Positions 1-64,000 of a DNA stretch of 64,000 nt are shown here, piece by piece. The notes under the pieces were generated by a model, which was not told the DNA's origin, ran no database searches, and saw only the letters and a program-made list of their open reading frames with translations. Position 1 is the stretch's first letter; every line of letters begins with the position of its first letter. The stretch lies in contig MCFE01000049.1 of assembly GCA_002104905.1 (NCBI GenBank), forward strand, positions 1 to 64,000, read 5' to 3'. The DNA comes from Basidiobolus meristosporus CBS 931.73 (Eukaryota; Fungi; Basidiobolomycota). Made by a program: the position numbers and the translations under genes.

Positions 1-350
1 ATATTTATAGTTTCAGAAAATTAATAATTACGGTGCTTTGAAAGGAGCCCCAGTAAGTGATTCTCTAATTTTACAGTCATATGGGAAATCTTGAAAGCTC
101 TACTTATTTTCATGACGTGATTAACTCAAAGAGGCTTTGTAGATATCATAATCTCTCCTAAGCATTTATATCGGCTTGCTCTGCAATTCATGTTACTTCT
201 GTCCAAACTTTCAGTCAGCATTTTCTTGGAATATATCTTACCAAAATGCTAGGTGCGCAGATTGTGAGAGCTTAATGAATTGTCCAAAAGTTCCTCAATG
301 TTGCAAGCATGTATTTGGGACCTTCCTTGATACAGTGCAAATACTACTCT

Positions 351-699
351 TGTCGTAGAAGTTTGTAATTCCACCTAAATATTCACCTAACTTAGTTGCT
401 CAGATCATTACTTACAAATCTTAGAGAACACTGGCCAAATTCTTTGTTGAGATTTACCTTGAATATTCTTACCAAAATACCAGGTACCCAGAACATGAAG
501 CTTCTCAGAGTTATACAAACAGCCCCAAACTTTGCACACTTGCTCTTAGGACCTTCCTAAACATACTCTACGTGCTTATTATGCCATGACCACACTAAAG
601 TGTAAGTATTACTTTCACAGTCAATAAATCATTAAGCAAAAACCACATAATCTACCTATTCTCCCAATCACTTCCAATTTCCTCAAGACTCTGACAACT
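351..699 (+). mobile_element. Copia-family LTR
   Basis: Aligns by eye along its length to the LTRs at 7304-7652 and 11132-11477. Confidence 0.85.
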
Positions 700-1277
700 A
701 TTGTAGCTATTAAGCTGTCATCTAAATACTTATGCTGACTTAGTCACATAGTTACTATTCAGTAATTAGCACTCTGACTTGATCAAATTTCCTGTTGGGA
801 TTTACCAGAAGTATTTATCAGGTTCCCAGATTATAACCTTTCTCAAAGTTATCTAATAAACCCCAAACTTTGCGCACATATTCTTTGGACCTTCCTCAGC
901 AAGATTTACATGTCTGTTTACCTTACTTGATCAAAAGTTTAAATACCACAATCTTCATAAATAAATCTACAAGTGAATAAATATAATTCCTACAGTACTT
1001 CACATAACTTTCAATACTCCTCAGAATAATTTAACAAGTTATGAGCCCCAAGCTTGCTGTCATCTGAGTGTCTATTTTTCCTTGAATCTGCTTCTGCTAG
1101 TCTGAAGAAAGACTTTCTTTAGTGTTGTACTGCTTAAGTTATAGATGACTCCTACCGCAAAAGGACTATGTTTTTGAGGATATTGCAATGAGAAGTAGGC
1201 CTTGCCTTCAAAAGTCACTCTCAGTCACTATTCAAGCTTGTCATGAAGATGAATCTATCAAATGGGCATGTAAATAT

Positions 1278-1626
1278 TGTTGGAAGAGTCTTGGAGATAT
1301 TGGAAGTGACTGGGAGAACAAGTAGATTATGTGGTTTTCATTTAATGATTTATTGAATGTAAAGGTAGTATTTATACTTTTAAGTGATCTTGGAGTAATA
1401 AACACATAAAATAGGTTTGGGAAGGTTCCAAGAACATGTGTGCAAAATTTGGAGCTGTGTGGACAACTATGAGAAGCTTTATATTCTGGGTACCTGATAT
1501 TTTTGTGAAAATATTCCAAGTAAATCCCAAGAAAGAATTTGGTCAGTATGCTCTGAGATATGTAGCTAATGATCAAAGTGACTAGGATAAGTGAATATTT
1601 GGGTGCAATTACAAACTTTCTCAATA
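1278..1626 (-). mobile_element. Solo LTR with 5-bp target-site duplication
   Basis: Reverse complement of the LTR family; AATAT on both sides (1273-1277, 1627-1631). Confidence 0.85.
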
Positions 1627-2308
1627 AATATGTCAAAATGTAGTATGTTGGTGCTCCACCACAACTGAAGAAAGTTGTGTAATCTCAGCAATGAGGGTCT
1701 AAAACCACAATGATATACATTGATATATGCATTCATATGACCCTGACTGACTGTCTGACATGCTTTTGCAAAGTATATTATCCTGAACTGAAAAAAAACT
1801 GTAGCATAAATGAATGATTGCTAGAGCAGGATTTTACCAAAATCTGTTGCCACTGAAAATATGGCTGAGAACACCAACAATGGAGCTGTTAACTGCCATT
1901 CCAAGCTACCCACCAATGGCAGAAGATCTCAGAAATAAGGTCCTGTAACTGTAAGGATTCTGCTGACATGTAATTAATGTGTATCCAACTGGAGTACAGA
2001 TATGTACTACACAGTACATTGGAAGAATGCTACAATTGTTTAAAGTATTTGATACTTAGACCATGAACCAGGTGCTAATCTAGGAGCTGTAAGATGTGCT
2101 ATCAGTCTGTTTAAGTATTAAAGCAGTGGGAGAAAGTATCATTTCAATTTAGCAAAATCAACTCATGGATATTCTACCACCAGCCAAACAGAGTAAAGCA
2201 AGTGACTGCAAGACTGATTGAAGTATTGAGCCAAGCAGCAGTTGGCCATTATATAAGTTAGAGCCACTCAGAAGATGACATAGTAATATATACTTGTGCT
2301 ACATATGT

Positions 2309-2875
2309 TGTTGTAAGATTCTTGGAGATATTGGAAGTGATTAGGAGAACAAGTAGAGTATGTGGCTTTTTACTTAATGATTTATTGAGTGTGAAGTAGT
2401 ATTTATACTTTTACATGGTCTTGGCATAGCAAGTATGTAGAATAGATTGAGGAAGGTCCCAAGAACATGTGTGCAAAGTCTAGGGCTGTTTGGGCAACTT
2501 ATCTAATTGTCATGTACTGGGTGTTGCAATATTCTGAGGAGTATTGGATGTGATATGGAGAACTAGAGTATTTACATGTTATTCACTTGCTGATTTATTG
2601 ATCAAAAGTATGGAAGTTGTACCTTTGATAAAGTAGAGCAAAAAAGCATCTAGAGTTTGTTAAGGAAGGTCCCAGACTATGTGTGCAAAGTTTGGGGGCT
2701 TTTAGACAACTTTGAGAAAGAATATAAATTGGGCACCTGATGATTTGGTGAAAATATTTCAAGTATATCACAACAAGAAATTTGATCAGGACAGAATGCT
2801 AATCAAAGAATAAAATCTATGGGACTAAGTTAGCATGAATACTTAGGTGACAAATTGATAATTAAACATTCTTAC
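2309..2875 (-). mobile_element. Stacked partial LTRs of the same family
   Basis: LTR 3' end (tgttgtaagattcttggagatattggaag) followed by more diverged LTR-like sequence; boundaries approximate. Confidence 0.7.
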
Positions 2876-2903
2876 TCAACAAAATATTCATGAGTAATAA
2901 GTA

Positions 2904-3149
2904 CACTTGTTCTGTTGGATACTGCCACATTGAGCCATGAGTGCCAAATGATGCCATAGTGTGCCAGAGAGGCCAAGTGAATGGATTTTCTTCAATACAA
3001 TAGGTGAAACACAGGGGCTGCTTTGCATGAAGATGCAGAGATTTACTTCACACTCTGTGGCTAAGTATAGGCTCACTTGGCCTCCCTGGCACACTTTATC
3101 ATCATTTGGCACTCATGGCTCAATGGGGCATAATCCAACAGAACATATC
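2904..3149. mobile_element. Internally deleted foldback/MITE-like element
   Basis: ~70-bp imperfect terminal inverted repeats, TA on both flanks; matches the left tip and right arm of the 4219-4949 element. Confidence 0.75.
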
Positions 3150-4218
3150 TAATGCATATTGAGAGTGTGCAATCTGTAATAATAAGCTAATAAGATTAAA
3201 CTGTGTTGCATACTGAACTAACATATTATCCAACAGTAAATGCATTTGTGTTCAATTGAGCAAGAAAGCTGTAACTCAATGTGCATATCCACTTAATAGT
3301 GTGCCTAGAAATCAGAATGATCTGATCAAAATACTAATTATTAGCTTTTATCAGTTGTGCGGGCTTAAATATTAATCCAAGTCCCATTGTCAGATTGTAA
3401 TAATGATATATAGCCTCTGGGCTATCCAATGCCTCTTACTTGAGCAAAATGACCCACTTTTGGTCAAGTCAATGTTTTGTCATTTACAGCAGATCTGGAG
3501 TTTCCTTTTTTCCAGGCAAAAGTCTAATTCATTTAGACAACTTTACTGTATGTTCATATTAGGCTCTGGGACAGTTACTTCCTTCATATAGACTCTATAT
3601 GAGGTAAAAGAGATGACCTGTGTTGGGCTAAGTCAAGGTTTTGTCATTTACACCTGATCCAGATTATTCTCATATCCTGGCACTGTGGCACATACAACAT
3701 AACCAAAAAAAATGGCTTTTACTCAACTCTGAGCTGGGATGGCCTGCTCCCACTTGACCCATGTCTGTTTAGTAATTCAGATCCACAAAAATGATCTGGA
3801 GTGGTCATCTTTGTCTTCCTTATGCAGCAGTAACTTTCTTTCAACTGATAACTTTATTTACAGCAGATTCAAAGTCAATTTGCTTCTTGATTTACCAAGT
3901 TTGGTATCAAAAGGTACCGTATGTTATTTGGTAGCTATATTTAGAGTGCTTCTACTGATTTGGACTGATACAGCTGTTTTTGTCATATCAGAATACACTT
4001 GTAGAGTAGATACTGGTGCTTTTCTGGAAGTGAGATTCTCCTTCACAAGGGATTATCCTTATTCTCTTGATTGTTATTTTTCAACCTTGTGCTTGATTTG
4101 CAAGGCTAACTGATCTTCTCAGTGTCTTCAGAATCCATAACAAGCACTTATTTGATCCTTACACCTTTTCTTTCTGCTCCATGGACAGCAGACCTCAAAA
4201 CTGCTTCTTTAAATAATA

Positions 4219-4949
4219 GACTTGTTCCAATGGATTGTGCCACATTGAGCCATGAGTGCCAAATGATACCATAGTGTGCCAGAGAGGCCAAGTGAGCTTA
4301 TACTTGGCCACAGAGTATGAAACATAGATCAGCATCTTCATGCAAATTAACTCCTGTGTTTCACCCATTATGCAGAAGAAAATCCATTTTTGAGCTTTTT
4401 TGGTAAATCAATGTAGTTCAAGATGTGTAAGAGCACAGGAGAACTGAAGACATGCATCTGGTACTCAATGCCCATGGCACTCTGAATCTAGCTCCTGTGG
4501 CTTGTAACATGTCACAAAAATGTATTGCCCTGTCTTGGTCCACTGGTACTATCTGGCACTATATTTAATTATTAGCCCTAAAGTAAGGTTCATACAAAGC
4601 ACTAACAGTGCCAGATAGTACCGGTGGACCAAGATAGTGCTGTGCATTTTGGTGACATATTACAAGCCACAGCAGCTAGATTTAGAGTACCATGGGTATT
4701 GAGTATCAGATCCATATCTTCAATTCTTTTGTGCACTTACACATCCTGCACAACATTGATCTAAAAAAGAAGGTCAAAAAATGGATTTTCTCCAGCACAA
4801 TGGGTGAAACACAAGGGCTGATTTACATGAAGATGCAGAGCTATGTTTCACACTCTGTGGCCACATATAGGCTCATTTGGCCCCCCTGGCACACTATGGC
4901 ATCATTTGGTGCTCATGGCTCAATGTGGCACTATCCAACAGAACAAGTC
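4219..4949. mobile_element. Foldback element with ~340-bp inverted arms and 46-bp spacer
   Basis: 4219-4560 is an imperfect reverse complement of 4607-4949; TA at 4217-4218 and 4950-4951. Confidence 0.85.
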
Positions 4950-5431
4950 TAATCTGCTCCAATATTTACTACACTATCTAAGAGATCCTGTTGAGATTTC
5001 ATGGCTCTTCTGGGGATTTTGGCCTGAGAACTTTGTACAAGGGGCTTTCTGAAACATATTTGCATTGCCAGATAGTCCTGATACAGCCTACATAGGTTTT
5101 GGCTCCATTTGGGAAGTACCCTAATTTGTGGTAGTAGTATTTTCCCATTTTTCATCTTTTTCTTTTTCTGCTGATGATCCAAGGGAAATTCCTTTTGTGG
5201 GATGGTTCCAGACTTCCTTACAGGTGTCTTTTTCTTTGAATCTGCTTCTGCTAGTCTGGAGAAAGACATTCTGTAGTACTCTACTGCTTAAGTTATAGGT
5301 GACTCCTACTGTAAACAGACTATGTTTTTAAGAATATTGCAATGAGAAGTAGGCCTTGCCTTCAAAAGACACTCTCAGTGACTATTCAAGCTTGTTATGA
5401 AGACAAATCTTTCAAACTGGCATGTTAATAT

Positions 5432-6272
5432 TGTTGGAAGAGTCTTGGAGATATTGGAAGTGATTGGTAGAACAAGTAGATTGTGTGGATTTCACTTAAT
5501 GAATTATCAAATGTAAAGGTAGTATTTATACTTTTATATGGTCTTGGTATAACAAGCAGGTAAAATAGGTTTGGGAAGGTCTCAAGCATTGTGAAAGTTT
5601 GTAATTACACCTAAATATTCACCTAACTTAGTCACTTAGATTATTACCTTCAAATCCTAGAGAATACTGACCAAATTCCTTGTTGGGATTTACTTGGAAT
5701 ATTTTAACCAAAATACCAGGTGCCCAGAACATGAAAATCAGATATGTTGTCCAAACAGCCCCAGACTTTGAACACATGTTCTTGGGACCTTCTTTAACCT
5801 ATTCTATGTGTTTGTTATGCCAAGACCATGTAAAGAATAAGTACTACTTTTACATTCAATAAATCATTAAGTGAAAACCACATAATCTACTAGTCCTCCT
5901 AATCACTTCCAATATCTCCAAGACTTATACAACATCAAGAACATGTGTGCAAAATATGGTGCTGTGTGGACAACTGTGAGAAGCTTCATGTCTGGGTACC
6001 TGATAATTTGGTGAAAGTATTCTAAGTAAATCCTGACTGGAAATTTAGTCTGGACAAAATGCTAAGCAAGCAGTGAAGTCTATGTGACTAAGTTAGCATG
6101 AATATTTAGGTGACAACTTATTATTATAACACTGGGTACTTGATATTTTTATGAAAATATTCCAAGTATATCCCAAGAAGGAATTTGGTCAGTACTCTCT
6201 AGGATTTGAAGGTAATGATATGTGTGACTAAGTTAGGTGAATATTTAGGTGGAATTACAAACTTTTAGAAAA
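5432..6272 (-). mobile_element. Composite 3' LTR of a minus-strand copia element
   Basis: PPT (agcgggag, 6273-6280 minus) abuts it; contains nested LTR insertions. Confidence 0.8.
5587..5934 (+). mobile_element. LTR nested in opposite orientation inside another LTR
   Basis: Full-length LTR flanked by TCAAG at 5582-5586 and 5935-5939. Confidence 0.8.
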
Positions 6273-6289
6273 CTCCCGCTTAACCAACT

Positions 6290-7303
6290 GTCCACATTAA
6301 CTTGTCCTAATTTTGATCTACAATACTCAAACTTGTCTCTTGCTAATGGTTTGGTCATTTTGTCAGCAATTGTATCATCTCTAGAACAGTAACTAAGTTA
6401 ACCAGGTTACTCTTTATAGCTTCACATATGAAAAGATGTCCAAAATCTATATGCTTAGTTCTAGCATGAAAAGTTACATTTCTACCTAATTGTATATATC
6501 CGTGATTATCTTGAAATAGAGTAGTATGAGTTCTATGACATAGGCTTAAATCTTTAAAAAGATTCCTTAACCACATTCCTTCTTTTGTAGCTTCACAGGC
6601 TGCATGTACTCTGCCTCTGTTGTAGATAGTGCTATGGTTGGTTGCTTTGTTGAATTCCATGAAGTTTCTCCTTTACAGTAAAGAATGGTGTATCCTGTGA
6701 TGGATCATCTGTCTTCCAGATTTTGTCCTGAATCAGCATCAGAGTATCCCACAAGATTCTGCTCTGAATCCTTATAAGTGTAGCTTAAGCAGATATCAGC
6801 AGTTCCTTTCAGTTATCTAAAAATCTGCTAAGCTGCTGCAATATGATTGCATCCATAGTTCTGATTATCCCGGCTGACTACTCCCACTGAATATAGGATA
6901 TCCGGACATGTTCCAAGCATGATATACATCAGACTGCCACCCATTGATTGATAAGGAAAGTCAGGGCTTTCAGATGGCACCAAGCTCTCTTGATTTGGCT
7001 GAGTTTTTACCAAGTTAAGGTGTGTCTCCATTGGGGTAGTGGCTTGTTTACAGCCTTCTATTTGGTGCTTCTTTGGTATATCTTCAATATATTTGGATTG
7101 GCTTAGGGTAACTGTCTGAGTACTTGTGTCTATGGAGAACTTAATCCCTAAGTAGTATCTGAGTTTTAGGTTGGACATCTTGAATTCTTTAGATAGGCTA
7201 GATTTAGTGTCTTCTAATGTAGCTAGGTTATAGGCAGCTATAATAAGATTATCCCCATATAGAGCTAATAGAACTGGATTTGCTTGATCTGGCTTATAGT
7301 TTA
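6290..7303 (-). pseudogene. Copia reverse transcriptase/RNase H remnant
   Basis: LALYGDNLII (degenerate YVDD), YYLGIK, YQSMGGSLMYIMLGTCPDI, RTKHIDF motifs; frames broken by stops. Confidence 0.92.
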
Positions 7304-7652
7304 TGTTGTAAAAAGTTTGTAATTCCACCTAAATATTCACCTAGTGTAGTCACCTAGATCATTACCTTCAAATATTAGAGAATACTGACCAAATTCCTTG
7401 TTGGGATTTACTTAGAATATTTTCACCAAAATACCAGGTACCTGGAACATGAAAATTCTCAAAGTTGTCCAAACAGCCCCAAGCTTTGCACACATATTAT
7501 TGGGACCTTCCTTAGCCTATTCTACATGTTTGTAATGCCAAGACCATGTAAAAGTATAATACTACTTGTACATTCAATGAATTGTTAAGTGAAAAGTACA
7601 TAGTCTACTTGTCCTCACAATCACTTCCAATATCACCAAGACTCTTACAACA
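7304..7652 (+). mobile_element. 5' LTR of a copia element
   Basis: TGTTG...CAACA, immediately followed by PBS-like GGGTATGAGCCC and gag. Confidence 0.92.
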
Positions 7653-7656
7653 GGGT

Positions 7657-8403
7657 ATGAGCCCCAAGCTGTCACTCTCTGCAATATCTACTACTGCTAT
7701 TACTGGAACTTTTCCCTCTGCTGAAAAGTTGGATGAATCTAACTACCAAGTGTGGAAGGTGAAGATGAAGATGCTGCTACAAGAAAGGGGTCTTTGGGAT
7801 ATTGGCATGGGGGAAGAATGCCCTCCTGAAAATGTGGGAGAGGAAGCCTTAAAGCTCCAGAAGAAGGAACAAAGTGCCTTTAACTGCATTTGCCTCAATG
7901 TTAAATACAAACTGCTAATTCAATGCTCAAGAGCAAAAACAGCAAAGAATGCCTGGAAGGCATTAGAAGACACTTACCAGTCATGCTCAGCTGCTAAGAA
8001 AATGTATCTGAGACAAAAATTCTTTACTACAAAGATGCTGTCTGGTGAAGAAATGAAAATTCTAATCAACAGAGTTACCCTGCCGGTAGATGAAATGGAA
8101 TCAGTGGGTGAACCAACTACTGATGAGGATGTGATAGTTACCATCCTGAATAGCCTAACAGACAAGCTTCAGGGCCTTGTATCAGCCCTAGAGTCCAGAA
8201 CTGAAGATTTGACCTATATGGAAGGCTCTTGAATGAAGAATTAAGAAGATCAAGCACCAATACAAAGGAAGAAGAAAATGCTTTAATAAGCATTGATAAC
8301 CAACAAAGGAGGTACACAAGACCCTACAAAGGCAACAGCAACCTGTTTTGCAACAACTGCACAAGGAAAGGACACACATCAGACCAGTGTCTCAAAAAGT
8401 GAG
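7657..8403 (+). pseudogene. Copia gag (frameshifted), with CCHC zinc knuckle
   Basis: KLDESNYQVWKVKMKMLLQERGLWDI and AKTAKNAWKALEDTY; after a frameshift near 8230, CNNCTRKGHTSDQC. Confidence 0.92.
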
Positions 8404-8478
8404 ATAATCAGCAAAAGAAGCCTGAATATGGAATGCTGCAATAACTGATGATAGACTATTCATATCTGCACTAAATAT

Positions 8479-9385
8479 TGTTGTAAAAATTTGTAATTCC
8501 ACTTAAATATTCACCTAACTTAGTCACTTAGATCATTACCATCAAATCCTAGAGAATACTGACCAAATTCCTTGTTGCGATTTACTTGGAATATTTTCAC
8601 AAAAATATCAAGTACCCAGTGTTAAAATAGTAAGTTGTCACCTAAATATTCATGCTAGCTTAGTCACATAGACTTCACTGTGTGCTAAGCATTCAGTCCT
8701 GACTAAACTTCCTGCCAGGATTTACTTAGAATACTTTCACCAAATTATCAGGTACCCAGACATGAAGCTTCTCACAGTTGTCCACACAGCACCATATTTT
8801 GCACACATGTTCTTGATGTTGCATGAGTCTTGGAGATATTGGAAGTGATTGGGAGGACAAGTAGATTATGTGGTGTTCACTTAATGATTTATTGAATGTG
8901 AAAGTAGTATTTATACTTTTACATGATCTTGACATAACAAGCATGTAAAATAGGTTAAGGAAGGTCCCAAGAACATGTGTTCAAAGTTTGGGGCTGTTTG
9001 GACAACTTTGAGAATTTTCATATTCTGGGTACCTGGTATCTTAGTGAAAATATTCCAAGTAAATCCAGACAAGGAATTTGGCCAGTATTCTCTAGGATTT
9101 GAAGGTAATGATCTAGGTGACTAAGTTAGGTGAGTATTTAGGTGGAAATACAAACTTTTACAACCAATACCAGGTACCCAGAACATGAAAATTCTCAAAG
9201 TTGTCAAAACAGTCCCAAACTTTGCACACATGTTCTTGGGACCTTCCTTAACCTATTTTACATGCTTGTTATGCCAAGACCATGTAAAAGTATAAATACT
9301 ACTTTTACATTCCATTAATCATTAAGTGAACACCACATAATCTACTTGTCCTCCCAATCACTTCAAATATCTTCAAGACTTACCT
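8479..9385. mobile_element. Stack of nested LTRs (+, +, -, then + remainder)
   Basis: 8479-9165 is the reverse complement of 5587-6272 including the internal junctions; 9166-9385 is an LTR 3' half. Confidence 0.8.
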
Positions 9386-9389
9386 TGTT

Positions 9390-10965
9390 GAAACAACTCA
9401 TCTGTATCCAATTGCTTTTTGATTGCTTGGTAATTTGACTAAGTTGCAAGTTTGATTTTCTATCAGAGCCTGATATTCCTCAGTCATTGCAGATCTCCAA
9501 GACTTTGTCTGAGGGCTATTTAGTTCCTCTTTTGCAGTCTGGGGCTCATCAATATGGACTTATTGCTAAAGTACCTTAGGTTATTTCTTGTCCAGTGGAT
9601 CTCCAGGCACTTGATACTGGAATGATAACTTCTGGGATACTCCTGGGCACTGATTCAGGCTGAATTGTGGTTGTAGAGTCCTCTGGAGTGAGAAAATTTT
9701 CATTGATTTGCTCTGATTCAATCCCAGCTATAGATGGACCTGAGATCAAATTTTGTCATCACCCAATGGCATTTTGTGTGAAATTTTGAATTTCCATCTA
9801 ACAACACATCCCTGGACTTAGTTAGCTTCATTGCTTTGGTATTGTAGAGTCTGTATGCTCTACTCTCATTGCAGTAGCCTAAAAATATGCATTTTACACT
9901 TTTTGGCTCAAATTTTGAATGGTTTCTGGGCAGTTTCTTAGCATATGCTGTACACCCAAATACTCTTAGATGTTCTGCACTTGGTCTGTATCTATACCAT
10001 GCTTCAAATGGAGTAGTATCACAAAGTATTCAGTTATAAACCTATTTTTAAGGTATACAGTTGTGGCAACTGATTCTGCCCAAATATCATGGGATAATTT
10101 TGATCATGGATAATAGATCTTGCAGTATCAGTTATTGATCTGTGTGCACATCCTGCTACTCCATTTTGCAGTGGGGAGTATGGTACAGTAGTCTCTTGCT
10201 TTATCCCATGAATTTTGCAAAAGTGGATGAAGAGTTTTGAGGTATATGCTCCACCTTTATCACAGTGTGTTTTCTTGATTTTTTCACCAGTTTCTCAATC
10301 CACCATGGCTTTAAACTCCCTGAACTTAGACAGAGCTTCTTCCTTTCTCTCCATGAAGTAGACCCACATGTATCTTGTATAATTATCAATAAAAGTGATC
10401 AAATGATTCATCCCACCTAAGGATCAATTTTGCTTGGGTCCACACAGATCTGAGCAAATTAGATCTTAGTTTTGATTTACCCAGAGCTCTTGAACAGCTG
10501 TCTGGATTGTTTCCCATATATGCAGTCTTCACAGTGCTCCAAACTAGCTGGGGATCAATTTTTACACCGGAAATTAGCTGATCTTTTATCATTTTGCGCA
10601 AAAAATCCAAGTTGATGTGTCCAACTCACCTGTGCCAAAGCATGGGTATTTCTTCATTTAGGCTACTTATATTGGGTTCCAGATATGATGGAATATAAGT
10701 TGACTTGTATAGATTCTGATCTCTGATACCCAAAGCAATATGAGCACCATTTTTAGTGATCAATGCTACATTCAAAACTGTCAAAGCTGAAACTGAGTCC
10801 TTCTGCTATGGCCTTGCTTACAGATAGTAGCTATTTCTGGTACATAGAGTACTTCTTTAAAAGTCAGTGTATGGCTTCCTCTATTACCTCTAAGGTTTAC
10901 TTGGCTAGCTCCTTCTCCCACTGCATCAAGTGTTCCATTGTCACCCAAAAAATGCACAAAGATAT
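9390..10965 (-). pseudogene. Copia protease / GAG-pre-integrase / integrase remnant
   Basis: Minus-strand DNYTRYMWVYF, HCDKGGAY, PYSP.QNGVA, HLRVFGCTAY, TFKEVLYVPEIA; multiple frameshifts. Confidence 0.9.
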
Positions 10966-11477
10966 TAGACATTATTTCATATGTGAAGCTATAAAGAATA
11001 GCCTGGTTAGCTTACTGTCCCACAGATGAAATGATTGCAGACACATTTACCAAACAATTAGATAGAGACAAGTTTTAATACCTTAGGTATAATTTAGGAC
11101 TAGTCAATATGAGCATTTAGCTGAGTGGGAGTGTTGTAAAATTTGTAATTCCACCTAAATATTCATCTAACTTAGTCACTTAGATCATTACCTGCATATC
11201 CTAGAGAATACTGACCAAAATTCTTTTTGGGATTTACTTAGAATATTTCACCAAAATATCTAGTACACAGAACATGAAAATTCTCAAAGTTGTCCAAACA
11301 GCTCCAAACTTTGCAAACATATTCTTGGAGCCTTACTAAATCTATTCTGCATACTTTTATGCAAAGACCATGCAAAAGTATCAATATTACTTTTGCATTC
11401 AATAAATCATTAAGTGAAAACCACATAATCTACTTGTTCTCCCAATCACTTCAAGTATCTCCAAGACTCTTACAACA
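10966..11477 (+). mobile_element. RNase H C-terminus, polypurine tract and 3' LTR (11132-11477)
   Basis: DIRHYFICEAIK; GAGTGGGAG directly before TGTTG; LTR ends CAACA. Confidence 0.9.
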
Positions 11478-14380
11478 GTAATTACCATATGAAAGTTGAT
11501 CATTTGTGACAGCTAATAATAGATTTTGAGAAGTGATAAAGTAAACCATTACTGGGATTAGTCATGTTTGGGTATCAAATTTAATTAGTAATTGCCAAGA
11601 GACTGAATTAATTGAAATCAGTTTGGGTGTTGATAGGTGCATAAGATAACAAAAATTGCATCAACAATCAGCTGATGTCTTGGCAACTGCTAAGTGGTTG
11701 GATGGATCTCAGATGGCTAATCACTTGGAAAGGCTTAGCAGATTAGTTGAGGACATAATGGCCACATGAAAATTGATCAGGTGTGACAGCCAAAAATAGA
11801 TTCCAAGAGTGATAGAATAAGCTATAACTGCAATTAGTTATGCTTGGGCTAGGGAAAATCAGTTAGGGTACTAGATTTTCTAACAAAGTAAAATTGGCTA
11901 AGCTTTAAATGTTGATGCACAACACTGTTGACTTGACCATATGTACTCCATTTTGAATTTTGGAGTGTATTAATGTTCTATGCATATAGTAAACATACTT
12001 CTTCCTCTTGTAGAGCCCAATTGAATTCAATTGTTGACAAGCTGGCCAGATAGCTGTCAATAGATACAAAATAAGCTGCAATTAGCATGCACAATTAAGT
12101 AATTGAGCAATAGTATTGCAGCTAATTTAGCTATACTAATTGGCCCACTGATTTCGGATATCGCCATACATCTGAGTATTGTACCAGGAAAGTACAAGAT
12201 AAACCTGGCCTGTAAGTCGCCGTTTTCTATTCACCAATCAGCCAAGTAACATGCGCCAATAATTTGGCACTAAACCACAAGATATTACAGAAATGTAGAT
12301 TCCGGCTTAATCTCTATAACATAATGATCTAATTACCTATTGCCATATATAATTACAAATAGCAAGTGAGGCCATTCTCACTAGAAGACATGCAATTGGG
12401 ATGTATATCCAATATTATTTCCAATTGTGTGGACATAGGTGTAGGTCGCTTTATTTATAAGTGTATTCGTACATATATTAAGCTACATTTTAACTGAATC
12501 TGACAATGGTATTGTATATTAGCAAAAACCACTAAACACCAATGAGGTGGCACATTCTAGTGACTCTCACTCCCCTTAACCGAAATGAGTCGTGATCTTC
12601 CAGTCATGGGGTGTTACGGGAGCTTGTGTAACAGATGAGGTTACCTAAAATAGTGAATTAGGTAACTGTACCCCCAAATAAGGGACTGAATAAAGGTAAC
12701 GTATGGCTCTTTTTGTTCAATTTACCTATTTGGACATATGGAGAACACAAGTGGCCCGTATCTCAAGTTTGGTTCGCTGGGTTGATGTGGTATTCCCTGA
12801 TAAAGTTTGAAGATTATCAGTTTCACCGACACATATGTTTTTGTCATGGAGACTAGCGAAGCACATTCATTTATGGTACTTGCACCACCTATATCCTCTA
12901 TTCGCGTTGTGTCTTTCATTGGAATAGCACTCTTCAAGTTTACTCGCTTTATCACTACGAAAAGTAAGCTGGCCATATCGATAGGCTCGGTCTAAAACGT
13001 TGATGCAATGGATCCTTGGAGTAGGAGTTGCCGACTGGTTAGCTGGACAGGTGCATCGTCATAAAATCGGGAATCTACCCTTCAATTGGCTTTGGTCTCG
13101 CGTATTATCTGGTTTTAGGAGCCTAACACTGGTTTGTAAATACAGCCGCCCTACAGTTACATGGCTCCAGCCTGAACTCTACCTCCTGTCGAGTCCAACT
13201 ATACACTTTACGTACATGCCAAGGAACATCATCAGCAGAAGTACGAGCTCAAGTCGAATATGCTTAATACTGGGGTATCCCTACCAAAGATTCAATACAG
13301 CCCTAGGCGACTATTTTGGTGCAGGCTCCAGCCATTTCCAGCTCACTTTGCCCATCGCCTTCTGAGTCTGTACCCCTTACCTATGGGTTAATTATTGCTG
13401 TGAAAGGGTGGTGTGACCTGAGTAGAGGGGCCTCTGATCGCGCAGGCATTTGCAGTGTTCATCATGAGGCCCTAACTCAATCTGATTGAGGCTTTGGAAA
13501 TGTTACGACTATCATTGCTCACATCAAGTTCAATTTGTGTTGGTGCCTCAACTATCATAATACACCACCAATATGAATCCGGCAACAGAACAAACCTAAA
13601 TTAATGTGACTGTTGATTGGCAAAAGAAGCCATGCTACATTATTCCGCTATACAATCATCATTGATACTGTGAGACCTATTAAAAGATCGATACTGTTAC
13701 ATCCAATTAGTGGATTAATATTGATCATAGCCTTTTCCTCACAGATCTGAGAATCAATCAAACAAAGGTATTTTCAATCACCTAAATGCACTACAGAACA
13801 AATCCCTTTATTTAATAAGCCTAAAAAGAATTCAGGATCGGGCGAAGCTGTCTCTTCATGTATTTCATTAATAGCATTTAGTGAAAATTCGTAAATCTTT
13901 CCTTCCCTTTCCGCACACTGGATAACTTCTCCTTTATCACCCCCTTCTATAGCTTTTCTTGATTTTGTTAATATATCAAGACTATCTTTTATTTAGTCAT
14001 AGGTATTGTTTGTTAACACTCTACTTTGGGAGCTCATTATTTGTAACTACTGGCACCTCTTTTGGTTTCTGGTCAATACCTTTCAAAATCCCTCTTCACT
14101 TAAGCTTGTTGAGCTTGTGGCATATAATCCCTGGTGCTTAGCGCTCCAAGTAGCCCGAACTACAGTGCCTTATTTCACCTCCTAGTACTAGCTAGAGGCC
14201 ATTTCTACGTCTGAAAGTAGTTTTACAGTAATTGTTACACCACCTCTACTTTCTGCGGATTTGTCCGTTCAGGAACTTTGATACACCTCACGTGAATCCC
14301 ATTTACTTAGAAGGTATTTATGCGTGTTTACCCCTTTTAAGTGGTAAAGCTGAAAAGTATGTCTTGAACAGCAGTCGTAA

Positions 14381-16206
14381 ATGGGTGCTCTATGTTGTAA
14401 AGAGGAGGAAATTGACTTTTCTAATGAAGGTAATCTCATCAACGATATCCACTCTTATCAATCAAGCTAACTATTGCCTCTATTCCTACTTCAGTGGAGC
14501 TCTATCACTTCAATCTCTTACGCTCTGTTGGAAAAGGAGCTTTTGGAAAAGTAATAGTTGATAACTTATATATTTCCAATTTCCCGCTCTAATATATTAT
14601 TTATTCACATGTATATTAGGTTCGCATAGTACAGCACAAACGCACCAAGCAACTATATGCTTTGAAATATATCAATAAGCATCGTTGTATTCGTATGAGG
14701 GCAGTTGAGAATATCATCCAGGAGAGACGCTTGTTAGAAGAAATTGATTTTCCATTAGTTTGCAATCTACGCTATGCATTCCAAGACGACGAAAATATGT
14801 TTATGGTGCTGGATTTGATGCTTGGTGGAGACTTGAGGTTCCATCTGGACCGTCAAGGGCCTATGCGAGAGGAAGTTGTGCGGTTTTACGTAGCGGAAAT
14901 CGCCCTTGGCCTGCGTTATTTACACTCGAAGCACATTGTGCACAGGTATGAAACTCTTAGGATACTGTTTTGAACTATTTCTTATTCTAATTGGGGTGTT
15001 GATGATAGGGATCTCAAGCCAGACAACATACTATTGGATGAGAAGGGGCACGCGCATCTAACGGACTTTAATATTGCTGTTCAGTACAAAGATAAGGCCC
15101 TTAAATCAGTAGCTGGCTCTTTGGCCTATATGGGTATTTTTGTTGGTGTTGTTTTATATATTGCAAGCAACTACTAATACCAATATTCTTTATCAGCCCC
15201 AGAGGTTTTGAGCAAAAAAGGATATTATGGAACGGTGGACTGGTGGAGTCTTGGAGTTGTTGCCTACGAACTTCTTTTTGGCAAGGTATAACAATGAGCA
15301 GTTGTCAACATTGTAGCCTTCAAGTACTCACCTTACCAATTTTTCTCGATTAGCGCCCTTTTCGCGCCAAGACTAATGATGCGTTAACAGCAGCAATCAT
15401 GAATGAGGACCTCACATTCCCCACTGGAGCTCAAGACGTTGTTACAGAAGATGCTATGGATGCTATTCGTGGGGTAACATAGCCGACACTATCAACAAAG
15501 CCGAAGATATTAATGCCATTATTGTTGCCAAACACTAGCTGTGCGAACGGGATATCCAAAAACGCCTTGGTTGCGGGGATGGTGGATTTGAGCGCATGAA
15601 AGAACACCCATGGTTCAAAGATATCGAGTGGGAGAAGCTTCCTACGAAAGAGGCCAAGCCTCCGTTTGAGCCAGATGTATGTAGCGATAAACCATCAACT
15701 ACTGAATCACTTACTTATTTCATATGCAGTCCAAGCATGCCAACTTTGATGCCACTCATGAATTGGAGGAACTACTCTTGGAAGATAACCCATTGAAAGC
15801 ACGGAAGCGGAAGGATCCATCTAAGCGTACCAAGCCACTTCCGAAAGAGATGCAAGTGATGGAGGAGCGTTTTCTTATGTATGACTACACTCGTCCCAAG
15901 ATCGTGCAGAGGGTACTTAGCCATGAGAGTAGCTACATGGATTTGACAGCACCAGACAAGACTGCATTAGACGCTTTAAAAACAGTGGATACATTTACGA
16001 TGGGAACTCTTTCTCAAATCAGTGGATATACCATCTCCACGGAATTTAGTACCGTCCCTTTACCAAGCGCTGGAATTAGCAATGGAGCAGTCACAAGCAA
16101 TACATATAATACACGTGCATATAACGATGACATGCAATTACTTCCAGTTTCGTCAGCGAGCCAAGACCCGGCCAACAAGCTTTCGGTATCAAACGGTCAA
16201 GCATGA
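14381..16206 (+). CDS. AGC-group Ser/Thr kinase, STK32/YANK-like (multi-exon)
   Basis: Spliced [63 protein letters not shown]; GT-AG introns. Confidence 0.9.
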
Positions 16207-17200
16207 TGTCTAGTTCTGATAGCGCGTATCTGATTGTCCAACATTTCACTGGTCTTCTGATGGTGCATTTCCATTAGTATCCATATTTTGTTATTATGAC
16301 CCTGCCTTCATTTGAACTGGCGGTAAGTTACTAATTTGTGGTTTCTGGATTTCGGTTATTCATCATGTTGTTTAGACGAATGAAAATCCCTTTGGAGACA
16401 TTGTCGCCTTCTGTAATATCAGAAGCCCGCTAGTTTGTCCATACACTAGCGGTTACGTATCTTCTCTTTACCCATGATTTTTCGGTTATCCCATTCCCAT
16501 ACATCTACTTCAATTTCTAGTTTCATCATATGATATCGATACCTGGTTTTATTCCAGGCAACTTGATACGCTTAACTTTTATGAACGCTGTGATCCGTTT
16601 TTCATCCCGCTCCAGGTTCTCCATTTTAGGTGAAGCGCACACATCTTGCTTTACCTACCTACATGGTCACAGCACATCGCGTTCTCTTAGTTACTTACTC
16701 TAATCCTAAAGTATTACACTTGAAATTCGTTGTACATACTCGTACAGAACCATATATCTCTTCCCTAATGGTCGGTTTTGACATTGTATCAAGCACATCA
16801 GCCGATAAAATCCTCCTGATACTATATGAAATTACATTATCTTTTTTTTACGTTTCGGGTAATAAGCTCACATACCAAGGAGGGTGTTTGACCTCTTCAT
16901 CAGTTGTTGCTATAGTGATTGGATGGCTATTCATTAAATGGCTAATCATTCGATTGAATGATGGCGTTTCTAAGGATTTTGAGCACGGTCAGTGATCTGG
17001 ATTCGATTCTGCCGTAGTACTTGTTGTTGGTGCTGGCACATGGAGTGATACTCGGATTTAACTGATTCATAGAGATCCCAGCCCGTAGTATGTAGCACCT
17101 AACAGTTAGAGATGATAAGGAAAACACCATCCACCATACTGTTGCTACGATCGGCATTCTAAGCCACACTTTGCATGGTCCACATGAAACGTAGACCTGT

Positions 17201-17206
17201 CACGTG
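17201..17206. promoter_or_regulatory. CACGTG E-box (Pho4-type site) upstream of VTC1
   Basis: GTCACGTGG about 146 bp before the VTC1 ATG. Confidence 0.4.
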
Positions 17207-17351
17207 GTTTCCGGTTTGTCAACAGATTCCTTACAAATTGTTTAGCTAATCTATATTTACATTCGCTCCTTGATGCAAGACAAGGCCTTCAAGTGAATAC
17301 ATAGAACAAGAGTTGCTTTTCAATAGTTCCATATAGATCACACCCCAAAAT

Positions 17352-17857
17352 ATGTCTACGACAGAGCAGTTGGCCCCAGAAGCACCTGCGGAAACGTCTT
17401 TCCAACGCTTGATGAACACGATCTCACAACTCTCTTTCAACCCTAGGGTAGAAAGCAGAGAAGCCGAGTCTCAAGAGAAGCTGGAGATCAAAGCTTACTT
17501 CGCCAATGAGCGGACATTTCTCTCTTGGATGCAATTATGCACTTTGTTGGGTGGTGTGGCCTTGAGTTTATTGAATTTTGGTGGGATTGGAAGCCAGGTG
17601 TCTGCTGTAGTGTTGACCGTCATAACTTTCTGCATTATCTTCTATGCTTTCTATTTGTATCGTTGGCGAGCGGGTAAAATCTATCGTAAAGAACACGGAA
17701 CATTCGGTAAGGGTCTATGTTCTTCTGGTACTTTGAGCGCTTTGCTAACTTCGATTAACATCCAGATGAGCCTAACGGACCTGTGGTCTTAGCTATTACG
17801 CTGTTCATCACTTTCTTGCTCAACTTCGTCTTCACCTTTATATTTGATAAGAGCTGA
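17352..17857 (+). CDS. VTC1: Vacuolar transporter chaperone subunit, DUF202 family (one intron)
   Basis: YFANERTFLSW motif, three hydrophobic segments; second exon DEPNGPVVLAITLFITFLLNF. Confidence 0.88.
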
Positions 17858-18559
17858 GGTCGATATACTCGTGTATGGAATACAGCAGTATTGTGACTGC
17901 CACGGAAGTCTTGTCTATACCAATGGACTCGAAACGAAATTATTTATAAGCCAATATAATATATATAAGCATGTATACCCATCAGCACAAAATCCAAACT
18001 AACATTCCAGCTATGTAAAAACCCTTATGTTTTGCGAATAAACCACCTTTCAAACTTCCAAATTGCAACTCGCGTGCCCCATGGACGATCATTGCATAGG
18101 GTGCTTTGACATTTGGATAGCCATGGATGTCAAGGCATGGTGGTGATACGAGAGGCATATTTTAGGAAAAATTTTATTAAATTATAACCCAAAATTACTG
18201 AAGCAGTGCTATATCAGATAAGTCGAAGTCAAATGAAGGGGGAAGGTATAATCCAGAGACAAGATGAGCGACAGAGCGTGATCAACTTGTGTAGCGAGTG
18301 AGAATAATACAGAGAAACAATATAACTAGGAGCTAAAGTCCTCCTTGAGGTAAGCAAGGGGGTTGGTGCAAATGTAGGGAACTTTGAAGAAACGGTGCAT
18401 TTTTGAGAAGGGCGAATTGAATGAAGATTGGTTGGGCTAGGCGGCAAACAAGCTGACTACCTTGCGAAATTCCCGAGGGTTTCGTTTATAAAGAATCTGG
18501 CCGCAGTTCAAACATCCTAGGTAGCCCCTGTACTTCCTAATACACGAGTCATTGTCATA

Positions 18560-21500
18560 CTAGCGTTTCTCCTTCACGAACATCTGAAGGCAAACAAAGG
18601 ATAAGATAATAAAAATGCAGAACATCGAAGACAGCTTGATCACATCTGGCCAGAAGTTGGCTGCGTTAAATCCGAAGGTCGACAAGATCGTCGCGCCGGG
18701 AATGTCGATTTGTAAGCCGTACTTCTTCTCCGTCAATTGAAGATACTTCATTTCATTGACGAGCATAGCCTCCAGCGCGTAATTGAAGAACGATAAATCC
18801 TTCAACCACGTTAGATACGAAGGGATGGAGTCCTTGTTGAGAAGCAAGCCGCCGAACAGCATGCTGAAAAGCATCACAAGGCTGCTCAACAGATTGGCCA
18901 CTGACACTTCTTTGAACAGAATTCCTAGGAATAAGGAAATACTGGCGGCAGTCAGGTTGAACATTACAAGGACGAGCAAGAACTTCAAGAAATGCTCCAT
19001 GCCGGGTGCCAGACCAACCATGTTATAGATGATCACTCCCAAAAGGATCGGAGGAACAACTCGCAACGGGACAATATCAAACATCACCTTCGAGGCAAAG
19101 TACGTAATAGGAGCATAATAGCCATTGGCGCGCTCGCGAACGAACAGTATCCTCTCGCTTGCAAATACTTGAAGTGATGTGAGGCATCCGAATCCGAACA
19201 ATGCGCAAACGAAGAAGAAGACGCCCATGCGGTTCTGGAATCCTGCGATATCGTTGGTGACCTGGTAGAATAGGAGACCGCATAGCACGGCCAAGAAAAC
19301 GCTGATCACATAATGAGTCAACATCAGGTAGGGATTCCGGTATAGGTTCTTGAATGTGCGATCTGACAATATTCTATACTGGGTATACCATGAGGAGCGA
19401 CGATAGGTTCCAATGATGGGCAGATTGGCGTTATCGGTCTGGCTTGCGCTCACAATCCGCTCAATTTCATCTACAATGTTACGCGCCATATTGCAGCGTT
19501 TGTACTCTCTAACAAGCATGAGCAAGTGGCTAGACATTCCATCGATCGTCTCAGAATCCCTAGTAGAGGGAGTTGGGTTTCCATTGTTTCCAGCCCATGG
19601 GCTTACTTCCGTCTGCCAGGGGTTGCTGGCCTCGGGTGGAGCGGCGACAGGGTGCAGGTCGTCAAATGGGTTGGCTGTAGAGGTACGGCGCGGAGAATAT
19701 AGGGAGTCCTCTTGCATAACACGAATGGAACGTCTACGGTCACGCGACGTCTCAGGCTCTGCCACGCTGTTGGAGGTGGTCAACCCAGGGATAAGCTCCT
19801 CGTCATCTTCGAAATCTTCCTCGGGGGGCTTGACGGCATGTTTACTCAGGTCAACCACAAAATCAGCAATGTTGAATCCGAGGGGGCATGGATGTCCAAT
19901 GCTATCGAAATGGGCACGAACTTTGGAGGCCAAGCCCGAATAAATCATCCACCCATCAGCCAAGAGAACCAGTTGATCGAACAAAGCGAAAATGTTGCTG
20001 CGGGGCTGATGGATGGTGAAAATCACCGTTCTATTGTAGTTCCGCGCCAGCGTAACCAAACATTCAATGACGTTATAAGCGTTATAGGCATCCAAACCCG
20101 AGGTTGGCTCATCAAGAAAGAGAATGGATGGAGAAGTTACCAGCTCACAAGCGATGGATACGCGACGTTTCTCGCCACCGGAAATACCACGCGCGCCAGA
20201 GTCCCCAATCAAGCTATCCTTGATCCCCAAAATACCCAGTTCAGACATAGTTTCATAAACACGATGCTTCTTGGCCTCCAAAGACATGTTGCGTGGAAGA
20301 CGTAGCAAAGCGGAATAGAGGATCGTTTCGTAGACCGTGAGCGTAGACATCAAGGTGTCTTCCTGGTCGACATAGCCAACAACCCGCTTGAATTGAGAAT
20401 CACTAACCACTCTCCCATTAACATATATATCACCAGTAACCAAGCCCGATTTGTTTTTGCGGGCAAGGATATCCAAGAATGTGGTTTTTCCGGCACCTGT
20501 GCGAAGTGCAATCAAGTTAGTTGTCGGGTGTAAATGGTGTATGGTTGAGCTGCAAATTACCAGAGGCGCCCATGATGGCCATTACTTGTCCAGGCTTCAC
20601 GATACCATGCACATTGTTTAGAACTTGTTTCTTCCCAACCAAATAGTTAACGCCTCTGAACATGAGGGTGGCAGGAGTATGGTTGTCCATCAGTTTGCCG
20701 GCCTCATCGTCAGGATTATACGAGTCAAGAGGCAGATAATCACTAGGGTTTTCTTTGTTCTTGCGAGCAAGGTACACGGCGCCTACCAAAGAAATCAGGA
20801 TCAAGCAAAGAGGTGGAGCACAAAAATGGCCAACATACCTACGCCAATTCCGATTACGAAAAGCAGAACGGATACAATGGAGACGATCATGAGAGGGGTG
20901 TTTTTGGGCTTTTCAGGTCTCTACATCGGCACCGCGGTTAGTCATGTAACAAACAAATAGGAGTGAAAACGGGCAACATACAACGTAACCAGGAACTTGG
21001 GTGTAATGCAAGCACTCGCCAGAGTGGCAATCCAAGGTGATGTATGAGTCGCCGAAAACAGACAAGATTAAATCGTTCATGGCCGGTTCTATACATGATA
21101 ACTAAGAATCAACGGTCACTGGGCACATGTATCATGGATAGTTACCCTCAAATCTACACCCGTCTTTGGTGTTGCACTTGAAAGATGCAGGTCCTTCAAT
21201 ATCTTCCTCCAAAAACTCCGAAATATCTAGACATATGAGGATCCAAAGCTGGTTAGCAATGAGTGCGAGCGCCATTACCCATTCCACACATACCAATCGA
21301 GCCTTCTTGTCCACATAGGATCTGACCGGGCATACACTTGCAGCGAATATTCGGGCAAGTGTAGTATGTAGCATTCCCATCATAGCTATGATCTAAATGC
21401 GAGGGGGGTTAACCATCAAGTTATTAATCGAAGACTGCTCAAGATTGGAACATTACCTTCACGGAATTTGCAATGATCGAGAGTACAATAAAAGGATTCA

Positions 21501-22422
21501 ATCTGATCAATCCAAACTAGTTTACACCAGTGTTGTTAGAGTGAGACAATGCGCCATTTTGTGAGTATATCTTACATTGGAATCCACAGGTTTTCTCGTT
21601 AGCATTGCAATTGAAGGTGACTTGGGGAGGCTGGTTCGGTAACATGTCGATAATCTTTTTATCTGTATACGATACTACAATTAGTTGCTGCATTGTTTGG
21701 ACGACAAGAAACACACTTACTGGTCACATCGCAAACTTGGTAATTATTAAATACAACTAATCCACCCTTATAGCAGGTTCCGTTTTGTCCAGTCGGCACA
21801 AGAGAATTACAAGCCTGGTCGGTTTCGCATACTGCCAGAGTATTAGCTACTGCGTGAAAACGGCCTGAGCTATAGTCACGGAGTACGTACCATTACAATT
21901 GATGCCACCCCAACCATCAGAACATTGACATTCTTTTCCTTGCCTTACTTTTCGATCTTGCCCATCAGCCAAGGAGTTACATACTAAGGAGATGGTGCTT
22001 AAAAATGTGTCCTTTTTACCGCCACACCAAATTCAATATATACCTGGCTTAGAGCAATCATCGCCTCCAAAACCTTCTGGGCAATTACAACGGCCATTGT
22101 ATTCATTACAATCGGCAAACTGGGTACAGGTGTCCGAAGGAAGCAGACAATTGAAGCAAGGAGGACACTGGTCTTCGGCTGTCTGGAAGGGGCTTCGCTT
22201 TTGAAGCGTGGAGTAAAACTGTTTGCGAAGGAGTTGAGATGGCTGTACCGCAATCGGGGAAGCATCTTTGAGTATACGCTCAGCATCTTCTTGCGGAATG
22301 TCGCGAGAGAGGTGTAGCGGCTGCGGAAATAAGGTGCCTTCATCTGCAAGTTGAGGCTTTCGAGCAGTCACGCCGAAATGTAACTGCGTTCCTAGCAACA
22401 GCAATGAAGCAAAACGCAACAT
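18560..22422 (-). CDS. ADP1: ABCG half-transporter with N-terminal EGF-like Cys-rich ectodomain (multi-exon)
   Basis: Signal peptide, CPPCFNC and EGF repeats, Walker A GASGAGKT across an intron, [19 protein letters not shown]-terminal TMD. Confidence 0.95.
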
Positions 22423-24657
22423 CTAGGGAAGGGGCTCTGTAGTGTAGGAGAAACTGGGATTTACAAGAAGTAGAGAAAACTTGAGAATATACGTAACCAA
22501 ACTCTATCCCTACTTGGAATTGTTCTGAGGAATAAAAGGAACAATTAGAACTATCTTGTCCTACGATCAAAAATATCTCATCAAGTGTTGACTCTGCACT
22601 TGACCAACTCAGAACCCTTTACCTTATTTTATACAAACATAGAGTTGATTATTTTGTATAGAATCGACGTTTCACTCCAATTGCAGTTACATTTCCATTT
22701 ACAAATCACATTGAAGGCAAGTTTCCGAGCTATTAGATCCAATGAGCGGACCGAAAAATTGGACACCAATTACGAACCATTGGTTTGAGGATTGTGGATT
22801 GTGTGGTAAAGCCTCACCTGGCCGAGAGAAATGCAGGGCATGCGGAGACCATGGGCTTGACCTGTGCTGACATGCTATGCAAACAGACTCCGAAGCACCC
22901 ATATGAAGCACCAGCTGGACGACACAGCAGCGCTTTCTGAGCGCCTATCCCTCAGTCGCAAGCCCCACACACCATCATAACACGGTTTCGCTTTGTGCTC
23001 ACCTGATAATGACAACGCGTGCGGAAGGCTCTCCCAACATGCTTGCCTATTGACCGTTGCAAAGCACAGGATGCCCAAGCACAGCTGGGCGAACCCTCGA
23101 CTCCATGACGGGCACCGTGTCTCGAGGCCAGGCTACCTCGGAGTGATTTTGGAGCGATGATATCACCGATACGTAAATCAGGCATGTATTCAACCATTCA
23201 GCAATATAGACGATGACAAGCTTCCTGTGACTAACCAGGATTACCTCACATTAAGCCACATATATGTGGCCAATTCAGTTCCATTTTTCCTTGATCATTC
23301 AACCCTTCTGTATGATGGATTTAGCCAGTCAACCGAGCTCCTCACGGGATAAGCGAGGTTGGATTGGCGAGCAGCCATCACTAGACTGCGAGTACAAGGT
23401 CGAATGGACATATGGAATCTCACCTGTTGCCTGTCTATCCCAAAGAGTAATTTGCACTTGCTACTCTTGGAATTATCTATCCATATATGATAGATCAGCC
23501 CCTAAATACGAAAGGGAACTGGTCGATTGATTTGGTCGAATATTTCCAATGTGGCTCTGATTGCTTTCTTGGTTTGTAACGGATGGTAACTATGATCACT
23601 CATGTGACCTAGTGATGGATAGAGTAGGAACAGGTGCCATATCGGGCCTGCTAGTAGCCCGGTCCAAAGGCAAGGTGGCTTTCGACAGTGATCAATAGCT
23701 GCATGGGGACATTTCTGGCTAGGATGGTCTTGATGTATCTGCGGAATTTCTAGACGCTCATAGTGCATTTCCTAATCAGTCCGTATGCTTTTAGCCTTTT
23801 AAGTGCAAAAATTAGATTCAAGCAAAGTGAAATCGTTTCAAGCAGCAAATCTACACCCACTCATGCTGACACTTCCGCTCAAAGCACAAGCCGTTCACAT
23901 ACCAGAAGCCCCCGGCATTCTGTGTTCGCAGGAGATTTTGATCTCCGATATCTTACACTCGAACTGCCTACCAAGCATCTGCCGCTTTCCTTAATGGGCT
24001 CCCAAGGTCTGCCTTAACGGTGGTTTTGCAGACATTCCTTAATCGATAGATTGTTCGGATTGATCATGTCGCATATTAATCTGATTTGCCGAGTAGATAA
24101 TCTCGTGTGCTCCAAGACAAGCCAAGTGTGAGGAGTTGTCATCGTCCAACGCAGCCAGCTGCCTTGGGAAAAAAGAGCCTGATGTTGCGGTCTGCTGCAA
24201 CCTTGTAATCCCTCAACCGCCCCTTGAGTAACCAGTATATCACTGGCCGGGCATGCTGGCTAGAGTAAAGAATACCAACCAGGGCCTGGCAAATGCTTAG
24301 CTGACCAAATGCCCCGAAACACCCTCGCTGGCCAGTTCACGGCACGGTTTGCGTGCAGTGTATCTCCACAAGAGTTACTTTGGATCTGGCCAGGGAAATG
24401 CGACACCAAGGCAGCGAGGAAATCAGGAATATTGCAATAGTATCCAGAAATCCCGCCCTATTTCTTTTAATTGGCTCGAGAAAACTCAATATATTGATTC
24501 CATTTAGGCTGCTCTCAATCTGTCATTTGACCAGATGCGGATAAGCTTGACCAGTTTATTTTCTCTATTCAACAGTTTTTTTCTTGGTGAAACTATATTC
24601 GTGCATCAATTGGAATATCTATTGAACTCCAGTTTCGACAAGTGATTAATTGCGCTC

Positions 24658-26368
24658 ATGGACAGATTATTCTCGGCTAGTGATGCAGAACTTACAAAGT
24701 CACCTTTCTCACGCGAGATGCTCCGGAACATATTCACGTTTTGTCTGGACGATCTGAATTCCTTAATCAACTGTTGCCTGGTCAGTCGGCGTTGGTATTC
24801 AATCGCCATGCCCATTCTCTGGAGGGAGCCAAGGTTTTGTAAGAGGGTTCAGTTTAATAGCTTCAAAGACATAGTGTCCAGTAATCCTCATGGTATGTTC
24901 GCAACTGGCTAACTTAGTCACTCGTATTTAGCTTGCCGAGATTTACCTAAACACCGATTTTATATCTTCTGTAGTCGCCAATCTGGTATTGAACTTGGAT
25001 TGCCATAAGTATAGAAGAGAGATCATTTTGTATCTTCAGAAGCTTGTTCAGTATTTCCCCAATCTCCAATCCGCGACTTTCCCGTGTTACGTACCATTAT
25101 CACAGCTTAGCTCTGCCGCTGGATCGCTTCCACACTTGACGAAACTCACCGATGTTCAGTATGTCGACATAAATCCCACCGATGACGGGGTTGCTTTTCT
25201 TTCCACGATATTTCACAACTGCCAAAAATTAAGAAGCTTGAGCCTAAAGATGTATGGAGTATCTAGCGTGGCAATTCCAATTGCTTTTCCGACGTCTGAA
25301 TCTCTTACCTCTATTGAGCTCCTAGGCGACGAATTTAATGATAGTTTTCTACGGGCATTTCTCCAACGCCTCCCAAACCTGACACACTTTGAGCTTTGTG
25401 CGAACGACATTCCAAGAAACTTGATATCAATATTGAGTGCACACTGCAGCAAAGTAAACAAACTAAAGTTTGAATTCACCGGGATCTACAGCGATATCAC
25501 AGTTCATCGAATGATAAAGCAAATGGTGCAGAAATTCGGAGGCAAACTCAAGAAGCTGGGCATCTTCTTCAGCTCCGAGGCGCGCGTTACCATTCCCGAC
25601 GACCTGCTGATAAAGATGTGGCGATCCTTTCCATTGCTAGAGCATTTTGGGTTTTCGCATATCCAATTCAACAACTCACTTCTGAGCTCTTTCGCGAAGT
25701 TTCCCAAACCGCATCTGCAGTCCCTTGAGTTGAACTACATATCTAGACAGAATTCGTTTACGCTGGATGCCTGGGAACACTTTCTCAGCAAGTGCGGGGC
25801 CAACCTTACCTCCCTATCCATTTCGTTCAGCGTTCTACCCGAAGATCTGGGGACGGTCATCGGAAAGTACTGCACTAAGCTGCAAGAGGTTTCGCTCTCG
25901 TTCACCAACGTCACTGATAGTACTGTTCTTCCGATATCGCAAGGATGCCGCAGCCTGCGGAAATTTGATCTTAATACCACCAATATTACATCCTCATCCA
26001 TAGAGCATCTGTGCAAACACTGCACGCATTTGGAAGTGATTGTTCTCGATCGCCAAGACAATACACTATGCCCCCTTGAGCTTGCACCCTTCATCGATTT
26101 CTTCGAGTCAAGAGGAGGGCAAGTCAAACAATTCTGTGTGGCGGGGTGGGCTATGAGCCATGAGTTGTTGAAAGCAATAGCAAAGAACGGAACCCACTTA
26201 AGGGAGTTCCGCTTTACCAACGGAGAGCATCTATCGGACTCCTCGCTGAAGGAAGTGATGGATAGTTGTGTGAAACTCCGGCGGCTACAGATTATCGGCA
26301 ACCCCGACGACCTGGGCATTTCAAAGGAGCTATTAAAAATGAATGACCAATCCTACTGCTGTAACTGA
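24658..26368 (+). CDS. F-box / RNI-like leucine-rich repeat protein (one intron)
   Basis: EMLRNIFTFCL...CCLVSRRWYSIAMPILW F-box-like motif; L..L.L repeats through exon 2. Confidence 0.85.
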
Positions 26369-26928
26369 ATGCCCCTGCCAGCCACACGCCGACTTTCGCC
26401 GTCCCTTAACTAGGCTCTTTATCCGCCCATCGGCTGGACATAGCATGATGAATGAAGGAATCGCATCAATCGACGTTTGCACTTTGTAACTAGAAATCAA
26501 TATTGCTTCCTTGAAAGAATTGAACTGCTTCTTGCCAATAATATCTGCTAGGATGTGCCATGTAGCCTTCTGTCTCTTTGTTATTTTCGTTACCCTTGCA
26601 TTCGACGCGGGTCCTATATTGCACCAAACGGCAGTATGGCCCCTACCACGGAGGCGGCCAATGTATTACGAGCCCTTGTGTACGGATCTGCCCCAAGCCG
26701 AAACGAATGGTGGGGGATTAGAAATTAACAAGTAAAAAGCAGCGTATAGATCTATCACGCATATGAATGCTGGTTTATTTATCAAATTGAAATTTGTCAT
26801 GCAAAAATGATTGAACTGAGAAAGTAGATACATTGATCATTTTCTGAAGCTATGTGTTTGATTGGAATGTAGAGACGTACGGATCTCTGTCAAGAACTGG
26901 GCCATGTTTAGCCATGACATGAAGAACT

Positions 26929-27456
26929 CTAAATTTGGTGTGGACGGTTGTGGAAAGGAGACCAGATACCACGAACAGAAGGAGTATCGGAAATAACTCT
27001 CTTCTTAAACAGTCCCACCTTCTGCCCACTGGTATCACGGAGTAGTTGCACCTGCTCCATGACACCCTTGCGGTCAAAATTCCTCACGCAGATCACCTTA
27101 CTTTTACCGTTCACTATTGCCAAGGTTAGTCTGGAGTGCAGTAGAGACTTGAAGCGAATCCAACTTACTATAAAAGCCGCGAATGCAGGGATGCTTTGCT
27201 GGTCTGGGTTGAACGACAACCTCAATTTGAGGGTTCTTCTTGGCAAACTCAATGATATCATTCTTGAAGAAATCACTGAAGAAATTCGGTCAATAAACTA
27301 CAGCAATGGTCTCATTTGTAGCTCACTCCAAAGCACTTACATGACACCTCGGCTACTTCCACCGCGCTCACAGTAGTGGAAAACTAGCTTGCGGCATTGG
27401 AATATGAAGGCACCTACACCGTTCTTGTGAATAGCTGGTCGGACTACGGAAGTCAT
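26929..27456 (-). CDS. MRPL51: Mitochondrial ribosomal protein mL43 (three exons)
   Basis: Spliced NGVGAFIFQCRKLVFHYCERGGSSRG, HPCIRGFY, NGKSKVICVRN, SVRGIWSPFH match the remembered yeast Mrpl51 motifs. Confidence 0.92.
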
Positions 27457-27855
27457 GTTGTATAGTCTTTAATTCCCGGGTAACAAAGGAGGCTGGGCAC
27501 TAGTTGTTTTACCACTTTACTACAAGGAGAGAATCCCACGAGAAAGCTCAACCGGAACCAGCGTGAATTAATTCAGCTTGAGAAATCATAAAATTTGCAT
27601 CTGAAGCAAACTCTTCTCGAATTCAAATGGACCAATGATGCTAAGTGATTCCTGGCTACTCTCGGATCCAATTGACATAGGATTTGGAAGGTTTGTGGTT
27701 TAATTACGTATATCGCCAGATGGATTAATCAATTTTTCAGGATGCGGATGGTGTATCTTGCTGATTACGTCGTCAGCTCTGCTGCGTTGATTTTGTGAAT
27801 ACAATAAAAAGATATTCTCTCATGAATTGTCGCTAGATATACTTTCACTTACATC

Positions 27856-29683
<1,828 letters not shown>

Positions 29684-30139
29684 TTAAGCTTACTCGTTCA
29701 CTTCTTGAATATCTTTATACACTTTCGATTGATCTAATGCCAATTAGATGTTTTATTTAATTCCAAATCAAATAAAATAGCCTTTAAATATGGTTTTTTT
29801 CCTGACAACATTCCGCTTGTTGACGGCGGAAAGGCCAGTAAACAAGCGCAAAAGCTTGCGAGATATTTCTCAGATTGGCCATTGTCGAGGTAGCTTCGTA
29901 TCCTATTCATCAGATCACTCTGAATACGCTGGATCGGGGGACGAATCAGATCCATCGAACCCTATTCGTATGTTGATTGTTTTTAACAAAAAACATGTCC
30001 AAGCGAATACATACCCATCTCCGAATGCGACCCTTCCCACCCCATCACTCCAAAGTGCACCTGGTGCGACTCAAAAACAACGAACTTGGAGAAGCTACCA
30101 TTCCCGAACGCTTAGCCTCATTACCCGTTAAAAGAAGAT

Positions 30140-30367
30140 ATGCTTAGACGTCCACCGACCCTGCTTACCCTGAAAGATAATGATGTTCAATTCGTGAGCA
30201 TCTACAAGCAGGCATACCAAGAAAAAGTGAATCCACTGGAATTGCTTCGTAAGAAGATGGAAGAGGCTAAGAAACAAGAGGAAACTTCGATATCTCCTCT
30301 TTCCAGCCACGAGGAACTTGCGGTGAAACGCAGGGAGATGACAACTGCTCAACGAATCGGTCTCTAA
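30140..30367 (+). CDS. CDC26: Anaphase-promoting complex subunit Cdc26-like microprotein
   Basis: N-terminal MLRRPPTLLTLKDNDV fits the Cdc26 MLRRxPTxxxL motif; 75 aa, charged tail. Confidence 0.7.
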   Translation: MLRRPPTLLTLKDNDVQFVSIYKQAYQEKVNPLELLRKKMEEAKKQEETSISPLSSHEELAVKRREMTTAQRIGL

Positions 30368-30772
30368 GCGGAGAGTCAAAGGTAGCTCTGGTGCCACTAG
30401 ACTGCGCATGTATTATAATCTTGAATCAGGCTGACTGCTTTAAAGTCAATCCCATCGCATATAGCTAATAAATCATGAAATGTAACCGTGCTTGCAGAGA
30501 TGGGTTTACGGGTGCAGATAGAGAACGATGAGTTTATAGATGAATTTTATTGTGCAGGATGCTATAAGACTGGTTTCAAAACAACACTCCGTGAAGTTCT
30601 CTCGTAGAACTTTCATCGAATAAATGAAGGGATAGCCCTGGGACAGAGTCACTCCCGGAAAATCGAGTTATTAGGTGAAGGCGTGTGGAAAGAGCAGGAC
30701 AGCACGCGTTGTTTCTACATCCAGTTCAATTAACACTACGGAATCCAAGCTCTATTTCAGTGGAAACAAAGC

Positions 30773-31107
30773 TTAGAGCTCAGCGACAGTTAGGCTGGGA
30801 GGGAGAGATTGCTTAAGCTTCTCAGCCTTGTCAAGATCGGCAACAACCAAGGTGTAAAGGTACTTGGAGCATCTGATCTTGAACTTCACTTCAGCCCCAT
30901 TCTTCTTGATGCGAGCAGACTTGGCGTCCTTACGACGAGCAATCTCGAGGAAGTTCTTGATATCCTGAACTTGCTTGGGCTAGAAATGAGTGGTTAGTAA
31001 GTGTTGCTACATCCAAACATATGCCGGGCCATTGAAAATCGGGACTCATTCCTTGCTGTATCTACCAAGTTCAAGTGAATTCATCCATCAACCAAAGTAC
31101 TCACCAT
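30773..31107 (-). CDS. RPL38: 60S ribosomal protein eL38 (ATG-only first exon; intron 30980-31104)
   Basis: [27 protein letters not shown]...[15 protein letters not shown]...KLKQSLPP. Confidence 0.97.
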
Positions 31108-32717
31108 ATTGAGAAACGATCACTGGCACTGGGCGGATGATGGGAGAGAAGGTTCACTCGCAAATTCTCCTGATCACTTATTGCTCGGTCAACTCCGAGT
31201 AACCGATTTTGGGGAGGGTGTCTCGGACCCTTAAATCCGAAATCCCATTATCCTTCATTTTGAATTGCATGCATGCATCATTCGCCTAAAGCGTCAATTG
31301 GTGTCTGTTGAGATTCCCACTACTCTATACCTTGAGGGGCAGGATTTAATGATTGATAGAGTGAAACTGTTTTGGTGAGGTGGAGAATACCGATCCTTAC
31401 AGAATTGATGAATGTATCCTTACTGAGGCCATGGCCTCAGCCTAAGGACATTTGCTGCATTGAACACTGAATTACGAAATCCGCCAACAAGCATCTTTAT
31501 AGATCCAACCCATCTACTTGCCATAAAGCTTATTTAGAGCCATCTTCACAGTGGTATGAAGGGGATCCGGCAGGATGGAATACTCTATGCCACTTCATCT
31601 CACAAGACTGCCAAGTTGCCGCGCGGAGCAACAGATCGAGGCGGGGTTTGCTGAGGAAGAACTTGACGAAGCCAAGGCTTAGTAGTTATTCACACGGTAT
31701 CATCTGGAATAAGGAGGAGCAACGTATGGTTAACTCACAGAGAGCTGATGTCTTCCGATTCGAACCCCCCCCCCCCCACTAGCATCGGATTAGAGTGTGG
31801 TTAATCTGACCTAGGTGCTGGTGGCTGTGTTTGGTCATATTTAGCTAATAGAATAATTTATCCTGTAAGGTACAACGATTGCCTGATGGCTCAATCACAA
31901 TAGAAGCCCCATTATGATGCTTTTAATCAGCACTTCAATTTGCCTGTTTATATTGTCTCCCTGCCCCACAGCTTATAATCCTTTTTCGGGTCAAATGTAT
32001 TCATTATTTATTTACCAAGTCCAATCAATGCTACCCAAAGAGTATCACTGTTTAATTGGCTCCGAGTGACTATTGATTATAATGACTCTCTCGTCACGTG
32101 AGACACTCCTGTGGTGGCATCCCTTCGGACTAGCGAATACCTACCAATTCTAGAAAGATGCTAGTCATATCTGCTCTGCAAGGATGGCCATTTGCTCTTT
32201 TACGTAATCATCATCTATACTTATATAGAAACGGTGACAAGGAAGAATCACGGTACCATATGCCATTGATGCAGAATTGAGCGGCCGGTGTCTGGTTCAA
32301 AGCACAAGCAACAATTGCACACTTCAATCGGTGATTCCTATTGCGTTCTCTTCATCAGATGTTTATTTGAAATCCATTAGAAACAGTGGCGATGTTGGCT
32401 GTCAAGAAAGCAGTCGGATGATTGTTCATAAATGTTTGGAAAATCAACATTTGAACAGCAATGACTGAGAAAACATCTACCATTACTCCTCCGCGACAAT
32501 CATTTCTAGTATTAGAAACCTCAAGCGTGAGCTCGCTGTTGTTGCTTGAGTGGCGACGCTGGATAGACACACTATAAAGAATACGATGGGTGCAGGTTCC
32601 CAGAACACACTGTAGAATAATATGGAGATACGGTGAAGGGAAATAATTAAGTGGTAGTTTTCAGTAGCTGAAGAATAAGTCGATACTTGTTAGGGAAAAA
32701 TACATATGGAGTAGAAG

Positions 32718-34038
32718 TTAAAAATTTTGGAACAAGTGGGCGTAGGGGTCCTCTGAACTACTGGTGTCAATAGGCTCCTCAGGGTACCGGTCAAAGTTCG
32801 AGGTGTCTCCCGGATGGCGGAACAATGGTACGATAGGTGCCTACGGCGTGGTGTGTTGGATTAGCATTCACAAATCAACGATGCATGCTGGGCACTTACT
32901 GGGATTTTGCGGTCGTGGACGGTTTGCCAGTCAATTCCACGGAACCACTTGTGGTTTTTCACGTCCTCGGAGGCACCCTTGAGGTTTCCAAGGCGTTTGG
33001 TTCGATCGTTTGTCAATAGTTTCTTGATGAGGTCTCTTGCAGCTGGATCGAAATGGGATGGAAACATGATGCGGCCATCCAGGATTTTCTCGTAAATACC
33101 AAATGGGTTGTCGTCAAAGAAAGGTGGGTAGCTATGGGTGGGATGATGTTAGCCGAATTCCTGCAAGTAATCAATTAGCAGTATTCAACGTACCCTGCTA
33201 GCATCTCGAAAATAAGAATCCCAAGAGCCCACCAGTCGACTGCCTTGCCGTGGCCTTTACTTTGAATAATCTCAGGAGCAAGGTATTCCGGCGTTCCACA
33301 CAATGTCCAAGTTCTATCCTCAACAATTTTGGCGAATCCAAAATCTGTTATCTTGATGTGACCTCGCTCGTTAAGCAGTAGATTCTCCGGTTTAAGATCT
33401 CGATAAATGATGTCCTTCGAGTGTAAATACTCAATAGCGAGGACTATTTCTGCTGCATAGAACCGAGTCATGTCGTTTGTAAAGCGACCAGCTCGTCTCA
33501 GGTGCGAGAATACCTCACCGCCAATTACATATTCAAGGAGCATATATAAATTATGGTCGTCCTGAAATGCACAGAACCTGGAGACATGCGTGAGTGTGGG
33601 AATACTTAAGCTATCGACAAGTAAACTTACAGATTAACGACAAAGGGGAAGTCAATCAGGGTAAGGATTTGCTTCTCCGAGTTAATGTGCTCGACTTGCT
33701 TTAAACGCACCACCACCTCTTTCTTCAATACTTTCATGGCATAATAATTATCGGTGCCCTTATGACGCGCTAGGTACACTCTTCCAAACGTACCAGTGCC
33801 TACAAGAAGTTGACATTAAAGAGCACTGATATTAGTGCAAAGAAAGGGCAGTAGTGTCAAGGGGATAATAAATACCTAGGGTCTTCTCTAACTCGAAGTC
33901 AGCGAGAGTAAAACTGGCCTTGGTTTCCTCTTTCACCTCACGTTCAGCCTTTGCTTCCATCTTGCCGTCACTTTTATTGAGTATCGGTGTAGCATCGTGA
34001 TCGAGGGTAGAAATAGGAGCAGTCATTGCCGTGGCCAT
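32718..34038 (-). CDS. cAMP-dependent protein kinase catalytic subunit (five exons)
   Basis: [50 protein letters not shown], ends FQNF. Confidence 0.95.
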
Positions 34039-37000
34039 GTATAAATCCAACAAGGTTTACGCAATGTAAGAGGATTGATATGGTGCGTTCGACGAAGTGG
34101 TAAAGAAGAGTGGTAGTAAGGTGTAACGGTTTTTTCCTTTTTACAAGATGGCGTTTGAGAACAAGAGAGTGTCCAAGAGTAGAAGGTGTAGGGATAACCA
34201 AAAGCAAAATCCTGAAAAATACCTAATTTAAGCCTTTAACCATATATTACCAGAAGTAATATACACAATTCGATTATTTCCTATTTGGCAACTTCAAATG
34301 GCAGCTCGATTTCCATATTACCTTAAATTTTTTGAACACGTAGACTCATAATCAAGGCGAAACTAATACAGATGCCTGGGGAAAAATTTACCTCCTGTTC
34401 TCACAAATCTATTTGGATGTCTTAGTTTGTCCCAACGTAACTTGGCATGACTCCCCTTAAACAATTGAACTTCGTAGCCGAATCTGCGTTTAATAGTGAT
34501 CAAGCCTTTTTGCATGAGGGATTTTATCCGGGTTGATGGAATATGACGGGAATCCTGAAGCAGTCCTATGCAAAACCGATAATACAAAGCTAAGGGAAGT
34601 ATAGGTCGGCCTGTTCACAGGCTTGAATGAGTAGTGCGGACATGCTGATGACTGCGCGCCGCTTGATGCCTACAATGCCACGTGCTGTCATGTTCCCTTA
34701 ATAATACCGTGACCCTCCTTCCTATCACGTTCGACAATGTTGTTTGGAGAACGCACCAGATGAGCGTCACACGAACCAACGGACACTAGGGTTGCCAACA
34801 AATATCATGGCTCGGCCATCAAGGAATCGGCCAGGTTTCTTCTTAGCGTGAGAGCTCGGGATGGTCACGGCGGTTACGACCAGTATTCATACTTTTTCGC
34901 GGGTGTACGAGCCGGCGTTTCTGCAACCGAAAACAGATAGCCGCGGTGCCTGATGTAAGCAGATTAATTGGATTTCCAACCTAGTCCAAATACCCCATTT
35001 TTCCTGTGTTGGCCGGATACAGTAATTGGGCCCCTTGGATGGCCTATGGGCATGACGAATAAATAATGTGATTCATTCTCCTTACTCTCACTTTCAGATG
35101 TCTTCCACACATCGTCGGTTTGAATGCAGCATCGACTCACCCTCGAAACTCTGAGTGATATCCTTCAGCACGGATAAGACTGCATCGACACCTAGCTAAG
35201 ATTGAGGCAACCTTATCAGGTGTTGCTGCTCAACGTATAATACAACTATGGGGGTTGCTGACGATCTTGTCGGATTGGTGTTCAACTCCCTGTTTGCTCG
35301 ATCTGCATATGATGACTGCTTCCTTAGTGTGTCCTGAGTTGCACCATATGTGTAAGAACCTCCTCATTTCGTTTCACTACCAGCATGCGATCAAAAAGCT
35401 GTAATCGATTCAGTGAGATTCAACGGATGCTTCCACGATGGGCCTAGCTTGTGCACACGACTTCGTACCGTTGATTACAGGTCAATTCTACAGAGCACCT
35501 GTACAGGCAGCGGGGGAATTTTGGCTCCATTCTGGCCTTCAGCAAGCCACTAGCATCGCTCGTTCTTGGAATCCTTATGCCAGGGTACATACAGTTGTAA
35601 ACTTGAGTTGGTAATCACCCAATTAGTAGGGCATATGAGTCGTCTCGTCTCTCAGTAATTTCAACTTGATCCAGTGAGAGTTTGAAACCTAATTCTCTGG
35701 ATAAATCGACTTGACACATGCACTCCTCTTATAATGACGGCACAAGCACAACTCGATTCATGTGTGTAGATGAGTGCAAGATTTATTAAAATAACTCTTG
35801 ATCTTGACGTGGCTCACAATGTCCAGGATCATCCTTCACATAGGTTACGGTTAGCTGCGCTCCATCATGTGTTATGAGGCCCATCAAGACTTGACATAGA
35901 TATGGCGTTGACTTCTACTCTGCTCCTACTACCATAAGTGATCTAATTTTATCAAATTTTGATGAAATTCCAAATACGACCAAATCTCGATCGATTCATT
36001 TATTCTGAAATACAATCAACCAAAAGCTGGAACTCCACTTTTAAGCTCCAGGAGATATTTCTAAAAAGAGCCACGCATGCAATGCTGAAGAAGCCGGTCC
36101 TCAACGTCCAGATCCATGAATGAATAGATGACGAAACATCTTATAGCATGTGTAAATGTGGGTTTGAACAAAGGATGGCAAATCGAGGTGGGTCGAACAA
36201 TGTTTACCCGTGGAGCGATACAGGTCTGTCCAGCAGAATCAATGCTCGCAGGGGAAAAGTGCTAAGAAAGCCATACTTCGAGGAGTCGGTGAATCTGAGA
36301 ATCTCCGCTTTGGACCGTAAATCCAACACTGGGATAGGCGCGTCATTTTTCGGCGTGGTAAACTGCTCAATCAATTTCGGAATGACCATTGTGCGATGAA
36401 ATAGATGAAGTAGCCTTTGGTGGGTGCGAGTCGGATGTAGGCTTCAGCGTATACGTATGCTACCTGGAAGAATATTTGGACAGCATACGAAGGAGACGCC
36501 ACCCTTTTATGTGTCCAGATTACCTGCCCTCATGTACCCACACAGTGCTAGGTATTGTATGAAATACGGCAGGTAAAACCACAGGTGCAGAACAGATGTG
36601 TAGTATTTCTCAATTGCGATTGTTTTATGCATACCCTTCGGGAGTATTCTATCTACTACAGTCATGTTTGAGTCAGGTCGAAAACGCTACTCTGCTAACA
36701 ATCAATTGAGTGAGAGTTTACATGTTGATATAGTATGTTTGATCGCACCTTAAACAAAACTGGGTGTTCTTGGGAAGTTACAATGCTAGCCAATGTCAAT
36801 TACGCACAACAGGTGACCAATGACGATCTCTGGTCGACATTTCCTTGCGATTTGTGGAAATGGCTGATGGTCAGTTTACTCTCAATTTAGTTCGAATATA
36901 CAGCAGCGTGAGGTGTAGCTTTCCTTCCGAACCCTTACCTAAATAGTCACAATACTAATCTCTGAAATCTTTAGATTGGGTAGTACATGACCATCAGTTT

Positions 37001-37740
37001 GACAAATATGAGTTCTACTAGAGTTGGCCTTGGTGCAAAGACACCATCACAATCTATTTCAGGCGGTGGTGCTTGTGGTGGGTTCTACAACGGAAAGGTG
37101 TGTAGGTGGATTGTGTTACAGTTGTGACACTATGCCTCATGAGACATTGATAGGATCCGGATGTTCGGAAACAGGTATAAGTCTTGCAGAAGAGCCCATT
37201 AATCAATGGTCTTGGCTGGTTAAAAGCTTTGTCATCCTCAAGGATCACTTGTGATATCAGCGTCTTGATACACAGTAGTGATATATTTGGTCATTTGTTC
37301 ATCCTGCTCCCATTTGCAGAGAGCTGCTCTTCCAGCTCGCGACTTTAAGCTTAGTCAACATACGATCACTGTTGTGGATGACTCGTAAAACTAATATATT
37401 TATAGACGTGACAAGATTCAGATCCGGCACAGTTAATCACCATCAACTTGGGTAGTGGCAGGAATTAGGCCAATTATGAGCTGACCACTATGTAGATGGT
37501 TCAATATTGGATGGATTTGATCACACCAAACAAGTCCCGTCCATTATTTATTGGTATTATTTCAGATTAACTCTTATACGACCCAAATTTGGCAGCATCC
37601 ATGATATCCACAAAAGCTAAATCGCTATTTATTGAAAGGGCATCCCAACGTGCTCTGGACTTTGAGATCAGTTCAAGCTCTTTTTGCAACACCGTTCTAA
37701 CGTTGGGCGTATCCTTCGGGCCTGTAGTAACTTCTTATTG

Positions 37741-38382
37741 ATGAGGATGAGAGGGATTAACAAAAGCTTTTACTTTCCCCTCTTTTTCCTTTCTTTACAA
37801 GTGGTTGCTCTAATAATTGTAACAGTATATTACTATCGACTCCTACCCAACACAGTTCCCCTACTTTACGACCACGGTGGAAAGGGGTTTGCTATACGCC
37901 CAAAGTATCTGTTTTTTTCGCTCCAACTACTGGTGTTTCTGGTGGTATGCGTGGTCTTGCTACTGCTGGCTGGTTTGAGCCTCTCGGTATTACCTATGAA
38001 ATGCCTTCGACCGTTTGTTAACATCGAAGGCTGTGTGGAGCATGAGAGAACTTTTCGTGAGTTTGGGTGTAAGTTCATATTGTGGTCCTGTGTATTTACC
38101 GCGCAATTTCTCATTGAAACGTATCTTGTGAACTTTGAGGTATAGCTGGTTTTCACCTGACTGCCACAACTCATGCTAACACTAACCCCCCTCTCTCTGT
38201 AGATGGCTCGCCGAAATTCGTGCGAAATATTTTACTGGTTCTGGATAGCAGTGGGTTTTTTTGCGGTTGAGATGATAGGGCTAATATTCTATCGGTACTA
38301 TCGACATTATTGCTTCGACCAAAAACACAAGGCACAGCAGGTGTTACACTTGCCCAATTATATGGACACGAGTAAAAAGTAA
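37741..38382 (+). CDS. Multi-pass membrane protein, DUF1648-like (one intron)
   Basis: Hydrophobic helix, YYRLLPNTVPLLYDHGG loop, then three more hydrophobic segments; GT-AG intron ~38140-38202 joins in frame. Confidence 0.6.
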
Positions 38383-39082
38383 TTCTACGCGAAAAGCAAC
38401 TCTGTATGGGCTTGCCCAGTCAGTCAACCCATGTATATAGGTAATCGCTGTACAATGACGAACATCGACCTCTTCGGAACGATATTGGAAAAAAACGGTG
38501 TGATGTCTTCTGGTGGCCGTCATTGCTGAGGTAATGGTTTGAATATATAAATAAAAATGATTTCGAAAATGATGAGCCATTGGGCAAAGCCCAACAACTT
38601 CTTTGGTTATACGATAAAGATGGAAATGATGAAGCATACTAATTCACGTTTTGTGCATCACAATTTACTAAACCTGTCGAGCTATCAGTGTCACATTAAG
38701 GATCTTTATTAGGTTAGTTGCTGTGATTACGAATGGAATCAAACACGTTTATCCTTGATAAGGTGATGGTAAAAAGTCACTCAGATTTGGATTCTTAGAC
38801 TCGCGTATACCTCGTTCATCCAAAAGACACGGCTGGCTTACATTAAAATCCGACACAGGTTACATTGCTAGTGTGTCACCAGGTATTCAATGAGAGGTTG
38901 ATGGCTGTCTTTGCTTGATATATATGCACTATATTTACTAATCCCATTGTACCTCCTAGAGCATTTTAACAAGAACTCAAACTGAATCTAGCTTTATTGG
39001 ACAGTTTATTATTTGTGTAGATAGAGCCAAGAGGATTGGCTCCGCAATGTTCCTTGCAAGGTGACAGCGATAACATAAAACA

Positions 39083-39301
39083 TCAGCCCGAAGTCCCAGC
39101 TGGCCCGCCAAAAATACCCTTCACGATATTCTCAATCTTTCCTATAATCGTATTATCAGACGAATTTTGCTCGCTGGTGGCAGAAGTTGAGTTTCCTTGA
39201 GTAGTTGCAGAGGGAGAGGAGCCCATGACCGATGATGATTGCTTATCATTCCCTATACCATGGGCATGTTTTGATTCGTGGCGTCCTTCGTGTTGTTCCA
39301 T
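39083..39301 (-). CDS. Putative small hydrophilic protein (72 aa)
   Basis: MEQHEGRHESKHAHGIG...; Ser/Thr/Gly/His-rich with amphipathic IIGKIENIVKGIFGG end; start uncertain. Confidence 0.4.
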   Translation of the reverse strand: MEQHEGRHESKHAHGIGNDKQSSSVMGSSPSATTQGNSTSATSEQNSSDNTIIGKIENIVKGIFGGPAGTSG

Positions 39302-40564
39302 TAGAGACGGGTTAATAGTATGAGGAATATTCGACACCAATTCGGTGATTGTGGTAAATTTATAGTGTTCAGGAACACTCACTCAGCTTAATTCATGATC
39401 AATTTTTGCCAAACAGCTGACCTACAAAAGACGTCGAGTATTTTCCACCCTCTTTATTTGCTGTAAACTGGCCAACAACCGTGCTTCTTGTAAGGATGAC
39501 TCAGTAATTGGATACCCGTAACACCGATATCAAGGACTCCAACCTTCCGATCTTACCATTTGTTGTAGAGAAGTGACATCACCCTTCGCACAGGTATATG
39601 AGCTTCATAAATGGGTCGCTTCTGATGTTGACGTTCTATTTAACCTTAATTGTGCAGCCAATAATTATGTCTATCTCTGAATCATGGCCTGCCTGACATC
39701 TGATTTGTGAAAGTATTGTAATTACCTCCTACAATAGGATCAATGACTTGGACAAGGGATCCTGGGCTATCCAATGCAAGTTACCACATAGAAACTCCAT
39801 TACGGCATAAAGCGCAGGTGGTTAGGTGGTTCAACACACGCTCCACCTAATGCCTGATGATCCTGGTAGCTTGGCGGTTCGGTAGCACTCCTGGGTTGAC
39901 CATTATGATGTGTCTTAAATACCTGGGACGCCTAAACACGCATCATAATTATATCTATTGTTCCCCCTATCAGCATAGTCATTTAGCTAGCTTTGCGGAA
40001 CACACGATTCTTTGTAGAAGGAAGTTGGACGATAGATCACCCACAACAATCACGGTGAAGCACTGCCAGTTTGAATAGAAGTGTGTTTCGCATTAACGGT
40101 GCTCGACTACCGCTGTGAATTCGAAGATGCTGTAATAGCAGCACGTCCGAAATACAGCCAACTCTACTTCCATGGAAGCAGTGAAATTTGCCCTAGAGTG
40201 TAAACGGCAAGGCATATGCAACACCCTTCCCGGCTAGCCATCTGAGCTTGGCCACTCTTTCATCAGCAATCTATCAACTTGACTCGTGCTTTATCCTGCA
40301 ATTGAAACATACTGATCCTCACGATATTGTGATTTACTGATGCTGTGGGTCAACCAAATTCAAAAATAGCATTTTGATCCTAACAACAATTGGACGAGCA
40401 TGATCGGCTAGAGGTAGTGAAACGAGGGGCATGGTACCCTTTCCATGAGGGGTGGCAACGTCGTTCCACACACGCCGAGGAGTTAATCGCGGTATGCTAG
40501 CCATTTATGAAAGTTGTTAAGCAATTCACTGCAACATTATCAGCCAGTACATGTCGAATGAGGT

Positions 40565-41488
40565 TTAGTGAAACCAGAGGAATACTAGGAGGAGCATGAT
40601 GCCGAGGCTCGGGTTTCCCTTCAACTTTGCTGATTTGGAAAGTAGAGTCCCTTTCGGTATACCCGTAGTGCGTGATATCCAACTAAGGTGATATTGCAAA
40701 TTTACAAATGTGTAATATTCTTCATTGAGGAGAGATATGCCTGCTATGAGCCCATAGACACTAGTTTGACCGTTCGATTTACGCCGATACAACGGTCCGC
40801 CGGAGTCACCATCACCTGTACTCTGGGACATGTCCACTGTTCCACATATCATAGGGCTATCTCGAATTTCAATCTCCCTCCAGTGAAGCAATCGACAGGT
40901 GTCTGGCTCTTGGACCGTAACTGTTAATGAGGAAAAGAGCTCCTCGTCGCTCAAACCTGTGGCCTCCAGCATTTCTTGTGCCATAAGATTGCTGTTGCCT
41001 ATGGTCGCAAAAAGCGACGTCTGGGTTTGATTTACTTTATGCTCCAACTCTATCAAAAGAATATTGCTCTATTTTATGTTAGGATTGAATAAGTGCACCT
41101 TGTAGTGAGGTTACTATCTTACCAATTTCTGCTCCCCAATCAATGCTGAATACCTTGGAACAACTCTTTTTACCGGGATATTCTCATACGATGCGCCCCC
41201 GCTGGCGTAGACCCGTACTTTCGAAACATTGGATTTTGATATCGCAGTTACCGTATCATTTTCGGCGGAAGTCTGTAAGCAAAACTGGGTGGACAAAACC
41301 CAAGTGTCGCTGAGCAGGACTCCACTACAGTAAGCATCACTTGTGTCATGTATCGAGACAAGGTACGGTACTTCATCAAATCCCCTAGGTCTGCCATTTT
41401 CAATATATTGTAAAGGACTGAGTTCAGTATGAACTAAAGGGCAAGCCACCAAGGAACAAAACGCTCCAACCAACAAAGCTCCTCTCAT
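40565..41488 (-). CDS. Secreted trypsin-fold (S1) protein, probably non-catalytic, with GPI-like tail (one intron)
   Basis: Signal peptide, IENG, VPYLVSI, YCSGVLL..WVLSTQFC, SNILLIEL, GDSGGPL, hydrophobic C-terminus. Confidence 0.88.
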
Positions 41489-43819
41489 CTTTGATCGCTT
41501 ATGGGACTAGTCGTTGTGAAGATCGTCTATTTATATGCCGAAGCGACATTCGATAATTCCCAGTGTAGGCTTGGATGTATCTAGGCACTTATATGCTTTG
41601 GATAAAACCATTGTAAATACGATCGCAGACTCCGTATTCAATGTATGAGATTGAGAAAAGATACTATAAAGCTGCAGCTACCTGACAACAACCTGCTCCC
41701 TTAAGACCAAATGCAACATTTTCTTGTGGCTGAAATACGCCAGTGCATTTTTTCCTTTCACATTGGTTTCTGACAGGTATGAACCTGTTGGATTAGCGAG
41801 AACCCGATTATGTTCCAAAATCACTAAGACTTATGAGGAGGTGGCCCTCCCTGTTTAGCGAAAGTGTGTATATCTTGAGCATATATCAGTCAATCTGTTC
41901 CATAATCAGGTGCTGGGCTGAGGTCATGTAAATTAAACGAGAAATCTATTGAAGTCCGAGCTACAAATCTCGTTTAAAGATTACTTCACGACAATTAACT
42001 ATAGAACTGAAGTGGCGACAAATGGACCATCTTTTCCAGCGAAGAATTTTTGGGGCAGCGAATTCCAGCGATTTGCTTGGAGACTGTCCATCTCGAGAGC
42101 ATTCACAAATAGCAGTGTAGGCTGCACGAGCTTACGTTTCCGGAAATTAGGACATTTATTCACTACAATCGCATTGCCCAAGGTCACAGAAGGGCAGCAG
42201 CCAGATGGTACAACAAAACTAGAACTACAGCTGTGAATCAAAGGCTTGCAATAGTTATGCCTAAGCACCTACTAATGCAACGATACTCAACCCAAATGAA
42301 TAGTGCATTGAGCACTCTGAGATAACTTTAGCTTAAGTGAAAAGTGAAAGACATCCAACTCATCAAGTGGTGGGCTGAGCCGGGTCATACTGAGAAAATC
42401 CACTCAATGCCAAAGCAGATGACTATCTCGCATTGTACGATACATGTACTTTAATTGGACATCTCCGTAGTAGCGTATTAAGCATGTATGACCTGTTTTC
42501 TATGAAATACCGGTTATCATATATTCATTGCATTGTTCATCTTGACAAATGATTTGGTTGACTTCATTCGTGATTGAATGGATAATAGGCATTTGTTGAC
42601 TTGGCGAGTCAAATAACACGGATAAATTGTACCCCCAACGATCTCGGCCTCTGCCTTAAAGCTCCAAGGGACAGTGGAAAGATCCTTGGCAGGCGGTAAA
42701 CCCTTATAGAGCACTTCTCGAAAATATTCAGCAACTGCCAGCCACCATCAAGTCATTACCAGGGAAACATTAGTCATAGATACGTCATTGCTAAAGGGGA
42801 GACAAGGAACCCATGCAGCAACGCGTTCGCAATATTGATCCAACATCGGCTGCATGAAGAAATCAACGCCCAATCAATGGTTGAATACCACGGTATTTGC
42901 TGGAATACCTCCAGCTCCACCAACCAGTGTCATCATTCCATAATCGCGGTATGGAATTAGACACATGGTCCATATTACACTGATGTCACACGAGGAACTT
43001 GGAGATGCCTACTATATCCAATGATCAACCGTCCAAAATATATATGACATTTTGTGGTAGCCTCAAAACAATGCTTCGTCAATGCTGCCCAAAATATATG
43101 GAAATGTATAAGGATTCTATTACAGGTTTCGTCCGAAAACAATCATTGGAGGTAGAGTTATTTATATACATTATCAATAGATAGTTCTAGAGTGTCTTAT
43201 CAGCGATATCTCGCCCCCTCACCCCAAATCCCAATCTTGAGGTGTCAATCAATTGCTGCCAATCAGGTACCCAAGCAATAAAACAAATACTGGGTGAGGG
43301 TCGAACTTGGCTTGGAAATTTCCTACCGATTTTCGTAGTCTCGAATTGGAGGGTGGCTCAATGCTAGTAAATGCCCTTGGGTATAATCTATGATTCAGAT
43401 TCCCATTCTGCAACACAAACAAATGTCGAATTTCCCGGTTTGGTGCATTTTGATTATTATAATTCTTCCTTAATGCCCGTTTGGAATCGATTTTTTCTTA
43501 GACTTACCTTATATGTACCATCCTAAATATAGTCCCCAATTTATTTCTGCTCGGCTCCCACCTACTGATGTACCCCTTACTAACATGGCCCCCACCTTAA
43601 TCTTGCCTAAAGATTTACTTTATTTCTTTAGCTCTTCTTCCCACTGTGCTGCTATTGTATTTTTTTGGTGAAGCTTTTTCCATCTCACATAGCTGTTCCT
43701 CTTCATACTTATTCTGCCTCTGACACTCTCCTCTGCAATCACATATAATAGTGCCTCATATTACATAAAACTTAATACCAAGCTCCTCTCCGTCGTTAGA
43801 ATCCCCTAAGAATCGAAGT

Positions 43820-44583
43820 ATGTCCGAAATTCGTCGCAAATTAGTTATTGTTGGTGATGGCGCCTGTGGTAAAACCTGTCTTTTGATCGTCTTCTCCAAA
43901 GGAACATTCCCTGAAGTAATTCCTTTGACTTGTTCATCCCTTGTGTCTTTAATCTCATCCCTTACTCCTATGTAGGTCTACGTCCCAACTGTGTTTGAAA
44001 ATTACGTAGCCGATGTCGAGGTTGATGGCAAAAGAGTCGAGTTAGCTCTATGGGATACTGCTGGACAAGAGGATTACGATCGTCTCCGTCCACTTTCTTA
44101 CCCCGACTCCCACGTCATCTTGATCTGTTTCTCGGTTGATTCTCCTGATTCTCTAGAAAACGTACAAGAGAAGGTAATTTTCCACAGGGTTTATCTGACA
44201 TCAGCTTTGTTTTAATCATCCTTTGGTTTATTAGTGGATTTCTGAGGTTCTTCACTTTTGCGCTGGCCTTCCCATTATCCTCGTTGGATGCAAAAAGGAC
44301 TTGCGCAACGACCCCAGAACTATCGAAGAGCTTAGAAAGCAAGGTCAATCCCCTGTTTCCCAAGATCAGGTTTGTTGCACTCGACTGTCTTCTGTAGTTG
44401 GAACGGTTTTTAATAGTGATACTTTTCTAGGCTTCCGCAGTCGCCAACAAAATCGGTGCCTATAAATACTTGGAGTGTTCTGCTAAGGAAAATGACGGAG
44501 TTCGCCAAGTGTTTGAACACGCTACACGTGCTGCCTTACTTACCAAGACAAAGCAGAAGAAGAAGGGATGTTTGGTCCTGTAA
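43820..44583 (+). CDS. RHO1: Rho1 GTPase (four exons)
   Basis: [53 protein letters not shown]. Confidence 0.97.
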
Positions 44584-45170
44584 TACGTCGTTCCATTATT
44601 ACTCCCATTTCGACTCATTTACGCCCCTAATGAACTAGTCAAACATGTTCTCAACCACTGTAGCGTCCTAGTTGATCACGACTAGATATTTTACACTTTT
44701 AATATACTCTCCCAAGATTCTAAAAACATCGTCAGAATATACTCTTGACCGATTGTTCTTGTTGGTCAGGTGGAGTGGGTTGGCTTCACTCAATTCCGAA
44801 AGGAGCAATGTTTGAAATCGTGGTGAACGATTGCATTGGGTGACCGTTGGGTATTTTGAGATGGATAATCGTCTAGAGAAAATTGACTGGAGATAATCAG
44901 AGGCTTCGCCTTGAATATCTCACGCTCTGTACGATTATCTATACAAATGGCAATTGCTTTTCATCGGGATCTTAGATGCAAGTTACACACTTGGGTGAGA
45001 AAGCAGAGTTACCTCAAATAGTTTCATCAATAATCTCTCGCAAATAAGGTTTAGTAAAATTCCCACTAAAAAGAGTAAGATATCCTAGATACATCAGGAA
45101 TTTGGGAAATTTTTGAGCTGTTGGAAAATATTCTTCTCGCATTCACCAGTAGACGACAGTCTGGAACGAA

Positions 45171-46890
45171 ATGAACAGCTTGCTGAACGCCCGGGTTTCT
45201 CTTGGTAGGTTGGGACTTGCTTCCACCAAACGTGCTGTAAGGCAAAAGCACAAGGTACTTCTCGGGGAATTCTTCATACTTGTCTACACCACGCTCACGC
45301 TCATTCCTGCAACTTGCTCAAGTTGGCCTTGTACACTTCAAGACTGAACGACACAAAGACAAACCTGGCTTTTGAAGAATGGTTTGTCTATTTTTTGGTA
45401 CCGTTTTGCGTATAGCAAGATCAAGTATGAACCTTTCTATGGGTAAAAGGTTATTTAGAGATACCGATCCGGAGATGTACATCCTTTATTTGTGGAGGAA
45501 TCGTAGTTGCGTGGTTATTGGCAGAAATCAAGTAGGTGCCTATCTCATCAGTTTTCCTGCTGGCAGAGAAGTAACAATTGAACATTCCAGAATCCTTGGA
45601 AAGAATGTAACATCCCGTTAATGCGAGAATTGGGGATCCCTTTAATCAGGAGACAAAGTGGCGGAGGCGCTGTATATCAGGTATGGATTTTCTTCGCTGA
45701 CAATGTGACGTTACTGCTCACACTTCCATACTAAATAGGATATGGGGAATTCTTGCTATACTATATTGATGCCTAAGGAAGTCTTCAACAGAAGAACCAG
45801 CGCGGAACTGGTGACCAGAGCTTTGCTGGACTGTGATATCCCAGCATATGTTAATGAGAGAAGCGATATTACTGTGGACGGGTTCAAAATATCCTTTTCT
45901 ATGATCTTGTGGTCATTCATTCTATACCGAGTTTCATCCATATCCTTTAACTCTCTCTTAACGTTTCCGGGTCCGCGTATAAACTTACCAACCGCAGGGC
46001 GTACCACCACGGAACTATGCTCATTGACACCGAGCTTTCGAATCTGTCAGGATGTCTCCGGAGCAACAAGGTAAATCCGGACTGAGCCGCTATGCATATG
46101 ACCGAATCGCCAAATTGCTTACCGCGTCGAACAGGAGTATATGACTACCAAGGGTGTGGAAAGCGTACGGTCGAAAGTGACCAATTTGCGACCATATTCG
46201 TATACAATTGATCATCAGATGTTTAGCGAAGCGGTGGCTAAAGAATTCTGTAATCACTACGGAGTGGAAAAGCTGGAGGTTCGTTTTGATCCAAATGCCA
46301 GCTTATTGAAGAGTTGATTCTTATGCCAGTTTGACAGCCTACCATCATGGACGATGACTTTATTCGGAAGCATCCAAAGATCCAAGAGTACAAGAATAAT
46401 ATCGATGTAATGGCTCTGAGTCGTGGAGGTTCTTTTGCTAGTTTAATCTAACCTTTAATGTTGTTTTTGCTTAAGACCTGGGAATGGATATATGGGCAAA
46501 CCCCCGAGTTCACTGTCGATACCACTCATGTGATTCACCAAGAGAAAGTGGTACCGTATATGCTCTAAGCATATGCTTGGGTGTTTTCGTAACTAACTTC
46601 AATGACATTATAGAAATTGTTCCTTCGCTCCAAAGGTGGCCTCATCCTCGATGCACAAATTACACAACCTGTCAATAGAGCTTACGTCGATGCCATGTGC
46701 AATTCACTCAAAGGTAATATGGGTTTGCTGGAGAATCGGCATACGGTGTTATGCTAACCAAGAATATATAGGTGCCCGCTATGAACCACAGAGTATAGCG
46801 GCTGCATTTGCCAGAATATCTGGTGAAGTTCCATTAGAGGACTACGAATTTGCTGTCCAGTTACACAATTGGCTAAAGCAGATATTATGA
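45171..46890 (+). CDS. LIP3: Mitochondrial lipoate-protein ligase / lipoyltransferase, LplA family (multi-exon)
   Basis: Presequence-like N-terminus, [79 protein letters not shown]. Confidence 0.93.
45889..45962 (+). other. U12-type (minor spliceosome) AT-AC intron
   Basis: 5' ATATCCTTT, branch TCCTTTAAC at 45943-45951, 3' ...TTAAC; removal restores DGFK|VSGSAYK. Confidence 0.92.
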
Positions 46891-47618
46891 TCATCTCTGC
46901 ATTAGAAATCATTCCGTTCCCAACCTTTCCTCATAGATTTACATCATCTACGCAAGAAAATCCATTTTTTCACACACTCTGGCTAAAGGTTTACCCACCC
47001 TTTTGAGCCCAACATATACCCAAGTGTTTCAAGAAAAGTCTCAAGAGCATGCATAGCTAATAAACCTGTTGACTCGGTTAATGGAGAAAGGGGCCCCAAA
47101 TGTGTGACTGCCTCCTAGTGAGCTATGTAGACTAGCGATAATGGAGATCTTGAATTTATTAGCTGAATACCGGAATGAGATGCAGATTAAGCATCAACGT
47201 GTTGACCTGTGCTTTAATATAGTTGATCTGTATTACAATCCTCTCATGTCTAGCTTTAAACCTTCGAGGTTTATCAAAGTCACTCAATGTCGTAGCTGGG
47301 CTACGTTTTGATTCTTTGTTTCGTGGCGGAAGTGCAAGAGCGTACTCTGTACTACTAGGATTATTGCTTAGTCAAGAGTAATCCTTGGATACCTGCACCT
47401 ATCGGCCGTGGCTAATTCATGCATCCACTACCATGACTAAGTCGAATTAAGAATGTGGGATTTGTAATTCCGTCATTTCGTCATGTGATATGTGCCTTGA
47501 GTATTCCTCCTGGAAAGGTATCCAGTATGATTGCTATAAAAATTAACCTTCACCTGGTTATGCAATCCATTCATTCTGGTAGCCATATTCGTAGCTATCT
47601 ATAACCAATTGTTCACAT

Positions 47619-50427
47619 ATGCCACAAGAGCTTCGCTTTGATAACCGTGTGGTAATCGTCACCGGTGGTGGCGGGGGTGAGTCTTGCTTGGTGAAGAATC
47701 ACTCGCTTCTTTGGAAACGGCACTAAACAGCGTTTGCTTCGCAGGCCTTGGTAAAGCATATTCACTATTCTTCGCCGAACGCGGTGCGGCAGTTGTAGTC
47801 AACGATCTAGGTAGCTCTCAATCTGGTGGAGGAGCTTCTAGCAGCGCCGCAGACGCAGTTGTCGCGGAGATCATAAAGAAGGGAGGCAAAGCAATCGCAA
47901 GCTATGATTCGGTTGAGAATGGAGAAAAAATTGTAGCTGCTGCTATGAAGGCATATGGTCGCATTGATATTCTTATTAATAATGCTGGGTAAGTTCAGCC
48001 TGGAAGTTTTCCTCGGGGCCTCTCGACTAAAAAGAACTTCACTGTAGTATCCTACGTGATAAATCATTTGCCAACATGACCGACAACGACTGGGATATGG
48101 TCCAGAAAGTACACGTTCGTGGCGCATACAAGGTCACTAAGGCTTGTTGGGAGATTTTCCGAAAGCAGAAGTACGGTAGAATCATCATGACTTCTTCTGC
48201 CGCTGGTATATATGGAAACTTCGGCCAAGCCAATTATAGTGCTGCTAAGCTTGCATTAGCTACATTTGGGTTTACCCTGGCAAGGGAGGGAGTTAAATAC
48301 AATATCCATACCAACATCATTGCCCCTATCGCTGCTTCACGATTGACTGAGACAGTGATGCCACCCGAGTTGCTCGAAAAATTGAGCCCCGAATACATCA
48401 CCCCGGTTGTTGCTTATTTATGCCATGAATCCGCTCAAGAAAACGGGGGCTTGTTCGAACTTGGCGCCGGGTTTGTAGCCAAACTTCGATGGGAGGTGTC
48501 ATCAGGCAAAGTATTCAAGGCTGATTCCACGTTCACCCCAGCTGCGATTGCCGCCAAGTGGGACGCAGTTACGGACTTTTCTACTTCTACCCATCCCTCT
48601 TCGATCGGCGAAACAAACTGGATTGAGCATCTTGAAGCTGCCAAAAGGCTCTCTTCCAACCAGCAAGTTGAGCCACTCCGCTACGATGGTCAGGTGGTTA
48701 TTGTTACCGGTGCTGGAAATGGACTAGGCCGGGAGTATGCCAAACTTTTCTCCCGACTTGGAGCGTCCGTTGTTGTCAACGATTTGAACAACGCAGATCA
48801 GGTGGTTGAGGAAATCATGCGCGGGGGCGGCAAGGCCGTTGCCAGTACCCATTCGGTCGAAGATGGTGAGAAAGTCATTTCCACCGCGATGAAAGCATTT
48901 GGTAGGATCGATGTGGTCGTCAACAATGCAGGGATTCTTCGGGATAAATCATTTGTGAAAATGTCGGATCAGGATTGGGATCTGGTCCAAAATGTCCACC
49001 TGAGAGGTACATACAAAATGTGCAAGGCTGCTTGGCCCATTTTCCAAAAGCAAAAGTATGGCCGAATCATTAACACCTGCTCCTCTGTTGGGCTTTTTGG
49101 GAATTTCGGCCAAGCCAACTATAGTGCTGCCAAGGCTGGCATTTTATCCCTAAGCAACAGTCTTGCCATCGAGGGAAGAAAGTACAACATCGTAGTCAAC
49201 ACCATTGCTCCTCATGCTGGTACAGCCATGACTGCTACGATCATGCCACCGGAGATGGTGGAGATGTTCAAGCCTGAATATGTCGCTCCATTGGTTGGCT
49301 TCCTCGGTCATGAGAAGTGTTTGGAGACTGGTTCCTGCTTCCACGTTGGTAGTTGCTGGGTTGGAAAGGTTAGATGGCAGCGGTCCGGTGGCCATTCTTT
49401 TCCTTGTAACCAAAAGCTCACACCTGAAGCAGTCGCTTCTAAGTGGGTGAACATATGTAACTTCGATGATGGGAGAGCCCACTATCCATCAAGCACAAAG
49501 GAATCGCTTGAAGCAATCTACAAAAACCTCAACCAGACAGAGCAGGAAGCCTCAAATCCCGAGCCATTCCAAGGCAAGGAGTACCCGCCTGTCAAGTTTG
49601 TGTACTCTGAGCGAGACGTTATCTTATACGCACTTGGTGTTGGTGCTACCCGTCACGACCTACCTTTGGTGTATGAAAACTCGCCAGATTTCATGGCGCT
49701 TCCAGTGTTTGGGGTTATTCCTTCCTTCTCCAGCATGAAAACGGTTCCCTATACCGACTTTCTCCCTCCTTTTAACCGGATGATGTTGGTACACGGGGAG
49801 CAATACCTTCGTTTGAGGAAGGCAATCCCTACCTCTGGTACCTTGATTTCCAAACCTCGCATCATCGATATCCTCGATAAGGGAAAAGGGGTTGTTGTTA
49901 TCCTTGGTGTTGAAACGTCCGATGAAGCTGGAGATGTCATTTTTGAAAACGAGTATTCCCTCTTTATCCGTGGTATCAAAGGTGTAGGAAGCAAGCAAGG
50001 CAGAGATCGTGGTGTAGCCACCGCATCAAACCAAATTCCAGATCGCAAACCAGATATGGTTGTCCAAGAGAAAACCAGCGAAGACCTTGCCGCATTATAT
50101 CGCCTCAGTGGTGATCCAAACCCTTTGCATATCGACCCCGCGATGTCAGCGAAGGGCGGCTTCGATGTACCCATTCTTCATGGGCTCTGCTCGCTAGGGA
50201 TCGCCGGAAAGCACATCTTCAAGGCATATGGGGGCGGAAAGGCTGATGCCTTCAAAACTGTCAAGGCCCGGTTCGCCAAGCACGTATTCCCCGGAGAAAC
50301 GCTAGAAACCCAAATGTGGAGGGAGGGTAGCAAGGTTATCTTCCAAGTGCGTGTGGTCGAAAGGGACGTTATTGCAGTCGCCAATGCTGCAGTGGAGTTG
50401 AACACAAATATACCCTCTAGGTTGTAA
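47619..50427 (+). CDS. FOX2: Peroxisomal multifunctional beta-oxidation enzyme (hydratase-dehydrogenase-epimerase)
   Basis: Two SDR domains ([25 protein letters not shown]), MaoC hydratase [15 protein letters not shown]-terminal PTS1 SRL. Confidence 0.97.
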
Positions 50428-51352
50428 ATGAGTCATCGCGCAACGCATGCTAAAATCCACCGCAAGTCCTCAACAGTACAATGATTGAGGCGCGGTCGGC
50501 AGAATCCTTGTAGTAAATATCTGTTCCCATATTTGGTTCTTGGTTTGTACCTATCTAGCCGCAATCCGCGGCTTCCACTGGTTGTTGATCTTCGTAAAGA
50601 TATACAGTCGTGACGTTACTGCATTGTAAGATAGGTTTTCAGGACGTATCTCATGTTCAACGGCGTGATCGTGTCACGGCAGGTGTGCTACCAGAGCTCT
50701 TGTGTAGCAATACCGCATGAAGTATACCTTCCCTACCATTACATACCAGGTCCCATCAATGCTTGGTTTGGCGCTGATTCGATGGCATGTGATATGTGTG
50801 ATCAACATAATTCCCCCATTCTTGAGGGAACCCCAGTAAGGAAAGGGGATCCCGAGCCAAGTGATTGGTGTACCAGCTGAATCCTCATCAATTACACTGA
50901 AGCATCCCAAGACGATAATGTGACTATTGCCATCTCGCATTTTTCCCATAATAGGCAGGTGGTTGGAATGCCGACTGCCATCGCAAGGCAAATGCTATTG
51001 GGTTTACGTGCTTTTTCCCAACGTGATAATGGGAAATGTGGCTTGACCTTGATGTGATTGCTAAGCACAGGTTCTAGTTGACCAGTTGTTTGGATCGTTC
51101 ACAATGAGAGGGAGCTCCAAAACAGGGTGCCGTAATGGTATGTGGCACTCAGCAAACCAAAAAGCCCACCCATGTATCCCTGTTTTTCGTAGACTCATTG
51201 GGATTCAATCCTACTGTAAGGTTCTTGCACATGACCTGATTTTTAAGGTTTCTCTTCAGGATAAGCCCTTCTTTAACTGCTTAGTGCTACGTTTGAGTAA
51301 ACAATATCGGATATTCCCTTCTTGAGATTTGGTTTCCTACTATTTATCCATC

Positions 51353-51821
51353 ATGTTGCCAGCAAAACAGAACAAGATCGACCTGAGTGTTAGTATTTCT
51401 AGAGGCCTCCCTGCCCCTCCCGTCTAATTAAAGTTTGACTTTTCCAGAAATTGACTGAAGAAGAGCGCAAGATCTTCAAAATGTATGGCCGATTGCCCAG
51501 CGGGAAAGACTTGGTCGTTCAGAAACTGAAGGTTGCTTCTTCTGCGATATAATCAGTTCTCGGGATTTGGGTTATTCTGCATACTGATCTACTGGTTTAT
51601 TATAGGACCGAAAGTACTTCGACTCGGGGGATTACGCCTTAAAGAAAGCAGGCCAGACCTCGGCTGAAGTTGGTTCTCAACACCCTTCGCCTGAAAAAAT
51701 CCCCCACGCTAGCCCGATATCACCAACAAGCTCGCTTCAAAAAGAAGCGAGTATGAGCCAAGAAACCGCATCAGCTCCGCACATTGACAAATACGGGCCA
51801 CCTCCAGTGTTCAATCTCTAA
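51353..51821 (+). CDS. IGO1: Endosulfine / ARPP-19 family protein (three exons)
   Basis: Spliced MYGRLP...KLKDRKYFDSGDYALKKAG. Confidence 0.92.
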
Positions 51822-52295
51822 CCATGGTCAAGAATGTTAGAGGAGATATGATGTAACCTTCGGACCCTCTCAAGCCAAGTTTCCTTACTCCTCGAAATCC
51901 CCACGAACCCGCTCCCAACACCCCTCGGAAGCATTGCAATGATTTTAAGGCTGATTAACTCACGTCAGAGTTTCCTGTGCCAGTCTGTTTTCTTCGATTC
52001 GACCTCGTACTGTCCTTATTTCTTTTTGTTTACAATAAATTTCACGATTCAACCTAAAATACAGAGTCTACGGTGGCCATCATGCCGTAAGAACATTGCA
52101 AGAGAGAAGCTAGTGGTGAGCTAAATCTATGGTCTTTATTAATACATAAGAATTAAAATGTTACTACAAAACATATGGAGAGTAATTCATCTCCAGAATT
52201 CTACTTGATATAAACATAGATTCCCACTCCTACATTTCGACCCAGAAGCCATCGATCTACAGTAAGTAGGAAACGGGATATGGTAAGTAATGCCT

Positions 52296-55200
52296 TTACA
52301 CTGCGTCGATTGCCAGCTGTTTAGTTAGATCAAAGACCTGTTTCTGCGAACGTTGAAGTTCGGCTTTCATCTTGCGAAGCATCGACTCCGAGTCCCGAAC
52401 GTATTTTATAGCCCGCTGGGTATCTTTCTCCATCCGCGTGGATTTCTTCTCCGCTTCCTGGAGGCGAAGCTCAAGTTGCTGGATTTTGTTTAAACTGCTC
52501 TGGAGGCGAGTGTCAGAGTCATTGTTCAGGGCGGGGGGCTTAGGTCGTGATTGACGCAATAACTCCTCAAGTGAGTTGGCTTTGACCTGCATAGCCAAGA
52601 ATTGGTCTTTCAGCTTGGCAATTTCATGCTCATCCGCGGCAGCCCTAGCTTTCGATGCTTTCTCGGAAATGATTAGAGGCTGCTGCTTCTCAACTATGGA
52701 ATGTAATTCCTGCAGTGTGTTCTTATACTTCTCCTGCAATTCTTTGTTGTGGGATTTTGTCTGGTCAAGATGATCCTGGAGGGACTCGAGCTGTTGTCGT
52801 AATTTTTCATGGTCCTGAGGAGTGAGCTGGGATGGTTTGGAGGCATTCTTTGGTTTATCCGAAGCAAGCGCAACTATCCTATGTAGATCCAGATCTCCGG
52901 CGCAATCCATCTCTTGCATCATGTTTGCCAAGGCTGTGACTTTGAAATTTGCCCCTTCGAGTTCCATTGATTTCGCTCTCAGTGTATCTTGGGAGTTCAT
53001 GAGCTGCAACTTCATTTCGTAGATGCTATCCTGTGAGTCCACTAAGCGGAGACGCATCTCACTGAGCTCAGATTGAGCAACATGGTGCCTTTTCTCTAAC
53101 TCCTCCATCTTTTGGACCAATGTCTGGTTTTCCCTCTCTACTCTTTCGATGAGATCTCCCGACTCTTCTTTCATTTGATTCAATAGGTTCAGCTCTCCCT
53201 CAAGCTCAGCCACACGATAGTTAGCACGGGTCAGCTTCTCATCGACACCTTCGCTGGGGGCTTTGGTATTCTCGAAGACCCTCGACATACATTCTATTGA
53301 GTCCAGTTGCTGTTTAGTGGTTAACCATAAAGTCTCCATCTCCCCCGCTTGGAAATGGGCTCTGGCCAACTCTTCTGACTTCTGCTCGACAGTCTTACGC
53401 AACTCGATCGATTCTTTTTCCAGTGCCTGAATCTCTTGCTGAGCATCCATCCACATTCTTTCGGCCTCGTTGGCGCGCTCATTGGCTGCGATTACTGCGT
53501 TTGATGCTAACTCTCTAGCCTCCCTTTCTTGAGCTGAAGCCTCCTCCAATGATGCCAGTCGTTCAAGCATTACTGTGGTCTCTGCATCTTTTGCGTAGAG
53601 AATTGCTTCTGCCTGGGAAGCTTTGGTGTTTGCTTCGCAAACTTCTTCCTGTGCTTTCTTAAGGGATTCTTCCAAAACGGCGTATTTTTCTCGAATTACT
53701 CGACAATTATTTTCAGCACCCAAGGCTCTATTCAGGGCAATTTTGCAGCTCTCTTCCATCAACAATCGGCTCTCATGATCCTTGGCGGACACTAGGGTTT
53801 GTAGGTCGATCTTGGAGATAAGCGCTTGCTTTTCGGACAAGCTCTTGACAAGTCGCTTTTCCAGCTCAGCAATCCGCTCTTGTTCAATTCGACAGAGCTC
53901 ACCAATAGAGGAGTTTTTGATGGCTGTGGCTTTCATTTTTAAATAGGCTGCTTCTTGCAAGGCTACCTGCCGTTGCCTTTCACTATCTGCAATTTTCTGA
54001 GCCGCATATTCACAAGTTTGAGCCACAGTTGCCTGCCAATGAATGCTTCATTTGAGACCTTGGTGTAAGAGGGAATGTATGGATATATAGGTTACCTGTG
54101 CTTTTCCTAATTGATCCTTTAGCAGTAGAAGCGCTTGTAGAAGCATGATTTTCTCTGGGTCTTGCTGGTTCTTTTGGAATACTTCAAGATTGTTACATGC
54201 GGGCGCTTCTTTTGTCGAGGAACCCGCTTTCTCTGAAACCATTTTCTGAATGCTATTCCACAGCGCTGTTTTAGTATTTCCTTGGTCTGCTGCTAAAGAG
54301 GAAGCCTTTGTCTCGACTATAACTTCATCATTAGCTTCGATTTGTGGACCTTTTGTCTCAACAGATGAGTTTGGGTCCACCTTTTCAGGCCTCATACTGT
54401 CGGGTAGTTTTTCTTCCAAAACAGAATTAGCGTCCACAGGAACATTACCTGCTGTGATATCATTGTGACCAGAGGATCCCAATGTTGAAAACTCCGGGAT
54501 TCGCTCTATACTAGAAAGTTCACCTGGAAGACCGACCCTTTGGGAGGGAATTTCGGGCACTTGCATATCTTTCCAGGGAGAGGTCGAGTTGCTGTATGTG
54601 GGCTGAACGGACTGCATGTTGACAGCAACTTGCCTACCTGGAGTGCGTTTCCGAGAGGTATTCACATGAACGCCCTTATTCGTATTAGGCTGCTTTGTAG
54701 GTTGGGGTTTAGCTCCTCCTAGTTCAGCCGTTCGAGGATGACTGACTTTGTCGATGTTTAGAGGGATAAATGTGGCAAATTGGCGAATCTGGTCTCTAGG
54801 ATGCTCAATCCCTACTTTACTAATCGACTCGACACTTTTGGTGCCTTCCGTTTGTGCGTGACTAGGTGTGTGCACCAAATGGTAGTCCCCCTCTTGTCGA
54901 GGTGAATTCAACACCTGTGCAGGTTTCATACTGCCATCAAGAGCTCTCGCCTGCGGGATAGGAGATGTAGAATCCAAACCCAGCATAGGCTCGATGTCCA
55001 AGATGGTTTTAACGCTTGATAATTGTAGCGAGCCATGCGATGGATCGTTTGACGAGATACTTGCAAGACTTTGCGCTGGAGAGCTGGTATTCAAGCTAAA
55101 CTCCGATGAGATCGGACTAGAGGTCAGTGTATCGTCCTCATTATCAGAGAGTGCCAACTTTCTATAATAATCTGTGGGGCTAGAGGGCGACGCATTGCCA

Positions 55201-56680
55201 AATATCTGCTTGTCCTGTGAATCGCTGTGATTCACTACGGTGGAAAATGGATGGATATTGTTCGGGTGGAGGTTGACGTACTCTCTAACCTTTGCTAAAT
55301 GAATAGCTTACTTAGCATCATCGATGGATAGGGCGATGCTGTTGAATTCAATAAACCTACCAGTGTCAAGAACATGAACCATTGAGTGGCTGGCGATGGA
55401 GTTGTATTCTCCCACCAGGATATGTACCTTGTCCTGGACCGGGCAAACTCTCACTCTGTTCGGCAGCGTGGTCCCAAGATGGACGCCTGGAAGGACCGAC
55501 CAGATTCTCTCTAGACAAATGAAATTGGTGAATGGATAGTTTTCTGATGGAACCCTTAGTTTCCAAATACCTATGAAATGAAATACATAGACTTCATGTA
55601 GCAGCTGTCCAGAATCGTCCTTCCCACCGAAGATGTACATCAGATCGTTGTGAGTACAAGCGGAGTGGCCAGTCCTTTTCGAAGGCCCACCCTCGGTCAT
55701 GATTTGCGACCAAATATTGGATGTTGCATCGTAGCACCACAAGTCGTCAAATAACTTTTCCACGTCATTTCCACCAAAACTGAATAAAGGTTAGTGGACA
55801 ATTTTTGAATGGAGATTCCAATACAACTAACATGTAGATTTGGTTTTTGTGTACGACTGCAGAATGGCATGCCCTTTCTGGCGGGCTCTCGTAGCCAGGG
55901 GCTATATACTCCCAGCGTGGAGTTTGGGTAGACACTAGATTGTAATGTGGGATCATTAGTCGCTGAACTGGTACACAACATTCTAATCTCAATACGGACA
56001 TGATTTGGTATCAAAGGCAACCAAGTCGTTGAAGTAATAACCATCCACCTGGCCTCCAAACAAATACATAGTTGATTCTATAGCCACTGAGGAATGGTCC
56101 CTTCTCCCCATTAACGAGTTGCTCTGCATGGGTAGTCTTGCCCATACCTTACTCCCTGTTAGAGGTCAGTATATGTTCAATACAAATGCCAGAGGGTCCA
56201 ATCGTGTACCTATATTGAGGGAGTATAAGGAATCATCCCACCGACTGTCAATAGTTTCTCCTCCAAAAACTGTAAACGGAAACACCGATGGTGAGAATAT
56301 GCAAAATTAGAAGTCACATCTCCATCCTTCAACATGCCTAATAAATATCTTCCTATGTTCACCGCAGTATGACCCGAGCGAGGACAGGGAATTTCGCCTG
56401 TGGTTTTGGCCACTTCAATAGAAAAGTCATCTATACATAAACCAATCAGGTCAGCTCCTTCGACTGTCACAACTGCTCTACTCTCTCACTCACGTGAATC
56501 AATGATGTGCAAGTCGTTTTGCGGTATATTCTCGATGGTTCCGGCGAAAACGTAGATATCATCAAGAATTTCGCAGAGACTGTAGTCTTGACGCGGGAAC
56601 GGGGAGAACTTATTAATTCTCTTTTGAGTCCAAAGGGTGGGATTAGAGGCTGGTTTGGTAAATTTGGTAAGGAATGACAT
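52296..56680 (-). CDS. Kelch-repeat plus coiled-coil polarity protein, Kel1/Tea1-like (multi-exon)
   Basis: N-terminal kelch motifs (PRSGHTAV, VFGG, YLFGGQVDGYYFNDL, RTGHSA), low-complexity linker, long C-terminal coiled coil. Confidence 0.88.
56270..56337 (-). other. GC-AG intron in the kelch gene
   Basis: AG|GCATGT donor and TTTACAG acceptor; removal gives GRYLLVFGGE. Confidence 0.75.
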
Positions 56681-57935
56681 GGAACTATATGCTATGAGTG
56701 TATGCGAAAATAAGATATGTCTGGGAGTATTAGTTGCCTATCGTGAGCACAAGCCAAATTTAGAATGTCCAAAGCTCTATGGGGTAAGGGCTATGTATGT
56801 AGTCTCAAAGTCCTTGAGATAAAGATAATATCAATAACAAGCGAAAGCACCCTATGGCAGGTAAGTCAACTTCTCATGAATCAGTTAATTAGTTTGAACG
56901 GCCCAAGCCTCATTCTTTATTATAAAGCAGCCAAATCTGTGAGCGCTGTAACTGCATGGATAAGGAGATATTTTTTTCACAAAGGCAACGGTCAAAAATA
57001 CCCTTCGTTGCTTCGTACATATTCCAGGATTGGGATAGAGAAGCGCATGTTAGGAAGTTAGGAAAGAAATTGGCAGATGATGATTTTGCCAAATCTGCCT
57101 AGTGGTATGTGATGAATGGAATGGATCTGTTGATTTATGTGCACAGATCGAAGATGGAATACCAACTAGACATTGCTGGCAATTGTGCTGTGCATTGCTG
57201 AGCGGTAATAAGCATGGCATGAGCAGTAGACCATTGACAACGAGCTGTTTTCGCTGCAGCGTACACCAGCCGAGGTCACCATACGGACCTTTTGATGCGC
57301 TATTGGATTTTAAGGTTGTTTACAGCAACGAAACTTGTATTACAGCTGCAGACCATGGTGACCAAGCGCTACCCATATGTGACAGCCAATACCGTATCAC
57401 TTTTGTCCCTAGTCACCATTTAAGAATCAATCAAGGCAAGACAAGATGATGTTCAGAAACTTGATGAACGCACCAACTTCAGAAGTAGGATTTCTAGGCG
57501 TTTTAGAATCTGACATCTTGTTTAACATCGATTTTGGGGTGTCAAGAAACATGTCACACATGGGCTCATTATAATGTTCAAGTTTCGGAAACCACCTGTT
57601 TGCTAATAGCCAACCTCCTAATCTGGTCTCAAGAAATTGCCTACCGTGTCATCACAGGTAGGATTGGCATTGTACATCCGGATTCTGAGGAATCTCCCCA
57701 AAAAGTCGCGGGAATCATAGGAATGGAATTCTCTGGAAGTGTGCTGTTTGGGGGTGTTCGACACTCGCCCCTCGGAATAAGTATCGGTAAACCTGCAATA
57801 TCCCATTAACCAGTGAGGAAGCTTGGTTACACAGAAGCACCACAACCATCGGTCAGAAAAATATAAATTCCCCAGATGCCCCGAATGTGCCAAATCCACA
57901 CAGCCCACCGATCCACCAGAACACATAGCGTACCA

Positions 57936-58178
57936 ATGGAAGAACTCTACATCAACCTCCATGCCAGCACTGGCTATATCCAGGCGTCTTTCGGAAGCAT
58001 TCTCGACAGCCACGACATGATGAATCAAGGAGAACAGGCCATTAGACTAGCGCAACATGAATATAATCAGTTGTCACTTGAGCAGCCCAAACCTGCCACT
58101 ATGTGTTCCAACAATCAGCCACTGGACGTTTATTTGGGAAGTAATGTAGCAATCACCCCTGCCACCACTGCCGTCTAA
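57936..58178 (+). CDS. Microprotein paralog A (80 aa), CsbD-like spacing
   Basis: MEELYINLHASTGYIQASFGSIL; TATAAA at 57862-57867; similar to 59748-59993 and 62640-62882. Confidence 0.75.
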   Translation: MEELYINLHASTGYIQASFGSILDSHDMMNQGEQAIRLAQHEYNQLSLEQPKPATMCSNNQPLDVYLGSNVAITPATTAV

Positions 58179-59747
58179 ATCGCGTGCGTCTCCTCCATAC
58201 GTCCGTTGTAAAATATCATATTGTACTTTTAATAAATCGCACTTCATCAAGTTCTTTGGCCTCGAGTGGCTGCCGGGATTAAGGCCTGCCAGGAGTAGAG
58301 CGGGTATTGGGGAATCGCTGATGGCCGCACATAATACCGAGAATAACGGAGGGGACGAAACACATTAGACACTGTAGCACAACAATTTTGTTTTGTCGGA
58401 ATGGAATTCCCCTAATGGCCAACAATATGCGACCACCTGTGATTTGGCTGTCATCGTGCTTGCGGAAAAATAATCGAGCATCCCAAACGCAACCGAATTA
58501 ATTTTTGCACACCAATAACATTCCTTACTTGGACTACCTCAGCCGACAGCATGCTACAGATTTAGGCAGCAATCTTCGAGCAGCAGCAGCAGTCGACTTG
58601 GGCCAACCAGTGGGCTTGAGATTCGACATGCCTGTAGACATCGGCAAGACCCATAGCTGACCCCGTGGCATCTTCATTTCGGGCACGTATCTTGGGCTCC
58701 AGGAGCCTCATAAAGAATCCAAGTGACTCAGTGACACCAAGGCACCACTAAGCCACACAGTGGTTTCCAACTGCAGTCACCATCTGTGGAGTAATCTAGA
58801 ATGGCGTCCAAATATGACACGGTGATGCGATCTTCATGGACGTCTGCTCAGGAGATTGTCATTGTTGATGCCGAAAGAGGTCACCCTCGAGGTGACCACG
58901 AGCATGGCCAAGCAATGGCACCTTCCTCAAGCCAGATGGATGCCAACGAACATTCCCACACCTCAAGGGTGGTTTGGAAGTGGTCTGGATTGAGAAACAG
59001 TATAATCCAGACCTGCATCACCTGCGGTGCCATCAATACGTGTATGACAGTCGAAACCCAAAAGAATGTCCAAGCTCTCCGCACCGCATGGGAATCGGTC
59101 CACCTGGATTCTAGGATAGTCCATCATGCGAGGTCAGTTTTGGTGAACCCTCGGACCTAATCGGTCGAGTGTTGAGGTAACATGAATGCGTATTAGATGA
59201 GAAATCTTGGCGGCAAATAAATTAGTATTCAAACAGGGTGCTCGGTGATGACCAATGCTGTGATCATCTTATGATTTTCAATGAACTCATTAATTTCTTC
59301 GCCATTCAGGTTGTGGCAGTGATTTCAACGATCACCACAAGGGGTTTGGTTATGATGTTTCGGATGGCCACAAGGCTTCGGTGAGTCAGCCGAATGAGGT
59401 CATCCCTGGTTGGGTTAAGCGACGCTCTCGCGTTGTCTCAAGTGGTGTTTCGCGCTATTTACACACTCACTCCAAACCAAAGTGGTAGATGAGGGAAGCG
59501 TGGACATGCCACGCCCTGGCATCAAATTGATATTATGTTCGCTTTATAATCAATGAGACGTATCGAATTATTGGTTTACGCAATACTAGCGAGGGTGGTA
59601 ATCAGCTAGCGGTGATATACATTCGTGGAGGGACTAAACTACAAATATGTTAATGGAATGGTGATATTGATGCAAGGAATTCTGGCGTGCCGGTGATTCA
59701 AGGGATATACATGGACGCCGCTCACGGCATGGGTAAGCGTCTTGGGA

Positions 59748-59993
59748 TTAACAGGGAATGAGCTTGGGGGGTAGGCTGACATGGTAAGTAATCGAATCAG
59801 AGACTGAAGAATGTTTGTGATTGTTTGCGAGGCTTGTTTTGGTCGGTTTGACATCGCTAACATAGTGTTCAACTTTGGCTGCACGCACTAGCTCCTTGCC
59901 AGCTTTTACCAATTTTGAATCCTTAAGGACGTGGCCGTAAGAGAGCTGGATATATCCCGAGCTGGCTTTAACATTTACTGAGATGTCCTCCAT
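59748..59993 (-). CDS. Microprotein paralog B (81 aa), CsbD-like spacing
   Basis: MEDISVNVKASSGYIQLSYGHVL; TATATAA at 60072-60078 on the minus strand. Confidence 0.75.
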   Translation of the reverse strand: MEDISVNVKASSGYIQLSYGHVLKDSKLVKAGKELVRAAKVEHYVSDVKPTKTSLANNHKHSSVSDSITYHVSLPPKLIPC

Positions 59994-62639
59994 TATAATT
60001 CTTCAGTGACAATGAATTCGAGTACTTGACTTACAAGCGTGGTTAGCATAAGCGACCAACACACGGCCTCCTTATATACCAATAGGGCTGCATCAGTGTT
60101 CCCACATTCAACACTGCCCTATCCTTGAAACCATCTCTTTCGAATTAGTCTTACCGGATCGCCTGCATTATTGGATCAATTTAAGGGAGTCATACTTTAT
60201 TGGTGTAATGGGAGACTGAATCCTCCACGTAGTAGTAAATTAATATTGCTTTATATCAATATTGAATCCAGTTGGATCTCAACATCACAATCGTGTCAAC
60301 CGGAACTCAAGACCCTTTGGCCACTTCTAGAATCATTCATGAGAGTCAAAGTATTCTTGAGGCTCCTATTGACAAGGATGATCAGGTGGTGGGTGGTGCT
60401 TACCTTGACTTTCCAAATACAAGATGTTCGACCTCACCTCTAGCCAGTTGGATTCCACTCCCTGTGAATGCTAATCACAGCCAAAGGCCTCGATCCCTGC
60501 CCCTCTGATGCACTGTAGTCGACAGTTTCGAAGATTATCCAAAGACTACAATCTCCCCCCCCCAGGAAGCCCGAAATCTCGCGACAGAGATGTGCCACCA
60601 AACCGCACTCCATCCTTCCGACCCACCACCCCACACCATCAGCTTCATTGTCGATGTGGCAAGAATAAGCGTTCAAATGGACGATCAGTTAGTGTCATCA
60701 GATGATAGATCTATGGCAAGAACGAAGGTCTCGGATCACTGCTAATTATTTCCCACGTACAAGTTGGCTTTAGGGAAGGATAGATAATTGAAATACTCCA
60801 TAATATATGTAGCATCTTAAACCGCTCGCTGCGAATTGCAATCTCATTTGTCTAAGTTAAGCAGGATCGGGTCCACCACCAATTTACAAAAAGGGCACAG
60901 CAGCAACCTATCCCTCACTCGCAGACACGCGAAGCCATACTAAGCCTCCAAGAAGGTTTTGTGCAGAGAGACTTTCTCGAAAGGTCCACCCGAGTCAGAT
61001 GCATCAAGTTCCACCGCGACCACTGAAATGTACTGGGCTGTGATTGATGGTTAAAAATAGCTGTCGCTGATTCGCTTCCTTTCCAATTCAGGCCCAACCA
61101 GTATTTCCAGCCCTCCTTTGGGCGAGCGGAAAAATCAATACATTTGGTGTAACTGGATGGCACGCAGGCTGTGGGTAAATGATTAAATTAGCTTTAGTTC
61201 TGGATCCATGCCCAATCATGACCACCTGGAAAACCAAAAAGTTTATAAGCAAAGAAACCATCGGAACTCTCTATTAAGCAAGCGTTTCACATCGAAACCT
61301 GATGAATTTCTCATCTAGATATACCGGCTTCATTGGTAGAATACAAAGAATTGCGTGATATGAATGAAATTGGTTGAGGGTCTGATGCATAACTAATCGA
61401 GCATCGCTTCTATATTGGTGTCCACTGGTCGGCTAAATGCTTCAAGATCAACGTGAAATCTCCACAAGGGCAGCCCAAATTTAGGTTGGAGTTTGATAGC
61501 CCGTTTATAGAAGCGAAATTCTATCATCAGTTTTGGCGTCTGAACCGAAGTGACCTGGTCAGCCCACTATTCATGCTCAACAACCACCGACTGGGCGCTG
61601 ACAACAGCGTCGTGGATTCAGGATATTGGTGATCTGGCTTCTGGACAACCTCACTGCTCAACCGACACTAATGGCGATGAAACTCCACGGTATTGGAGTT
61701 GTGTCCTGTCCAACCACCACTGATGAGGTGCTCTATTAATATGCGTACATTGCCCATTTACACTCGCTCTAAGCCAGGAAGTAAGCACAGGCGAGCGGCT
61801 ATATTACTATGCACTTCCATTAATTGCCCCTATTCAAATGGTAGTCAAGGACCGTCGGCTGCATGTATTATTTCCCTACTCAGCACAGATGACACTATGC
61901 AGGATCGTGCTCATGGGGACAAGGATCAAACCGCCATGTTGATGAGTCACTGAGGTTGTTCAAAGTTGTAGAAACCGTGCAGACGGTCAGGAAATATGCT
62001 GCTCACACATACTGTCGAAGGCGATTTGCATCAGGACGCTGAAGTGTAAGCATTTCAGAGCTGCGCAGATGTTTCATTTTCCGGTAATCGAGGTTTCAAT
62101 GGCTATTAAAAGAATAGCTTGCTCCTCGATCTAAATGGTCACATTAGTGCATGCCTTTCCAATGGGGCAAGGATGATTTAGACCGCCGACCAATTGGGTG
62201 GCGGCTGAGTGAAACCCCCACCCATGATCACCGGTTTTCAGACTGGTATCCAATACCTTGAATATTTCTAGCGGTGCGCTACAAATGGAGCAGCAAAAAC
62301 CCATCATTGCCAAAAATTATGGTTTGACATGTCGAATGGATGATCTATGATGCTTTCTCTCCCATTGGTGTAATTGGCATTCCAAATCCGTCAAATGGCA
62401 TGGTTTTAACCAAAATATTCTTACTCATTTGTATCAAAACGGCAAGTGAAGGAATGTGATCAATGATGTGGTTGCTTTATATCAATTCCTACTTGCGAGT
62501 CTTGTGATCAACACTATTGCAATCAGCTGCCAGGCACCCTTATATAAGCCGGTTCTCTTTCACGATGTCGAGTATTCCCACCACCATCGCATCCTTTTCC
62601 ATATTCTCCGAACCTCATAAAGCCCTACTATTCTAAACC

Positions 62640-62882
62640 ATGGAAGATTTGAACATCAGCACTCGCGCCAGCACTGGATACATCCGGGCTTCGCTTGGGC
62701 ACATTTTCGGCGATGATCAGCTAATCGCCCAAGGCCGCTCGTTAGTCTCGCAGGCCCAAACAGAATTTGTAGCGGCCAAAGATGCCGAGAAGCGCCGATA
62801 CTCAATGGAGGTTGAGCAGATGAAGCCCGGCACACCATCCCATAGCGTTGTAGCCGAGACCAACTCCTTGATTTCTGCCTGA
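62640..62882 (+). CDS. Microprotein paralog C (80 aa), CsbD-like spacing
   Basis: MEDLNISTRASTGYIRASLGHIF; TATATAA at 62541-62547. Confidence 0.78.
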   Translation: MEDLNISTRASTGYIRASLGHIFGDDQLIAQGRSLVSQAQTEFVAAKDAEKRRYSMEVEQMKPGTPSHSVVAETNSLISA

Positions 62883-64000
62883 TCACACCATCCTCGCTCA
62901 CAAGGGTCAACCATATGTCGGAGTAGTTTAATTCTTAATCAAAAACGCTTTATGTAAATTCTTACCTCTTCACTCTCGCAACAACCCCTCTGCTCTGTGG
63001 TTACCTCTTGGATACTGCTACCGTACTCATAGCACATGTATGCTGTAGTCTCATTACGATGTATATAGATTGGTTCCCGGTCCTTAAATAAACCACACGT
63101 CATCCAGGAGTCTCTTGATTGCCAAGTATTGCACAGCATAAATGATTAACCAACTCGCTGTCTAGTTCAGTCGCATGAAAGTCAGCTCGGCTATTGTTGG
63201 TCCAAGGCATCCAATTTCATCAGATAATCTGCCCGAAACATGAACGGCGTTTCGCCACGGAGGATTGTTTGATTGGCCGCTGCCAAGGCCGGGCAATCAG
63301 TTTCTCAGTTGTGGGCAGTCTTGGTTTGTGGCATTCTGCGCCGCCCGCGAAGAGCCACTGTCCAACGCCCCAACAAATGGTTGCTGGACAGGCTTTTTCT
63401 GATAAAGTGCGAGGCTCACATCCCCAGAGCCAACGGTCTATATGAAGGTGAGGAGAGACCAATCTTCATGCTGTTGGGAATATCGCACTGTATACCCAGT
63501 ATTTAGCCTGAGCATACCGAATGCTTAGGTGTTCTTTTGTCAGCTACGCCAGAGCGGCCACCAAGATTTCTTGACTATTTGTAATGCTCATGTTGCCACC
63601 AGTTGCTATTACTAAGAGGGCCAGATCATGGAGCTACTGCGATGGGCTGGCATCTTGAAGGGTATTGATTGATTAGTGAAAAAGCGAGCAACAATTCCCC
63701 AACCATCGAAGTGTGACCAATCCTTATATATTCTGTCGAGTCTTAATTTCCCCAGTATTTACCAAAGCTTGTATGCTCACGGCGATTTAGTTATCAACTC
63801 GATCTCCCGGTCAAGGTCAACTTAAATTATCAAGCATTCAGGTTACCTGGTATCACGGATACGCAGCCTGTTTTCCACCTCATGATCCCAGTCGCAGAAT
63901 CCACCAGAGTAGGGGATCTATTACAATTTGGATCATCCGAAAATAATGGTTCTACAATGGTTCATTAAATTAAAGCGTCGGTTACGATTATCCCTGATAA

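Follow-up and report, generated by a model that had tools for sequence, protein, structure and literature searches.

The 64,000-nt stretch of Basidiobolus meristosporus DNA analysed here (the window) contains a LIP3/LIPT1-family lipoyltransferase gene with nine GT-AG introns and a single AT-AC intron, intron 5 (Table 1). Alignment and family scans identified an LplA catalytic domain in the predicted protein, including the lysine equivalent to K133 of E. coli LplA, a residue that belongs to a triple mutant abolishing LplA activity (10.1101/2024.11.22.624956). Exon 1 encodes seven R/K and no D/E residues, and this basic, acid-free N-terminus appears to resemble a mitochondrial presequence. From the family scans together with the N-terminal presequence, we infer orthology to Lip3/LIPT1. 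The original prediction had named the product a lipoate ligase; the analogy to yeast Lip3 and human LIPT1 (PMC7831266) makes a Lip3/LIPT1-type lipoyl transferase more probable than a free-lipoate ligase. At the position equivalent to LplA N121, in exon 5 (about 45859-45870), B. meristosporus has Ser (RSD), and Basidiobolus ranarum and the metagenomic fungi described below have Asn (RND).

Table 1 The LIP3 gene of B. meristosporus, its intron 5 and corresponding loci in other fungi. Positions are those of the window unless a locus is named; slashes mark exon–intron boundaries.
Feature	Position	Strand	Basis or detail
LIP3/LIPT1-family lipoyltransferase gene, 11 exons, 359 codons	45171-46890	+	Exon-by-exon translation, length sum, Pfam and NCBIfam tiling
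Exon 5, final codon Lys (45886-45888) matching E. coli LplA K133	45739-45888	+	Alignment, profile tiling
Intron 5, U12-type AT-AC, 74 nt, phase 0	45889-45962	+	Signals and frame; B. ranarum ortholog at L002 7761-7837 (77 nt)
U12-type 5′ splice site ATATCCTTT	45889-45897	+	7/7 against TATCCTT at +2 to +8
U12-type branch site TCCTTTAAC	45943-45951	+	B. ranarum counterpart TCCTTAAT
AC 3′ terminus	45961-45962	+	AC likewise in B. ranarum, L008, L011 and L013
Exon 6, VSGSAY...HHGT motifs	45963-46070	+	Alignment, profile tiling, B. ranarum comparison
B. ranarum LIP3, syntenic ortholog	L002 6998-8749		Synteny, ten introns at the same places
L008 LIP3 intron, 59 nt	L008 7987-8045		AAG/ATGAGT..CAC/GTG
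L011 LIP3 intron, 68 nt	L011 9999-10066		AAG/ATATGT..CAC/GTC
L013 LIP3 intron, 44 nt	L013 4358-4401		AAG/ATAGGT..TAC/GTC

Signals and junction of intron 5

The start of intron 5 corresponds to the U12-type 5′ site RTATCCTT through ATATCCTTT, and a CCTTAAC-like branch site lies within the range of about 10-20 nt from the 3′ end that marks U12-type introns; compared with such a CCTTAAC-like site, TCCTTTAAC carries one extra T, with 11 nt between the end of the motif and the end of the intron. Translation of the flanks has exon 5 ending in DGFK and exon 6 opening with VSGSAYK. When searched separately, the two exons tiled Pfam PF21948 without a gap (exon 5, 71-125; exon 6, 126-159) and did the same for TIGR00545 (78-130 and 131-166), and V134 of E. 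coli LplA is the first residue aligned with exon 6, which places intron 5 directly after the K133 equivalent. Removal of the intron restores the conserved frame, as the profile positions are contiguous across the junction. Its length is 2 mod 3, and keeping it would shift the frame and lead to a stop about 61-63 codons past the lysine. The original prediction that an AT-AC intron divides the enzyme at its conserved lysine motif, and that retention would truncate the product, was thus borne out in both respects.

The 5′ octamer alone occurs at chance level (7 in the window against 5.45 expected), and simulated windows contain the full pattern of 5′ site, branch site and AC end about 5% of the time (mean 0.052), so that position and conservation are decisive for intron 5. 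A second ATATCCTTT at 45940-45951 overlaps the branch site; it is absent from B. ranarum and probably reflects chance.

No GT-AG or GC-AG pair was found within about 10 nt of the ends of intron 5. All 12 frame-restoring GT/GC-AG alternatives in B. meristosporus delete at least 35 exon nucleotides including VSGSAYK, and the GT-AG alternatives were rejected because of the loss of this motif. None of the GT/GC-AG alternatives gives 359 amino acids, the length of the public B. meristosporus model, which also has the same ends as the AT-AC gene model. This match in length suggests that the public model probably already includes the AT-AC intron and that the gene is probably not mis-modelled in this species.

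Other matches to U12-like motifs in the window were set aside. The match at 20472 on the minus strand was rejected since it reads like continuous coding sequence, and those at 233, 23948, 31414 and 37709 were rejected for want of exon context. The stretch at 23948-24006 (59 nt), with ATATCTTAC ... TTTCCTTAAT ... AG, has a U12-like look and no evident exon context. We found no further convincing U12 intron within the 64,000 nt, in line with the original prediction, and an Rfam scan of the window detected no minor snRNA genes.

Conservation of the intron within Basidiobolus

All ten intron places are common to LIP3 of B. meristosporus and B. ranarum. Intron 5 of B. ranarum has the same junction, the same ATATCCTTT, the branch counterpart TCCTTAAT and an AC end. 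Its first 10 nt are identical between the two species, whereas the other nine introns share only 1-5 nt at this end, even though the overall identity of intron 5 (49-57%; 56% in the interior) is the same as in other introns. Exon 6 differs between the species by 20 synonymous and no non-synonymous codon changes. The U12 signals have been conserved despite a diverged intron interior and heavily diverged synonymous sites. Given these signals, the exact in-frame K/V junction and the conservation in B. ranarum, we regard 45889-45962 as confirmed, at the level of sequence, to be a genuine U12-type AT-AC intron in Basidiobolus.

The original prediction had also held that gene finders limited to GT-AG introns would mis-model this gene. 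This probably does not apply to B. meristosporus, judging from the length of its public model. The public LIP3 model of B. ranarum has 310 amino acids against 362 expected from the exons and is mis-modelled somewhere. An in-frame GT-AG alternative to intron 5 exists in B. ranarum and adds 6-7 amino acids. Separately, intron 3 of the B. ranarum gene is GC-AG, and intron 5 has an AG in frame, 6 nt before its AC end, that could serve as a fallback 3′ site.

That the organism has a minor spliceosome, as originally predicted, was already known: Larue and Roy 2023 reported 249 minor introns in B. meristosporus, the highest density found in fungi (PMC10639083), and a second study reported 237, together with minor snRNA genes in such basal fungi, among which a divergent U4atac is named for B. 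meristosporus (PMC11347168). By itself the window intron is thus ordinary for a species published as rich in minor introns, and, because the public model appears to include it, it is probably already among the 237-249 catalogued ones.

Within Basidiobolus, U11/U12 would recognise ATATCCTTT and the branch site, and the minor spliceosome would join K/V in frame. Production of the presumed mitochondrial lipoyl transferase would then need minor splicing, because an intron left in place shifts the frame and truncates the protein. The original prediction extended this to mitochondrial lipoylation as a whole, which requires LIP3 to be single-copy in the genome. A block running from a Rho GTPase gene to FOX2 is present three times in B. 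meristosporus (window 43820-50427, L003 and L004), and LIP3 occurs only in the window copy, with no remnant in L003 or L004; single-copy status is shown as far as those two paralogous blocks are concerned. The FOX2 frame next to LIP3 in the window matches B. meristosporus CBS 931.73 at 100% identity. At L004 1-4934 the public model joins a TAF2/bromodomain gene to the Rho GTPase gene, which is probably an annotation error.

AT-AC introns at the same codon boundary in metagenomic fungi

When the exon-6 frame was used in a word search, contigs of fungal metagenomes gave 45 short gene-caller fragments, with the motif present in 44. In 42 of these 44, VSGSA directly follows a His or Tyr, against a background of 3.6% for these residues; the fragments are mutually related, so that a binomial p-value for this excess overstates their independence, and the His/Tyr codons could also end in AT, not AC. 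The sequence upstream is unconserved. His or Tyr at this place fits in-frame CAC or TAC (YAC) intron ends that have been read through; sampling of this kind misses introns ending in TAG and would show those ending in CAG. The exon-6 peptides of the fragments comprise 28 distinct sequences, down to 58% identity. Read-through fragments at the other side of the junction end in K/IG or K/MS, fitting AT intron starts, and the L013 cluster contains fourteen further ones ending in K/IG. Two fragments, P0161 and P0145, have Gln or Lys (one fragment each) before VSGSA, possible switches to an AG end. P0188, a long member of one fragment's cluster, was set aside as an unrelated protein. Searches with exon-5 sequence found nothing, and a U12-pattern DNA scan of the metagenomes requiring ATATCCTT, which is by design blind to converted forms, gave no matches.

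We obtained DNA behind the fragments for three different, unrelated organisms (L008, L011 and L013). Together with the two Basidiobolus species, these make five loci in which the K/V boundary is identical and in phase 0; other LIP3 intron positions, including the flanking ones, are also common to Basidiobolus and the three metagenomic loci. At +5 and +6, the three metagenomic 5′ sites (ATGAGT, ATATGT and ATAGGT) all read GT. L008 and L011 match the U2-type site at 5/5 positions (+2 to +6), each without a U12 branch motif, and inspection of L013 likewise revealed a U2-type 5′ site and no U12 branch motif. The combination of G+5/T+6 with no U12 branch motif is a signature of major-spliceosome AT-AC introns, and the major spliceosome presumably splices out all three forms. 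In L008 and L011, use of a GT-AG alternative would harm the VSGSA motif, mildly so in L011, where the cost is 7 exon nucleotides.

An Atlas cluster containing fragments of this kind is eukaryotic, with Basidiomycota as the most frequent assignment, a weak lead that comes from one record. One metagenomic locus has a DUF6535 neighbour, and we take DUF6535 to be a basidiomycete family. The family also features in a study of Flammulina. GC content at the loci is 49-52% and the introns are short, at 44-68 nt, both of which fit Basidiomycota. Based on the Atlas cluster, the DUF6535 neighbour and the style of the genes, the hosts of L008, L011 and L013 are probably Basidiomycota. This phylum is described as being without convincing U12 introns or minor snRNAs (PMC10639083, PMC2846911). 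There is a report of minor snRNAs from one basidiomycete yeast. The new element, which the original prediction did not foresee, is that the intron has apparently lasted, with AT-AC ends but of the major type, in fungi probably devoid of a minor spliceosome.

History of the K/V intron and comparison with known systems

Taken as a whole, we consider it likely from these comparisons that the intron is U12 AT-AC in Basidiobolus and underwent minor-to-major conversion toward Basidiomycota. We lean slightly towards the view that the K/V intron of LIP3, ancient in fungi and U12 AT-AC at first, passed to the major spliceosome with its AT-AC ends intact and persisted across Basidiomycota after loss of the minor spliceosome. 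The intron would be old, ancestrally U12 AT-AC, with Basidiobolus having kept that type; an origin from a duplicated coding stretch for K-I-S was rejected as needless given the old shared position. On the line to Basidiomycota, the intron would have gained G+5/T+6, been handed to the major spliceosome and so outlived the minor one. Its AT-AC ends would have been retained because both would have to change together, and escape by sliding would have been closed off because the flanking invariant lysine and VSGSA tolerate none.

Lin et al. 2010 (PMC2831892) proposed such a course as a much rarer route: once C has changed to G at +5 and T has then arisen at +6, an AT-AC intron passes to the major spliceosome and is 'trapped' there, both ends needing simultaneous change. 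The LIP3 intron, as far as its sequence goes, fits this prediction. The direction from minor to major is unrooted, as no Mucoromycota, chytrid or Ascomycota LIP3 orthologs were seen among the loci found, and FOX2 synteny in Umbelopsis, Bifiguratus and Syncephalis yielded none; it would follow from the minor-to-major rule of the literature.

Unlikely, in our assessment, is a history in which the U12 intron of Basidiobolus is real but the direction of change ran the other way or cannot be known, a major-type AT-AC ancestor having become U12-type. In its favour are two features unusual among minor introns, phase 0 (about 22% of them) and location in a gene of small-molecule metabolism (in Rhizophagus, 5 metabolic genes observed against 24 expected). 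Larue and Roy found a low ancestral minor-intron density in Zoopagomycota and a high one in B. meristosporus (PMC10639083), and the Basidiobolus lineage is suspected of gaining minor introns. However, conversion is considered in the literature to run almost exclusively from minor to major, a U12 origin is the simplest explanation of the AT-AC ends, and a pyrimidine run after +6 in the metagenomic 5′ sites resembles a U12 tail, although this last point is suggestive only.

We give a little less weight still to the idea that the other fungi are non-Dikarya, or have a diverged minor spliceosome, and that their AT-AC introns are degenerate U12 introns rather than converts. One loose U12-like pattern does occur in L008, away from any evident exon boundary, and the minor snRNAs of the one basidiomycete yeast would allow for it. 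Against it stand G+5/T+6 in three different 5′ sites with ATATCC in none, the absence of a U12 branch motif, and GC content, intron length and, at one locus, a DUF6535 neighbour that all fit Basidiomycota. Very improbable is an incidental U12 look, with the major spliceosome or a different junction serving for the window intron: read in frame the intron opens ISFS, mimicking VSGS, but no GT/GC-AG option keeps VSGSAYK, position +5 of the window 5′ site is C rather than G, B. ranarum retains the two U12 signals, and the AT-AC model equals the public model in length.

The window intron itself extends a known list by one, and the comparison across fungi matters more. Losing the minor spliceosome without breaking genes with AT-AC introns poses a standing question, usually answered by prior intron deletion or a switch to GT-AG. 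The LIP3 position, U12 AT-AC in Basidiobolus and U2-looking AT-AC in the metagenomic fungi, offers a natural before-and-after pair. If the minor-to-major reading is true, LIP3 would supply the 'trapped AT-AC' route with a direct case in orthologous genes, and the few AT-AC introns in mushroom and basidiomycete-yeast genomes might be fossils of a lost minor spliceosome. LIP3 is also predicted to be often mis-modelled at the active-site lysine in fungal annotations. A literature search that covered a minority of subscription journals found neither a paper on a LIP3 minor intron nor a report of an orthologous LIP3 U12-to-U2 AT-AC case.

[quoted passage not shown] The window intron shares its 5′ and branch signals and a similar short length with other U12 AT-AC introns of B. 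meristosporus (PMC10639083; PMC11347168), and is unlike usual minor introns in being phase 0 and in lying in a gene for a small-molecule metabolic enzyme. The introns of L008, L011 and L013 are, like U2-type AT-AC (type II) introns such as those of vertebrate SCN4A/SCN5A (PMC1557818), AT-AC with G+5 and T+6. AT-AC introns likewise occur in mushroom fungi of the Agaricomycetes: the accessible part of a report on Ganoderma lingzhi gives 13, at least one of them validated by sequencing, and in that part they are assigned neither a spliceosome class nor U12 ancestry and LIP3 is not named (PMC11590231). In the set of Lin et al. 2010, 87 of 87 converted introns were GT-AG (PMC2831892), whereas here U12 AT-AC and U2-looking AT-AC introns occupy one orthologous position, and, unlike the cases in that set, the U2-looking LIP3 introns are found in organisms that probably lack a minor spliceosome altogether.
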